In this document: positions 1 to 64,000 of the stretch, one piece after another | Numbering within the stretch: the stretch's first letter is position 1 | Layout of the letters: the number at the start of each line of letters is the position of its first letter | From: Planctomycetota bacterium | GTDB taxonomy: Bacteria > Planctomycetota > B15-G4 > JADJEK01 | Direction of reading: 5' to 3' | NCBI GenBank assembly: GCA_044225365.1 | Contig: JBGAIQ010000015.1 | Location: forward strand, 65,449 to 129,448 | DNA: 64,000 nucleotides | Translations under genes and position numbers: made by a program | The notes under the pieces: generated by a model | Database searches by the model: none | Told to the model about the DNA's origin: nothing | Seen by the model: only the letters and a program-made list of their open reading frames with translations

Positions 1-408
1 GTAACGCAGCGGCATCATCTCACCGCGATCGGCCGGTCTCTCGGACTCATCGCCGCGGTTCAGTTCTTCGTGGGCGACGTCGCTGGACTCGTGGCGGTGG
101 GCGTGGAAGTCATGCGGCGACTCACCGAGAACGGTTACAGCCGCGATCAGGAGAGCGATGCCGATCGGCAAGGCGTCGCACTGCTCGAAAGGAGCGGCAT
201 CGATCCGCTCGCGCTCGAACGCGCACTCGAGAAGATGGCGAAGGCGGCGGGATCGACGCCCGAAGCACTGAAGTGGCTCTCCACTCATCCCGCGGATGAA
301 GCGCGAAGGGCCGCGATCCGCGAAGCGGCGGAGCAGGAGTCCGGCGGGCGACGCATGCGATTCGAGCCGCTCGGGATCGATTGGAATCGCGTGAAGCAGT
401 CGCTGTGA
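1..408 (+). CDS. M48 family metallopeptidase, C-terminal part (5' truncated by window edge)
   Basis: Frame open from base 1 (VTQRHH..., the segment that follows HExxH); motifs YSRDQESDAD and WLSTHP. Confidence 0.8.
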   Translation, partial: VTQRHHLTAIGRSLGLIAAVQFFVGDVAGLVAVGVEVMRRLTENGYSRDQESDADRQGVALLERSGIDPLALERALEKMAKAAGSTPEALKWLSTHPADEARRAAIREAAEQESGGRRMRFEPLGIDWNRVKQSL

Positions 409-493
409 CCGCGCTCGACCGGGCGATGGAGAATGCAAACTCCAGTCTCTACAGTCGCGCCCACCTCGAACTCGTTGCTCTCAGGAATCGGAC

Positions 494-1156
494 ATGGAAG
501 TCGAGATTCGCGAACGCCCGTCGTTCGGCCATCTGCGCGTGAAGCTTGCGTCAGGAGAGTCGATCCTCGCCGAGTCCGGAGCGATGGCGAGCATGACGAA
601 GGACATCTCCTTCAAGCCGCGGCTCAACGGCGGCTTCCTGAAGGGTCTCGCGCGCAAGGTGTTCGCCGGCGAAACGATGTTCATCAATGAGTTCACGTCG
701 AACGCGTCGGGCGGCGGCGAGCTGATCCTCACGCAGCCGTGGCCGGGTGACGTCGACGTGATGACGCTCGACGGCACCGAGATCTACCTCCAACCCGGCG
801 CGTTCCTCGCGTGCGAGCCGAGCGTGAACATGGAGCTCTCCTTCGCGGGATTCTCCAGCATGATCGCGCGGGAGGGGCTCTTCCGCATGAAGCTCTCCGG
901 CCGCGGCAAGGTGTGGTTCGGCGCGATCGGTGGAATCATGGTCCGCCAGATCACGGATGAACTGGTCGTCGACTCCGGCCATCTCGTCGCATACGACCCG
1001 AGCGTGAACCTCTCACTCGGGTTGCCCGGCGGCATCTTTTCGAGCTTCTTCGGCGGCGAGGGCGTGATCGCGAGGGTACGTGGCCCCGGGCGCATCTGGT
1101 TGCAGTCACGCACGCTCGATTCCATCGCGGACTGGACCAATGGCTACTTGTTCTGA
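494..1156 (+). CDS. AIM24/TIGR00266 family protein
   Basis: AESGAM, GETMFIN and VVDSGHLVA motifs; paralogous to the next two genes. Confidence 0.9.
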   Translation: MEVEIRERPSFGHLRVKLASGESILAESGAMASMTKDISFKPRLNGGFLKGLARKVFAGETMFINEFTSNASGGGELILTQPWPGDVDVMTLDGTEIYLQPGAFLACEPSVNMELSFAGFSSMIAREGLFRMKLSGRGKVWFGAIGGIMVRQITDELVVDSGHLVAYDPSVNLSLGLPGGIFSSFFGGEGVIARVRGPGRIWLQSRTLDSIADWTNGYLF

Positions 1157-1165
1157 GGTGGGACG

Positions 1166-1852
1166 ATGAAGATCGAGATTCTCGAACGTCCCGCCTTCTC
1201 GGCAGCGAAGATCACGCTCGCTTTGGGTGAAGAAGTGACGGCCGAGTCCGGCGCGATGATCGCGATGTCGGCCGGGATCGACGTCGAGACGCGTGCGAGC
1301 AAGAAGGGCGGCGGCGGGATGCTGGCGGGACTGCGGCGCATGTTCGCGGGCGAGAACTTCTTCTTGAACCACTTCACCGCGCGCAAGGACGGCGAGAGCG
1401 TCCTCCTCGGACCATCGCTCGTCGGCGACATCCTGCATCATCCCCTCGCGAGCGGAAACCTCATCGTCCAGGGGACGAGCTGGCTCGCATCGTCCGAGGG
1501 AGTGAACATCGACGCGACGTGGCAAGGCTTCACGAGCGCGTTGTTCTCCGGTGAGAGCGTGTTCTGGGTGAAGTGTTCCGGGCAGGGCGACGTGCTGCTC
1601 TCCAGCTTCGGCGCGATCTACGAGATCCAGGTCGACGGCGAGTACGTCGTCGACACCGGTCACATCGTCGCGTTCGAGGACACGCTCCAGTTCGAGGTCG
1701 GCAAGTCGGCCGCGACGTGGCTGCAGAGCTTCCTCGGCGGCGAGGGCATCGCGTGCCGTTTTCGTGGCGTAGGACGCCTGTGGTGTCAGAGTCACAATCC
1801 GCCGGCCTTCGGCGGTGAACTCGGCCCGATGCTGAAACCGGTGCGGCGATGA
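1166..1852 (+). CDS. AIM24/TIGR00266 family protein
   Basis: AESGAM, GENFFLN, YVVDTGHIVAF and GGEG motifs; GAGG RBS upstream. Confidence 0.9.
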   Translation: MKIEILERPAFSAAKITLALGEEVTAESGAMIAMSAGIDVETRASKKGGGGMLAGLRRMFAGENFFLNHFTARKDGESVLLGPSLVGDILHHPLASGNLIVQGTSWLASSEGVNIDATWQGFTSALFSGESVFWVKCSGQGDVLLSSFGAIYEIQVDGEYVVDTGHIVAFEDTLQFEVGKSAATWLQSFLGGEGIACRFRGVGRLWCQSHNPPAFGGELGPMLKPVRR

Positions 1853-2556
1853 ACTACGAGATCCTCGAACGACCCGAATACTCGATCCTCGTGATGAAGC
1901 TCGCAGCCGGCGAGAAGGCCTACGCCGAGCCCGGAGCGATGGCATGGATGTCGCCGTCGATCGAGATGAAGACCGGCTTCGCTGGCGGTTTCAAGAAGAC
2001 GCTCGGTCGTGCGTTCGGCGGTGAGAGCGTGCTCGTGAACACGTTCGCCGCGCGCTCCGATTCCGAGCTCGCGATCGCCGCCGGACAACCGGGCGACACC
2101 GTTTGCTATCCGCTCGACGGCGGGCTCGATCTCTATCTGCAGCGCGGCGCCTATCTCGCGAACGGCGACGGCGTGACGGTGACGGGAAGCTGGCAGGGCG
2201 CGCGCGGGTTCTTCGGTGGCAACGGGCTCGTGATGCTGAAGGCATCGGGACGAGGCAACCTGTTCTTCCAGACGTACGGCGCCGTGCTCGAGATCGACGT
2301 GCGCGACGAGTACCTCGTGGACAGCGGATACATCGCGGCGTTCGAGAGTTCCCTCGAGTACCGAGTGACGACGATGCCGGGGCTCACCACGGGCGGTCGT
2401 GTGAAGACGTTCCTCTTCGGCGGCGAGGCGCTCGTCACGCGATTCATGGGCCGGGGCAAGCTCTGGGTGCAGACGCGGTCCGTGCGGCCCTGGCTCTCAT
2501 GGGTCCAGCAATTCCGACCGGTGCAACGTTCGTCGAGCAGCGGCGGAGGCGACTGA
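1849..2556 (+). CDS. AIM24/TIGR00266 family protein
   Basis: AEPGAM, GGESVLVN, VDSGYIAAF; ATGA overlap with previous gene. Confidence 0.9.
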   Translation: MNYEILERPEYSILVMKLAAGEKAYAEPGAMAWMSPSIEMKTGFAGGFKKTLGRAFGGESVLVNTFAARSDSELAIAAGQPGDTVCYPLDGGLDLYLQRGAYLANGDGVTVTGSWQGARGFFGGNGLVMLKASGRGNLFFQTYGAVLEIDVRDEYLVDSGYIAAFESSLEYRVTTMPGLTTGGRVKTFLFGGEALVTRFMGRGKLWVQTRSVRPWLSWVQQFRPVQRSSSSGGGD

Positions 2557-3014
2557 TGGTCGATATCGAAGGCGCTCCCGAAAATCATCGGGTGCGTCAG
2601 CTTGCGGTGTTCCTCGCCAACCGCCTCGGCGCGCTACTCTCGCTGCATCGTGCGCTCGAAGGCGCGCAGATCCAGATCCTCGGACTCACGGTCGTCGATG
2701 CCGCGGATCACGCCGTCGCGCGACTCGTCGTCGATCAGCCTACGCTCGCCGCGCAGGCGCTCCGCGACGGCGGCTACGCGTTCGTCGAGACGGATCTGAT
2801 CGCGGTCGCGTTTCCGAGCTCGGTGGGAATCCGCCGCGTGCTCACCGCGATCCTCGTCGCCGAGGTCAACATCCACTATCTCTACGCGCTCTTCGCGCCG
2901 CTCGCCGACCGTGCGGTCCTGGTGCTGCATGTCGACGACCCCGCCTCCGCGGCGCAACTCCTCCTCCAACGCAGCATCGAGCTGGTCGACCAGAGCGCCT
3001 TCCGCCCGGCCTGA
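2556..3014 (+). CDS. Tandem ACT domain protein
   Basis: RQLAVFLANRLGAL...AEVNIHYLYA; TGATG coupling with upstream stop. Confidence 0.8.
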   Translation: MVDIEGAPENHRVRQLAVFLANRLGALLSLHRALEGAQIQILGLTVVDAADHAVARLVVDQPTLAAQALRDGGYAFVETDLIAVAFPSSVGIRRVLTAILVAEVNIHYLYALFAPLADRAVLVLHVDDPASAAQLLLQRSIELVDQSAFRPA

Positions 3015-3267
3015 CTCGCGGTACGGAATGTTTTTCCGCTCGCTGCGCGCGACGACGAAATCGTTGCGAGCCGATGGCGCGTCGTAGCTGCGGCGCTCTG
3101 CCACCGCGATCGTCGGAAGTCCTTGCCAAATGGGGGATCGAGAGTCTCTGAGGCCGTGCACGACTACCGGCTCCGGCGCACGGCGGAATCGGCAAGCGGC
3201 GTGCACTGGGCACTCCGTCCAGGACCTTCCCGTCTGCGGGAGATCGCACGATCTCCGGAGCATCTCC

Positions 3268-4683
3268 ATGTCCCTTGGAAGCAGCCTCACTCCGACGATC
3301 CCTGCCGAGAACGCCCCGTCGGCCTACGAATCGCTGAAGGCGTCGTACCTCGCCGCACAGGCTCGCTACGAGCGCCTCGAGGACCTCGTGCGGGCAGGAT
3401 CGCGCGACGCGATCCGTGTGGGACAGGAGAAGGGCGAACTGCCCGATCCCGGCCGCGTCTCGATCGTGATCCCGGTGTGGAATCAGGGCGATCTGACGAA
3501 GGCGTGCATCGCGTCCATTCGCACGCACACGGGTCTCGACCACGAGATCGTCCTGATCGACAACGGATCCGATGCGGCGACGAAAGAGATCCTCCTCGAG
3601 ATGCAGCGGGAGTCGACGCGCATTCGCGTGATCGAGAACGAACAGAACGAGGGCTTTGCTTTCGCATGCAATCAAGGGATCGCCGCGGCGAAGGGCGAAC
3701 ACATCGTGTTCCTCAACAACGACGTCGCCGTGACCGAGCGTTGGCTCACGCGGATGCTCGCGTTCTCCAGCCTCGACCGGCGCCTCGGTCTCGTCGGCCC
3801 ACGCTCGAACCGCGCCTCCGGTCCACAGCAGGTCGACGAACTCAAGTACGACGATCTGCAGGCGATGGAGCGGGTCGCCGCGCGCTACTGCACCCGACAT
3901 CAAGGTGACTACTCGCTCCAGACTCGACTCGTGGGTCTCTGCCTCCTCGTCACCCGCGACGTGATCGAGACGATCGGCGGGTTCGACCCGTGTTTCTTCC
4001 CCGGCAATCTCGAGGACGACGATTTCTGCCTGCGCGCGGTTCGCGCGGGATTCCAACCGGCGATCGTCGACGACGTCTTCGTCCATCACGCCCAGAGCGC
4101 GACGTTCAAGGGCGAGAAGATCGACTACGCGCGCACGCTGTTCGACAACTGGCGCTGGTTCTGCGACAAGCACGAGCACAGCGGTGAATACGGTCCGTAT
4201 CCCGCGCGGCATCTGGCGACGAAGCGAGCGTTCGAACACGATCTCGATTTCGTGCCGCCGCGGCACGACGATGTGTTCAAGAAGGGTCTCGAACCGCTCG
4301 CGCTCGAGGGCGCCCGTGGCCGTCGCATCCTGATGTTCGTCGACGCCGAGCGTGGAGCGTGGCAGGAGCGCCTCAAGGCGTTCCTCGCATCGCACGCGCC
4401 CGACTCGGACGTCTCCCTCGTCCTGCGCATCGAGCCGCCGCAGCGCGATCTCGTCGACGCCGTCGTCGCGCGCGTCACGGAGATCCTGAAGGCGACGGGC
4501 AAGCCGGATTCGCAGACTCCCGACGTGATGGCCGACATCACGCCGATCCCGTCCTCGCGCCGCGGCTCGCTCTACGCCGCCGCGCACGAGCTGTGGCTCA
4601 CGGGTTCGCCCCGCGACCGCGTGTATCGGCGCGAGGCCGAAGCCTGCGGGGTCCGGATCGGCTCGCCGAATGCGGGTGAATGA
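3268..4683 (+). CDS. Glycosyltransferase family 2 with C-terminal extension
   Basis: SIVIPVWN, IDNGS, GFAFACNQG, FLNND and EDDDFCLR motifs; GGAG RBS before ATG 3268. Confidence 0.85.
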   Translation: MSLGSSLTPTIPAENAPSAYESLKASYLAAQARYERLEDLVRAGSRDAIRVGQEKGELPDPGRVSIVIPVWNQGDLTKACIASIRTHTGLDHEIVLIDNGSDAATKEILLEMQRESTRIRVIENEQNEGFAFACNQGIAAAKGEHIVFLNNDVAVTERWLTRMLAFSSLDRRLGLVGPRSNRASGPQQVDELKYDDLQAMERVAARYCTRHQGDYSLQTRLVGLCLLVTRDVIETIGGFDPCFFPGNLEDDDFCLRAVRAGFQPAIVDDVFVHHAQSATFKGEKIDYARTLFDNWRWFCDKHEHSGEYGPYPARHLATKRAFEHDLDFVPPRHDDVFKKGLEPLALEGARGRRILMFVDAERGAWQERLKAFLASHAPDSDVSLVLRIEPPQRDLVDAVVARVTEILKATGKPDSQTPDVMADITPIPSSRRGSLYAAAHELWLTGSPRDRVYRREAEACGVRIGSPNAGE

Positions 4684-4761
4684 CCGGTTCGTGCGTGAGA
4701 CCTCGATCGCGGTCGCAAGGGCCGGAGATCGACGCGCGAAAGTAGAGTTCGCGCCCCTCGC

Positions 4762-5643
4762 TCAGAAGTAATCGTTCGTCCGCACGACCTCGCGCGCGTT
4801 CACCTTCGCGATGAACCGGCGTAGCTCGCTGCCGCTGCAGTGCTCGGAGTAGGGGACGAAGAACACGTTCTTCTTCTGCGGCTTTCCGGCCGTCCAGCCG
4901 GTCGGGAGGATCGCGATCGAGCCGTCGCCGACCGGATTCGCCGTCTCCGAGAAGTACCGCATGCCGTAGCCGTGGACGCGCGTTTCGCTGCGCTCGGTGG
5001 TCACGCAGTCGTTCATGCCGATGAGGTCGTAGATCCTGAAGTAGTCGCGGGACAGCGCGGTCTTGAGGCCCAGTCGATCGCGGATCGCCTGCACCACGCG
5101 GTTCTTGCCGATCCGATACACGCCGAGCTTGACGCGATGATCGGGGTGTTCGGTGATGAGTGCGAGGATGCGGTCGATCGCTTCGCTCTGCGGCGGATGC
5201 TCGTGCGTCGCGTGCTCGCCGGCAGCATCGCTGCCCTCGCCGTACGTCGTGTCGAGAAGGAGGAGATCGATCGAATCGAAGAGCTCAGGATGCGCGTCGT
5301 GCTCTTGCGAGTAGCGAAAGTCGCCGGTGTGCAGGATCTTCTTCCCATTCGCTTCGAAGAGAAACATCAACGCGCCGGGGCAGTGGTTCGCGTCGAACGC
5401 CGTCACGCGCACGCCGGCGTCGAGCGTCGCGCACTCGCCTGCGTCGAGCGTGCGGATCGACGTGGGAGGAACGCCGTGCAGGTTCTCGAGCAGGCGCGCG
5501 GTGAGCGAGGAGCAGAGCATGGGTCGCGAATCGCCCGACAGGAGGCCCTTGCGATGGTCGGCGTGGTAGTGGGTGAGGACGTAGAGTTGCGCGTCGCGAG
5601 TGCGGAAGTCGTCGACTTCGATGCTTGTGCCGGGGATCTTCAT
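4762..5643 (-). CDS. MBL-fold beta-CASP nuclease, SNM1/PSO2/Artemis (DRMBL)-like
   Basis: THYHADH, DANHCPGA, HTGDFR, LDTTY, PTGW and PYSEHCS motifs; ATGA overlap with upstream phosphatase. Confidence 0.8.
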   Translation of the reverse strand: MKIPGTSIEVDDFRTRDAQLYVLTHYHADHRKGLLSGDSRPMLCSSLTARLLENLHGVPPTSIRTLDAGECATLDAGVRVTAFDANHCPGALMFLFEANGKKILHTGDFRYSQEHDAHPELFDSIDLLLLDTTYGEGSDAAGEHATHEHPPQSEAIDRILALITEHPDHRVKLGVYRIGKNRVVQAIRDRLGLKTALSRDYFRIYDLIGMNDCVTTERSETRVHGYGMRYFSETANPVGDGSIAILPTGWTAGKPQKKNVFFVPYSEHCSGSELRRFIAKVNAREVVRTNDYF

Positions 5644-6212
5644 GGCGACGCTGCATCGCTCGCGCCGCCGCGTCGCCCCGCGATGTCCGCAATCAGAGCC
5701 TTCGCCGTGCGGTCGACCATGTCGAAGACGAGTTCGAAGTCCTCGCGCTCTCCCGTGTAGGGATCGGGGACGTCGCTGGAATTCGCCGTGCCGCCCGAGA
5801 GCTCGGGATCGAAGCTGCGGAACAACTCCACGCGCGCGCGCGAGGCGCCGCCGCGCGGTGCGAGCGTGCGGAGGTCCGAGAGGTTCGTTCGATCCATCGC
5901 GAGGATGAGGTCGAACTCGGAGAAGTCGGCGCGCCGCACCTGCCGCGCGCGCAGGTCGGAGATGTCGACGCCGCGCGCCCTCGCGGTGGCGATCGCCCTC
6001 CGATCCGGTGGCTCTCCGACGTGCCACGCTCCGGTGCCGGCAGAATCGTGAACGACGGAATCGACGAGTCCGGCCTTGCGCAATCGCTCGCGAAACGCGC
6101 CCTCCGCGAGCGGCGATCGACAGATGTTGCCGAGACACACGAAGAGAACGGCGAATCGGGCGTCGGATCCAGTCATTCTCTCGATCTCAGCAATTCCATC
6201 CGCCGTATCCAT
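5640..6212 (-). CDS. Low molecular weight protein-tyrosine phosphatase (start may be 6176)
   Basis: VCLGNICRSP P-loop and DVPDPY motif. Confidence 0.92.
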   Translation of the reverse strand: MDTADGIAEIERMTGSDARFAVLFVCLGNICRSPLAEGAFRERLRKAGLVDSVVHDSAGTGAWHVGEPPDRRAIATARARGVDISDLRARQVRRADFSEFDLILAMDRTNLSDLRTLAPRGGASRARVELFRSFDPELSGGTANSSDVPDPYTGEREDFELVFDMVDRTAKALIADIAGRRGGASDAASP

Positions 6213-6227
6213 CCACCAACCGCCGAC

Positions 6228-7289
6228 CTATCCGCCACGAGTGTGCATCTCGAGCCGCGGGTCGTCCTTGCGCTCGTCCTTCCATGCGCTCTCGCGCTTG
6301 TCGCGCAATGCGAGCTGCGCTTCGGCGCCGCGATCGTCGCGCGCGCTCCAGCGTTGCGAGAGGAGCTCGGCGATGGCGTGGCTCGACAGCCCTTGCCGCA
6401 GCGGCGTCTTGAGATCGAAGCCGTGACGCGCGTAGAGGCACGTGTACCAGGTGCCGTCGGCCGTCAGACGACTGCGGTCGCACGATGCGCAGAACGGCGC
6501 CGTCGTCGAAGCGATGATCCCGAACGTCTGACCGCTCGCGAGCGCGAAGCGCTCGGCGGGCGCGGCGGCCTCGATCTCGTCCTTCGCGGGAACGGGCGCG
6601 ACGGCGCCGAATCGCGCTTCGATGCGCGCGAGGAGATCGGCTCGCTTCACGACCTTCGACCACGACCAATCGATCGCGCCGGGCACATCCATGTACTCGA
6701 TGAAGCGGATCTCGCAGTCGCTCGCCCGAGCGTAGTCGAGGAGGTCGAAGAGCTCGGAGTCGTTCACACCCGCGATGAGCACCGTGTCGAGCTTGATGCC
6801 GGTGAATCCCGCACGCCGCGCGGCTTCGATCCCGGCCAGCACGCGCGGGAGTTCGTCGCGCTTCGAGATCGAAACGAAGCGCTCGTGCTGCAGGGTGTCG
6901 AGGCTCACGGTGAGGCGTTTCAGGCCCGCATGACGCAATTCACCGGCGAGGCCTTCGAGGAGCACGCCGTTCGTCGTCAGGGCCAGATCGCGCAGACCCG
7001 GCTTGCCAGCGAGGAGCGCGACGAGCGTCGGCAGCTCGCGTCGCAGCAGCGGCTCGCCCCCGGTCAGGCGGATCTTGTCGACACCTAGCACGAGGAAGCT
7101 GTCGACGAGCCTCGCGATCTCGTCGAACGTGAGGATGTCGGCCTTGGGCAGCCAGGAGTATTCCTCGTCCGGCATGCAGTAGGCGCAGCGCAGATTGCAC
7201 CGATCGGTGACGGACAGCCGCAGATTGCGGAGCGGTCGGCCGAGGGAATCGATGCGGTGCAAGTTCGTCCTCGAGAGTTCACGGTCCAA
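6228..7289 (-). CDS. moaA: GTP 3',8-cyclase MoaA (start uncertain)
   Basis: LRLSVTDRCNLRCAYCM, FCASCDRSRLTADG and C-terminal GG. Confidence 0.93.
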   Translation of the reverse strand: MDRELSRTNLHRIDSLGRPLRNLRLSVTDRCNLRCAYCMPDEEYSWLPKADILTFDEIARLVDSFLVLGVDKIRLTGGEPLLRRELPTLVALLAGKPGLRDLALTTNGVLLEGLAGELRHAGLKRLTVSLDTLQHERFVSISKRDELPRVLAGIEAARRAGFTGIKLDTVLIAGVNDSELFDLLDYARASDCEIRFIEYMDVPGAIDWSWSKVVKRADLLARIEARFGAVAPVPAKDEIEAAAPAERFALASGQTFGIIASTTAPFCASCDRSRLTADGTWYTCLYARHGFDLKTPLRQGLSSHAIAELLSQRWSARDDRGAEAQLALRDKRESAWKDERKDDPRLEMHTRGG

Positions 7290-7322
7290 GGGTCACGAGC
7301 CGATCGCCGGACGCAGCGTCTC

Positions 7323-7694
7323 TCACATGTCCATGCCGAGTTCGAGCATCGCCGTCTGCGACATCTTCTCCTTCGTCCATGGTGGATCGAAGGTGACGGC
7401 GACCTTCACTTCGTTCACGCCCTCGATCGCCTTCATCCGCTTCTCGACGTCGACCGGGATCTGTTCCGCGGAGGGACAGTTGGGCGACGTGAGCGTCATG
7501 ATGATGTTCACGTTCGATTCGGGTGAGACGTCGACGTCGTAGATGAGTCCGAGCTCGTAGACGTCGACGGGGATCTCGGGATCGTAGACCTTCTTGAGGC
7601 CCGTCACGATCAGGTCCTTCATCGCGTCGGTCAGGCCGCCGCCCTTGAAGTTGACGTGCCAGATGGAAGTCGAGTCAGTGTCCGCGGTCGACAT
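7323..7694 (-). CDS. sufT: SufT / DUF59 Fe-S assembly protein
   Basis: VYDPEIPVDVYELGLIY, MTLTSPNCP, FDPPW; suf operon context. Confidence 0.88.
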   Translation of the reverse strand: MSTADTDSTSIWHVNFKGGGLTDAMKDLIVTGLKKVYDPEIPVDVYELGLIYDVDVSPESNVNIIMTLTSPNCPSAEQIPVDVEKRMKAIEGVNEVKVAVTFDPPWTKEKMSQTAMLELGMDM

Positions 7695-7697
7695 CGT

Positions 7698-8147
7698 TCA
7701 CTCCGTGGATACCGGATCTTGTTGCTTCTCGATCGCGGCGATGAAGGTGTGCCAGGCGAGCGTCGCGCACTTGGCGCGGTTCGGGTAGTCGCGCACGCCG
7801 GAGAAGACGGCGAGCTTGCCGAGTGCGTCGACGTCGGGTTCGCTCGTGCCGGTGATGAGTTCGTGGAATCGCTCGAAGATGACGCGCGCTTCGTCGATCG
7901 TCTTGCCCTTCAGGGTCTGGGTGAGCAGCGAGGCCGACGACGTCGAGATCGCGCAACCCTTGCCCTCGAAGCAGACGTCCGCGACCTTTTCGTCCGCGCC
8001 GAGCGTGACGAAGATCTCGATCTGATCGCCGCAAAGCGGATTGAAGCCACGCGCATGATGCGGAGCGTCGTCCTTCCGCCGGAAGTTCCGCGGGTTCTTG
8101 CCGTGATCGAGGATGAGCTCTTGGTAGAGGTCGCGAAGATCGGACAT
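7698..8147 (-). CDS. sufU: SUF system NifU-family sulfur-transfer protein SufU
   Basis: LYQELILDH, NPLCGD, GCAIS, RAKCATLAW; overlaps sufS stop. Confidence 0.9.
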   Translation of the reverse strand: MSDLRDLYQELILDHGKNPRNFRRKDDAPHHARGFNPLCGDQIEIFVTLGADEKVADVCFEGKGCAISTSSASLLTQTLKGKTIDEARVIFERFHELITGTSEPDVDALGKLAVFSGVRDYPNRAKCATLAWHTFIAAIEKQQDPVSTE

Positions 8148-9454
8148 CAGCCGAATACCTCGTTCACCTTGAGGAGCGCCTTCACGAGGCGGTCGATGTC
8201 GTCCTTGCCGTTGTAGACGGCGAGCGAGGCGCGGGCGGTCGCGGGGACGCCGAAGCGCGCCATTACCGGCTGGGTGCAGTGATGCCCAGTGCGGATCGCC
8301 ACGCCCTCGCGATCGAGGATGGTGCCGATGTCGTGCGGGTGGACGTGATCGTGGACGAAGGCGAGGATCGACGCCTTGTGGGGAGCCGTGCCGATGAGCT
8401 TGATGTGGGGGATCTCGGCGAGAGCCGCCGTCCCGTAGCGCAGGATCTCCTGCTCGTGCGCGGCGATGTTCTCGATGCCGACGCTCTCCATCCAGTCGAT
8501 CGCCGCCGCCCAGCCGACGGGGCCCGCGATGTCGGGCGTGCCCGCTTCGAAGTAGTAGGGCAGCTTGTTGTAGACCGTCTTCTCGAGCGTGACCGAGAGG
8601 ATCATGTCGCCGCCGCCTTGCCAGGGCGGGAGCTTCTCGAGGATCGCACGCTTTCCGTACAGTGCGCCGATGCCGGTGGGACCGTAGGCCTTGTGGGCCG
8701 ACATCGCGTAGAAGTCGACGTCGAGCGCCTGCACGTCGATCTTGTTGTGCGAAGTCGCCTGCGCGCCGTCGACCAGCACGAGCGCGCCGACCGCGTGCGC
8801 CTTCTTCGTGATCTCGGCGATCGGATTGATCGTGCCGAGCGAATTCGATTGATGCACCACGCAGACGATCTTCGTCTTGCTCGAGAGCATCGGCTCGAAT
8901 TCGTCCATGAGCAACGCGCCGTTGTCGTCGATCGGCGCCACGCGCAGCGTCGCGCCCGTCGCTTGGCAGGCCATCTGCCACGGCACGATGTTGGAGTGAT
9001 GCTCCATGTGCGTGATGAGGACTTCATCGCCGGCTTTCAACCCGCGACCGAAGGTCTGCGCGACGAGATTGATCCCCTCGGTCGTGCCCCGAGTGAAGAT
9101 GATCTCCGCCTCTTCCTTGGCGTGGATCCACTTCGCGATGCGCTTGCGCGCGCCTTCGAAGGCCTGCGTCGCGCGGTTGCTGAGTTCGTGGACGCCGCGG
9201 TGGACGTTGGCGTTGTCGTGCTCGTAGTAGCGGGAGATTGCGTCGATCACCGCGCGCGGCTTCTGCGTCGTCGCCGCGTTGTCGAGGTAGACGAGCGGAT
9301 GGCCGTGGATGTCCTGATGCAGGATCGGGAACGCGCGCCGGATCTCCTCGAGATTCAGCGGCGCGGGTGCCGGGGGAACCGGGACGGCGCTCCGCTCGGC
9401 CGATGCGGCGTCCTTCGAATTGGCGGTCTTCTTCACTCTCTTGATCGCGGCCAT
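8147..9454 (-). CDS. sufS: Cysteine desulfurase SufS
   Basis: YLDNAATTQKP, SAHKAYGPTG and RTGHHCTQP motifs. Confidence 0.93.
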   Translation of the reverse strand: MAAIKRVKKTANSKDAASAERSAVPVPPAPAPLNLEEIRRAFPILHQDIHGHPLVYLDNAATTQKPRAVIDAISRYYEHDNANVHRGVHELSNRATQAFEGARKRIAKWIHAKEEAEIIFTRGTTEGINLVAQTFGRGLKAGDEVLITHMEHHSNIVPWQMACQATGATLRVAPIDDNGALLMDEFEPMLSSKTKIVCVVHQSNSLGTINPIAEITKKAHAVGALVLVDGAQATSHNKIDVQALDVDFYAMSAHKAYGPTGIGALYGKRAILEKLPPWQGGGDMILSVTLEKTVYNKLPYYFEAGTPDIAGPVGWAAAIDWMESVGIENIAAHEQEILRYGTAALAEIPHIKLIGTAPHKASILAFVHDHVHPHDIGTILDREGVAIRTGHHCTQPVMARFGVPATARASLAVYNGKDDIDRLVKALLKVNEVFG

Positions 9455-9462
9455 GGTTCGAT

Positions 9463-10788
9463 TCAGTCCTCGTTCGTCATCAGGTGCGAAGCATCGGGCT
9501 CGCGGGTGAGCCGCCTCGCAAGGCGATCGCGCAGGGACTCGATCGTGAGTCGATCGAGGATCTCGTTCGCGAAGGCATAGGTCAGGAGGTCGCGCGCGGT
9601 CGCGACGGCGATGCCGCGGCTGCGCAGGTAGAAGAGCGCCGTCTCGTCGATCTGTCCGATCGTCGAACCGTGCGAGCATTTCACGTCGTCGGCGAGGATC
9701 TCGAGCTGCGGCGTGCTGTTGCACAGCGCTTCGTTCGACGTGAGCAGGTTGTTGTTCTCCTGCGCGGACGAGGTCTTCTGCGCGTCCTTGCGGACCAGGA
9801 TGCGGCCGAAGAACGTTCCGCGGCTCTTGCCGCCGAGCACACCTTTGTAGTGCTCGCGCGACGTGGTGTGCGGAACGGCGTGATCGATCACCGTGTAGTG
9901 GTCGTGCTGCTTCGCTCCGTCGAGGACGTAGAGACCGTCGATCTCGCAGCTCGCGCCTTGGCCGAGCAGCGTGACGTACAGCGAGTGGCGATGGAACGCG
10001 CCGCCGAGCGACACGACGAGCGAGCGATAGTTCGAGTCGCGACCGGTCTGGTGTACGCGGGTCGCGGCGATGTGGACCACGTCCGTGTGCTCGTCGCCGA
10101 CCGTCACGTGTTCGAGATTCGCGCCGTCGGCGAGTTCGACGTCGACGACGACGTTGGCGAAGGACGCGCCTCCGCCCTCGGAGATGTGCTGCTCCACGAT
10201 CGTGGCCTTCGAGTTGGCGCCCGCGATCACGATCACGCGCGTGTGCTGCGCGATGCCGCCGCCGCTCGTCGACGACACGATCTCGATCGGCGACTCGATC
10301 GCGGCGTTCGCGTCGATCGTGACGACGACGCCATCGGTGAACATCGCGGTGTTCAGCGCCGAGAAGGAGTGGTCGCGCGGACTGGGCGCGCCGAGGAAGC
10401 GCTCGAGTCGCGCGCCGTTGTCGAGCACGGCGGTGGCGAGGGATTCGATACGCAGGCCGGGCACTTTGGTCCCGAGCCCACTCGAGAGTGGGGGTGCTGC
10501 CACACGACCGTCGATCAGGACGATTCGAAGCGATCCTTCGGTGCCGACCGCGGGCGGAAGGTCGGCGGTGGTCGCTTTGCTCGTGAGCTGCGACGCGAGC
10601 GGCAGCTTGGTGAACAAGGCGGCGTTCGCGTAGCGCCACGCCTCCAGCTTGCGCGTGGGAAGGCCCGCTTCGACGAAGAACGCATGAGCGTCCTCGCGAG
10701 CCTTCGTCAGCCACGCGGGCTCCTTGCCGCGGACGAACGCGAGCCACTTCGAGAAGTCGAGCGCGGCGTGTTCCTTCACGTCGTTCAT
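9463..10788 (-). CDS. sufD: Fe-S cluster assembly protein SufD
   Basis: EAWRY, PQLEILADDVKCSHG and FYLRSRGI motifs. Confidence 0.93.
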   Translation of the reverse strand: MNDVKEHAALDFSKWLAFVRGKEPAWLTKAREDAHAFFVEAGLPTRKLEAWRYANAALFTKLPLASQLTSKATTADLPPAVGTEGSLRIVLIDGRVAAPPLSSGLGTKVPGLRIESLATAVLDNGARLERFLGAPSPRDHSFSALNTAMFTDGVVVTIDANAAIESPIEIVSSTSGGGIAQHTRVIVIAGANSKATIVEQHISEGGGASFANVVVDVELADGANLEHVTVGDEHTDVVHIAATRVHQTGRDSNYRSLVVSLGGAFHRHSLYVTLLGQGASCEIDGLYVLDGAKQHDHYTVIDHAVPHTTSREHYKGVLGGKSRGTFFGRILVRKDAQKTSSAQENNNLLTSNEALCNSTPQLEILADDVKCSHGSTIGQIDETALFYLRSRGIAVATARDLLTYAFANEILDRLTIESLRDRLARRLTREPDASHLMTNED

Positions 10789-10795
10789 CGCTGCC

Positions 10796-11557
<762 letters not shown>

Positions 11558-11583
11558 GGAGTCATCCAATCCTTGTTCCATTC

Positions 11584-11642
11584 GTAGGGGCAGACGGCTG
11601 TCTGCCCGCCGTTGATCCGGGCGCACAGCCGTGCGCCCCTAC
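11584..11642. repeat. GTAG-type REP doublet (inverted pair) between sufB and sufC
   Basis: GTAGGGGCAGACGGCTGTCTGCCC (11584-11607) and inverted GGGCGCACAGCCGTGCGCCCCTAC (11619-11642), each an internal palindrome with a GTAG foot. Confidence 0.75.
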
Positions 11643-11671
11643 GGCGTCGAGCTCCGCAACGGGTGAAACGA

Positions 11672-13117
<1,446 letters not shown>

Positions 13118-13122
13118 GGGAT

Positions 13123-13608
13123 TCACCTCACCGGAAGAGCACGCTGGCTCGCGTCGGCGCGCACTCCGAGCGTGAGCGGACCCGCCATCTGCGCAAGACT
13201 GATCTCGGAGAGGGCCGCGTGGACGACTCGGTTGATCGTCTGCCAATTGCTCTTCACGGCGCACATCGCCACGATCGAGCAATTGACGGCTTCATTGTTG
13301 GTGCACTCGGTGATCGAGATCGGACCTTCGACGGCGGCGACGATGTCGGCGACGGAGATCGCGTCAGGGGTCCGAGCGAGACGGTAGCCGCCCTTCACTC
13401 CGCGGGTCGAGGTGAGCAGGCCGTCGCGGCCGAGGAGCTTCAGGATCTTGCCGACCATCGGCTCGGGAAGATGAACATGGGCCGCGAGGTCACGGGCGTT
13501 GTAGACCGGGGGCGATCCGTCGACGCCGTCGCGCGAGTGATGCGCGAAGTACGTGAGCAGCACGATCGCGTAGTCCGCTTGGCGCGTCATCCGAAGCATG
13601 CGATTCAC
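13123..13608 (-). CDS. Rrf2-family SUF system regulator (start may be 13599)
   Basis: [19 protein letters not shown] and three Cys (ECT..NC...MC); first gene of suf operon. Confidence 0.9.
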
Positions 13609-13611
13609 CTG

Positions 13612-13636
13612 AATCAGGACCGGGGCGGTACTTTAT
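13612..13636. promoter_or_regulatory. Candidate Rrf2 operator (imperfect inverted repeat)
   Basis: AATCAGGACC-N5-GGTACTTTAT immediately upstream of the rrf2 start. Confidence 0.3.
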
Positions 13637-13656
13637 CGCATGGGATCGGAAAGCCG

Positions 13657-13697
13657 CAAGGCGGAAACTGAACCATTCCGGTTCGGTTTCCGCCTTG
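13657..13697. terminator. 18-bp stem-loop between the hypothetical gene and the suf promoter
   Basis: CAAGGCGGAAACTGAACC-ATTCC-GGTTCGGTTTCCGCCTTG; no clear U tail. Confidence 0.45.
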
Positions 13698-13744
13698 GCG
13701 CGGGGGATGTCCCACAAGAGCTTGGTGGGCATTGGCTTGAGAGG

Positions 13745-14443
13745 TCAGGCTCCGGGGCGCAGGTTCCGTCCGCGACCCGACATGAAGAAGTCAAAGAGCA
13801 GAGAGGCCTTCTCGCCGGTGAGGGCGCCCTTGCGAGCCATGACGAGATCGAGAGTCGCCGGATCGAGATCGACGATCGCCATGGTGCGGTTGCGGAAGGT
13901 GTTGAAAGTCTCCTCCGACTTGGGGCCGAGTGCCTTCGTGTCGACGATCTGGCCGTGGATCGACTTGGCGAGTTCCGCCGCGGCCGTGTTGCCCTTATCG
14001 GCGGCCTTGAAGATCGTGCCGTAGGCGGTGTCGAGCGTCCAAACGTATTCATCGAACGACATTCGGATCGCCCGGAGCTCGGTCTCGAGTTCGATCGGGA
14101 TGTGCTTCATCTTCTCGATGGCGTCCTTGAACGTGTCGATCATCTCGCCCACGTCCGGACGGCCGCCGTTTTCCAGGTCCTGGAAGCTCTTCAATGTATC
14201 GCTCGCACCCTGCGCGACCCGCGAGCGGATCGCGATCACTTGATCGAGCTTGGCGGCGTCGAGCTTCGAGGTGGGCGGTTTGGTGAAGGGGAAGTCCTTG
14301 TTCGTCGTTTCGAGCTGCTTGAAAGACGCCTCGAGCTCCTTGCTGACGTCGATCGACTTCTTCACGACGTAGCTGCAAAAGCCGATCATCAAGATCAACC
14401 CCACGACCACGATTCCGCCGACGACGGCGAGACAACCCTTCAT
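13745..14443 (-). CDS. Hypothetical single-pass membrane protein
   Basis: MKGCLAVVGG N-terminal hydrophobic helix, GAGGAG RBS, typical codon usage. Confidence 0.75.
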   Translation of the reverse strand: MKGCLAVVGGIVVVGLILMIGFCSYVVKKSIDVSKELEASFKQLETTNKDFPFTKPPTSKLDAAKLDQVIAIRSRVAQGASDTLKSFQDLENGGRPDVGEMIDTFKDAIEKMKHIPIELETELRAIRMSFDEYVWTLDTAYGTIFKAADKGNTAAAELAKSIHGQIVDTKALGPKSEETFNTFRNRTMAIVDLDPATLDLVMARKGALTGEKASLLFDFFMSGRGRNLRPGA

Positions 14444-14645
14444 GATGCACTCCTCGAGCTTTCGAACGAACCTGCGCGGCGTGAATCGACGCGGCAAGGA
14501 CCCAGCATAGCGAGGACTCGGAAAAGTCGAAACGCCGCGACGATTCGACGCTTCTAATGAGCCGCTGCGGTCGCAACCCTACGTCGATCAACGAAGAGGG
14601 ATTCACCCGAAACCCGGGCCGCGATTCGCGACGGAGACTCGCAGC

Positions 14646-15239
14646 ATGGCACAGACAGTTCGGATCCTCGCATTTGCTGGAGCGGCGCGACGCGATTCGT
14701 GGAACAAGAAGCTTCTCGCGGTCGCGGTTCAAGGCGCGCGGGATGCCGGCGCCGAGGTCACGATCTACGACTTCGCGGAGTTTCCGCTTCCGCTCTACGA
14801 CGGGGATCTGGAGGCCGCGGGCGGCCTTCCCCCCAACGCGAAGAAGTTCAAGTCGCTGATGCGCGAACATCACGGCTTGCTGATCGCCTGCCCGGAGTAC
14901 AACAGCTCGATCACTCCGTTGCTGAAGAACGCGATCGATTGGGCGTCGCGCCCCGAGAGCCCCGACGGCAAACCGGAACCGCCGCTCGTCGCCTACCAGA
15001 ACAAGGTGGCCGGCCTCGTCGCCGCGTCCCCCGGTGCGCTCGGCGGCTTGCGCGGCCTCCGCCACGTCCGCGAGATCCTGTCGAACATCAACGTCCTCGT
15101 GCTCCCGCAGCAGTTCGCACTCAGCAAGGCGAACGAAGCCTTCGACGCCGCGGGCAAGCTGATCGACCCGAAAGCCGAATCCTCGGTGAAGGCCGTCGCA
15201 GCGAAGCTGGTAGCGACGACCTCCCGCCTCCTCGTCTGA
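14646..15239 (+). CDS. NADPH-dependent FMN reductase / flavodoxin-fold oxidoreductase
   Basis: PEYNSSITPLLKNAIDWASR and SPGALGGLRG motifs. Confidence 0.92.
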   Translation: MAQTVRILAFAGAARRDSWNKKLLAVAVQGARDAGAEVTIYDFAEFPLPLYDGDLEAAGGLPPNAKKFKSLMREHHGLLIACPEYNSSITPLLKNAIDWASRPESPDGKPEPPLVAYQNKVAGLVAASPGALGGLRGLRHVREILSNINVLVLPQQFALSKANEAFDAAGKLIDPKAESSVKAVAAKLVATTSRLLV

Positions 15240-15276
15240 AACGACGGTCACGGACCGCGTCCGCCGCCGCCAACCC

Positions 15277-15414
15277 CGGCGGTTACGGATCGCAGCCGCC
15301 GCCGCCAGAAACCGGCGGTGACGGATCGCAGCCAAAACCGCCGGAACCGGCGGCGACGGATCGCAGCCAAAACCGCCGGAACCGGCGGTGACGGATCGCA
15401 GCCGCCGCCGCCAG
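15277..15414. repeat. About four tandem ~35-bp palindromic units between convergent genes
   Basis: Unit CGGCGG(T/C)GACGGATCGCAGCC(AAAA/GCCG)CCGCC(G/A)GAAC repeated directly, with no unique spacers. Confidence 0.75.
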
Positions 15415-15421
15415 CATGGCG

Positions 15422-16570
15422 TCAGCGTACTTCCTTCGGCTTCTTCGCGGGGGTGACGGCGGGGGCGGACTCCGCTTCGTTCACGAGTGTTTCGATCGCT
15501 TCGTCGAGGGACTCCTCGCTCGGGTCGAGGAAGCGGATCACATGCTGGGCGTCGAGCAGGTAGACGGTGGGATACGCGCTCACGTTGAATCGGCGCGCGA
15601 TCGGCCCGCCGGTCGAGCCCTCGCAGAACGATCGCCAGGTGACCTGCTGCGAAGCGAGATTCGACTTCAGCTTGTCATCGATCTTGTCGGTGTTGATGCC
15701 GAGAATGACGAACGGACGGTCCTTGTACTTCTCCACGAGCGACCGCTCGTGCGGGATCATGGCCCGGCAAGGGCCTCACCAGAATCCCCAGAAATCGAGC
15801 ATCACCACTTTGCCCTTGTAGTCGGCGAGCTGGAACCCGACGCCATCGACGTCCTTGCCCTCGATCGGCGGGCAGGGCTTGCCGGCGACGAGATGGTCGA
15901 GCGCGAAGAGGGCCTGCTCCGCCGCTTCCCCAAGCGTGCCGCGCGAAGTCTTGACGTCGGCATACTCCTTCACGACCTTCTCGTACTCGGCGTGCGCCGC
16001 GGCAAGTTTCGCAGCGTCGTCCACAGCGGTCCATTTGTGGCTCGATGCCATCGCAAGGAGTGCCTTGCCGCGAACGGACCGCACGCTCGACTTCTCGATC
16101 ATCGCGACGAGCAAGCGCTCGGTCGGGCCCTGCGCGCCGTAGGAATATCGCGCCGCGAGGCCGCCGATCCGCTCGTCGTCGAGGTGATCCCGGATCAGGC
16201 GATCGACGACCGCGGAGAGATCACTCTCGCCGCGCGCCACGCTGATGGCGAAGAACAGCGCGTCGTACGCGTCGGGCGACTTCGAGCACTTCTCCGCGAT
16301 CGCCATCGCCCGATCGAAGTACGACTTGTCGTCGGGCGCCAGCTTGCGCGCGGCGTCGCCGCGCTCCTCGTCGGTCTTCGCCGCCTCGATGGCTTCCCGT
16401 TGCCGGGAGAGCGCGGCATTGTATTCCTCGCGCAACGCGGCGATCGCCTTGGCGGCGTCGGTCGTCTGAGCGGCAACGGGAGCGGCGTCCTGCGCCTGCG
16501 CGCGAGGCGCCGACGCGAGCGGTAGAGCGAGCACGAGTGCTGCGCGGAAGAGGGATCGAGAGAGCTTCAT
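15422..16570 (-). CDS. Exported TlpA/thioredoxin-like protein with in-frame UGA (UGPC motif), probable selenoprotein
   Basis: ORFs 15776..16570 and 15422..15760 are in the same frame; the join reads DFWGFW-TGA-GPCRAMIPHER; N-terminal signal peptide. Confidence 0.85.
15734..15775 (-). promoter_or_regulatory. Putative bacterial SECIS element (copy 1)
   Basis: 3' of the UGA: GGCCC-UUGCC-GGGCC hairpin, then CACGAGC-GGUC-GCUCGUG; apical loop starts with G, 31 nt after the UGA. Confidence 0.65.
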
Positions 16571-16675
16571 GGATCTTCACGGCCTCCAAGAACATGCCGT
16601 ATCGCGCGACATCCGACGGCACTCGAGCGCAACCCCAGCGAGATGACGCCTGCGGGCTCCACGGATGATAACACG

Positions 16676-16721
16676 CCAAACGAAACCACCGGCGGGATCG
16701 CGCAGGGCGTTCCCGCCGGTG
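16676..16721 (-). terminator. Rho-independent terminator after TlpA copy 2
   Basis: Stem CACCGGCGGGA/TCCCGCCGGTG followed on the minus strand by GTTTCGTTT. Confidence 0.6.
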
Positions 16722-16757
16722 TTCACCGGAATCGGTGCAGATCGCGATGTCGCGCGA

Positions 16758-17915
16758 TCATTCGCCCGATTTCGATTTTGCCTTGTCGTCTGCGCTTTTC
16801 GCCTTGGATCCGGGATCGGGCGCCTTGCCCTCCGCTTCGGCGATCACCTGATCGAGGAGCTTCTCATCCGGCGACCCGTGACCCTTCCAGCGGATCTTCC
16901 GGTCCTTGTCGAGCAGGTACACCGTCGGCCAGCCCTGGACGTTGAACTGGGTGGCGATCGGTCCGCTCGTGCTTCCTTCGAAGAAGGAGCGCCAGGTGAT
17001 GTTCTCTTTCTTCTGCGCGTCGATCAGCGTCTGCTTCTTCTCATCGCTGTTGACGCCGAGGATGACGAAAGGCTTGTCCTTCAATCTTTCCACGAGCGAC
17101 CGCTCGTGTGGGATCATGGCCCGGCAAGGGCCTCACCAGAAGCCCCAGAAGTCGAGCATCACCACCTTTCCCTTGTAGTCGGCGAGTGAGAACTTCACTC
17201 CGTCGACGTCGCTGCCGGAGATCTCGGGACACACGCTGCCGATACCGAGGTTCTCGAGCTCGTACACCGCCTTGCGTGCGATATCGCCGAGTCGACCCAT
17301 CGGGGATTTGATCCCCGAGTAGTTCTCGATCACGTCGTTGTAGAGGTCGATCGCCTGCTTCTGGAGCGTGGCGTCGCCCGTGTTCTCCGACTGTTCCTTC
17401 AGCCCCTCGGCCTTGCGGAACGTCGCCTTGCCCTTCACGGAGTCGTGCGGGCTCTTGGCGATGAGCGCGTCGCACAGCTTGTCGGCGGGCGGCCCGTAGA
17501 CGACCATCGACGCGTCTCCCAGGGATTCGCTCGCGATGTAGTCCGCGATCAGCGTATCGATGATCGTCGCAGACGTCTTCGGATCCTGGCTGAGTTCGAG
17601 CGCCCAGACGAGCGCGCTCGCGGCGATCTCCTGGCCCTTCGCGGCGTCGGCGATGGCGATCGCCTTCGTCGCGTATTCATCCGACTTCGGATACTTGGTT
17701 TCGATCAGTTTCTTGCGCTCGTCGTCGGTCGTAGCCTTCTGATACAGCTCGCTGAATGCGTTTTGCGCATCCGAGAACTGCTTCTGCAGCGCAGCGAGAT
17801 CGGCCGCCGGGTCGCCGATTCGGGCGAACACCAGAGGCTGCAGCAGGGGAGGCGTAGCGACCGCGCCCGGCGCGAGCAGAGTGCTCGTGATGCCGATCGC
17901 GAACAAGAGGGTCAT
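16758..17915 (-). CDS. Exported TlpA/thioredoxin-like protein with in-frame UGA (UGPC motif), probable selenoprotein, paralog 2
   Basis: ORFs 17133..18011 and 16758..17117 are in frame; DFWGFW-TGA-GPCRAMIPHER; AGGAG RBS before ATG 17915. Confidence 0.85.
17091..17132 (-). promoter_or_regulatory. Putative bacterial SECIS element (copy 2)
   Basis: Same double hairpin as copy 1; 43 of 44 nt after the UGA are identical. Confidence 0.65.
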
Positions 17916-18113
17916 TTTCGATTCTCCTTGTGAGTTGCAGCAGGCACCGGCATCGTCCGCTTTCCCGAGGCAGGGGTCAAGGGAACTCGAACCGTCTTCT
18001 CCGGCTGTCAACCGGGCCGAACTGCGCTACACTTCATCGATCGGCTCCCGCGCCTCGGCACCCTGCGCGGACTCCCCTTCCCACTCGAAATCGTTCGCTC
18101 TCGGAGAAACTGG

Positions 18114-21100
18114 ATGCGTTCCCAAATCGCTCCGCTCGGCGCGATCCTGGTCGTTGCATGCGCAGGCATCGCATCGGCTCAGGGTTCGTTCGTCAATTTC
18201 GAATCGCCGCACGTCCATCCCCTCGAACTCACTCCTGACGGCACGCGGCTGCTCGCCGTGAATACCGCCGACAATCGGCTCGAGGTCTTCGCCGTATTAC
18301 CCGCGCAGCTCGCGCACATCGGTTCGGTACCCGTCGGACTCGATCCCACCTCGGTGCGTGCGCGGAGCAACGGCGAAGCCTGGGTCGTGAATCATCTCTC
18401 CGACTCGGTCTCCGTCGTCGACCTCGCGACGCTGCGGGTTCGCGCGACGTTCAAGACCCAGGACGAGCCCAATGACGTGGCCTTCGCCGGCACGACCACG
18501 TCCCGCGCCTTCGTATCTTCCGCGACGGAGAACACCGTGTCGGTGTTCGATCCGAACAATCTGACGGCAGCGCCGACCCTCGTCCCGATCTTCGGCGTCG
18601 CGCCGCGCGCGATCGCCGTGTCGAGTGACTTCAAGAAGGTCTACGTCGCGATCTTCGATTCCGGCAATCAGTCGACGGTGCTCGGCGGCGGCGGGACGAT
18701 GGCGAACGTGTTCCCGCCCAACGTGGTCTCCAATCCCGCGGGTCCCTACGGCGGGCAGAACCCGCCGCCGAATGCGGGCAACGCGTTCAATCCACCGATC
18801 GCCGCGGGCCTCCCCGCGCCGCCGAAGGTCGGCCTGATCGTGAAGAAGGACGCGACGGGCAAGTGGATGGACGACAACGCGCACGACTGGACTGCGCTCG
18901 TCTCCGGCAACAATGCATCGCTCTCTGGACGTCCGGTCGGCTGGGACCTCCCCGACCACGACGTCGCCGTGATCGACGCCGACTCGCTCGGGCTCACCTA
19001 CGCCGATCACCTGATGAATCTCGACATGGCGCTCGCGGTGAATCCGGCGAACGGCGAAGTCGTCGTCGTCGGCACCGAAGCGACGAACGAGATCCGCTTC
19101 GAGCCGAACCTCAAGGGCAAGTTCGTCCACGTCGTCGGTTCGCGCATCACGTCGTCCGGAGCGTTCGTCGCGACGAAGGACCTCAATCCGCACCTGACGT
19201 ACGGCGTGTCGAGCATTCCGCAGAGCGATCGCGACAAGTCACTCGGCGATCCGCGCGGAGTCGCGTTCAGCGCGAACGGATCTCGCGTCTTCGTGACGGG
19301 CATGGGTAGCAACAACCTCGTCGCCTTCGACAGCACGCTCACGCGGGTCGGCACCACCGCGACGACGACGATCCCGGTCGGCGAAGGACCGACCGGCGTC
19401 GTGGCGCATCCGCTGACCGGCATGGTCTTCGTGCTCAACAAGTTCGAAGGCAGCGTGTCGTGCGTCGATCCTGTCGCGCAGAAGGAAGTGGATCGCACCG
19501 CGCTCGCGTTCGATCCCACGCCGTCCGTCATCAAGGTCGGCCGCAAGCATCTCTACGACACGCACAAGAACTCCGGTCTCGGCCAGATCGCGTGCGCGTC
19601 GTGTCACATCGACGCCCGCATCGACCACCTCGCGTGGGACCTCGGCGATCCCTCCGGCGCGATGAAGGCGACGACGGGCCAAAACCTCGGCGCCAACGTC
19701 CCCGGCCTCAACACGGGATTCCAGCCGTGGCACCCGATGAAGGGCCCGATGACGACGCAGTCGCTGCAGGACATCGTCGGCAAGGAGCCCCTGCATTGGC
19801 GCGGCGATCGCGCGGGTCTCGAGGAGTTCGCGCCCGCGTTCAAGAATCTGCAGGGCGATGACGTCCAGCTCTTGCCTGCGGAAATGCAGGAGTTCGAGGA
19901 CTTCATCGCGTCCATCCACTACCCGCCGAATCCGTATCGCAACTTCGACAACACGCTGACGACCGCGATGAATACCGGCGTGAAGTCGAACGGCCGCTTC
20001 TCGCCAAAGGGCACGGCCTTGCCGGTCGGCAACGCGCAGCACGGTGCGACCATCTATCGTCCGCCCACATTGCTCGATGCTGCGGCGATCGCATGCTCGT
20101 CATGCCACACCCTGCCCGTTGGCATCGGCACGAACAGCAAGCTCGTGGGCTTCGCGTTCCAGCCGATCGCGACGGGACCGAATGGAGAACTCCATCACAT
20201 GCTCGTGTCGCAGGACGGCAATACGAACATCACGATGAAGGTTCCGCAGCTTCGGAACATGTACGAGAAGCGCGGCTTCGATACCAACCTGACTTCGAAC
20301 GTGGCCGGATTCGGCTACCTGCACGATGGGTCGGTCGACACGCTCGCCTCGTTCCTGTCCGAGCCGGTGTTCAATCCGGGCGGCGATCAGGACCTCGCCG
20401 ACCTCGTCGCGTTCCTCTTCCAGTTCGCGGGTTCCGACCTCGCGTACGGCGGCTCGATCCTCGAACCGCCCGCAACCTCGGCGAAGGACGCGCATGCAGC
20501 CGTCGGACAGCAGACGACTCTCATCGATTCGGGAACGCCCGCTGCGGGCCAACTCGCACTCATCGATCAGATGGTCACGGTCGCGAACACGAACAAGGTC
20601 GGACTCGTCGTGAAGGGCATCCAGGGCGGCCTGGCGCGCGGGTACTACTACGTCGGCGGCAACTCGTTCCAGAGCGATCGCTCGACGGAGACGCGCACGG
20701 TCGCGCAGTTGAAGTCTTCGGCGGCGCCGGGATCCGAGCTCACCTTCACCGTGGTGCCGTTCGAATCGCGCGTCCGCATCGGCGTCGATCGCGACGAGGA
20801 TGGCTGGTTCGATCGCGACGAGATCGACGCGCTCACGAATCCGAACGATCCGACGAACTACCCGGGATGCGGATCGGCGCTCGCGTACGGCCAGGGTTGT
20901 CCAGGCTCGGGCAATCGCATTCCACGGGTCCAGGTCACGGGCTGTCTGAAGCAGAACGGCAACGTCGTGTTCACGCTCGACAAGGGCAATCCGAATGCCC
21001 TCGCTCTCCTCGTGTTCGGCCTGACGCAGGCGGCGCAACCGATCGGCGGCGGTTGTTATCTCAACGTCGCCCCGATGCTCCCGCCGCTCGTCGGTCCGTT

Positions 21101-21254
21101 CCCGCTCGACGCGAACGGCTCGATCTCGTTCCCCGCAGCGATTCCGGCGGGAGTGGGAGCGGGCGTCGTCACGATGCAGGGCATCGTCCAGGATGCAGGC
21201 GTGCCGATCGGCTTCACGACGACGAACGGCCTGCAGCTCACGTTCTCGCCCTGA
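18114..21254 (+). CDS. Secreted YVTN/YncE beta-propeller fused to di-heme cytochrome c (CcP/MauG-like) domain, with C-terminal domain
   Basis: Signal peptide; VPVGLDP and IPVGEGP blades; CASCH and CSSCH heme motifs; KVPQLRN...YLHDGS. Confidence 0.8.
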   Translation: MRSQIAPLGAILVVACAGIASAQGSFVNFESPHVHPLELTPDGTRLLAVNTADNRLEVFAVLPAQLAHIGSVPVGLDPTSVRARSNGEAWVVNHLSDSVSVVDLATLRVRATFKTQDEPNDVAFAGTTTSRAFVSSATENTVSVFDPNNLTAAPTLVPIFGVAPRAIAVSSDFKKVYVAIFDSGNQSTVLGGGGTMANVFPPNVVSNPAGPYGGQNPPPNAGNAFNPPIAAGLPAPPKVGLIVKKDATGKWMDDNAHDWTALVSGNNASLSGRPVGWDLPDHDVAVIDADSLGLTYADHLMNLDMALAVNPANGEVVVVGTEATNEIRFEPNLKGKFVHVVGSRITSSGAFVATKDLNPHLTYGVSSIPQSDRDKSLGDPRGVAFSANGSRVFVTGMGSNNLVAFDSTLTRVGTTATTTIPVGEGPTGVVAHPLTGMVFVLNKFEGSVSCVDPVAQKEVDRTALAFDPTPSVIKVGRKHLYDTHKNSGLGQIACASCHIDARIDHLAWDLGDPSGAMKATTGQNLGANVPGLNTGFQPWHPMKGPMTTQSLQDIVGKEPLHWRGDRAGLEEFAPAFKNLQGDDVQLLPAEMQEFEDFIASIHYPPNPYRNFDNTLTTAMNTGVKSNGRFSPKGTALPVGNAQHGATIYRPPTLLDAAAIACSSCHTLPVGIGTNSKLVGFAFQPIATGPNGELHHMLVSQDGNTNITMKVPQLRNMYEKRGFDTNLTSNVAGFGYLHDGSVDTLASFLSEPVFNPGGDQDLADLVAFLFQFAGSDLAYGGSILEPPATSAKDAHAAVGQQTTLIDSGTPAAGQLALIDQMVTVANTNKVGLVVKGIQGGLARGYYYVGGNSFQSDRSTETRTVAQLKSSAAPGSELTFTVVPFESRVRIGVDRDEDGWFDRDEIDALTNPNDPTNYPGCGSALAYGQGCPGSGNRIPRVQVTGCLKQNGNVVFTLDKGNPNALALLVFGLTQAAQPIGGGCYLNVAPMLPPLVGPFPLDANGSISFPAAIPAGVGAGVVTMQGIVQDAGVPIGFTTTNGLQLTFSP

Positions 21255-21286
21255 CGACGACGGGCGTTCGAACCGGCTGAACGAGC

Positions 21287-22004
21287 ATGTGCGGACGTTT
21301 CACGTTGGTCTTGCCGCTCGAGCTCGTCGAGCAGTATCTGGAAGCGCGCGAGCGCGGAGTCCCCGAGTCGTTCGGGTCCCGCGCTCCCGCGCCGTTACAA
21401 CATCGCGCCGTCGCAGGAAATCGTCGTCGTGGACGCGAATCCGGCGACGCGGCGGCGCCGCTCGCGCATCGCGAAATGGGGATTCGAAGCCGGACGTGGC
21501 GAGAGTGGCGAGTCGAGGGCGCCGATCAACGCCCGCGCCGAGACCGTCGCGTCGACGCGCATCTTTCGCGACGCATTCGTGACCGGCCGATGCGTCGTCC
21601 CCGCGAGCGGGTTCTACGAATGGGCGAACTCGGCCGAAGGCGGCAAGCAGCCGTACTACATCCATCCCCGCCACGAAGAACCGACCCTTCCGCCTCTCAT
21701 GGTGTTCGCGGCGATCCTGACGGCGAATGCGGAAGGTCGCGCGAGTTGCGCGATCCTCACGCGTCCCGCGAGCGCGTCGCTCCTCGCGATCCACGACCGC
21801 ATGCCCGTGATCCTCGGATCGAAGCAGCTCGGGCCTTGGCTCCTCGGTGACGCCGCCACGGCGCGCGAGACGCTGGAAGCCGCGCGATCTCGGACCGCGT
21901 TCGATCTTCGGTCGATCGCTGTCTCCAACCTCGTCAACGATGTGCGAAACGACGAGCCGCGCTTGATCGCACCCGAAGCGGATTCGCGCGTGGATCCGTC
22001 CTGA
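21287..22004 (+). pseudogene. SOS response-associated peptidase (SRAP/HMCES), frameshifted near 21375
   Basis: MCGRF in one frame; RYNIAPSQ, INARAET, GFYEW and IHDRMP in the +1 frame. Confidence 0.8.
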
Positions 22005-22066
22005 CCGAACGACAACACGGCGACGCGGCTACGAGCCGGTCGCAGGTCCGGTCGAACCGTCAACGG

Positions 22067-23980
22067 TCATCTTGCACGCCGGAGGTGTCCGAGCGCCGCT
22101 ACCGCGACCCCGACGGCTGCCAAGGAAGCGAGGACGAGTGCCGCGTACGTGGCGCGAGCAAGGTGGACCGGCACGGCGGCGTCTACGATTCGAGCCCGAT
22201 AGTTCACGACGCTCGTCAGCCGGTTCAGCTCCGAGGCCGCATCGTCGATCACACTCGAAACGCTGAATGCATCCCGGGTGAGTTCGATCTGATCCATTTC
22301 GGGGTCGGCGACGACGTGAAGGAACCGATCGATCTCGACTTCGGATGCGGTGATGGAATCGCGCGCTTCCGCTTCCGACTCGGCGCCGGATAGCGCCTCG
22401 AGATCGATCTTCTCGAGCTGTAAAGTATTCCGACGGAGCGAACTCAACTGCCGAGTGACCTCTGCGATTTTCGTAGCTCGGCCATCGCTGTTCTCCATCG
22501 CGGCTTCGAGTACCCCCGCCCGGAGGTCGATCAGGTTCTGGAGCATGTCCTCGAGTTCTTTGAGGGCGAACACGCCATCATCGAGGAGGTTGTTGACGGC
22601 GGATCCGGCCCGACGGATCTCCAATGTCGTCAGAGTGGGGAGGGCGACGATGAGAAGGAGGAGTATGGCGGTCGCTGCCGCGCGCCAGTGGGCCGTGCGG
22701 AATCCCGCAAGGCGAGATCCGAAGCCTCCATGCCCACTCCGTGCGGCGCTCGGCGACGGTCCGTACCCGTTCGAAGGTCGTGCGAACGCCCCGCGCGCCG
22801 CGAACGAGATCGGCACGGGTTCTCGCTCGTCGTCGAGGTTCGTTGCGAGCGAATCCTTCATCACGGAGCGGTAGATCGCGTCGGTCCTTGCGCAACGCAG
22901 GGACTCGGACATCAACTCACGAACGACCGAACCTCCCGCCAAGCCGAGGCGATTCGCGAGTTCCGGATTCGAAAGGAGTCGGACGACCGCCTGCGCCATT
23001 CCCTCGGTGTCCCCCGGCTCGACGAGCAAGCCGGTCTCCTCGTGTCGCACGATCTCGGGATTGCCGTCGGTCCGCGTCGCGACGCAAGCCTTTCGCATCG
23101 CAAGGGCTTCGCGAAGCGATCCCGTCAAACCCTCGTTCTTCACCGAACAGTTGAGCGCGATGTCGGCCGCGGCGTAGATCTCCGGCACATCTTTTCGGAA
23201 GCCGAGGAGTCGCACGGTCGAGGCGAGCCCAAGGTCGTCGATCAGCTTCGCGGTTTGCCGCTCGTGACTGCCTTTTCCCGCCAGGGCGAATACGCAGTCG
23301 GGTCGGGTTCGATGAACGAGCGCAGCGACACGCACGAAGTCGAGCGGCCCCTTCTTGGGTTGGATCTCGCCCACCTGCACGATGAGGGGTTGATCGTCGC
23401 GCAGTCCAAGCTCACTTCGGACCTGCGTTCGCGCCACGTAATCGGGGTCGAATCGTGAGGTATCGAACGAGCCGTAGACGACCTCGATCTTGTCCTCCCG
23501 GACTCCGTACGACGTCAGTGCTCTCTTCACCGCCTGCGAAACCGCGATGATGCGCTGGACGCGTTTGGAGCGATGGACGTGCGCAGCGAGGGCCGTGCGA
23601 AATTCGTGGGTCGTACCGCGTTGGGAGACGAGCGGGACGGACGATCCTTGAAGTGCGAGCCAGGCGAATGCGAGCGCCGTGTCGCGATGCACGTGAACGA
23701 CGTCCGCGCGGAAGTCGCGGACATGTCTGCGGAATCGAAGCGCTTCGAGAGGATGACCGATGCCCGATTCGCCAAGTTCGAGCCCGATGATGGGAATGCC
23801 ATCCTCGATCCAATCCTGAAAGGTCTCCGAATCGAGAAGGTCGTTGGCGCTTCCGTTCACGAAGACGAGGACGGAATGGCCTGCGACGAGTTGCGACTTC
23901 GCGAGGAGGAGCGCCTGAATGGCGCCGCCCCGAGTGGCGTCGCGGTGGGTCAGCAAGTGGACGATACGAAGAGGTGTCAC
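22067..23980 (-). CDS. GT4 glycosyltransferase fused to a TM-helical periplasmic domain-TM module (start uncertain)
   Basis: LRIVHLL, KKG, LLGFRKDV, EGLTGSLREALAM, TGLLVEPGD; then two hydrophobic helices flanking ~150 aa of helical sequence. Confidence 0.78.
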   Translation of the reverse strand: MTPLRIVHLLTHRDATRGGAIQALLLAKSQLVAGHSVLVFVNGSANDLLDSETFQDWIEDGIPIIGLELGESGIGHPLEALRFRRHVRDFRADVVHVHRDTALAFAWLALQGSSVPLVSQRGTTHEFRTALAAHVHRSKRVQRIIAVSQAVKRALTSYGVREDKIEVVYGSFDTSRFDPDYVARTQVRSELGLRDDQPLIVQVGEIQPKKGPLDFVRVAALVHRTRPDCVFALAGKGSHERQTAKLIDDLGLASTVRLLGFRKDVPEIYAAADIALNCSVKNEGLTGSLREALAMRKACVATRTDGNPEIVRHEETGLLVEPGDTEGMAQAVVRLLSNPELANRLGLAGGSVVRELMSESLRCARTDAIYRSVMKDSLATNLDDEREPVPISFAARGAFARPSNGYGPSPSAARSGHGGFGSRLAGFRTAHWRAAATAILLLLIVALPTLTTLEIRRAGSAVNNLLDDGVFALKELEDMLQNLIDLRAGVLEAAMENSDGRATKIAEVTRQLSSLRRNTLQLEKIDLEALSGAESEAEARDSITASEVEIDRFLHVVADPEMDQIELTRDAFSVSSVIDDAASELNRLTSVVNYRARIVDAAVPVHLARATYAALVLASLAAVGVAVAALGHLRRAR

Positions 23981-24576
23981 GAGCAGCGCTCCATCCGATC
24001 CTCGTCGCGTATCTCTTGCATCGCAACGAGGATTCGAGTCTTGGCGCGGCGGCACCCGCGGGTGGGACGGCTGGAGCCGCGATCGAGTGAACTGCGAAAG
24101 CTCCCGGATCGTAGCCGCAAGGAGCGCGAGACAAAACGGAGATCGATCGCAATCGAGGTTCTCGGCTTCGCGATCGCGGAATCATTCGTTGCCGAATCTC
24201 CACGATGCCGAGCCCATCGGCGCATCCGCGCCTTGCAGGGGATCGAGTCGCGAGCACGGCGATCCGAATGCTCCTTACGGACCCTCCCCTGTTGTCGAAC
24301 GGTCGACTCTCCGCGCGACGGAACTATGGCGAGATGAAGAATCAGATTTCTTGAATCGGCTCGCTCTCGAACAAAGATCTCTGCGCTATTCTGGCGAACG
24401 CTTGATCAGGAGTTCGCCGCGACCCTTCCGACCGGCGGCGATTCGGGTGTGTTCGAAATTCGATCTGGGACGACGTGGAACGAGCCGTGGAGACTCGTTC
24501 GCGTGGAGAGTGCGTCGTTCACCGTTCGAATCGAACGTGGGTCTGTTCGACAGCTTTCGAAACGAGGGAGTGAGCA

Positions 24577-25452
24577 ATGAAATTGCGTGTGTCCTTGTCC
24601 GCCCGGAGTCTGCTCTGCGCGAGCTTCGCGTTCGCAGCGGGACTGACCTCCGGAGCCAATGCGCAGGTTGCGACCAGCGCGAACTACCAACTCGATGGCT
24701 ACGGCTTCGCCAATACGGGCGGTGGCACGTGCGCACCGGGCGTAGTCGCGTACACGTCGCTGGGAGGGATCTCCGGAGGGTCGTTCGGTTCGCTGAACTT
24801 CATCGCCGGCGACGGATTCCTCGAGCAGTTCGACCCCGATCTGCCGACTTCGCTCGTGGTCTTCGGCGTCACGCCGAACTACGGGCCGAAGGTCGGCGGA
24901 ACGCAGGTCACGGTCTCGGGCTTCAATTTCGACAAGCTCGGTGCGGGTCCGTCGACCTTCGTGTCGGTGGGCGGCGTGCCGGCGACGGGAGTCACCGTCG
25001 TGTCGAATACGGAACTGAAGTTCACGACGCCGCCGGGCCTCGCGGGGCCGCGGCTGCTCGCGATCGCGAATACGTATGGAGCGGTGATCAAATCCGACGG
25101 GTTCATCTACGCGCCGGCGGTGATCTCGTCGCCGACGGTGATGCTCGGCGGCAATCTCGACATCACGAACTACGGCAATCCCGGGGACACCTACACGACG
25201 TTCGTCTCGACGTCGACGTGTGTGATTCCCGCCGCGCCGTACGGCACGCTGCTGATCGGGCCCTTCCCGTTCATCCAGCTCCTGCCGTTCCTCCCATACG
25301 GTGGCACGGGCGCATCGCTCGTGTCGTTGCCCGTGCCCGTGCTCCCGGCCTTGTCCGGCATCACGGTGCACTTCCAGTCGGTCTCGTTGTTCGCCTCCGG
25401 AGGCCCGCCGCCCGGCGCCCTCACGAACGCATCGACGACATCGATTCTCTGA
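24577..25452 (+). CDS. Secreted IPT/TIG-domain protein
   Basis: Signal peptide; VTPNYGPKVGGTQVTVSGFNF...VVSNTELKFTTPPG; GAGG RBS. Confidence 0.8.
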   Translation: MKLRVSLSARSLLCASFAFAAGLTSGANAQVATSANYQLDGYGFANTGGGTCAPGVVAYTSLGGISGGSFGSLNFIAGDGFLEQFDPDLPTSLVVFGVTPNYGPKVGGTQVTVSGFNFDKLGAGPSTFVSVGGVPATGVTVVSNTELKFTTPPGLAGPRLLAIANTYGAVIKSDGFIYAPAVISSPTVMLGGNLDITNYGNPGDTYTTFVSTSTCVIPAAPYGTLLIGPFPFIQLLPFLPYGGTGASLVSLPVPVLPALSGITVHFQSVSLFASGGPPPGALTNASTTSIL

Positions 25453-25531
25453 AGCCGTAGTTCGGAAACTCAACCCAAATCAACAGGGCCTCGACGGATG
25501 ACCGATCGAGGACCTCGAAGGAATACGCAGT

Positions 25532-27328
25532 ATGAAGATCCTCAAGCATCTCGCGGGCGCTCTGCTCGCGGCATCCATGTTCGCTCCGGTCGTCAGCGCG
25601 GCGACGCCCGACCTCCTCTTCTTCCAGGCCCGCTTGAAGAACAGCGCGGGCGTACCGCTCAACGGCAACGGCATCTCGCTCAAGATCGCGATCTATGACG
25701 CGGCGAGCGGGGGCAATTTGCTGTGGACCGAGACGCAGTCGGTCACGGCTCTGAGTGGTGTCGTCAACACGTTCCTGGGCTCGGTGACGCCGCTTCCCGG
25801 CAATCTCTTCGATGGTGGCGCGCGCTACCTCGGCATCACGGTCGGGGCAGATCCCGAGATGTCTCCCCGTCAACTGGTCGCGTCGGTGCCCTTCGCACTG
25901 CGCGCAGGCGATGTGACCGGCGACATCCACCCGGCCAGCGTTTCGATCAACGGCTCGCTCGTGATCGATCAGTTCGGGAACTGGGTAGGTAGCCCGACGG
26001 GTCTGCAGGGTCCGCAGGGCCCTGCCGGTCCCGCCGGTTCCACTGGCGCGCAAGGCGCGCAGGGCGATCCGGGTCCGGCGGGTCCAGCGGGTCCGCAGGG
26101 CGTGCAGGGCGATCCGGGTCCCGCCGGTCCGTCTGGCGCGCAGGGCGATCCAGGTCCCGCCGGTCCGCAGGGTGTGCAGGGCGATCCAGGTCCCGCCGGT
26201 CCGCAGGGTGTGCAGGGCGATCCGGGTCCCGCCGGTCCGCAGGGTGTGCAGGGCGATCCGGGTCCCGCCGGTCCCGCTGGCGCGCAGGGCGATCCGGGTC
26301 CCGCCGGTCCGCAGGGAGCGCAAGGCGACCCGGGTCCTGCGGGTGCTCAGGGCGCGCAGGGTCCCCAGGGAACCAATGGACCGAAGTTCGCCGACGATGG
26401 TGCGACGAACTGGGGTTCCGATTCGGTCGGCGGCACGCAGAAGCTCGTCGCCATCGTGCAGCCCGTCGTCGGTACCACGATCGGCAGCGTGAAGGCGTAC
26501 GGCGAGAGCAACGCGACGACCTACGACGCGTTCAAGGTCAACCTGACGACCGGCGCTTCGACCTCGCTCGGTTCGGCGAACGTCAACTCGACGATCAACT
26601 TCACCGACTTCGCTCCGACGATCAACGAGTACGTCGTGTTGCGCTACAGCGCGACGTCGGCGGCCGAGACGATCTTCGGTGCGCACCTGAACGGCGGTGA
26701 TGTCGCGGGTTCGGTGTTCTCGGAGCCGTTCGCGAACGCCGCCAACTGGACGTTCGTCGCCGGCGTCAACAACGGCACGGTCGGTTGGAATGTCGACGCG
26801 AGCCCGGCGACGGTGCTCGGCGCCCCGACCTTCCAGTCGTCGCCGTTCAGCTTGAACTACAACAACGGCGTCGACTTCAACTCGGGCGCGAGTGTCATCA
26901 ACACGGGCGAAGCCCGATTGAACGCCGGCCTCGTCAATCTCACGGGTCTGACGAGTCCCTCGCTCACGTTCCTCTGCAACTATCAGACGGAATCGACCCT
27001 CACGAGCTTCGACAAGCGCTTCGTCGAATTCTCGAACGACAACTTCACGACGACGCTGCTCTCCGCGCAGCTCGCCGCGTCGGGTCAGACGGGCGGCATC
27101 AACGCGTGTAGCTCGACGATGGGCGTCTGGCACACGCACACGGTCCCGCTGACGACGAGCTGGGGTGCGATCCGCATTCGCTTCCGATTCGACACGGTTG
27201 ACGGAACGATCAACACGGGCGCGGGCTGGTTCGTCGACGACATGGCGGTCACCGCCACGAACGTCACGACACCCGGCGCACCGGTCCAGCGCGTGACACC
27301 TGATCAGTTCACGTTGAACAACGACTGA
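25532..27328 (+). CDS. Secreted collagen-like fibre protein with C-terminal beta-sandwich domain
   Basis: Signal peptide; FQARL...[17 protein letters not shown]-terminal domain; Gly-X-Y run; C-terminal [15 protein letters not shown]. Confidence 0.85.
26000..26386 (+). repeat. Collagen Gly-X-Y repeat (~43 triplets, 36-bp [12 protein letters not shown] units)
   Basis: Direct reading of the translation and the DNA repeat. Confidence 0.9.
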
Positions 27329-27347
27329 CGAAATCACGATCGCGACG

Positions 27348-27384
27348 CGGCGTGTCCCACCCTTGCAGTGGGGCACGCCGTTTC
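27348..27384 (+). terminator. Rho-independent terminator (possibly bidirectional)
   Basis: CGGCGTGTCCCAC / GTGGGGCACGCCG stem followed by TTTC, between convergent genes. Confidence 0.65.
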
Positions 27385-27413
27385 GCTTGCACTCCGTGTG
27401 CTGTCCGTCGCGA

Positions 27414-28808
27414 TCAAACGCGCTTCAGGGCAACGACGCACTCGACGTGTCGAGTCTGGGGAAACAGATCGATCGGCTGCACGGTCGTGATGGCGTAGGC
27501 GTCGCGAAAGGCCTGAAGGTCCTTTCCCAGCGTCTTCGGATTGCAGCTCACGTACACGACGCGTTCGGCGCGAAGGTCGACGATCGAACGCAGCGCTTTG
27601 GGATGGACTCCGGCGCGCGGCGGATCGAGCACGATCACGTCCGGCGATCCCTCCTTTTCCACGACGCGCGGCAATACCTCGAGGAGATCGCCTGCCACGA
27701 ACTCGGCGTTCGCAACGCCATTGCGGGCTGCGTTCCTTCGCGCGTTCTCCACAGCGCCTTCGTGGATCTCGATCCCGATCACTCTCGACACGAACCGCGC
27801 GAGCGACAGCGAGATCGTGCCGACGCCGCAGAAGAGATCGAACACACGGTCCGTGCGCCCTGCTCCCGCGAGATCGCGAACGATCGAATAGAGTCGCTCG
27901 GCCTGTTCGGTGTTGGTCTGGAAGAACGATTGGGGGCCGATCTCGAAGACGAGTTCGTCGATGTGATCATGGACCACTCCCGCTCCGAAGACGACGTGGA
28001 CCTCGTCGCCGTAGGCCACTTGGGCGAGGCCGGAGTTGATCGTGTTGACGAAGGTGGCGACCTCGGGGAATTCCGCTCGCAGCATCGCGGCGATAGGCAC
28101 GAGCGCGGCCTCGTCATGACGCGACGTGACGAGGTTCACCATCCACTCGCGCGAATCGCCGCCTTCTCGCGTCAGGCCACGACGCGGTGCGCGAATGCCG
28201 AGATGGCGGAGGAAGCCCGTGTACTTGCGAGCATTCCATGCGGACAATCCGAGTTCCCGCGCGATCTCGCGAATGCGATTCACGAGCGCTGCGCTGCGTG
28301 ACGATTGCAGATGGCATTCCTTCAGGTCGAGCACGCGATCGAATCGGCCGGGCGCGAAGAGGCCGAGCGCGAACCCCCGATCGAATTCCTCGCCGCTCGC
28401 GACTTCGGCGTCGGTGAGCCAGCGCGCCGTTCCGAAGCTGAATTCCATCTTGTTGCGGTACTCGTACTCGCGCGAGCACCCGATCGTGGGTTCGACGGCG
28501 AGCGAGTCGAGCGCGTCGGAGACGATGCAGCGCTTCCAGTCGAGCTGTGCGGCGTAGGTGAGCATCTGCCAGTCGCACCCACCGCACGCGCCGAAATACG
28601 AACAGCGGGGGACGACGCGATCCTTCGACGGCTCGACGACCGAGAGCAACTTCGCGACGAAAGCGCCCTTGTCGCGCCCGACGATACGCGCTCGTACCCT
28701 CTCGCCGGGCAGCGCGCCGTCGACGTGGACTCGCCGACTACCGACGAACGCCGACGCGTCGGCGCCGTCGCGTTCGATCGAGAGTTCGAGTTCGTCGCCG
28801 GGCTTCAA
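27414..28808 (-). CDS. rlmD: 23S rRNA (uracil-C5)-methyltransferase RlmD/TrmA family
   Basis: TRAM domain, CxxFGxCGGC, SFFQTN, LDPPRAG, YVSCNP, DLFPQT.HVE. Confidence 0.9.
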   Translation of the reverse strand: MKPGDELELSIERDGADASAFVGSRRVHVDGALPGERVRARIVGRDKGAFVAKLLSVVEPSKDRVVPRCSYFGACGGCDWQMLTYAAQLDWKRCIVSDALDSLAVEPTIGCSREYEYRNKMEFSFGTARWLTDAEVASGEEFDRGFALGLFAPGRFDRVLDLKECHLQSSRSAALVNRIREIARELGLSAWNARKYTGFLRHLGIRAPRRGLTREGGDSREWMVNLVTSRHDEAALVPIAAMLRAEFPEVATFVNTINSGLAQVAYGDEVHVVFGAGVVHDHIDELVFEIGPQSFFQTNTEQAERLYSIVRDLAGAGRTDRVFDLFCGVGTISLSLARFVSRVIGIEIHEGAVENARRNAARNGVANAEFVAGDLLEVLPRVVEKEGSPDVIVLDPPRAGVHPKALRSIVDLRAERVVYVSCNPKTLGKDLQAFRDAYAITTVQPIDLFPQTRHVECVVALKRV

Positions 28809-28845
28809 GGGCGGGCTCGTAGCGCGAGGGATCGGCCTGCCAACT

Positions 28846-29847
28846 TCACGGCCCTGCGCTGATCGCGAGCATGCGTTCGAGCGGAACGAGGGCGCGGCGC
28901 CGCAGGTCTTCTGGCATCTCGAGGCGCGGCTTCAGGTCGCGCAGGCAGAGATACAGTTTCGCGAGCGTGTTCTTCTTCATGTGCGGGCACTCGTTGCACC
29001 GGCAGCCCTTCTCGCCTTCGAAAGGGACGGGGATCAGCTCCTTGCCGGGAGCGGCCTTCTTCATCGCGTGAAGGATGCCCGTTTCGGTGCCGACGATGAT
29101 GCGCTGCGACTTCGAGCGACTTTCGACGTACTTGAGGAGCGCGGTGGTCGAGCCCACGAAGTCGGCGTGACGCAGGACGCCGGGCTCGGCTTCGGGATGG
29201 CAGATGAACTCAGCGTCGGGGTGCTGCGCCTTGAGATCGAGGATCTTCCGCTCGGAGAAGGTCTCGTGGACGATGCAGGTTCCCTGCCAGAGTTTCATCT
29301 CGCGACCCGTCTTCGAGATCAGCCAGCGCCCGAGATTGCGGTCGGGCACGAAGAGCAGCTTCTGCTCCTTGCGAAACGAATTCACGACGGCGAGCGCATT
29401 GCTCGAGGTGCAGATGCAGTCGGCGAGCGCCTTCACTCCCGCCGAGCAGTTGATGTAGGCGATGACCGCGTGATCGGGATGCTGCCGCTTCCACTCCGCG
29501 AGTGCGTCGGGCGGACAGGAGTCGGCGAGCGAGCAGCCGGCGTCGAGATCGGGCAATACGACCGTGCGTTCCGGATTCACGATCTTCGCCGTCTCGGCCA
29601 TGAAGTGGACGCCGCAGAAGGCGATCACGTCGGCCTGCGTCTTCTTCGCGGCCTGCGCGAGCGCGAGCGAATCGCCGAGGAAGTCCGCGAGATCCTGGAT
29701 CTCGGAATCCTGATAGTAGTGGGCGAGGATCACGGCGTTGCGCTCTTTGCGCAGGCGCTGGATCTCCGCGACGAGAGCCGCGCCCTTCGGAATCGGTCCC
29801 ATCGGGCTCGTGGTCGACGGAGCAGTAGCGTTCGTGGCCGTTGTCAT
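28846..29847 (-). CDS. nadA: Quinolinate synthase NadA
   Basis: [31 protein letters not shown] and CNECPHMK motifs. Confidence 0.95.
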
Positions 29848-30025
29848 CGAATCGTCCGCGATGATTCCTGGTCGTTCGAGGATACGGGATCTCTTCGCGA
29901 TTCGTACGCTTGCACCCTCACCAAAAGTTCGCGGAGCGGCGACGTGACCTTCATGCGATTCACGATCGACGTCCCCACGATTCCGCGTTCGTCCTCTTCC
30001 TTCCACAGTTCTCTGGGGTCCTGTC

Positions 30026-30838
30026 ATGCGCATCGGCCGTCTCTCCATCCTCGTCGCATCGATCGCCGCGTCGTCGCTCGCGCTTCCCGCCTTCGGGTGG
30101 GGCGAGAAGGGGCACCGAATCACGGGCGAACTCGCATGGATGCTCCTCAAGAAGGAGACTCGCGCGAAGCTCGAACGCCTGTTGCCCGACGAGAAGATCT
30201 CCGATGTCGCGAACTGGGCCGATCAGGTCCGCGATGAGCGCCCCGAGACCAAGCCCTGGCATTACGTCAACGTTCCCGAGGGCGCGAAGGGCTACGACGC
30301 GAGCCGAGACTGCGCGGGCGGGAAGTGCATCGTCGCAAAGCTCGACGAGATGCAGAAGAAGTTCGCCGATCCGAAGACGCCGAAGGCCGAGCGCATCGAA
30401 GCGCTGAAGTGGGTGGTGCATTTCGTCGGCGATCTCCACCAACCACTGCACGTGTCGCACGAATCCGATCAGGGCGGCAACAGCATCCAGGTCACGTTCT
30501 TCGGCCGTCCGACGAATCTGCATCGGCTGTGGGACTCCGACATGATCGAGCGCTTCGATGAGGACAGTCGCACGTTCGCGGACGACCTGATGCGGGAGAT
30601 CAAGAAGGAAGAGGCCGATGCGTGGCGGTCGGGGACACCTGCGGAATGGGCGAATGAATCGTGGGCGCTCGCGACGACGATCGGCTACCTCGACACGCGC
30701 GGCAAGAAGATCGAGAACGGGGACAAGCTCGGACGTGACTACTGGATCGCGCGCTCCGCCATCATCGATCAACAGTTGAAGAAGGCGGGTGTTCGCCTCG
30801 CGTGGCTCATCGAGCAGGGACTCGCGAACGATCCCTGA
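30026..30838 (+). CDS. Secreted S1/P1 nuclease
   Basis: Signal peptide then [30 protein letters not shown]. Confidence 0.93.
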
Positions 30839-30887
30839 CGGAGCTGCGAGAACGACCACGAGACGACGCATGTTACGATCGGGCGCC

Positions 30888-32132
30888 ATGGATCCTGCAG
30901 AGCGCACGGAGTCGAACGGCGTCACGAAGGCGATCGAATCGCGGGCGACGGGTCGTGTCCTGAAAGCGCGCGCGCAGCATCGACTCGCGGCCTCCACGCA
31001 CCCTCACGATGCGCTCGAGGGGCTGCTCGGCACCTTGCGGATCGCTACGGCTCGCGACGCCGTTCGTGCGCTCGGTCTCGATGTGGGCTTTCGACTCGAG
31101 GACGCGGTCGTCGTGCGTGCGGAGATCCCGCGTTCGATCGGAGTCGATTTCGCGCGTCGCTGGCTGCGTCGTCGCATCCCCGCGGCGGCACATCTTGGGA
31201 TCGAAGAGCGTACCGACGCCGATGCCGTGCTGGAGATGGAGATCGCGGAGCGACACGGTTGGTCGCCGCGAGCGACTCGCTACGCGGTGGGGGACGACGG
31301 CCGCGTCGCCGTCGAGGCCTTCGAGCTGCACGTCGTCGAGCACTGCAACCTGCGTTGCGCGCACTGCTGCAACATGTCGCCCTTCCTCGATGCGCACGTC
31401 TTGCCGGTCGAGGAGATCGCGCAGCAATGCCGAACGATGGCGTCCGCGCTCGCGGTGGACGTCTTCAAGATCATGGGCGGTGAGCCGCTCCTGCATCCTC
31501 GCATCGCGGAAGTGATCGTCGCGATCCGTGAGAGTCGGATCAGCGATGTCGTCCGTTTGTTCACCAACGGACTCCTGCTCCATCGCATGAGCGACGAGTT
31601 CTGGTCCGCACTCGATCAAATGACGATCTCCAACTACTCGAGCGCACCGACTCCGCGACGAAACCTCGAACTCGCGCGCGAAAAGGCGAAGAAGCACGAC
31701 TTCGTGCTCAATGTGAAGGACGTCGTCGAATTCAGCGAAGTGCTCTCTCCGAAGCTGCGATCGGATGCGGCCGAGACTCGTCGCACGTTCGAGAACTGCT
31801 GGCTGCGCCATCGGTGCCTCGTGGTCCGCAACGGTGTCTTCTACACCTGCACCCGCGCCGCCTATGCCGGCGAGTTCGTGAAGCGAATTCGTGTCGATGC
31901 GCCGCCGAGCGATTTCTTCGAGCGACTCGAAGGCGACGGCGTATCGCTCGCAGGCCCCGATCTGAAGGGACGAATGCTCGCGTACCTGAACCGCGAGGAG
32001 CCGCTGGAGTCTTGCCGCTATTGCTTCGGCGGCGATGGTCCCATCTCGTCGCACGAGCAACTCGCCGCCGTGGACATTGCGAGCGGACGCACACGAAGTT
32101 CGCGAAGCCGCCATCGAGTCGAGCCGACATGA
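30888..32132 (+). CDS. Radical SAM protein with N-terminal extension and C-terminal Cys-rich (SPASM/twitch-like) region (start uncertain)
   Basis: CNLRCAHC, MGGEPLLHP, FTNG; C-terminal C...C...C...CRYC. Confidence 0.85.
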   Translation: MDPAERTESNGVTKAIESRATGRVLKARAQHRLAASTHPHDALEGLLGTLRIATARDAVRALGLDVGFRLEDAVVVRAEIPRSIGVDFARRWLRRRIPAAAHLGIEERTDADAVLEMEIAERHGWSPRATRYAVGDDGRVAVEAFELHVVEHCNLRCAHCCNMSPFLDAHVLPVEEIAQQCRTMASALAVDVFKIMGGEPLLHPRIAEVIVAIRESRISDVVRLFTNGLLLHRMSDEFWSALDQMTISNYSSAPTPRRNLELAREKAKKHDFVLNVKDVVEFSEVLSPKLRSDAAETRRTFENCWLRHRCLVVRNGVFYTCTRAAYAGEFVKRIRVDAPPSDFFERLEGDGVSLAGPDLKGRMLAYLNREEPLESCRYCFGGDGPISSHEQLAAVDIASGRTRSSRSRHRVEPT

Positions 32133-33208
32133 TGCGCGCCCATCGCTCGCTCGCGAGTCAAGGCCCCGCGCTGCGCGACGAGTTTGGATACCTGCCTCGC
32201 TACGTCCGAACGGCCGATGGAGTGGAGAGCGATTCGATCTTCGCCCTCCTGACCCGCGAGAATGGCGACGAAGGCGACGATGCTCTGGAGTGGGACCGCG
32301 AGGGGACACTCTCGGCGTTGGGCATCGGCCCCTGGAGTCCTCGCACGTGCTTTCTCGGGGTCGCGATCGCCTCTTCGCCCAGAGGTGCCGCATCCGTAGA
32401 GCACGTGCGCACACCGCACGGCGCGGAGACGCGAGCGATCCAGGACGCGCTGCTCCGAGTGGTCGCGCGCGATCCGGACGCGCCGATCGCGATGTCGGGC
32501 GGACTCGACTCCGCACTGCTCCTCGCGGCGGCTCGCGCGTGCGGTGGCCGACCGTCGCTCTTCACGCTGCGCGTCCGATTCCCATCGGTGATTGACGCCT
32601 CGAACTACGATGAGAGCGAGCGAGCAGCGGCCACCGCTGCGGCGCTCGGTTCTCGCGTGACGTTCATCGATGCGAGCGAGGACGACTTCGTCGCAATGCT
32701 CCCGCGCGCGATCGAGCGATTCGAGACGCCCTTGTTCAATCTCCATCCCGTCGGGCGTGTCTTGCTCGCCGACGCGCTGGGCGGCTTGGGTGTCGATCGA
32801 ATCGTCACGGGCGATGGCGCCGATCAGGTCTTCGCGGGGCGATCCGCGCACTTATGGTTCCCGCTCGCGCAATGCGCGTTCGCCGGAGGAGGAGTTCGTC
32901 CGATCGCGCCTTTTCTTCATGCCGACCTCGTCCGTGCGACGAGCCCGTCCGCCATCGATCCGGACAAGAGCGTGCTACGAAGCATCGCGCGAGATCTCGG
33001 CGTACCGGAGTGGGTCGCGGAGGCGAAGAAGGTCGCGCGGTACGCGCCGGCCCTCGATCTCTCCCGCTACGCGAACGAGCGACCAGCGACCGAGTGGGCG
33101 AGTCGCCTCGACGTGGCGTTCGATCGCAACGATCCGCGAGATATTTGCCGCCTGACGACGCTGGCGCTGCTCGAGACGGCGGCTCGTGCTTCGATGGCGA
33201 GGAGTTGA
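32129..33208 (+). CDS. Asparagine synthetase-like ATP pyrophosphatase lacking an intact glutaminase domain
   Basis: MSGGLDS, VTGDGADQVFAG, APFL, DKSVLR; ATGA overlap with the radical SAM gene. Confidence 0.75.
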   Translation: MMRAHRSLASQGPALRDEFGYLPRYVRTADGVESDSIFALLTRENGDEGDDALEWDREGTLSALGIGPWSPRTCFLGVAIASSPRGAASVEHVRTPHGAETRAIQDALLRVVARDPDAPIAMSGGLDSALLLAAARACGGRPSLFTLRVRFPSVIDASNYDESERAAATAAALGSRVTFIDASEDDFVAMLPRAIERFETPLFNLHPVGRVLLADALGGLGVDRIVTGDGADQVFAGRSAHLWFPLAQCAFAGGGVRPIAPFLHADLVRATSPSAIDPDKSVLRSIARDLGVPEWVAEAKKVARYAPALDLSRYANERPATEWASRLDVAFDRNDPRDICRLTTLALLETAARASMARS

Positions 33209-33219
33209 CGCAACTCGTC

Positions 33220-34986
33220 ATGTGCGGCATCGCGGGAGTCGTATCGTTCGTCGCTCCGGGGGAAGTGCTCGCGACCACTGCGCTCCGCATTCGCGATCGA
33301 TTGCGCCACCGCGGTCCCGACGGACAGGGTCTGAAGACGTGCTCTCACGCCGCGCTCGGTCACGTGCGACTCGCTCTGCTCGATGCGGCCGGCGGCGCGC
33401 AGCCGATGACGAGTTTCGACGGACGCTGGACGCTCGTGTTCAACGGGGAGATCCACGACCACCTCTCGCTGCGCGCGCAGCTCGACTACCCGTTCACGAC
33501 GCGCTCCGACACCGAGACCGTTCTCGCCGCGGTCGCGAAGTGGGGCGAGGGCGCAGCGAGTCGCCTGTCCGGGATGTTCGCGTTCTTCGCTTGGGACGAA
33601 GTGGAGCAGCGCGGAATCGCCGCTCGCGATCGGCTTGGGGTGAAGCCGTTGTTCCACGAGCGCCGGGGCGACGAGTTTCGGTTCGCCTCCGAGCCTTCGG
33701 CACTGATCCCTCTCGACGGCGTCCGTGCGAATCGCGATGCGATCCTCGAGGTGCTCACGGCACCGTGCTTCTCCGGCGTCGAGCGATGCGCGTTCGACGG
33801 AATCGACTCGTTGCCGCCGGGGTCGATCCTCGTGATCGATCGGGATGGTGTTCGCGTGCGGCGCTACTTCGAGTGGCCGATGCACTCGCCGCTCGACGGG
33901 GACGATCGATCGCTCGCGCGAGAGCTGCGAGCAAGCTTCGAGTCGGCGGTGGAAGCAACGCTCGAGGCCGACGTCGACGTTGCGGCCATGCTCTCGGGCG
34001 GCCTCGATTCGACGGCGATCTGTTCGCTCGCCGCCCGCAGACGCCGGGCGCGCGGCCGGCGTCTCGAGACGTTCACGATCCGCTACGCGGGTCAAGCGGA
34101 CTTCGAATACGCGCGTTCGCGCATCGTGGTCTCGGACGATCTGCCGTACGCGCGTCTCGCCGCCACCGAACTCGACGTCGATCTCGAAGAAGTGATCGTG
34201 CCGCGAGGAGATCTCGCGGCGGATCTTCGAGCGATCGCTCGCATCGACGCGCAGATCCCGGCGTGGGAGCAGCAACGTTCGCAGCATCACCTGGCGCGCG
34301 CAATCGCGCGATCGCACAAAGCGGTGTTGGTCGGGGACGCCGCCGACGAGACACACTACGGTTATCACTTCCTACTCGATCCAGAAGTCGTCGAAGACCC
34401 TCTCGCGATCGTGCGCCGTTTCGCTCCGATCCCGATCCGCCGCGAGGTCGAGCCGCGACCGGTCGAGCGCTTCGCCTCGCACTATCGCGAACTCGTCGCA
34501 GCAGCGGGCGGCTCGTTCGGCTCCCAGCGCGACGCGCTCGCCGCGACGACGTGGCTCATCGTGAATCGTTGGTTGCCGCGGCTCCTGTGGAACGGAGACG
34601 TCCACACGATGGCGTTCGGCCTCGAAGCGCGAGTCCCCTTCGCCGATTCGCGAGTGCTCGATCTCGCGATGCGGGTTCCGCCGCAGCTCGCCTTCGCGCA
34701 CGGCGTCGAGAAGCAGGTCCTGCGTGCCGCCGTAGCCGATCTCCTCCCGAACGTGATCGCTTCGCGTCGGAAGTCGGCATTGCCGAAGGACCAGGCGAGC
34801 ACGGAAGTCCTGCGTCAGGAGTGGTCTCGCGTGGTCGCGGACCCGCACCCATGCGTCGCGGAGATCGTCGACCTGCCGAGCCTCGGGTCCACTCTTGCGG
34901 CCGTGGAGTGGAGCGAGGATGATCGTTCGCGGGCGTTTCGAGTGATCGCCTTCGACCATTGGGCGAGCGAGTACGACGTGAAGTGA
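33220..34986 (+). CDS. Glutamine-hydrolysing asparagine synthetase-like amidotransferase (AsnB family)
   Basis: MCGIAG, HRGPD, FNGEI, ARDRLGVKPL, SGGLDS and LEARVPF motifs. Confidence 0.88.
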   Translation: MCGIAGVVSFVAPGEVLATTALRIRDRLRHRGPDGQGLKTCSHAALGHVRLALLDAAGGAQPMTSFDGRWTLVFNGEIHDHLSLRAQLDYPFTTRSDTETVLAAVAKWGEGAASRLSGMFAFFAWDEVEQRGIAARDRLGVKPLFHERRGDEFRFASEPSALIPLDGVRANRDAILEVLTAPCFSGVERCAFDGIDSLPPGSILVIDRDGVRVRRYFEWPMHSPLDGDDRSLARELRASFESAVEATLEADVDVAAMLSGGLDSTAICSLAARRRRARGRRLETFTIRYAGQADFEYARSRIVVSDDLPYARLAATELDVDLEEVIVPRGDLAADLRAIARIDAQIPAWEQQRSQHHLARAIARSHKAVLVGDAADETHYGYHFLLDPEVVEDPLAIVRRFAPIPIRREVEPRPVERFASHYRELVAAAGGSFGSQRDALAATTWLIVNRWLPRLLWNGDVHTMAFGLEARVPFADSRVLDLAMRVPPQLAFAHGVEKQVLRAAVADLLPNVIASRRKSALPKDQASTEVLRQEWSRVVADPHPCVAEIVDLPSLGSTLAAVEWSEDDRSRAFRVIAFDHWASEYDVK

Positions 34987-36236
34987 CGATCGCTTCGAGG
35001 CTCCGAGGAGATCCTGCGAACTTGGAACGGATCCGCGTGCTCGTCGCGACTCTCCCGGAGCGTGGACATTTGAATCCGTTCCACGGTCCGGCCGCCGCAC
35101 TTCAGGAACGAGGTGCGGAGGTCGCGTTCTTCGTCGCGAAGGACGTACGCGCGGAACTGTTGGATGCCGGATTCCCGAACGTGTTCGTTCCGAAGGGCGA
35201 AGGACCTCCGTCGACGGAGCATCGCGGCGAGGAGTTCGCGGCGATCCTCCGCGATCGGCCCATGCTCGCCTCTTGGATACGAAAGCTCCTGGCCGACGAT
35301 GTGGAGGCGGTGATCCCGTCCGTCGCCGCCGCGATCGACGAATTCGCCCCGCACGTGGTCGCGCTCGATCCGATGTTCTACGGCGCGGCGATCGCGGCTC
35401 ATCGCGCAGGGATTCCGTGGGTCGGCTGGTCGACGTCGCTCAATCCCGTCGTTCCGACGGCTTGGCGAAGCGATCTCATCGAAACGACGAACGCGCTCCC
35501 GCGCACCGAGCTCTTCGAGCGCCACGGGATGCAGGTGTCGTTTCGCGTGAGCGACGTGCTCTCGCCGTACGGCACCGCGGTGTTCGCGACGGAGGCGCTC
35601 GTAGGACGCGCTCCGCCGGGTGTCTGTCTCGTCGGACCATCGCTGCCCCGCCGACCCCGAACGAAAGGGCCGACCGTGGGGTGGCCCACCGAAGGACGAG
35701 AAGGATCCCTCGGACCCTCCGCCCGGCCGCTCGTCTACGTGTCGTTCGGGAGTCAGGCGTGGCACCAGCCGGCGCGCTACGCGAAGTTGTTCGCCAGCGT
35801 CGAAGCGCTCGATCTCGACCTGTGCGTCGCGGCGGGCGATCTCGCGGCGACGCTCCAACCGCCGCGGGGACTTGGCCGCATCGAGATCGTTCGTTACGCG
35901 GACCAGCTCGCGGTGCTGTCTCGAGCTCGAGCGATCGTCACCCATGGAGGTGCGAACTCCGTGATGGAGTCGCTTTCCCACGGTGTGCCCTTGCTCCTCT
36001 CTCCCCTCTGCAACGATCAGCCGCACAACGCGTGGTTCGTCGAGAAGGCCGGGGCCGGCGTCGCACTCGATCTCGAAACCGCGAGCGTGGATACCGTGCG
36101 AGCCGCGATCTCGCGACTCGTCGGCGAATGCGAGGAGCGGACGTCCGCGCGTGCGATCGCGACGTCGTACGGGAGTCGGGACGGCGCAGGCGGCGCCGCC
36201 GATCTCGCGCTCGCCGCGGCGAGGCGGCCGACTTGA
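34983..36236 (+). CDS. Glycosyltransferase family 1 (UGT/MGT type)
   Basis: GHLNP, LVYVSFGS, THGGANSVMESL and NDQPHNA motifs. Confidence 0.88.
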   Translation: MTIASRLRGDPANLERIRVLVATLPERGHLNPFHGPAAALQERGAEVAFFVAKDVRAELLDAGFPNVFVPKGEGPPSTEHRGEEFAAILRDRPMLASWIRKLLADDVEAVIPSVAAAIDEFAPHVVALDPMFYGAAIAAHRAGIPWVGWSTSLNPVVPTAWRSDLIETTNALPRTELFERHGMQVSFRVSDVLSPYGTAVFATEALVGRAPPGVCLVGPSLPRRPRTKGPTVGWPTEGREGSLGPSARPLVYVSFGSQAWHQPARYAKLFASVEALDLDLCVAAGDLAATLQPPRGLGRIEIVRYADQLAVLSRARAIVTHGGANSVMESLSHGVPLLLSPLCNDQPHNAWFVEKAGAGVALDLETASVDTVRAAISRLVGECEERTSARAIATSYGSRDGAGGAADLALAAARRPT

Positions 36237-37204
36237 CGAAGACGATTCCCGTCACGATCGCAGCGAAGAACGAGGAAGCCGCATTGGCGACTTGTCTTCG
36301 ATCCACCCTCGTTTCCGTGCGCCATGCGGAAGCCCGGCTGCCCTGGAAGTTCGATGTCCTCGTGGTGTGCGACGATTGCACGGACGCGACGATGAGCATC
36401 GCCGGTTCGTTCGCGCACGAAGGTGTCCGGGTCACGGAGTCGACCGGTGGCAAGGTGGAGGCGCAGCGAAAGGGTCTGCGCGAGGGTCCGTTCCAGATCT
36501 TCCACGACGCCGACGTCCTGGTCGCGGAGGACACGTTCCTCGCCGTGACGAAGACGATGCTCGAAGATCCCAGTGTGTATGTCGCCTTCCCGCCGCTCAG
36601 GCCGCTCCCGCCGCGACGACGTACCCTCCTGGCGCGCGCGCTCCACGCCTACAACGCGACTCGAGGCTGGTCGTCGCAGCGGAGCTGGTTCAACGGCCGC
36701 TTCTTCGCGATGAGGGAATGGCGCGCGCCGACGCTCGTCGAGCTCGAGCCGAGTCTTCGCTCGATGCCGGACGACGCATTCCTCGACCTGCATTCCGGTC
36801 TCGTCGCCGACGACGTGTACCTCAGTCGCGATGTCGTGATGCGTTTTGGGGTCGCCGCGCTGCGCGAGACGCCCGTTGGATGCGTGCAGTTTCGCGCGCC
36901 GGAGACGTGGGTCGGAATGTACCGGTACTACCGACGATTGCGCCGCGAGATCGAGCGGATCGACGCGCTGTTCCCGCAGACGCGCGAGGTCCACGCATCC
37001 TTCGGGTCGCGACGGAGCGATCTCCTGGCGACGGCGCCGTGGAAGGATCGAGCATTGCATGCGGTCTTTTCGCTCGCGCTGCTGCCGTGCCGACTCGGCT
37101 ACCGACTCGATCGCGCCTATCATCGACGCTCCTCCGCGAGCAAGGGCCGCGGACGGGGCCAGGGTGACTCATGGAAACCGATCGCCGAATCGAAGCGACT
37201 CTGA
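36233..37204 (+). CDS. Glycosyltransferase family 2 (GT-A)
   Basis: IAAKNEE, VVCDDCTD, GKVEA, HDADV, ADDVYL; TTGA overlap. Confidence 0.78.
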   Translation: MTKTIPVTIAAKNEEAALATCLRSTLVSVRHAEARLPWKFDVLVVCDDCTDATMSIAGSFAHEGVRVTESTGGKVEAQRKGLREGPFQIFHDADVLVAEDTFLAVTKTMLEDPSVYVAFPPLRPLPPRRRTLLARALHAYNATRGWSSQRSWFNGRFFAMREWRAPTLVELEPSLRSMPDDAFLDLHSGLVADDVYLSRDVVMRFGVAALRETPVGCVQFRAPETWVGMYRYYRRLRREIERIDALFPQTREVHASFGSRRSDLLATAPWKDRALHAVFSLALLPCRLGYRLDRAYHRRSSASKGRGRGQGDSWKPIAESKRL

Positions 37205-38013
37205 TTCGCGTGAGATCCGAGCGGGTCGTTCCGCTCGAGATCTGGGATTGGATCTGCGGCGGACGTCGCCTCTTCGAGACGATGGCGGAGCCGGACTTCC
37301 CGTCCGTACTCGCGCGAGCCATCGGGGAGATCCGCGACGGCATCGGTCGATCCTGGCTCGATCGCCCTCTTCCGCATCGAACCTCGGCGGTGAAGTCGGT
37401 CGTGTTCGCGGGCGGGGGAGCGCGGCGGGAGGGGCTCGTCGAAGCGGCGGAGCGTGAGGGCTTCGAAGCGCGGTGCGTGGAGGATCCGGAGTATGCGTTC
37501 GAGGCCGGCGCAGGTTCGCTCCTCGGATCGACCCCGTCCGAAGCTCTCGTCGTCGATGTCGGTCAGACCGCGCTGAAGATCGCCTTCGCAGGGCGACGGA
37601 CTCGCATTCCGCGTGACTTCTCGCGATTGCCGATCCAGCACGAGCTCGCGCCGGATGCGCTCGTCTCGGGTCGTCAGGACTTCATCGGATTCGTGGCGGG
37701 AGCCATTCGCGAGACCCTTCGGAGCACCGCGCCGGTCCTGCCATCGACGTTCGTCCTCGCGCTGCCCGCCGCCATCGACGACGATCACACGGTTCACGGG
37801 TGCACGTATCCGTACGCAGCGCCGGATCTCGAACTCCCTGCGGATCTGCGACGTGCTTCCGGACTCGAGCGCGTGGAGACCCTGCTCCTGAACGACTCCG
37901 AACTCGTAGCGCACGGGGTCGCATCCGATCCCGCGATGCAGCGACGGCATCCCGTCCTCGTCGTCACATTGGGCTTCGGCCCGGGCTCCGCGCTCGTGTT
38001 GCCACGGACATGA
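37171..38013 (+). CDS. ROK/ASKHA-like sugar kinase, apparently circularly permuted
   Basis: VDVGQT, LLND and TLGFGPG at the C-terminus; VVFAGGG and AFEAGA lie N-terminal to them. Confidence 0.62.
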   Translation: METDRRIEATLIRVRSERVVPLEIWDWICGGRRLFETMAEPDFPSVLARAIGEIRDGIGRSWLDRPLPHRTSAVKSVVFAGGGARREGLVEAAEREGFEARCVEDPEYAFEAGAGSLLGSTPSEALVVDVGQTALKIAFAGRRTRIPRDFSRLPIQHELAPDALVSGRQDFIGFVAGAIRETLRSTAPVLPSTFVLALPAAIDDDHTVHGCTYPYAAPDLELPADLRRASGLERVETLLLNDSELVAHGVASDPAMQRRHPVLVVTLGFGPGSALVLPRT

Positions 38014-38885
38014 CGACGCTCTGGATCTCCCCGCACCTCGATGACGCCGTTCTCTCCGGCGCCGCGCGCATCGCGAGGGACGTCGCTCACGGCGAGCGCG
38101 TCGTCGTCGCCACGCTCTTCACGTCCGGCGGCGACGGTCGAGCGATGACAGAGATCTACGAACGTCGGCGATTCGAGGATGCCGCGGCATTGGAGAGCCT
38201 CGGCGCGGAGTGCGTGCATCTGTCCATGCTCGATGCGCCGGCGCGCCGCGGCATCGAACCAAGCTACGAGACCTTGATCTTCGCCGCGACCGATCCACCC
38301 GAAGTGTCGGCGGCTGCGACGGCGATCGAGGCGACGGCGCGAGCCTCGAAGGCGACGAGGATCCTCCTTCCGCTCGGAGTCGGCGGGCACGTCGATCACC
38401 GCACGGCGTACGAGACGGCTTCGCTCTTGCCCTACGAGATCGCGTTCTACGAAGAGCGGCCCTATGCCAAAGCTCCGTTCGCGACGGAACTGCGCCTCGC
38501 GCAGCTCGGTGGGATCGCTTACTCCATGACATCGGCCTTCGCGGGCTTCACGGAATCGAGGATCCACGCGCAGATCGTCGGTGCATTCTCGGAGCTGCCG
38601 CATCTTCGCGCCTACGGACCCGACACCCGCGAGGCCCGCGAACGGGCGGCGAAGCGCCACCTCGAACTCGCGCGAAGTCCCGCCGGAACGGCCAGGTTGG
38701 CGTTGCGGCCGGAGATCCTCGTGGGCACGGTCGATGAGTTGCGTTCCGCGATTCGCGCGATCGAGTGCTACGCGTCGCAGATCACCGATCTGTTCGGATC
38801 GCGCGAAGCGATCGAGCCGTGGCTCACGTCCTTCAGCGAGCGATTCGGAGTGCCCTACGCCGAGCGGATCTTCGTTCGCGACTGA
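38010..38885 (+). CDS. PIG-L/LmbE family N-deacetylase
   Basis: SPHLDDAVLS, RRFED, GGHVDH, YASQI; ATGA overlap. Confidence 0.85.
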   Translation: MTTLWISPHLDDAVLSGAARIARDVAHGERVVVATLFTSGGDGRAMTEIYERRRFEDAAALESLGAECVHLSMLDAPARRGIEPSYETLIFAATDPPEVSAAATAIEATARASKATRILLPLGVGGHVDHRTAYETASLLPYEIAFYEERPYAKAPFATELRLAQLGGIAYSMTSAFAGFTESRIHAQIVGAFSELPHLRAYGPDTREARERAAKRHLELARSPAGTARLALRPEILVGTVDELRSAIRAIECYASQITDLFGSREAIEPWLTSFSERFGVPYAERIFVRD

Positions 38886-38895
38886 GTGCGAGTCC

Positions 38896-40770
38896 TCAAC
38901 TTCGCCAGAGCGGGAGGCGCAGGAATCGCAGGTGGGCGTCGTCCTCGTCGAGCTTGCCCCAGTTGATGTCGAAGAGGAAGTCCCACAACACACCGATGTG
39001 TTTCTTGCCGAGGCGATTGCTGTAGAGCAGCGAATCGAGCGCGAGCCCGTACTGCGAGCGGTAGTCCTCGCCGTCGCCGCGGAAGTGGCCGTTGTGGAGG
39101 AAGGGGATCCGCCAGAACGTCGCGTCGATCGTTCGGTCGTGGTGGTAGCCGACGAGTCCGAGTGCGCACCAGAACATGTTGCGGTCGGGATTGTTCTCCG
39201 ACTCCAGCACGAGTCCTCCTCCGAGGTGCAGGAGATGACCGCCGCTGTGGCTTCGAAGGTGGATCGCGTACCCACCGAGCACGTTCCACTGCCACGAGCG
39301 ATCGAAGACCTGAACTGCGATCGGCCAGCGAAGGACGTCCCAGTACCAGCGATCCGGATTCACATCGCCCGGTTGCGATTCGACCTTGCTGTTCTCGAGG
39401 TAGGACTTCGCAACGGCAGCCGCCTCGCCCGCGGGCAGCGACCAGGCCGACGCGACGACGTTGTCCTTCGTCTCGATCGCCCACGTCCCGGTGTCGCCGA
39501 AGCGCTTGCGCAGCGCTTTGCGCCAGCCCCCTGCGAAGGTCGACGCCTGGCCTTCCTCGTCGAACGCGACGACCCACGCCATCGCATCGCGGTTGCCCTG
39601 GCTGAGCAGGGCGTAGCGATCGCCGTCCCAACCGTCCGCGAACTCGACGCCCGTCGCCTTCGAGTCGAGCAGATCGTCGTCGAGCATGGCGTTCAGCAGG
39701 ATGCGCATGCTGAGGAATCCGAGGGTCTGCTCGTAGTCCTTCTTCCAACCGGCGGGAGCTTCGGCGAGCGTGATCTTCTGCGGGCGATCGCGGCGATCGA
39801 TGTAGCGTTCGGGGTAGAGGATCTGCTCCGTCGATTCCGGCGGATCGGCGTACATCTGGTTCACCGCCTCCCAACCGTACTCGCTGCGGATCGTGTTCAC
39901 GAACCGCCAGCCGGACAGATACGGGAACTGCAATGTCCAGCTCATGATCGGCGGCGCCTTCTTCAGCTTCTCGAGGTTCTCGGCATCGCTTCCCGAGAGC
40001 GAATCCGAGTCCGTACTCGTCGCTGGGTTGCCGGCCCCGGGGCGACCCACGAGGTGGATGACCGTGCGGCCGATCGGTCCGGTCGACGAGATCGGCACGC
40101 CCGCGCGATCGAGGACGTGCTCGATGCCGCCCTCCATCGCACTGCCCTCGACGAGCCCGAGCAATGCGGTCGCGCGATCGTCGTCGCCTGCGGCCGCCTT
40201 CTGCTTCGCCAGCAGGTCGAAGTGCTGATCCTCGAGCGCGTGCGTCAGCTCGTGCGGCATCGTGAGACTCGCGTCGAGGTCGGAGGCGATCTCCGAGAGC
40301 GAGTCGTCGTCCTTCTTCGCGCGCTTCTTCGGCTTTCCTTCCGCCCGTTCCACAGAAGAGCCTGTGGTGTCGCCTTGCGCACTGGACTCCTTCGTCTTCA
40401 CCGTGAAGAACTCTTTCTTCTCCGGGTCATAGTATCCCGCGACCTGATCGCGCATGAGTTCGGCGGTGAACGACTTCAGATCGAAATCGGCGGGCAGGAG
40501 CCCGAAGACCTTGTAGGCGCGCTCTTCGAACTCGCGGTGGTTCTCGTTCCAGTCCTTGTCGACCTCGCCCTTCATGACCTCGAGCAATTGGTCCTTCGAC
40601 TTCTCGCCCGCGGGGACCTTCGCCTTCTGCGGCAGATCGCGGATTCGCGACACCTCACGCTCGACCCGGTCGGCTTTCTGCTGCGTCGTGGCGCTGTCGG
40701 GATCCTTTGCGGCGGGTAGGAGGGAGCAGGCGCCGAGCACGGGGAGACACAGCAGGAGGAGTCGGTTCAT
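38896..40770 (-). CDS. Lipoprotein with zincin-like HExxH domain and aromatic beta-rich C-terminus
   Basis: Lipobox LGAC; GYYDP, HELTHALEDQHFD, LVEGSA, FPY, PPESTEQILYP, GWDGD. Confidence 0.75.
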   Translation of the reverse strand: MNRLLLLCLPVLGACSLLPAAKDPDSATTQQKADRVEREVSRIRDLPQKAKVPAGEKSKDQLLEVMKGEVDKDWNENHREFEERAYKVFGLLPADFDLKSFTAELMRDQVAGYYDPEKKEFFTVKTKESSAQGDTTGSSVERAEGKPKKRAKKDDDSLSEIASDLDASLTMPHELTHALEDQHFDLLAKQKAAAGDDDRATALLGLVEGSAMEGGIEHVLDRAGVPISSTGPIGRTVIHLVGRPGAGNPATSTDSDSLSGSDAENLEKLKKAPPIMSWTLQFPYLSGWRFVNTIRSEYGWEAVNQMYADPPESTEQILYPERYIDRRDRPQKITLAEAPAGWKKDYEQTLGFLSMRILLNAMLDDDLLDSKATGVEFADGWDGDRYALLSQGNRDAMAWVVAFDEEGQASTFAGGWRKALRKRFGDTGTWAIETKDNVVASAWSLPAGEAAAVAKSYLENSKVESQPGDVNPDRWYWDVLRWPIAVQVFDRSWQWNVLGGYAIHLRSHSGGHLLHLGGGLVLESENNPDRNMFWCALGLVGYHHDRTIDATFWRIPFLHNGHFRGDGEDYRSQYGLALDSLLYSNRLGKKHIGVLWDFLFDINWGKLDEDDAHLRFLRLPLWRS

Positions 40771-40807
40771 GGGGATTCCAGGTCGAGAATCGGATTCTTG
40801 GGATCGA

Positions 40808-42556
40808 TCAATGCGCCGTCTTGCCGGCGTTCGAGCTCGCGGGGCCGCTGGGGTCGAGGAGCGCGCAACGCAGGCGGTCCTCCATGCTGGCGATCGTCGG
40901 CTCACCGAGGGATTCGCTCGTGAGTGCGTCGATCGCGGCGAGCAGATCGCGGCGCGCTCGTGCGCTCGGACCTGCGACTCCCGATGCGGCCTCCCGCATC
41001 TCGACGATGGAGAGAGCGTCGCGGCACAGGGCGATCTCCTTCGCTCGTGCGATCCATCGTCGCATCGATTCTGCGTTCGCGAGTGTTGCCGGCCACAGAT
41101 CGCGCCACTCGGCTCGCAGCGCTTCGATCTGCTCCAGGTCGCGTTCGACGCCGTCGCCGCTCTCGGCGCGCGTCATCGCGGATGCGTCGTTCGGTTCGTC
41201 GCCCGGGGCGGCTTCCGCGATGAGATCCGACCGGCGACTCACGAACCGATTGGCGAGGAAGATCATCGCGACGCCGACGATGATCGCGATTCCAGCGATC
41301 CGCAAGGAGGAATGGACCCGCGATGGCGGGGCCATCGCAGCGGCGTCACCCCGTCGTCGCGCACTCGTCTCGAGCGTCGCGAGGATCTCGTTGCCGAGGA
41401 CTTCCATCGATGTCGTTCGCTGCTCGGGCGCGCGCGCCATGGCGCGTTCGCAGATCGCGACGAGCGCCGCAGGCGCGTCCGGTTTCAGCGTGCGGATCGG
41501 AGTGGGATCGCCGAGGATCACGGCTTCGAGGATTCGGGCGGGGGAGAGTCGCGAACCGTGATCGCAGTACGGGACTTCGCCGGTGAGCAGTTCGTAGAGC
41601 ATCGCGCCGACGGAGTAGATGTCGGTGCAGGGCCCGATCGAATCGAACGCGCCTTCGATCTGCTCGGGGGCCATGTAGGCCGGTGAACCGACGATGAGGC
41701 CGTCCGACGAGAGGACCTGCGAGTCCGGCGTTCCGCAGCCCTTGTGCTCGACCGTGAAGGTGACCGATTCCTCCGGGATCGCCCTCGGGCGCGGGGGTGG
41801 CAGTCGCGTCTCGGGACCGGTGAGGAGACGCGCGCGGCCCCACTCCATGACGTAGAGCGCTCCGCAGCGGCCGATCACGATGTTCGCCGGTCGCAGATCG
41901 CGGTGGATCACGCCCCGTTCGTGCGCGTGTGCCATCGCTTCGCAGACCTTGACGAGGAGGAGCAACGCCCGCGACGGCGTGTACCCGGGCTCGTTCCGCT
42001 TCACGCGATCGAAGATCGCCTTGAGGTCGTCGCCCTCGAGGAGGCGCATCGTGAAGTAGGGGCGGCCTTCGTCGTCGACCCCGATCTCATGCACCGGGAC
42101 GATGTTCGGATGGCAGAGCTGTGCCGTGATCTGCGCTTCCTCGAAGAAGCGGCCGAGGCATTGGGTGCTCGTACTGCGCGCCCGCTTCAGTGCGAGCGGT
42201 CGCCGCGCGATGGGATCGAAGACGCGATACAGCGTTCCGTTCGGGCCCTTCGCGATCTCGCCGTCGTAGCGAAAGCGCGCGTGGGAGTTCGGGGTGCGTC
42301 GCATCGATTCGAAGAACGCGACCCAGGCCGGATCGTCCCGACCGCATGCCGAAGTCTCGACCGATTCGTCCGTCAACTGCTGTTTCGCGCGTTGACAGGT
42401 GAGTGCGCGCCACGCGTCGTAGCGGTGGCGCAGCTCAGGGGCATAGCCCGGAAACTGTCCGCACAGATCGTGGATGCTCGTCCGCTCGCCGCGCTCGAGT
42501 CGGGCGAGGAACTCCACGAAGAGTTGGTCGCAGTCGTTTGCCGAATCGCTCATCAT
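40808..42556 (-). CDS. Hanks-type Ser/Thr kinase-like membrane protein with degenerate catalytic motifs (start uncertain)
   Basis: LALK, HPNIVPVHE, HRDLRPAN, MEWG, GSPAYMAPEQ, DIYSVG; one TM segment. Confidence 0.8.
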   Translation of the reverse strand: MMSDSANDCDQLFVEFLARLERGERTSIHDLCGQFPGYAPELRHRYDAWRALTCQRAKQQLTDESVETSACGRDDPAWVAFFESMRRTPNSHARFRYDGEIAKGPNGTLYRVFDPIARRPLALKRARSTSTQCLGRFFEEAQITAQLCHPNIVPVHEIGVDDEGRPYFTMRLLEGDDLKAIFDRVKRNEPGYTPSRALLLLVKVCEAMAHAHERGVIHRDLRPANIVIGRCGALYVMEWGRARLLTGPETRLPPPRPRAIPEESVTFTVEHKGCGTPDSQVLSSDGLIVGSPAYMAPEQIEGAFDSIGPCTDIYSVGAMLYELLTGEVPYCDHGSRLSPARILEAVILGDPTPIRTLKPDAPAALVAICERAMARAPEQRTTSMEVLGNEILATLETSARRRGDAAAMAPPSRVHSSLRIAGIAIIVGVAMIFLANRFVSRRSDLIAEAAPGDEPNDASAMTRAESGDGVERDLEQIEALRAEWRDLWPATLANAESMRRWIARAKEIALCRDALSIVEMREAASGVAGPSARARRDLLAAIDALTSESLGEPTIASMEDRLRCALLDPSGPASSNAGKTAH

Positions 42557-42718
42557 CGTTCGAAGAACGCACTCCGTGCTCGTCGTGCCCGTTCCCACGA
42601 TGTGCGGCCAGGACGGTAGGGAGCCCTTCGAGTGGACTCAAGTGTATCAGCGTCGCGATACAAACGAAGGCGTCTACACTCGGGAGCCGATTCGTCGTCC
42701 CGTCCTGTCAAGGAGGCC

Positions 42719-43282
42719 ATGGTGGCGCTCGATCGTGAACGCGCGTGGGCGAAGTTGTGCGAGTGGACCCAGACCGACGCGCTGCGCTACCACGCGCGCG
42801 CGGTCGAGACCGTGATGCGCGCGGCCGCATTTCGCTATGGCGGCGGGGAGGTCGACGTCGAGCGATTCGGGATCGCGGGAATGCTGCACGACGCGGACTA
42901 CGAAGCGTGGCCCGAAGAGCATCCGAAGCGCATCGTCGAGTGGCTGCAGGATCAGGGCGAGCGCGAGATCGCCCATGCGATCGCCGCCCACTACACGAAG
43001 TGGGGCGTCTCCTACGACTCACCGCTCGACAAGGCCTTGCTCGCCTGCGACGAACTCACGGGCTTCGTCGGTGCCTGCTGCTTCGTGCGCCCCGACGGCA
43101 TCGCCTCGCTCGAGCCGAAGAGCGTGATGAAGAAGCTGAAGGACAAGAGCTTCGCCGCCAAGGTGGAACGCTCCGAGATCCAGGCGGGAATAGAACTCCT
43201 CGGGGTCGAGCCGGCGGCTCATATCCAGTTCGTGATCGACGCCCTGAAGCCCTTCGCCAAGGAGCTGGGGCTCACGAAGTAG
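42719..43282 (+). CDS. HD-domain (HDIG) metal-dependent phosphohydrolase
   Basis: LRYH, LHDADYE, ACDELTG, KDKSFA; AGGAGG RBS. Confidence 0.85.
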   Translation: MVALDRERAWAKLCEWTQTDALRYHARAVETVMRAAAFRYGGGEVDVERFGIAGMLHDADYEAWPEEHPKRIVEWLQDQGEREIAHAIAAHYTKWGVSYDSPLDKALLACDELTGFVGACCFVRPDGIASLEPKSVMKKLKDKSFAAKVERSEIQAGIELLGVEPAAHIQFVIDALKPFAKELGLTK

Positions 43283-43361
43283 CCGACCGCCCATCGCCAT
43301 CTGCTATACTGCCCGTCTTCTCAGCAACCCCTGAACGCATCCGTCACGGAGATTCCCCGAC

Positions 43362-44585
43362 ATGGCCGAGGCCATTACCAAGACCGCGCAAGGTCTCAAG
43401 GTTCCCGATCATCCGATCCTCCCGTTCATCGAAGGCGATGGCACGGGTCCCGATATCTGGCGGGCGTCGGTGCGCGTGTTCGACGCCGCGGTCAGCAAGG
43501 CCTACGGCGGCAAGCGCAAGATCGAGTGGCTCGAGGTGCTCGCGGGCGAGAAGGCGTTCAACCTCACGAAGAATTGGTTGCCAGACGAGACGCTCGACGC
43601 GTTCCGCAAGTACCTCGTCGGCATCAAGGGTCCGCTCACGACGCCCGTCGGCGGTGGCATCCGCTCCTTGAACGTCGCGCTGCGCCAGATCCTCGATCTC
43701 TACACCTGCCTGCGTCCGGTTCGGTATTTCCAGGGCGTGCCGAGCCCCGTCGTCCATCCGGAGAAGACCGACATGGTCATCTTCCGCGAGAACACGGAGG
43801 ACATCTACGCCGGCATCGAGTTCCAGAACGGCACGGGCGACTGCGACAAGTTCCGCCAGTTGCTCGAGACCAACTTCCCGAAGGCGTTCACGAAGGTGCG
43901 CTTCCCGGCGACGACCAGCTTCGGCATCAAGCCGGTGTCGAAGGAAGGCACGGAGCGCCTCGTGCGCGCCGCGATCGAGTACGCGATCGCCGAAGGCCGG
44001 TCGTCGGTGACGATCGTCCACAAGGGCAACATCATGAAGTTCACCGAAGGCGGCTTCCGCGACTGGGCGTACGCCCTCGCGAAGGACGCTTATGGCGGAA
44101 CGATCATCGATCAGGGGCCGTGGCAGAAGATCAAGATCGGAAGTCGCGAGATCACGATCAAGGACGAGATCGCGGACGCGTTCCTGCAGAAGATCCTGCT
44201 CCGCCCCGAGGACTACGGCGTCATCGCGACGCTGAACCTGAACGGCGACTACATCTCCGACGCGCTCGCGGCCTGCGTCGGCGGCATCGGCATCGCGCCG
44301 GGCGCGAACATCAACTACGAGACGGGCCACGCGATCTTCGAAGCGACTCACGGTACGGCGCCGAAGTACGCCGGCCAGGACAAGGTGAACCCGGGCTCGG
44401 TGATCCTCTCGGGTGAGATGATGCTGCGCTACATGGGTTGGAAGGAAGCGGCGGACCTCATCGTGAAGGGCGTCGAAGGCGCCATCGCGAAGAAGACCGT
44501 GACCTACGACTTCGAACGCCAGATGAAGGGCGCGACGCTCAAGAAGTGCTCTGAGTTCGGCGACGCCATCATCGCCAACATGTGA
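43362..44585 (+). CDS. icd: NADP-dependent isocitrate dehydrogenase
   Basis: [40 protein letters not shown] and [10 protein letters not shown] motifs. Confidence 0.96.
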
Positions 44586-45691
44586 GCTTCTCGATCGGGA
44601 TCGACTATCGCGTCGCGGTGGCCCACGCTCCAGGCGTGGGCCGCTACGTCCGCGAATCGACGCGCGCGCTCGCCGAGATCTCGGCCGCGGACGCCTCGTT
44701 CCGACTGAAGCTCATCGACGTCGGAAGTGAACCCGACGCCCTGCCTCGCGCGTCGCTCGGCATCGATCCATCGGCCGGGGGCGCGCGAGTCGTTCACCAA
44801 CGGTTCTTCTGGCCCCGGCGACTCGAGTGTGCGGTCGCGCGGTTCGGATTCCGCGCCGGACGCGCCGCGCGCGGACTCGACATCTTCCATCACGCGCGCT
44901 CACCCTACCTCGATCTCGAAACGGGCAACCAGACGATCGCGATCGGCGATCTGCCAGAATCGCCGCTCTCGCTCGACGAGCTGAGCGCTGTCGCGGCACG
45001 CTGCGCCGTCGTGTTCGCCTTCGCAGGGGCCGCCGTGGAGCCGATCGCTCGGGCGCTCGATCTCGATCCTTCTCGCTTGCGAGCCGTGCCCGTAGGCGCC
45101 GATCATTGGTCGCGTGAGATTCGCGTACCGCCATGCGCTGCGTCACCGCCACGCATCCTCGCGCTCGGCGCTCAGACCGCGCGGCGAGCGCCGCTCGATC
45201 TCTTCCTCGCCTTCGAGCGCGCGATCGTGGTCGGTGAGATTCCGTCCGACACCCGGCTGTGCCTCGCTGGCCGGCGCGAATCCGCCGATCCGGCCTTCCT
45301 CGCCGCGCTCGCCGCATCTCGATTCCGAGACCGCGTCGCGTTCGTAACGCCCGGCGAGCCGGAGCTGCCGCGGCTCGTCGCGGAATCTTCGCTGATGGTG
45401 CATCTCCATCGCGAAGCGCTCACGCCCGTGACGCCGCTCGAAGCGCTCTCCTGCGGCGTTCCGGTCCTCGTCGACGATGTGCCGGTCTTCCGTGAGGCGC
45501 TCGGTGCGGGCGCGGAGTACGTCGCGGATGCGCGCGATTCCAACGCACTGGCGTCCGGGATGGGGCGCGCGTTTGCGTCCCGGGACGATGCGACCGCGGC
45601 GGCGACGCGCGCGGCGATCGCATCGCGCTTCACGTGGCGGCGCAATGCCGAGGCGACGCTCGCGGTGTGGCGGGACGCACCGCGAGCGTGA
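44582..45691 (+). CDS. Glycosyltransferase family 4
   Basis: [16 protein letters not shown] and FTWRRNA motifs; GTGA overlap with icd. Confidence 0.75.
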
Positions 45692-45721
45692 ATCTCGACT
45701 CGCGCTCGCGAGCCGCGGGGT

Positions 45722-47428
45722 TCAGGTACCGGGCTTGCCGATCAAGAAGCCGTTCGAGGTGGAGTAGCCGAGCGGCTTGGGATCGGTCGTGAGGACCTGC
45801 AGGTACACGTCGATCGGCAGATTGCTCGGAGTGAGCGTGAACGGGAAGCTGCCCGATCCGTTCCCCGGTCCCACTCCCGCGAGCGGCAGCGTCGTCGCCG
45901 GCGCGAGCAGCGGATTCACGAGGAGCGAGCATCCCGACGGCGGCGCGTAGTACAGCGGCGAGATCCCGACGAAGAGCAGCGCCATCGCGCCGCCATGCGC
46001 TTTGGTCACCTGCAGCGTGAGGGTTCCCGGCCCGTTCGCGACGCAGCCTGTCACGTCGAGCTGCGGCACGAATCCCCCCGTCCCGGGGCATCCCGAGCCG
46101 TAGGCGTACAAGGTCTGGCACGCGCTCTCGAAGAGATGAACGGCACCGAAGTACTGACCCGAGGGCGCGCCTTGCGCGCCGACGACGATGTCGGGCGAGC
46201 CATCGTTGTTGGTGTCGCCGCCGCCGTCGATCGAGGAGCCGAACTGGGCGCCGGCCGCCGCGCCCTGGAACGTGCGCAGGAGCGCGCCGCTTGCGCCGGA
46301 ATACAGGTGCACGACTCCGGACAAGGATCCGACCTGATTCGCCGTGGAGGCACCCACGAGGAGATCCGTCTTCCCGTCGCCGTCGTGATCGCCGGCGGCG
46401 GAGATCTGGGAACCCCAGCCACTGCTCCACAGGCCCGTCTTCGCGGAGATCAGGCCACCGGTCGCACCGGAGAGGATTCGCACGACGCCGAACGCTCCGA
46501 CCACGAGGTCCGATCGACCGTCCCCCGTGATGTCACCGAGCGAAGTCACGGCTTCTCCGAAGAACTCGCTGGGAACGCTTGCCCCGAGAGCGATTACCTG
46601 GGAGTAGGGGGCGATTCCGCGGAAGACTCGTGCGCTCCCCGCGAACGATCCGAACGTGAAGTCGCGCTCCGCGCCGACTACGAAGTCGTCCTTGCCGTCG
46701 CCATCGACATCGCCCGCGCCGCTCAGCGCGGCTCCGAAGTAGTCCGCGAGTTGGGGTCCGTACCACGTGTGGACCACCGCTCCCGTCGCGCCGGAGACGA
46801 GATGTACCGAACCATATTGGGTTCCGGAGATCGGACCACCGAGGTAGGCGCCGATCACTCCATCGACGAAGCCATCCGCGTCGACGTCTCCCGCGGGAGC
46901 GAGCGACTGCGGCTTCACGCCCGCGGTGTACCACGTGGTCGCGTTCCCCGGATAGAACCGCAGCGGGAGGAACGTCGCTCCGGAGTAGACGGTGACGACG
47001 CTCAAGGCGCCTGTCACGGGGTCGTGCGCCTGCGACGAGACCATGAAATCGGCGCGGCCATCGCCGTTCACGTCACCGGCCTCGGCGATCGACAGTCCAA
47101 AGTTCTCCGACGGCAGCGTGCCCGTATACGAATGCAGTGCGAGCGTGGTCGCTCCAGAGATGACGATCGCGATACCGCCATCGGAGGCGCCAGGTCCATC
47201 GTAGTTGGGTGCGGAAGTGAGGACGTCGCCGAAGCCGTCGCCATTCACGTCGCCGATCTGTCGAACGTTGAAACCGACTCCCGCTCCCTGTTGGGGACCG
47301 GCGAACGAGCGGCTCGAGTACTGAGCGTTCGCTTCACCCGCAACCGCGAGAAGCGCGGCGACCGCGGGGCACATCCGGAGGACCGAGTTCCCTCGCGCGG
47401 AGCGGCAGCGTGCACGGAAAGTCGTCAT
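45722..47428 (-). CDS. Secreted FG-GAP (integrin-alpha-like) repeat protein with C-terminal domain
   Basis: Repeated GDVNGDGxxD..VGA blades; signal peptide. Confidence 0.88.
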   Translation of the reverse strand: MTTFRARCRSARGNSVLRMCPAVAALLAVAGEANAQYSSRSFAGPQQGAGVGFNVRQIGDVNGDGFGDVLTSAPNYDGPGASDGGIAIVISGATTLALHSYTGTLPSENFGLSIAEAGDVNGDGRADFMVSSQAHDPVTGALSVVTVYSGATFLPLRFYPGNATTWYTAGVKPQSLAPAGDVDADGFVDGVIGAYLGGPISGTQYGSVHLVSGATGAVVHTWYGPQLADYFGAALSGAGDVDGDGKDDFVVGAERDFTFGSFAGSARVFRGIAPYSQVIALGASVPSEFFGEAVTSLGDITGDGRSDLVVGAFGVVRILSGATGGLISAKTGLWSSGWGSQISAAGDHDGDGKTDLLVGASTANQVGSLSGVVHLYSGASGALLRTFQGAAAGAQFGSSIDGGGDTNNDGSPDIVVGAQGAPSGQYFGAVHLFESACQTLYAYGSGCPGTGGFVPQLDVTGCVANGPGTLTLQVTKAHGGAMALLFVGISPLYYAPPSGCSLLVNPLLAPATTLPLAGVGPGNGSGSFPFTLTPSNLPIDVYLQVLTTDPKPLGYSTSNGFLIGKPGT

Positions 47429-47531
47429 CGAGATACTCCTTTTCTCTACCGACCGAGCGAAATAGTAACCCGCTTGGAGGACATCGCATAGTGCATATGC
47501 CTCCGCGTCGTTCGACGTCCGTACGTCGCTC

Positions 47532-50500
47532 TTACTGAGTGGCGTCGGCGCGGCGCAGCTTCGCGTCGAGGATCTCGGCGAGCAAGGAGACCCGCGGTTC
47601 CGTCATCAGATTGCGATGGCCGCCGGCGACATGAACGATCTCCATTCCGCCCCGTAACAGGGTTTCCCATGCGCCGCGAGTGGAATCGAAGATCGGATTC
47701 GCGCCGCCGCTCACGTAGAGCGCAGGAGCGCGGATCGGCCCTCCGACGTAGACCTGCCGCGCCTCGAGTTGATGGCGCGCGAGGACGAGGCGCGATCGAT
47801 CGGAGTCGGTCGCGGTGGCGATCTCCGAATCCGGGATCCGCTCGGAAGCGATACGCGCGAGGCCGGGCGGTCGAAGCACGTCGATCAGCACGAAGGCGTC
47901 GACGTGCGCGCCAGTGGCTTCGAGTTGGCGCACGATCTCGAACGCGACGATTCCGCCGAAGCAACGCCCGCCGATCCGATACGGACCCTCGGGTCGCACG
48001 CGGCGGATCGCTTCGACGTAGCGCGCGGCCATCGACTCGATCGTGGCCTCGGGTGCGTCGCCCGGCGTGATTCCGCGCGGCTGCAGTCCGACGAGCGGAA
48101 CGGCGAGGCGTCGCGCGAGCGGGACGAGCGCGCCGACGTCGTAGCCGGCGGGTGGGACCAAGAACACCGGAGGTTCCACCGTTTCGAAGACACTGCCTCC
48201 GAGAGCTTTGGAATTCCAAAGCGGGATGCAGATCGACGTGGGATCGCCGGCGTCGGAGCCGGGCGCTTGGGAACTCGAGCCGAGATCGCAAAGATGCAGG
48301 GCGAGCGCGCGAGCGGTCGGAAACCGCGCGAGCGCCCCGATCGGCACAGGTAGGCCCGTGCGCTTCTCGATCGCGAGCGCGACCTCGATCGCGAGCAGCG
48401 AATCGCCGCCGCTTGCGAAGAAGTCGGCGTCCGCGTCGAGCCCGGGGTCGCGCAGGCGCTCGCGCACCGCGGCGAGGATCGCGTGCTCGATCGCGGCGTC
48501 GGAGAGCGCCGGCCGTTCCGTCGTGAACGCACGCCCGCTCTCCTCGCGCGACTCGTCGGTCGCGCGCTTCGTGGCGACGGTATCCGGTGCGGAGGATGCG
48601 AGCGCGAGGAAGTCGACCTTGCCGGAAGGGAGACGCGGCAATCGCTCGCGAAACACGATCTCGCGCGGGATCGACGCTGCGAGAAGATCGCGGCCGAGGT
48701 GCTCGCGAAGCTCGGCCGGTGTCGCGGCGGAAGCGCTCTTCGATACCACGATGGCGCGCAGGTGGACTCCCGCCCCGCGCTCGTCGCGCACACCGACCAC
48801 CGCCGACTCGGCGACGGACGGATGGGCGCGGAGCGCCATTTCCACCGCACCGGGCTCGACCGCGATGCCGCGGATCTTCATTCGGCGATCGACGCGACCG
48901 TGGAATTCGAGGCATCCGTCCGCCGCGAAGCGGCCACGATCACCGGTGCGGAACGCGCGCTGCGCGCCCGCGAATTCCGGGATCGGCGCAAAGCGCTGCT
49001 GCGACAGCGCGCGGGCAGCGCTCGGCTGGGGCGGAGCCAACTCTCCGAGCGCGAGGCACTCGCCCGCGACGGCGATCTCGCCGAGCGCGCCGAGCGGCAG
49101 CGGAGCACCCGCGGCATCGACGATGGAGACTCGTACACCGTCGATCGGTCGACCGATCGGCACCCGCACGGCGGACAGGTCCTGCTCGCGCAGTTCGTGG
49201 ATCGTCGCGTCGGCGGTGGTCTCCGACGATCCCCACACGTCGAACAGCCGCGCGGAGGGGAATGCGGCGCGCAGTCGCGTGGCGAGCGCCGGCGAGATCT
49301 CTTCGCCGCTCGATACCACCGATCGCAGCCGCGGCAGGAAAGGCCTCCGCGGCTCGGCGCAGATCCGGGTGATCGCGCTGCCATGAACGGCGAGCATCGC
49401 GGAGAGTAGTGACGGCACGGCGGTGAGACGCGTGGCTCCGATCCGGTCGAGTTCCGCGACGAGCGCGCGCGCATCGCTCGCCGTCGTATCGTCGACGATC
49501 GCGACCTCGCTGCCCGCGAGCAACGGATCGATCCATTCGGCGATGGAGTCGACGAAGGCGAGCGACGTCTTCCACGGCGCCACGTCGCCGTCGCGAAAGG
49601 GGATCCGCCGCGCGAAGGCCGCGTGCCGCGCGAGCAGTGCGCGATGCGACAGGACGATCGCGCGCGGCGCGCCCGTCGAACCCGAAGTGTGGACGACGAA
49701 CGCGGCTCCCTCGTCGAGGACGCGGCGAGCACCCGCGCGCGCCTCGATCCGTTCACTCGCCGCTTCCGAGTCGTTCGTCCGCACGACGAGGGCGGGCTGC
49801 AGGAATTCGAGCGCCGCGGCGCGACGCTGCGCGGGAAGTCGCGGATCGACGAAGCCGACGATCGCGCCGCAGCGCAGTGCGGCGAGGGCGAAGATCGCGG
49901 TCCGCACCGAGCGTGGCGATTCGACGGCGACGAGTCGACCACGCTCGGCGCCGAGTGAGCCGAGCTGCGTGGCCTTCGCTTCGACTCGTTCGCGCAGCGC
50001 AGCGTAGTCGAGGACCAGGCTCCCTTCGCGCAACGCGATGCGATGCGCATCCTCGGGCCGCGCGGCGTGGGCGAGGATCGGCGTCACGAGGTCGCTCTCG
50101 TGCGAGCGATCACGATCTTCATCGCAGGTTGCATCGCTCGGCTCTACGCCCTCGAGTGCGGCGCCGGTCTCGACCGCGCGGCGTTGCGCGACCTCCGTGT
50201 CGGACTCGAGCGGGATCGAAGCGAGCGGTCGACCTGGCGTTTCGAGCCAGGCGTCGAGGAAGCGAAGGAGCTGCGGCAGGGCGCGCGCTGCGAGGCTCTC
50301 GCCCACGACGTCGACGCGCAACTCGAGCCCGAGCGCGGCGCTCGCATCGTCGATCCCGAGGAGGCGTCCGTGCACGAACGACGGCTCGCTGCCGCGCGGC
50401 AGATAGCGGTTGCGGATCGGCATCTGGGCGAATCGTTTCGCGCGCACCGGCATGTTGTTGAAGAAGGCGTCGACGGCCCGCAGGTCGAGCGGCTCGTGCG

Positions 50501-51476
50501 AATCCGCCGCGGCCCGGATCGCCGAGCGTGCCGACTCATGGACGCGCCGCGCCAGCGCGACGAGATCGTCGCCGGGCTCGACCGGGAGCGTCACGCGGAC
50601 CGGCCGCTGCAGCATGCCGATCGTGTCGCGGAGTTCCCTCGTCTTGCGGCGGTGCGTGGGCATCCCGATCTCGAGCGCACGAGGCAACGGTTCGGCGTCG
50701 ATCCGCGCGAGCCATCCCGAAAAGGCGGCGAACACGATGTTGCCGCACTCCACGACTCCGTCGTTGCCGAGGATCGAGCGCGCGACCCGTGCGATCGCTG
50801 CGCGTCGCGCCTCGCCGAGACGGCGCTCGAAGAGTCGCGAATGCGATGAACCGCGCGCGGCGTCGTGACCGAAGGGAGCGAGCCTGTTCGACAGGATCGG
50901 CGCGGACTCCGCGGTCTCGCTTCTTGTCGCATCGGGCATCGCGTCCGGCAGGTGCGGCAGGAACGACGGCGCCGGACCGGCGCTCCCCGGCTCCTCGTAC
51001 TCGCGTTCGAGCCGTGCGAGCATCACGCGATACGAGCCGTCGTCGAAGAACGCGTGATGAGCTTGGAACAAGAGCGCGTGCGAACGCTCTCCGAGCACGA
51101 CGAGTCGCGCTCGCGCGCGCCGCGACTCACTGGCGTGGGGCGGATGGACTCGCGCGACGAGCTCGCGCAACGCCCGGCGCTCCCCGACCTCGCGCACGCG
51201 CGACTCCAGCGAGATGGTCTCGAACGGCGTCGGTTCGCTCTGCGTTGGAACGACGATCTGGCCAAGCCCGTCGCTCGTGGTGACGAGCTCCATCCGCAGG
51301 GCGTCGCACGCGGCGACCACGCGCTCGAATGCCGCGCGAAGTCGATCGGGATCGAGTGCGCGCTCACGCTCGTCGAACGTGACCAGGAATCCGATCGAGT
51401 ACTGCCTCGCCGTGGCGTCGACGATCTCGTGCGCGCAGAGCTGTGCCTGCATCGGCAGCAGCGGGCGCGGTGTCAC
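47532..51476 (-). CDS. Single-module NRPS (C-A-PCP-TE) (start uncertain)
   Basis: C: HHAFFDD; A: TSGSTG, FRTGD, KIRG, LPSGKVD; PCP: FFASGGDSL; TE: GGRCFGG...GGH. Confidence 0.85.
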   Translation of the reverse strand: MTPRPLLPMQAQLCAHEIVDATARQYSIGFLVTFDERERALDPDRLRAAFERVVAACDALRMELVTTSDGLGQIVVPTQSEPTPFETISLESRVREVGERRALRELVARVHPPHASESRRARARLVVLGERSHALLFQAHHAFFDDGSYRVMLARLEREYEEPGSAGPAPSFLPHLPDAMPDATRSETAESAPILSNRLAPFGHDAARGSSHSRLFERRLGEARRAAIARVARSILGNDGVVECGNIVFAAFSGWLARIDAEPLPRALEIGMPTHRRKTRELRDTIGMLQRPVRVTLPVEPGDDLVALARRVHESARSAIRAAADSHEPLDLRAVDAFFNNMPVRAKRFAQMPIRNRYLPRGSEPSFVHGRLLGIDDASAALGLELRVDVVGESLAARALPQLLRFLDAWLETPGRPLASIPLESDTEVAQRRAVETGAALEGVEPSDATCDEDRDRSHESDLVTPILAHAARPEDAHRIALREGSLVLDYAALRERVEAKATQLGSLGAERGRLVAVESPRSVRTAIFALAALRCGAIVGFVDPRLPAQRRAAALEFLQPALVVRTNDSEAASERIEARAGARRVLDEGAAFVVHTSGSTGAPRAIVLSHRALLARHAAFARRIPFRDGDVAPWKTSLAFVDSIAEWIDPLLAGSEVAIVDDTTASDARALVAELDRIGATRLTAVPSLLSAMLAVHGSAITRICAEPRRPFLPRLRSVVSSGEEISPALATRLRAAFPSARLFDVWGSSETTADATIHELREQDLSAVRVPIGRPIDGVRVSIVDAAGAPLPLGALGEIAVAGECLALGELAPPQPSAARALSQQRFAPIPEFAGAQRAFRTGDRGRFAADGCLEFHGRVDRRMKIRGIAVEPGAVEMALRAHPSVAESAVVGVRDERGAGVHLRAIVVSKSASAATPAELREHLGRDLLAASIPREIVFRERLPRLPSGKVDFLALASSAPDTVATKRATDESREESGRAFTTERPALSDAAIEHAILAAVRERLRDPGLDADADFFASGGDSLLAIEVALAIEKRTGLPVPIGALARFPTARALALHLCDLGSSSQAPGSDAGDPTSICIPLWNSKALGGSVFETVEPPVFLVPPAGYDVGALVPLARRLAVPLVGLQPRGITPGDAPEATIESMAARYVEAIRRVRPEGPYRIGGRCFGGIVAFEIVRQLEATGAHVDAFVLIDVLRPPGLARIASERIPDSEIATATDSDRSRLVLARHQLEARQVYVGGPIRAPALYVSGGANPIFDSTRGAWETLLRGGMEIVHVAGGHRNLMTEPRVSLLAEILDAKLRRADATQ

Positions 51477-51516
51477 GCCGCGAGGCGAATCAGGACTCTC
51501 TGTCGCGCACACGGGC

Positions 51517-53979
51517 TCACTTGCGTCCCTGCGCGTCGATGAGCAACGCACGGAACAGCAGTTGAAACGTCTGCTGCGTCCAACTGCGGAAGTGGGGGCG
51601 GAAGCCGAAGAGGTGGACCCGGCCCTTGCCCGCCTTCACCCGCAGCCACGCCGCCTTGCCCGCGATCGCCTCGGGCATCGCGATGTACCCGGACAGCAGG
51701 AGATCGGTCGCCGCGTAGGACGCGAGCGTCTTGAGGTTCGAGGCGCCCTTCGCGTCGAACTCGAATGCGGTCGAACCATCGAAGAAGCAGGCCATCGACG
51801 GCGGGAGGCCGTTGGTGAGGGATTCGAGTGCGTCGGCTCCGAGATCGAAGTTGGGCTCGATGCGGAGGACCGACCCCGGACACTTGAAGTCCTTGGCCTT
51901 CTCGCCGCGCGTCGCATCGCTGATCGGCAGTTTGAAGAGATCGATCGCGTACTTGGCGGACGCGTCGAGCGCGATGAGCGTGTTGCCGCTCTCGACGAAT
52001 TCCTTGATCGCGATGTCGCCCTCGGGGTCGAGGCCGCCCGTGAACTCCTCGTAGATCGAGCCCTCCGCACGACCTTGCTCGATCTCACGCGCGCCGATGC
52101 TCGGGATCACGAGCACGTCGAGGAAACTCGCGAGGTTGCCCGCACGGATCATCTCGTTCTTCACCGTCACGTACGGCACATGGAACTGGTCGAGGACGAA
52201 GCGCAGCCAGCCTTCGTCCATGCTCGAGCCCCAGGTGTCGTAGATCCCGATGCGCGGCAGGCGCGACAAGCGGGTCGAAGACAACTCCTGCGAAGTCGGG
52301 GGCGTGCCGCTGAAGTCGAATCCGGTCGGTCGCACCGTGACCGGCTTGCCGTCCTTCAAGGATGCGAACACCTGCTGCCAAACGGACGAATCGCAGAGAT
52401 CCGGCATCCCGCCCGCTCGCGCCGGCAGGTTCGAGACGGCGTCGGCCGCGTTCTTCAGCAGAGTGACGGGCAATTCGTTCGGCAAGCCGTGCTCGACCTC
52501 GACGCGATTCACACCCAAGAGCAGCGGCAGCGTCCAGCCGGCGACGTCGTACGGGGTGTCTCCCGGCGGGAAGCGCTGGATCCCGAAGAGATCGGCGACG
52601 TAATCGCCGTAGGGTTGATCGCGACGAACGACGAGCGAGCCCTTCTTCCACGTGCGACCATCGGCGACGAAATCGGCGCCGGCGACGCCGACTTCGACTC
52701 CCGTGACGAGCAACGCGTCGACGAGGCGTTCGACCGCGCCGCGATCGCGATTCGCCTCCTCTTCGAGCGGTACGATCCAGGCGCGCGGCGCGCCCTCGCG
52801 ACCGCGGGCGATCGCGCGATCCGCGGACTCGACCTGATTGCGCAGCCAGTACGACGGCTCGCGCGCGAGGCTCGTGAGCAGCGACTTGCCGAAGCCGAGC
52901 TCGTAGCGAACGATGTCGGAGAGCCGCCACCATCCGCCGGGCCACGGATCCGGAAAGCGATTGGACGGTGCGTAATTCTTGAGATCTCCGGGAGGCCGGA
53001 GGTCGGAGAAGCGCAGGAAGATCGGCGACGCGATCTCGACGGACGCCGCTTCCGTGAGGATCCCGATCATGTTGTGCCGCACCGGAACGGTGCGATTCCC
53101 GCCGTTCCACCACATGTCGAACGTGATGCCCGTGGCGACGCCGGAGAGCCCATCGCGCGTCATGTCGTGCAATGCGCGCGAGCACAAGGCGTCGAGGCCC
53201 GTGATGATTCCGGCGTCGAGATTCGGATTGAGGGGGTCGCGGAACGGCGGGATGAAGATGCGCTCGGCCTTGCTGCCCTGCTGGTGGACATCCCAGTACA
53301 CCTGCGGGTGCCATTCGGAGTAGAGCAGGCGGCTGATCGCGCGGGTCTCCTTCTGGCTCACCATGAACCAGTCGCGGTTGTTGTCGTGACCGGTGTAGCG
53401 CTGGTAGAGCTTCGTCATCCCGCTCGCTTCGTACGGCGTGCCCACGGTCTTGCGATACCACGCGACGACGTCGTCGAGGCCGTCGGGATTGGTGCAGGGC
53501 AGGACGAGGACCACGCAGTTCTCGCGCACGGAGCGCCACGGCTCGTCGTTCGACGTCGCGAGGAGATAGGTGAGCTGCATCGCCATCTGCGGCGCCGCGG
53601 TCTCCGTCGAGTGCATCGCGGGCGAGATCATCGCGACGACCTTGCCCCGCGCGAGGATCGCCTCGCGATCCGCCGGAGAGAGGCCGCGCGGGTCGGCGAG
53701 GCGTGCGGAGTCGGCCTTGATCGCATCGAGTCTCTGCAGATTCGCTTCGCTCGACACGATCGCGAGCAGCATGTCCCGCCCGTCGGTCGTCTTCCCGGCG
53801 TTCTCGATCTTCACGCGCCCGGTCGTCGCTTCGAGCTTGCCGTAGTAGGAGCTGACCTCCTTCCAATCGGCGAGCTGGAAGTCGCAGGCAAGCTTGCGCC
53901 CGAGGTGCTCATCGGGCGAGGGCGGAGTCTGAGCGAGCGCGGACGACGTGAGGAGGAGGGCGAAGAGGTAGTTGCGCAT
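51517..53979 (-). CDS. Secreted M14-family zinc carboxypeptidase with C-terminal class I GATase-like domain
   Basis: HSTE, NPDG, HDNNRD, DVHQQG, ILTE, FGFRPHFR motifs. Confidence 0.82.
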   Translation of the reverse strand: MRNYLFALLLTSSALAQTPPSPDEHLGRKLACDFQLADWKEVSSYYGKLEATTGRVKIENAGKTTDGRDMLLAIVSSEANLQRLDAIKADSARLADPRGLSPADREAILARGKVVAMISPAMHSTETAAPQMAMQLTYLLATSNDEPWRSVRENCVVLVLPCTNPDGLDDVVAWYRKTVGTPYEASGMTKLYQRYTGHDNNRDWFMVSQKETRAISRLLYSEWHPQVYWDVHQQGSKAERIFIPPFRDPLNPNLDAGIITGLDALCSRALHDMTRDGLSGVATGITFDMWWNGGNRTVPVRHNMIGILTEAASVEIASPIFLRFSDLRPPGDLKNYAPSNRFPDPWPGGWWRLSDIVRYELGFGKSLLTSLAREPSYWLRNQVESADRAIARGREGAPRAWIVPLEEEANRDRGAVERLVDALLVTGVEVGVAGADFVADGRTWKKGSLVVRRDQPYGDYVADLFGIQRFPPGDTPYDVAGWTLPLLLGVNRVEVEHGLPNELPVTLLKNAADAVSNLPARAGGMPDLCDSSVWQQVFASLKDGKPVTVRPTGFDFSGTPPTSQELSSTRLSRLPRIGIYDTWGSSMDEGWLRFVLDQFHVPYVTVKNEMIRAGNLASFLDVLVIPSIGAREIEQGRAEGSIYEEFTGGLDPEGDIAIKEFVESGNTLIALDASAKYAIDLFKLPISDATRGEKAKDFKCPGSVLRIEPNFDLGADALESLTNGLPPSMACFFDGSTAFEFDAKGASNLKTLASYAATDLLLSGYIAMPEAIAGKAAWLRVKAGKGRVHLFGFRPHFRSWTQQTFQLLFRALLIDAQGRK

Positions 53980-54064
53980 GGGGTCTCCCGGCCGACGGAG
54001 CGCAAGCAGTCTAGCGGCGGAGGGGCGGACCGCCGCGTTCAGCGCGACGCCCGAAGAAGAGATT

Positions 54065-54228
54065 GGACCGCCGGCTCCGCCCGGCATGGGGATGAACTGG
54101 GAGCGCCGGGCTCTGCCCGGCATGGGGATGAACTGGGAGCGCCGGGCTCTGCCCGGCATGGGGATGAACTGGGAGCGCCGGGCTCTGCCCGGCATGGGGA
54201 TGAAGAGCCAGGCGGAGCCTGGCGGTCC
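54065..54228. repeat. REP-like array: 3.5 exact 36-bp tandem units flanked by ~21-bp inverted repeats
   Basis: GCCCGGCATGGGGATGAACTGGGAGCGCCGGGCTCT at 54079, 54115, 54151 and partial at 54187; flanks GGACCGCCGGCTCCGCCCGGC / GCCAGGCGGAGCCTGGCGGTCC. Confidence 0.85.
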
Positions 54229-54338
54229 GTCGGACCACGATCCGATGAGCGTGGCGGTCCGATGGTCCGTCGGTACGGCGCGACGATAGAATCGCGAGGA
54301 CGGTCCAGCGATGCAGACTCCGGACCCTGGAGACTTCG

Positions 54339-56108
54339 ATGTTGGCACTCTTCGCCTCCGCGCTCGCGAACTCCCTCCTGCTCGCCGATCCATCGGAAGT
54401 GACCGTGCCGATCGACATCGACCACGACGGCGCCGTCGAGATCGCGCGCATCGACGAGTACGTGAAACCGCAAGGCGTCGTACCGGACGCGGCCCCGGTC
54501 TTCGTGCTGGTGGAATCGCGCCTCGCGGAACTCTCGAAGAAGCAGGCCGGCGATCCCCTGCACGCGGCGATGGCGACCTATGCGAGCGATCTCGTTCGCG
54601 AAGGATTCTGGCCGAAGGTCGAGGTCGTCGATTGTCCTCCGGCGCCGGCGCATCAGGACGGCAAGTACGTCCTCGCGTTTCGCGCGCTGTTCCGCGCCGA
54701 GCGCACGGCAAATCCGAACTTCGCGGGTGCGGTGTTCGTGGGGCACTTCCCGGACGCGATGCTGGTGCGAACGGTGGCGTGGCAGCGCAACGACGCGTTC
54801 ACGTTGCGCGCCGGGACCAAGGACGAAGCGAAGTACCCGCAGGGCACGCCGTGGATCCGCAACGTCCCCGAGTTGATCGCGCATCGCGCCGACATCGTGC
54901 TCGCCGATCTCGACGGGGATTGGGAGGGCGTCTACACGCAGCCGCGCACGGCGGTGCCTTCGGTGTGCGGCGCATTCCCCAAGCGAATTCCCCCCGGGGG
55001 AGGGGGACTCGCGGCGGACGCGGAGTGGAGCGCCATCGACTACGAGGACTTCTTCCACGTCGCCGACGGCCACGCTACGAAGAGCGACGCGGGCACCGTG
55101 TTCCTGCCTCCGACCGAGGGCTCGAACCTCGAATGCTCGGCGGCCGATCGTGGACGCCCGAACGCGATGGCGGTCCCGGACATCTGCATCTCCCGCATCG
55201 ACGCACGCGGCGTCGCCTTGCAGCCCGTCGCCGATCTGCTCGACGAGAAGGGTCATCCCAAGGCCGGTCTCCAGGGCAAAGCGACACCGCAGGGCTGGAT
55301 CGGCGCGGCGTGGCATCACGACGACGCGCTCGAGCTGAAGTTGATGATCGAGTTCTTCGATCGCAATCATCGATATCGCACGGGCGCGTTGAATCCGTCG
55401 TTCGTGCCCGCGTCGCTCGAATGCGGGCTCGGTTCGGGATTCGACGTCGTGCGCTCGGCTTCACCGAAGTGGGCGAGCCTGGACGCGAAGGGCCTCGACG
55501 TCGGCGGTTCGCCCGATCTCGTCGCCGTCGCGCATTGGCTCCAGAACGACAGCGTGCTGCGGACGATTCGCGCGCACTCGGATCCATGGGGCTCCGCGTT
55601 CGCAGCGCCGGACCTGAAGGCGCTCGCGGACTACGCGGGGCCGGCGTGGGCCTTCGACGTCAAGGACGGCGAATTCACGCCCTCGCTCGATCGCGCCTGT
55701 CGCGGCGGCAAGCTCGACTTCTTCCTGCTGCGCACGCTCTACGAGAACCGGCATCGCGATGGCGCCTGCTTCTACGTGCACACCGGATGTGAGTCGATCT
55801 CGCCCGCAGGCGCGGACCGGCTGCCGTGGTCCGACCCCGGCTACGGCGGGATGAACGGCGCGGAAGCCGTTCTCTTCTACGGCAACGGGCTCGCGCTCGT
55901 CGGTCGCGCGAAAGTGTTCTACGACGAGCCGCGCGGATTCTGCGAATCACTCGGCGAGGGCAAGACGTTCGGCGACGCGTGGCGGCGCTACTTCGAACTC
56001 GAGAGCGCGGCGAAGACCTGGGGCGAGGTCGGCGACGACATCGGTCGGAAGCGCGCCTACTTCTGGAGCGTGCTCGGCGACTTCACCCTGCGACTCCGGC
56101 AGGGCTGA
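54339..56108 (+). CDS. Secreted protein, possibly gingipain (C25)/caspase-hemoglobinase fold
   Basis: Signal peptide; GAVFVG..P, PDICISRI, AHS, HTGC and terminal LGDFTLRL. Confidence 0.55.
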   Translation: MLALFASALANSLLLADPSEVTVPIDIDHDGAVEIARIDEYVKPQGVVPDAAPVFVLVESRLAELSKKQAGDPLHAAMATYASDLVREGFWPKVEVVDCPPAPAHQDGKYVLAFRALFRAERTANPNFAGAVFVGHFPDAMLVRTVAWQRNDAFTLRAGTKDEAKYPQGTPWIRNVPELIAHRADIVLADLDGDWEGVYTQPRTAVPSVCGAFPKRIPPGGGGLAADAEWSAIDYEDFFHVADGHATKSDAGTVFLPPTEGSNLECSAADRGRPNAMAVPDICISRIDARGVALQPVADLLDEKGHPKAGLQGKATPQGWIGAAWHHDDALELKLMIEFFDRNHRYRTGALNPSFVPASLECGLGSGFDVVRSASPKWASLDAKGLDVGGSPDLVAVAHWLQNDSVLRTIRAHSDPWGSAFAAPDLKALADYAGPAWAFDVKDGEFTPSLDRACRGGKLDFFLLRTLYENRHRDGACFYVHTGCESISPAGADRLPWSDPGYGGMNGAEAVLFYGNGLALVGRAKVFYDEPRGFCESLGEGKTFGDAWRRYFELESAAKTWGEVGDDIGRKRAYFWSVLGDFTLRLRQG

Positions 56109-56111
56109 CGG

Positions 56112-58211
56112 TCACTCGATCTTCCAACCGTCGAATGCGATCGTCTCCGGCCCCCAGTCCTTGCCGAAGACGCGCTCGAACTTCAGCGTGGCCGGCAAGA
56201 GGATCTCGCCGACCCTCGCATGGGTGATCGTCACCGTCTCGTTCCACTTCTCGGCCCCGGTTCCCGACGGCGGTTCCTCGACCTTCGAGACGACGAACCG
56301 GCCGTCGACCTTGGCGTGGGTGAACGAGCGCTTGCCTCCGGCGCGGTAGACGAAGCTCGTGACGAGACCGTTCGCGGTCGTGACTTTCGCGAGCCACGGC
56401 ACGCCGTCGATCGCGAAAGCGCCTTCCGAACTGCCCTCCGCGCTCCCTTCCGCGCGGATGGACTCGATCGTCGCGCCCGCGAACATCACGTCGAAGTCGC
56501 TGCGATCGCAGAGATCGCTGCCGTACCACATGAGCAAGCGATCCGACAACGCGCCGACGAGCGACATCTCGACTTCGGGCGAGAGCTTTCCGTCGAAGTC
56601 GACGTGCAATGAGCGAAGGTCCCTGCCGATGCCGACCATTCGGAGCTTCCCCGAGACCTTCTTCATGCCGTGCCACATCCAGTCGGTCCCCGGATTCGTG
56701 ACGACGAAGGACGCCGTCATCGTCCTCGGGTCGCGGGGATAGCGATACGACGCGTCCCAGATCGCGCGCAGCGCGGCGGCGCCTCCACCCTTCGGAGCTT
56801 CGCGGACGAGCGTCGCCTTTGCCGCAATCTCGTAATTCGAGAACGAGATGTCGTACGCGGAGAAGAGCTTGTCGTTGTAGGAGACCGTCTGCGATGCGCG
56901 CAGCACCACCGGCAGGCCGCCGTATTCGCCATAGTTCAGGACGTCCTCGGTCGAGTCGGACCGGCGATGCGTGACGACGTAGCCCCCGAGGAGATCCTGG
57001 CACTCCCACATCGTCCGCGAGGTCTCCCCGAGACCGTCGCTCGCGATCCTGCCGCCCTTCACCTCGACGTCTTCGTGGAATCCACCGGTGGAATCGGCAG
57101 AGTCGGTCGAGAGCGTCCGCTTGTCGTCGGCATCGCTCGCGAAACCGGGCCCGCGGCATTCGACGCGATCGTCTTCGAGCAGGCGCAGTTCGTTGCGCTT
57201 GCAGACCGTCTGGAAGTCGGCGCGACGCAGATCGGCGAATGCATGCAGGATCGCGTTCTTCACGTTGCCCGACTTGTTCAACTTCGCCTCGTCGCTCGTC
57301 AGCACGAGCTCGATCTTCCCGGAAGCCGGGATGTCGACACGGCCCGTCGCGAAGCCGACGTCGTAGCCGTTCCCACCGTCGGTCCGCTGGATGCGGCCGT
57401 GGAATTCGAATTCCGCCGTGAAGCGAAGGTCCTCCGGCCAACGCAGCCACGGTTCGTAGGCCGGCTGGAGCAGGGCACGTGCATTCTGCTCGTCGGGCGG
57501 AGCGACGAGGCTCCAATCGACGAGTTCGACCTTCGTGGCTTTGATCGCGCACGTCGGCAGGGAATCGCCCTCGAGGTACACGTTCTTTCCGGGTCGCGTC
57601 GCGATCTCGACATTGCGCGAAGCTCCCGCGGGGATCCTCACGCCGACGAGTTCCGTGCTGTCGAGCGGCTGCGTCAGCGTCACCAGGAACAGCGCGTCGA
57701 GGGCGCGATCGAATGGGTTCTTCAATTCGAAGGCCGTGACGGGGAATGTGCCGACTACCGAAGTGCGCTCGACCTGTTTCGGGCCGCCGACGAAGAGCTC
57801 GGGCTTCGAGACGTCGCCGCGGTTCACGAAGCTCGCGGACGCGACCGCGACGCGGTACTCCGCCTTCTTGCCGTTCAGCGCGGTCGCGAGGAAGTACTTC
57901 TGCTTGCCGCCGGGTGGCGTGGGCCGGCCGTAGCGGTGGAACCGCGGAAGCGTTGCGCGGTGGAAGACCTCGACCCGCGAGGACTCCGCCTTCTTCCCGG
58001 TCGATTTGGTCGGGAGCTCGATCGTGAAGTCGAGCGGCTCGGCGGCGGCCCTTCCCGAATTGACGATCTCGACACTGAGCAGGGTGAAGGTCTCACCGCA
58101 GGGGCGGGCGTCGACGACACGGCAGCCGAGGGACGTGACGTTGCCGGTCTCGAACGTGGGTTCGTCGGCGCTCGATGCGAGCGCGACGAGGAGCGCAAGC
58201 GAGTGGATCAT
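56112..58211 (-). CDS. Secreted hypothetical protein with two Ig-like segments and two DUF3386-like repeats
   Basis: Signal peptide; internal similarity ARALLQPAYEPWLRWP / AALRAIWDASYRYP. Confidence 0.6.
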   Translation of the reverse strand: MIHSLALLVALASSADEPTFETGNVTSLGCRVVDARPCGETFTLLSVEIVNSGRAAAEPLDFTIELPTKSTGKKAESSRVEVFHRATLPRFHRYGRPTPPGGKQKYFLATALNGKKAEYRVAVASASFVNRGDVSKPELFVGGPKQVERTSVVGTFPVTAFELKNPFDRALDALFLVTLTQPLDSTELVGVRIPAGASRNVEIATRPGKNVYLEGDSLPTCAIKATKVELVDWSLVAPPDEQNARALLQPAYEPWLRWPEDLRFTAEFEFHGRIQRTDGGNGYDVGFATGRVDIPASGKIELVLTSDEAKLNKSGNVKNAILHAFADLRRADFQTVCKRNELRLLEDDRVECRGPGFASDADDKRTLSTDSADSTGGFHEDVEVKGGRIASDGLGETSRTMWECQDLLGGYVVTHRRSDSTEDVLNYGEYGGLPVVLRASQTVSYNDKLFSAYDISFSNYEIAAKATLVREAPKGGGAAALRAIWDASYRYPRDPRTMTASFVVTNPGTDWMWHGMKKVSGKLRMVGIGRDLRSLHVDFDGKLSPEVEMSLVGALSDRLLMWYGSDLCDRSDFDVMFAGATIESIRAEGSAEGSSEGAFAIDGVPWLAKVTTANGLVTSFVYRAGGKRSFTHAKVDGRFVVSKVEEPPSGTGAEKWNETVTITHARVGEILLPATLKFERVFGKDWGPETIAFDGWKIE

Positions 58212-58257
58212 CGATTCCCCCGTATCGAGCCGCGATCCGGTGGCAACCGCGGGACGA

Positions 58258-59019
58258 TCAGCGTTTCTTCTCGAGGAACGCGGTCATGCGGCGCATCTTC
58301 TCCTCGCTCTCGAAGCACACGGCCTGTGCGATCGCGTCGATCGCGATGCCGACTTGATCGTTGCCGCGGGCCGAGGCGTTGAGCGAGAGCTTGGTGAGTC
58401 GCACGGCCAGGACGTCGTTCTTCGCGATCTGCTGGGCGAGTGCGATCGCGCTGTCCATCACCTTGTCGTCATCGACGACCTGGTTGACGAGTCCGATGCG
58501 CAGGGCTTCGTCGGCGCCGACGATCGCGGCCGTGTAGAGCAGTTCCTTCGCTTTGCCGAGCCCGACGAGTCGCGGCAAGCGTTCGACCGCGCCTGCACCG
58601 GCGAGGATCCCGAGCCCGACTTCCGGCTGGCCGAACTTCGCGCTCCTTCCCGCGACGCGCAGGTCGCACGCCATCGCCAGCTCGCAGCCGCCACCAAGGG
58701 CGAAGCCCCTCACTGCGGCAATCGTCGGCGCCGGGAACTCCTCGAGCTGTTTGAAGAGCGTCGAGTTGATCATCTTCAGCGCGTCGGATCGTTTGCGATC
58801 GCGGAGCTGGGCGATGTCCGCGCCCGCGGCGAACGCCTTGTCGCCCGCGCCCGTGACGATGAGCGCGCCGAGCGTGTCGTCGCTGCCAAGATCGAGGAGC
58901 GCGTGGCGCATCGCGTCGATCGTCTCCTTGTCGATCGCGTTGCGTACCTCCGGACGGTTCAGGGTGAGCGTCGCGATCGCGCCGTCGCGCTGGATGAGGA
59001 TGCGTTCTGGGTTCGTCAT
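58258..59019 (-). CDS. Enoyl-CoA hydratase/isomerase
   Basis: LNRPEVRNA, AFAAGADI, ALGGGCELA and FGQPEV motifs. Confidence 0.92.
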   Translation of the reverse strand: MTNPERILIQRDGAIATLTLNRPEVRNAIDKETIDAMRHALLDLGSDDTLGALIVTGAGDKAFAAGADIAQLRDRKRSDALKMINSTLFKQLEEFPAPTIAAVRGFALGGGCELAMACDLRVAGRSAKFGQPEVGLGILAGAGAVERLPRLVGLGKAKELLYTAAIVGADEALRIGLVNQVVDDDKVMDSAIALAQQIAKNDVLAVRLTKLSLNASARGNDQVGIAIDAIAQAVCFESEEKMRRMTAFLEKKR

Positions 59020-59039
59020 GGGATGTCGATGGGTAGGGT

Positions 59040-60068
59040 TCAGGGAGTGACGACGACCTTGCCGAAGACCTCGCGGTCGCCGAGCATCTTGTGGGCGTCG
59101 CTGATCCTATCGAGCGGCAGCACGGCGTGGATCACGGGCTTCAGCTTGCCGGATCCCACGAGTCTCGTGAGATCGTGCATCTCGCCGAGGCTGCCCATCG
59201 TCGAGCCGAGGATCGCGAGGCTCTTGAAGTAGATGGGCCGCAGGTCCGTGGTCAGCGTGAAGCCGCCCGTCGCGCCGCAGGTGACGAGGCTTCCGCCCTT
59301 CGTGAGGCAGAGGATCGACCGCGCGATCGTCGGCTCGCCGAGATGATCGATCGCGATGTCGACGCCGCGCTTCTTCGTCACCTCGCGCACGACCTTCGTG
59401 AAGTCGTTCGTCGAGTAGTTCACGACGACGTCTGCACCGAGCTCGGTGGCGCGCGCACACTTCGCATCCGATCCCGCCGTCGCGATGACGCGGGCCGAGA
59501 ACAGCTTCGCGATCTGGATCGCGGCGACGCCGACTCCCGAGCCCGCCGCCTGGACCAGCACGTCGTCACCGGGCTTCAGCTTCGCGCGGACCACGAGCAT
59601 GTGCCACGCCGTGAGGAACGTCAGCGGGAATGCCGCCGCTTGCTCGAACGAGAGATTCTCCGGTTTCTTCAGTGCATTGCGCGCCGGCACGCAGATGTAC
59701 TCCGCGCACGTCCCGTCGCGCGTCTCGCCAAGGATCCCGTAGTGGCGGCAGAGCTGGTCCTGTCCATCGGCGCAGGTCTCGCAGGCATTGCAGCCGTAAC
59801 CGGGAGCGAGCGTGACCTCGGTGCCGACGCTCGGCTCGACGACGCCGTCGCCGAGCGCGTCGACGACGCCCGCGCCGTCGCAGCCGGGGATGATGGGCAG
59901 GGGGAACTCGTGCCCCGGCACGCCGCGGCGGACCCAGGTGTCGAGGTGATTGAGCGCGGCGGCGCGCACTCGGACTCGAACCTCGCCCGACTTGGGTTCC
60001 GGGATCGCTCGGTCTCGGTGCAGCAGCTTGCTGTAGTCGCCGTGCTCGGCGATGACGACGGCACGCAT
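59040..60068 (-). CDS. Zinc-binding MDR-family dehydrogenase / quinone oxidoreductase
   Basis: ALNHLD, CxxCxxC...C structural Zn site, AAGSGVG, FGKVV. Confidence 0.9.
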   Translation of the reverse strand: MRAVVIAEHGDYSKLLHRDRAIPEPKSGEVRVRVRAAALNHLDTWVRRGVPGHEFPLPIIPGCDGAGVVDALGDGVVEPSVGTEVTLAPGYGCNACETCADGQDQLCRHYGILGETRDGTCAEYICVPARNALKKPENLSFEQAAAFPLTFLTAWHMLVVRAKLKPGDDVLVQAAGSGVGVAAIQIAKLFSARVIATAGSDAKCARATELGADVVVNYSTNDFTKVVREVTKKRGVDIAIDHLGEPTIARSILCLTKGGSLVTCGATGGFTLTTDLRPIYFKSLAILGSTMGSLGEMHDLTRLVGSGKLKPVIHAVLPLDRISDAHKMLGDREVFGKVVVTP

Positions 60069-60154
60069 CAGGAGCTCCAGAAAGGGGCGGAATCGCCACG
60101 GTGGGGCAGCTTCGGCGGAGTGTAGCGTCACGATTCTCGTGTTACTCTTTCGCG

Positions 60155-61372
60155 ATGCGATACCTCCCGACTCGCCGCCAGTTCGTCGCTTCGTTCCTCG
60201 CCGGCAGCGGGCTGGGGAATGCGTTCGCGCGGGGATGGGCGCTCTTTGGGCCCGAGACGGCGAGGGCACGATACGAGTCGTTCGTGGCGAGCCTGCGCAC
60301 GGCAAAGTCGCTCGATCTCGTCGCCGACGTCGTGACCTCGCAGAAGGTGCAGGGCGGGAGGATGCCCATTTCGTCCTCGATCGAGGCGCGGCTCGCCCGG
60401 CCCGGGCGCGGCATCCTCCATCGTGAGCGACGCGGCCTCGTCGGCACTCCCGAGTCGTCCCCGATCGTGACCGAGGTCCTCGGCGACGGCGACATCTCCT
60501 ACCAGGTCGACCCGGCGGGGGAGTCGTATGTGCGGAGCTGGCCGCCACGCTTCCTCGCCGCGGGCGAGGGGCGCGGGATCCTGCCGCTTCGCGAATTCCT
60601 CGAAGAACCGTCGGATCCGCCGCGAGCGATCCGTTTCGAGAAGCATCCCAACAAGGCGGATCTCACCGGACTGCGGCTCGACTACGACGACCGCGCGGAG
60701 ACCTTGTTCTTCGACGAGTCGCTCGCGCTGAAGGCGATCATCAAGGAGGAGACCACCGGATTCGAGACGATGCGAACGCACTTCGACGTGCGCGAGTTCC
60801 GACTCGGCACGGCGGAGCCCGGCGCCGAGTACATCCGAAAACCGATTGCCGACTTTCGCGATATGACGAAGCAGGTCGCGAAGGGGCTCGGCACCAAGTT
60901 CGATCACGCGCGGACGGCAGAGGAAGTGGCGGGAACCGCGTCGCCCGTGCTCGCCGTGGGCGATCGCGAGGTCGACGCCGGATTCCTCGACGCATCCGTC
61001 GCGCTCGTCCGACTCACTCAGCTCCGTGGCCGCCCGGTCGTGATGATGTTCGCCGACACGGCGTCGCCCGAATGCAGGGATGCGGTGAAACGCATCCATC
61101 GCATGGCGGTCGAGGACGACGATCGCCGGACGGGCGTGCGATTCCTCGTCATCGTTCCGCGAGACGAACTGCGGGCGAGTACGGGGAACGCCGGGAGCTC
61201 CGCGCGCGGCAACTTCCGCGTTGTATCGCCGATCCACACGGGTCTCGAGAGCGCGTTCGGAGTGAAGTTCCACCCGACGACCTTCGTCGTCGATCGCAAC
61301 GGAGTCGTCGCGATGCGCGGCGCCGTGGGCTTCGACGAGGAAGCCCTGCGGCGCACGCTCGACTGGACCTGA
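60155..61372 (+). CDS. Exported protein with LolA-like N-terminal region and C-terminal redoxin domain (SxxC)
   Basis: TRRQFV Tat-like signal; LRGRPVVMMF...SPEC and FGV..HPTTFVVDRNG. Confidence 0.65.
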   Translation: MRYLPTRRQFVASFLAGSGLGNAFARGWALFGPETARARYESFVASLRTAKSLDLVADVVTSQKVQGGRMPISSSIEARLARPGRGILHRERRGLVGTPESSPIVTEVLGDGDISYQVDPAGESYVRSWPPRFLAAGEGRGILPLREFLEEPSDPPRAIRFEKHPNKADLTGLRLDYDDRAETLFFDESLALKAIIKEETTGFETMRTHFDVREFRLGTAEPGAEYIRKPIADFRDMTKQVAKGLGTKFDHARTAEEVAGTASPVLAVGDREVDAGFLDASVALVRLTQLRGRPVVMMFADTASPECRDAVKRIHRMAVEDDDRRTGVRFLVIVPRDELRASTGNAGSSARGNFRVVSPIHTGLESAFGVKFHPTTFVVDRNGVVAMRGAVGFDEEALRRTLDWT

Positions 61373-61379
61373 CGGACGC

Positions 61380-62996
61380 TCAGCCGAGCGTCATGCGCAG
61401 CGCGTTGGTCGCCGCGAGCCAACCGGTTTCGGGGAGCAGCGCCTGGAGGTAGATCGAGCCGGTCGTCGGGATCGCCGACGGCATCTGGACGCTGATCGTC
61501 GTCTCGCCGCTGCCGAGCGTCTGGGGCTGGATCAGCACGGGGATCGGGAACGGGAGCAGCGCGCCGATGAAGAACGGGCACGCGCCGGGGAGCTTCGAGT
61601 TGGCCTGAACGAGGCCGATCATCAGCAACGAAACGGTCGGGAGGTTCGTGCCGGAGATCCGGAGCGTGACGATCCCATCGGACGTCGGACAACCGTACCC
61701 GTCGAGGCGCGGCGTCAAGCCGCCGCCGAACGACGGACAGCCGGTGCCGATCCAGTCGAAGCTGCCGGGGCACTCGCCGTACACGCGGGCCGTGAGCGGG
61801 AACGACGGAGCGAGCGGATTGCCGATCGAGCCGGTCATCACGTTCGGGATGCCATCATTGTCGATGTCCATGCCGCCCGCGACCGATCCGGCGTAGCCGA
61901 GGAGTTGATTGTCGCCGGGATACGCGGAGAGAGTCTTGCCGTTCGAGGCCGAGGAGACCCACGCGAAGTCGCCGGGCGAAGTGCCCGTGATGTAGTCGGG
62001 GACGCCATCGAGATTCATGTCACCCGCATATTCGATGCGAGTGCCGAACTCGTAGCCAGCGAGCCCGTCGACACGGCTGATCTGGCTGCCGTTCGACGCG
62101 GTGGAGACGACGGAAACGTAGCCGGACGATGGACCGTTGGTGCTCGCGAGCGGAGCGCCGTAGGCGATTTCGTCGAGGCCGTCGGAGTTCACGTCGCCGA
62201 GGCGCGCGATCGACGTCCCGAGGCGCGAGGCCGGATCCGCGGAGGTGAAGAGGTTGATGGGCAGTCCGGTCGCGCCCGATCGAATGGCAACGTAATTGCC
62301 GTACGGAGCGCCGATCGCCACTTCGGGGAAGTGGTCGCCGTTCACGTCCTTGACGAGCGCGACGGCCCAGCCGAAGCCGTCGTTGTTGGCGCTCGTCGGG
62401 TGATACTCGCCGAGCTTCGCGCCGGTAGCGCTGGAGTACAAGAACGCAGTATTCGTCGCGAAGGCACCGACGAGGACGTCGGGCGCTCCGTCGCTGTCGG
62501 CATCCTCACCCGTCGCGATGGCGCGGCCGAAACCGACCTGGCCGGCGGGTGGGTTGTAGGTGCGGAGGGGTACGCCCGTCGCGCCCGAATGCAGGCGAAC
62601 GTAGCCCGACAATGCGTTGCCGGACATCTGGATCGACGACGCCAGGATGTCGGGCACGCCGTCGAGATTGACGTCGCCGCTGCCGCGAATTCGGGATCCG
62701 AACTGATCGTTCGCCGAGATCCCGAGGATCGAGTAGAGGACCGTTCCGGTCTTGCCCGAGTAGATGTCGATGCGACCGAGCTGCGGATTCTGGATGCCAT
62801 AACGCGGCAACCCGATCGCGAAGTCGGCGTAGCCGTCCGCGTTCACGTCGCCGATCTCGGCGACTTCCTTGCTGAAGTCGTAGTAGCCGGTGAGCTTGTA
62901 GAGCTCGGACTGCGCGTGTGCGGTCGAGCCGAGGAGGATCGCGACGACGCTGCTGAGCGCGGCGCTTGGGAAGAGCGCCACGGTGGATCTGAACAT
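61380..62996 (-). CDS. Secreted FG-GAP repeat protein with C-terminal domain
   Basis: GDVNADGYAD, GDVNLDGVPD and GDVNSDGLDE blades; signal peptide ending AHA. Confidence 0.85.
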   Translation of the reverse strand: MFRSTVALFPSAALSSVVAILLGSTAHAQSELYKLTGYYDFSKEVAEIGDVNADGYADFAIGLPRYGIQNPQLGRIDIYSGKTGTVLYSILGISANDQFGSRIRGSGDVNLDGVPDILASSIQMSGNALSGYVRLHSGATGVPLRTYNPPAGQVGFGRAIATGEDADSDGAPDVLVGAFATNTAFLYSSATGAKLGEYHPTSANNDGFGWAVALVKDVNGDHFPEVAIGAPYGNYVAIRSGATGLPINLFTSADPASRLGTSIARLGDVNSDGLDEIAYGAPLASTNGPSSGYVSVVSTASNGSQISRVDGLAGYEFGTRIEYAGDMNLDGVPDYITGTSPGDFAWVSSASNGKTLSAYPGDNQLLGYAGSVAGGMDIDNDGIPNVMTGSIGNPLAPSFPLTARVYGECPGSFDWIGTGCPSFGGGLTPRLDGYGCPTSDGIVTLRISGTNLPTVSLLMIGLVQANSKLPGACPFFIGALLPFPIPVLIQPQTLGSGETTISVQMPSAIPTTGSIYLQALLPETGWLAATNALRMTLG

Positions 62997-63159
62997 GGTG
63001 CCGAACTCCAGCCCAGGATTGGTGACGGTTCGACGGCTTTGTGTCGAAAGGGGTTCCGTCGTGGAAAAGATTTTACCACGGACCTGCGAGATTGTCGCGG
63101 AGCAAACTGAGACCTCGCACAGCGGGCAGGGCAACGACCGTGGTCTTGCGTACCGACTT

Positions 63160-64000
63160 CTACCAGAACCCAGGCGGCGTGACCTGCCAATCGTCGGAGC
63201 GAGCGCCCTTGAAGTCGCGCACGCTCGCGGTGATGCGGATCTTGAGGTTGTTGGCGATCGGAAGCAACCCGAATTCGAGATCGGCAGACTTGCCGTCGCT
63301 CGCAAGCGTCGTCGCAGACAGGAACGGCCAAAGGAGCGGAAGGATTTCGCCAAAACCGTCGGCTTGAATCGAGAGCGACGAGGGGTCTAATCCGCCGATC
63401 GGGTCGAGCACGCCACCCGGGTCTTCGAAGTGAAGGCGCAGAGCGTGATTCCCAGGCGCGAAGCTCACGGCAACGTGGGGGCCGGTCCGACGGCTCAGTG
63501 GATCGAACGGGTTGCTACGGGCGTCGACTTCATCGGCGTTGGAATCACCATCACCGTCGTTGTCCCCGTCTTGATCGAGCACATTGGCGACCGTGTATCC
63601 CGTCGAGTCACCAATGGGGATCACGTTCGTTCCGTTCTGGAATAGGCCGTTCAATAGCCTTCTCGACATCGTTCCCGAATCCAGGTTGATTCGGTACAGA
63701 TAATCACCCATAGTAACCGCGTCACTTGAAATCGCGTAGGCGATGACACCATCCCCACGGATCGAGAAGCCAGTTACGACCCCCGTCAAATCGTAGGTCG
63801 CCACGAGTGACCCGTCCGGAAGGTGATATTGGAAGATCCGCTTTCCCTGACCACCGGCTTGTGTATTGATTCCCACCGACACATAGTACTCGTTCCGCAC
63901 GATGATCGATTGGTAGGTTGTGATATTCGAACACGCGTCGATGGGAAACGAGCCAAGAAAGCCATTCTCATCCGTGTGATAGAGATAGGGGGAAGTACCG
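63160..64000 (-). CDS. Hypothetical protein, 5' truncated by window edge (beta-rich region, D-rich Ca-binding loop, C-terminal beta-sandwich)
   Basis: Frame open to the window end; DQDGDNDGDGDSNADEVDARSNPFDP motif. Confidence 0.7.
   Translation of the reverse strand, partial: GTSPYLYHTDENGFLGSFPIDACSNITTYQSIIVRNEYYVSVGINTQAGGQGKRIFQYHLPDGSLVATYDLTGVVTGFSIRGDGVIAYAISSDAVTMGDYLYRINLDSGTMSRRLLNGLFQNGTNVIPIGDSTGYTVANVLDQDGDNDGDGDSNADEVDARSNPFDPLSRRTGPHVAVSFAPGNHALRLHFEDPGGVLDPIGGLDPSSLSIQADGFGEILPLLWPFLSATTLASDGKSADLEFGLLPIANNLKIRITASVRDFKGARSDDWQVTPPGFW

Follow-up and report, generated by a model that had tools for sequence, protein, structure and literature searches.

Architecture of the locus

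Two paralogous genes, A and B, lie on the minus strand of the window, the 64,000-nucleotide stretch of Planctomycetota contig analyzed here (Table 1). Each contains a single in-frame TGA and no further stops or frameshifts. Around this codon both genes read VVMLDFWGFW-U-GPCRAMIPHERSLVE, where U is the predicted selenocysteine (Sec), and the frame stays open onward through YPTVYLLD in gene A and WPTVYLLD in gene B. The sequence confirmed the placement of both TGA codons in the initial annotation, at the column of the first, nucleophilic cysteine of the WCxxC motif in a TlpA/ResA-like thioredoxin fold. An ATG follows exactly 15 nt past each in-frame TGA (ORF starts 15760 and 17117). The same annotation had predicted that gene callers would split each gene in two, and the public collection indeed contains separate predicted proteins of 264 and 112 aa for gene A and of 260 and 119 aa for gene B.

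The architecture proposed at the outset, a signal peptide, a helical domain, and a Sec-containing TlpA-like domain within about 380 residues, holds for the overall size, for the helical domain in AlphaFold2 (AF2) models, and for the thioredoxin domain in Pfam. The signal peptides were assigned by eye, and the N-terminus of gene B has no basic n-region. A promoter and terminator scan gave no signal above shuffled expectation, and no cytochrome-maturation or Sco/Cox genes were found near genes A and B.

Table 1. Features of genes A and B, in positions of the window.
Feature	Position	Strand	Description
Gene A	15422..16570	minus	382 aa; predicted exported selenoprotein with helical-repeat and TlpA-like thioredoxin-fold domains; terminal TGA 15422-15424
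Gene A signal peptide	16493..16570	minus	Predicted Sec-type, residues 1-26; K2/R5/R9, hydrophobic core, AQA|Q; read by eye; AF2 pLDDT low at 1-30
Gene A helical domain	15893..16459	minus	All-helical TPR-like repeat, residues 38-226, 10 helices (AF2, fold searches)
Gene A thioredoxin-fold domain	15467..15886	minus	TlpA/ResA/DsbE-like, residues 229-368 (Pfam, VIA-align, Foldseek)
Gene A in-frame TGA	15776-15778	minus	Predicted Sec265 (U265), first residue of the U-G-P-C active site
Gene A predicted SECIS hairpin	15734..15751	minus	CACGAGC-GGUC-GCUCGUG; +27..+44 from U of UGA, 24 nt past the codon
Gene B	16758..17915	minus	385 aa; paralogue with the architecture of gene A; terminal TGA 16758-16760
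Gene B in-frame TGA	17133-17135	minus	Predicted Sec261 (U261)
Gene B predicted SECIS hairpin	17091..17108	minus	18 nt identical to gene A; present in MFE and centroid folds
Gene B Shine-Dalgarno-like AAGGAG	17924..17929	minus	8 nt 5' of the gene B ATG; direct reading of the sequence

Fold and family assignment

The AhpC-TSA, Redoxin, and Thioredoxin_8 domains of Pfam span the TGA in both proteins (residues 230–347 in A and 225–343 in B), so neither half alone constitutes a complete fold. This bears out the earlier proposal that the downstream halves complete the thioredoxin fold. Scores for PF00578, the best Pfam match (64.2 and 66.2 bits, cut-off 26), and PF08534 (51.2 and 60.9 bits, cut-off 26.6) place the domain among TlpA/ResA/DsbE-like proteins. 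The AF2 model of the read-through protein has a pLDDT of 91.6 and a pTM of 0.85. Its thioredoxin domain superimposes on solved TlpA, ResA, CcmG, and DsbE structures with an rmsd of 1.7–2.3 over 128–136 residues (Foldseek E 1e-9 to 1e-7), and VIA-align gives Z scores of 20.4 to 3gl3, 19.6 to ResA (2f9s), 16.0 to 1kng, and 15.0 to TlpA (1jfu).

Membership in the narrower families was rejected for TlpA proper (NF047696, about 50 bits against a cut-off of 230), the ResA equivalog (NF002854, 61–69 against 170), and the DsbE equivalog (TIGR00385, 26–39 against 123). Peroxiredoxins carry their peroxidatic cysteine in a PxxxT/SxxC motif, not in a WCxxC dithiol motif. The active site of A and B reads DFWGFW-U-GPC, and Z scores are 13–16 to true peroxiredoxins (AhpC/Prx/BCP) against 18–20 for DsbE/ResA; assignment to the peroxiredoxins was likewise rejected.

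The helical repeat domain of gene A is covered by two AF2 models, with pLDDT values of 91.6 and 95.5. It has no Pfam match, and Foldseek with this domain alone returned nothing at E ≤ 0.001, the best hits being designed repeats and 14-3-3 at 0.04. The highest VIA-align Z scores, 9.5–8.7, were to designed toroids, YfgM (8zht_B), and PilF (2fi7). As these values lie below the meaningful level for helical repeats, we name the domain only TPR-like: it is confidently modeled as a helical repeat, without a clear solved relative.

Conservation of the in-frame TGA

The two proteins are 42% identical overall, with 31% identity in the helical part (60/196) and 66% in the thioredoxin part (81/122); around the active site, 46 of 51 residues are the same. 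At the nucleotide level, 46 of 48 positions match from the TGA onward, 71 of 90 upstream, and 50 of 90 downstream. A quick tree places A and B as sisters on long branches of about 0.8 changes per site each, both with the TGA, which agrees with the earlier argument that its retention in diverged paralogues speaks against decay. The backbone of this tree is poorly supported. A third TGA-bearing paralogue occurs in the same genome, on contig C85. Another paralogue, on contig C13, had been flagged with one TGA and was rejected, being a Cys form with the TGA as its true stop.

Homologues were expected to pair Cys with UGA at this column, and they do. Among 120 database homologues, 109 have CxxC at the column, ten end exactly before it (one the window's own and nine foreign), and one has no such motif; Gemmataceae DNA carries TGT or TGC there. 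TGA was present in 40 of 46 six-frame matches from the order, for which 42 genomes were searched, and in 81 of 84 from a 201-genome sample of the phylum. The picture of Sec/Cys usage in protein databases is thus biased (Cys in 109/120 by protein search against TGA in 81/84 by six-frame search): these databases may show mainly a Cys minority because gene callers split the Sec forms. The exact active-site column was verified to carry TGA in 23 genomes among the 42 of the order, and TGA also stands there in 23 of 24 motif matches from other families (20 regions in 20 genomes), so its position is not due to chance. Because the patterns of a back-translated search contained Cys, its yield was confined to Cys forms and numerous generic TlpA proteins; the search served only as a Cys control and for names.

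These data bear on the reading that public annotation favors, in which UGA terminates and each locus yields two products: a secreted helical-repeat protein ending in DFWGFW and a small protein started from the downstream ATG. The collection includes each of the four fragments, and the ATG recurs at the same distance in both genes. However, the methionine of this ATG is the conserved M of CRAMIPHER in the Cys forms. The N-terminal product would comprise no more than the opening strand or strands of a fold that Pfam extends across the TGA, and the C-terminal product would be left without the nucleophile, a signal peptide, or a visible ribosome-binding site. The stop also recurs at precisely the catalytic column, both within the order (23 genomes) and outside it, and the Cys homologues are full-length; we regard two products as very improbable.

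Selenocysteine machinery and the genetic code

The initial annotation had called for a search of the genome for Sec machinery, and all of its components are present. The tRNA-Sec scores 68.5 bits and is classed by ARAGORN as SeC with anticodon tca; selA (486.6 bits), selB (346.5 bits), and selD (361.5 bits) are, like the tRNA, above curated cut-offs. The selD gene has an in-frame TGA of its own, at SCAG-U-AAK. Over the first 31 kb of the window, TGA closes 18 of the 19 ORFs called with confidence, genes A and B included, so the code of this genome is not changed. A DsbD_TM/CcdA gene is encoded elsewhere in the genome.

A candidate SECIS hairpin downstream of the TGA

Downstream of each in-frame TGA we identified a candidate hairpin with a 7-bp stem and a GGUC loop. 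Of 36 Sec forms that encode HERSLV, 35 have identical letters at all 18 nt, synonymous sites included, while nearby synonymous sites vary. The 18-mer occurs three times in the 6.5-Mb genome, each time 27 nt after an in-frame TGA. All six Cys forms that were checked encode HEREMV, HERELV, or HEKELV and have no such hairpin (6/6), and neither do the terminal TGA codons of A and B. Bacterial SECIS elements are stem-loops that lie shortly 3' of the UGA and have G/U in their apical loop, a description that fits the hairpin of A and B. At about 31 nt past the UGA, the start of its loop lies toward the distal limit of the distances in bacterial SECIS models.

By pair counting, 87.3% of cells pair, against 18–40% when the partners are slid. 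Covariation is weak because the stem is almost invariant: one pair shows a double change, and the covariation measures are attained in 101–143 of 500 shuffles. Single-sequence folding gave z scores of −1.9 and −1.3, which are not significant, and the MFE structure of gene A omits the hairpin; the case for it therefore rests on the comparative data. An Rfam search of window positions 15000–18500 with E up to 10 returned no SECIS family, only chance-level miRNA and snoRNA rows. Some relatives keep the TGA and have no GGUC hairpin, namely the orthologues in G027, G028, and G029 (HEKEMV) and in G017, G020, and G021 (HEREMV), and family f49; their SECIS, if any, would thus be a different element.

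A second alternative is that the UGA is read as a residue other than Sec, such as Trp or Cys, whether by near-cognate decoding, by suppression, or under a reassigned code. Such readings circulate, and one database representative, P0258, has W at the column (WGHW-W-GPC), probably through a gene call under code 4 or 25. We consider decoding of this kind very unlikely, since TGA is a regular stop in this genome, the Sec machinery is complete and includes a Sec-type SelD, and the hairpin after the UGA shows conservation at the RNA level and is missing from the Cys forms checked; Trp at the nucleophile position of CxxC would, moreover, kill catalysis.

Interpretation and proposed mechanism

We conclude, with a probability of about 0.88, that each of the two genes specifies a single full-length exported protein of some 380 residues, with Sec and not a stop as the predicted reading of its in-frame UGA. 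The selenoprotein reading first given to this pair is thereby supported, and the conserved SECIS-like hairpin after the UGA adds to the machinery and the Cys/UGA pairing. Decay of Cys-type TlpA homologues after a nonsense mutation is hardly credible: a single change from TGT or TGC to TGA would give the pattern in one gene, but the TGA is kept in both diverged sisters, in the third paralogue, and in dozens of genomes of the phylum, and the downstream frames are intact, highly conserved, and not evolving neutrally.

If A and B are selenoproteins, SelB-GTP carrying Sec-tRNA(Sec) would bind the hairpin on the translating mRNA and deliver Sec to the UGA, and termination would occur at the final TGA of both genes, where no such hairpin is present. 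After export by the Sec pathway, the U-G-P-C site may act as a thiol:disulfide reductase, its selenolate attacking a substrate disulfide (or sulfenate) and the Cys at +3 resolving the mixed selenenylsulfide. The oxidized site could then be re-reduced by a membrane electron carrier of the CcdA/DsbD type, and the TPR-like N-terminal domain may recruit the protein substrate.

Relation to known selenoproteins

Selenoproteins with a thioredoxin fold and a UxxC motif have appeared in catalogues since 2005–2006 (PMC1794560, from 2006; PMC13188914, a 2026 review). This kind of protein is thus long known, and A and B are further members; they are very likely ordinary representatives of an established class of selenium enzymes whose genes are divided in two in public annotation. 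As described there, the catalogued proteins share with A and B the thioredoxin fold, Sec as the first residue of UxxC, and Cys homologues as counterparts. The family termed "Prx-like thiol:disulfide oxidoreductase" (PMC13188914) likewise combines PF00578 with UxxC, a likeness of domain and motif. WP_010940744.1 represents this family, and WP_011366075.1 is a further representative of the catalogued families. A and B differ from the UxxC families described there in their length of about 380 aa and in the 190-residue TPR-like helical domain that precedes the thioredoxin domain.

With TlpA (Bradyrhizobium, 1jfu), ResA (Bacillus, 1su9/1st9/2f9s), and CcmG/DsbE (1kng, 2b1k, 3gl3), A and B share the fold, the position of the W-C-x-x-C motif, and the exported location, which for A and B is predicted. 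Unlike these proteins, they have Sec in place of the nucleophilic Cys and an extra N-terminal helical domain. Three curated thioredoxin-like Sec families of NCBIfam give weak local matches at the active site: ResA-like WAxxUGC (NF041054, 28–33 bits against a cut-off of 300), the Rcas_1661 thioredoxin-like (seleno)lipoprotein (NF041057, 15.9 against 190), and TsoB (NF045694, 16–17 against 805). Membership in all three was rejected; the motif of A and B is W-U-G-P-C, in contrast to WAxxUGC in NF041054. In planctomycete P1, the S9 table of PMC4807772 lists split "thiol-disulfide isomerase-like thioredoxin" selenoprotein candidates, each entered as a pair of neighboring gene ids; Singulisphaera has a Cys homologue, and the table gives "SECIS present: no" by bSECISearch. 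By the description in this table, they resemble A and B as planctomycete genes cut in two.

On our reading, four mis-annotated "hypothetical" fragments become two complete predicted redox enzymes, which add to the evidence for a sizeable hidden selenoproteome in this Planctomycetota genome. We tentatively suggest, at somewhat less than even odds, that the helical-repeat, W-U-G-P-C TlpA-like protein might represent a phylum-wide Planctomycetota family with Sec as the usual state, repeated tandem duplication, and a SECIS that dictates two residues (R-S-L-V in Sec forms, R-E-M/L-V in Cys forms). Because databases show mainly Cys forms, current selenoprotein catalogues may then under-count this family, or lack it as a distinct one, and with it a large exported Planctomycetota selenoproteome. 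The invariant hairpin offers a defined candidate SECIS for reporter assays in Planctomycetota, and TGA-N24-CACGAGCGGTCGCTCGTG provides a simple and specific DNA signature for re-annotating such genes.

Tandem genes with in-frame TGA codons

Two tandem minus-strand paralogues, gene A and gene B, each encode a helical domain followed by a TlpA/ResA-like thioredoxin fold and contain an in-frame TGA. The TGA codons, their coordinates and the downstream ATG reported in the initial annotation are all present in the sequence, confirming the tandem TGA observation. The two genes share the active-site sequence ...YKGKVVMLDFWGFW-U-GPCRAMIPHERSLVE... (U, selenocysteine), and their frames remain open past the TGA, through YPTVYLLD in gene A and WPTVYLLD in gene B, up to their own terminal TGA stops. 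An ATG located 15 nt past each TGA offers a potential start for a C-terminal fragment (ORFs from 15760 and 17117). The expectation that gene callers would split both genes is borne out in the public collection, where the four fragments appear as separate NCBI-sourced proteins of 264 and 112 aa, and 260 and 119 aa. In the sequence, an AAGGAG site precedes the ATG of gene B by 8 nt.

Features of the locus, in window coordinates
Feature	Position	Strand	Remarks
sufB, sufC, sufD	9463-13282	minus	neighbours
FMN reductase	14646-15239	plus	convergent with gene A
Gene A	16570..15422	minus	382 residues with TGA read as U; single recoded codon U265 at + strand 15776-15778
Predicted SECIS hairpin, gene A	15751..15734	minus	18-nt sequence
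Gene B	17915..16758	minus	385 residues; U261 at 17133-17135
Predicted SECIS hairpin, gene B	17108..17091	minus	18-nt sequence
1046-aa beta-propeller protein	18114-21254	plus	divergent from gene B

Selenocysteine machinery and genetic code

The genome (6.53 Mb in 103 contigs, 94% complete) contains all the selenocysteine (Sec) machinery that the initial annotation had named as worth searching for: tRNA-Sec (68.5 bits; called by ARAGORN as tRNA-SeC with anticodon tca), selA (486.6 bits), selB (346.5 bits) and selD (361.5 bits). The selD gene, adjacent to selA on contig C90 (85984-88375; loci L009 and L018), also contains a TGA in frame, at SCAG-U-AAK, and a hairpin comes after it. TGA is not reassigned: of 19 ORFs judged confident within the window's first 31 kb, 18 stop at TGA, SufBCD and genes A and B among them.

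Cysteine and selenocysteine forms among homologues

Comparison with homologues supports the reading of genes A and B as selenoproteins. The Cys/UGA pairing that this reading predicts was recovered in the protein database, where a search with gene A gave 120 proteins, 109 of them with CxxC at the site and its first Cys in the TGA column. These Cys homologues mostly read WATW-C-GPCRAMIPHER and are named Gemmata, Gemmataceae or Frigoriglobus. Ten others, the window's own fragment included, stop immediately short of the column (...DFWGFW, GNW, GDW, GHW, SEF, NQF or SEY), and one lacks the motif.

Six-frame searches avoid gene-caller bias. Matches at E ≤ 1e-20 were found in 25 of the 42 genomes of the order; 40 of these 46 matches contain TGA, five contain none and one contains TAG only, and motif searches verified that 23 of the 42 genomes have TGA at the CxxC column. 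Across a phylum sample of 201 genomes at least 85% complete, 44 had a match at E ≤ 1e-35, and TGA is present in 81 of the 84 matches (none in two, TAG only in one). Within 20 regions from 20 phylum-sample genomes of other families, the column holds TGA in 23 of 24 motif hits and Cys in one (genome G128). The Sec form predominates phylum-wide in these searches. Their query was a Sec form, however, and the E-value threshold thereby gives the nearest relatives of that query an advantage.

A search of 1.84 billion cluster representatives returned 1,169 relatives at E ≤ 1e-30. CxxC is present in 138 of the 145 new top hits; three end right before the column, one yielded no motif, and one each has W, F or R at the column (P0258, P0338 and P0339; for example, DFWGHW-W-GPCRAMYPH). 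The W probably reflects a gene call made with code 4 or 25, in which TGA was translated as Trp.

A candidate SECIS hairpin downstream of the UGA

In both genes, the 18-nt sequence CACGAGC-GGUC-GCUCGUG, with a 7-bp stem and a GGUC loop, occupies offsets +27 to +44 from the U of the UGA. Folding placed this hairpin in the minimum free energy (MFE) and centroid structures of gene B; it is absent from the MFE structure of gene A, and single-sequence z-scores are unremarkable. Rfam gave no SECIS match in the region of genes A and B.

Comparative evidence for the hairpin is stronger than single-sequence folding. Within the order, 19 Sec forms encode H-E-R-S-L-V, and the six codons are identical in all of them, with synonymous variation at neighbouring conserved residues (for example, V at -10, GTG in 11 and GTC in 8; R at -13, CGC in 9, CGG in 3 and CGA in 2). 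Outside the order, the same 18-mer is found in 16 of 17 HERSLV forms, the last base differing in one. The window's genome has three copies of the 18-mer in total, in gene A, in gene B and in a third paralogue, on contig C85, and each lies 27 nt past a TGA in frame. In an alignment of 27 Sec forms, pairing holds in 87.3% of cells, compared with 18–40% when the partners are slid, and covariation is weak, with a single double change (C-G to G-C in G022). The stem is kept with a 6-nt loop in G005 and G022/G023 (AAGGAG, AAGAAG).

Two Sec forms, L144 (in G045) and L145 (in G104), have their hairpin a few nucleotides farther on, with CGUGA as the loop (for example, AGUCGCU-CGUGA-AGCGACU), a pentamer also found in the loop of the hairpin after the selD UGA in the window's genome. 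This suggests two interchangeable loop types for the phylum's SelB.

Six Cys forms read as DNA (Gemmataceae, Isosphaeraceae and Gemmatales) encode HEREMV, HERELV or HEKELV, and the GGUC-type hairpin is absent from all six. Because the Cys forms encode EM or EL and lack the hairpin, the S-L of the Sec forms looks as if imposed by RNA structure. Besides the negative Rfam result, three groups of orthologues count against the hairpin, since they keep the TGA without GGUC-type pairing at +27: L036, L039 and L041 (G027–G029); L048, L050 and L052 (G017, G020 and G021); and L157 and L158 (family f49). These hairpin-less orthologues encode HEKEMV, HEREMV or other sequences.

Protein architecture

The Pfam families AhpC-TSA, Redoxin, Thioredoxin_8 and Thioredoxin match residues ~225–353 of both proteins, all above gathering scores and all spanning the TGA. 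NCBIfam gave only sub-threshold matches for the two, to ResA (61–69 versus 170 bits), TlpA (~50 versus 230) and the selenoprotein models WAxxUGC_long (28–33 versus 300) and Rcas_1661 (15.9 versus 190 bits). AlphaFold2, given 76 aligned homologues, modelled the read-through product of gene A with confidence (pLDDT 91.6, pTM 0.85), predicting a disordered N-terminus of ~30 residues, ten helices (38–226) and a thioredoxin fold (229–368). The thioredoxin part resembles DsbE, ResA, CcmG and TlpA structures, with Z-scores of 20.4 to 3gl3, 19.6 to 2f9s, 16.0 to 1kng and 15.0 to 1jfu, and Foldseek E-values of 1e-9 to 1e-7 to the same group. The helical part, modelled alone with 29 orthologues (pLDDT 95.5), matched nothing in Foldseek at E ≤ 0.001, and fold comparison gave only TPR-like or solenoid matches of a generic kind (Z ≤ 9.5); it is predicted to be an uncharacterised TPR-like repeat domain.

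The proposed export by signal peptide fits the N-terminus of gene A, which looks classical by eye (K2, R5, R9, a hydrophobic core and AQA|Q); the N-terminus of gene B is hydrophobic, without basic residues.

Duplication and further copies

Proteins A and B are 42% identical overall and 66% in the thioredoxin part, with 46 of 51 residues identical around the active site; at the DNA level, 46 of 48 positions agree from the TGA to the hairpin end. The helical part is only 31% identical with the TGA present in both, as expected from the earlier description of diverged N-terminal halves with a stop retained at the same codon. In a quick IQ-TREE tree of 65 rows with an unsupported backbone, A and B group as sisters (SH-aLRT 97), with branch lengths of ~0.8 changes per site. 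A sister pair on such long branches points to a duplication that is old and lineage-specific, with the TGA kept in both copies.

The tandem pair of G129 is also a sister pair in this tree, and the Cys forms (a Gemmatales clade, L051 and L159) are placed among Sec forms, the backbone being unsupported. Other multi-copy loci include a tandem pair in G164 and three copies within ~3 kb in G086; in G194, a single contig has two matches separated by ~0.5 kb, and the motif check confirmed just one of the two.

The window's genome has further TGA-bearing thioredoxin-like genes at C85:67287-67880 (L022) and C75:51004-51147 (L029). The one on C85 is a third family member with the identical 18-nt hairpin, and the other encodes a distinct YW-U-GPCKAG protein, whose C-terminal part is long and helical, and has the hairpin UCAACC-AGUU-GGUUGA.

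Relation to known selenoproteins

UxxC thioredoxin-fold selenoproteins were tabulated in 2006, among them 'Prx-like thiol:disulfide oxidoreductase' and 'Thiol:disulfide interchange protein' (PMC1794560), and a 2026 review lists them with PF00578/PF13098 and UxxC, beside a 'UGC-containing TlpA' family (PMC13188914). A 2016 planctomycete genome paper (PMC4807772) has two Sec candidates in its Table S9, both split and listed as 'thiol-disulfide isomerase-like thioredoxin'. The portions of the BSepDB paper's text consulted here do not name a family of the A/B type (PMC13326102). As predicted selenoproteins, A and B are new members of an already known kind. Added interest lies in the predominance of Sec in six-frame searches, the near-invariant 18-nt candidate SECIS with its apparent protein imprint, and the predicted TPR-like N-terminal domain.

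Genomic neighbourhood

SufC of the window has its nearest relatives among proteins named 'Planctomycetes bacterium' (78% identity) and Gemmataceae (76%), in keeping with a genome from Planctomycetota. The 1046-aa protein is exported, with a Lactonase-like beta-propeller N-terminal part, a weak, sub-threshold match to di-haem cytochrome c peroxidase (CCP_MauG) and CxxCH motifs; it is a possible redox neighbour of gene B. Nothing near genes A and B indicates cytochrome c maturation or Sco/Cox assembly, and a DsbD_TM/CcdA gene (101 bits) lies on another contig of the genome. Between sufB and the FMN-reductase gene, a 250-aa minus-strand ORF (13745-14497) has coding-like GC3 and no Pfam match. The gap that separates the 3' end of gene A from the FMN-reductase gene (15238-15414) consists of five tandem GC-rich units of ~35 nt (81% matches), each with CCGCCGG..CCGGCGG-type inverted repeats.
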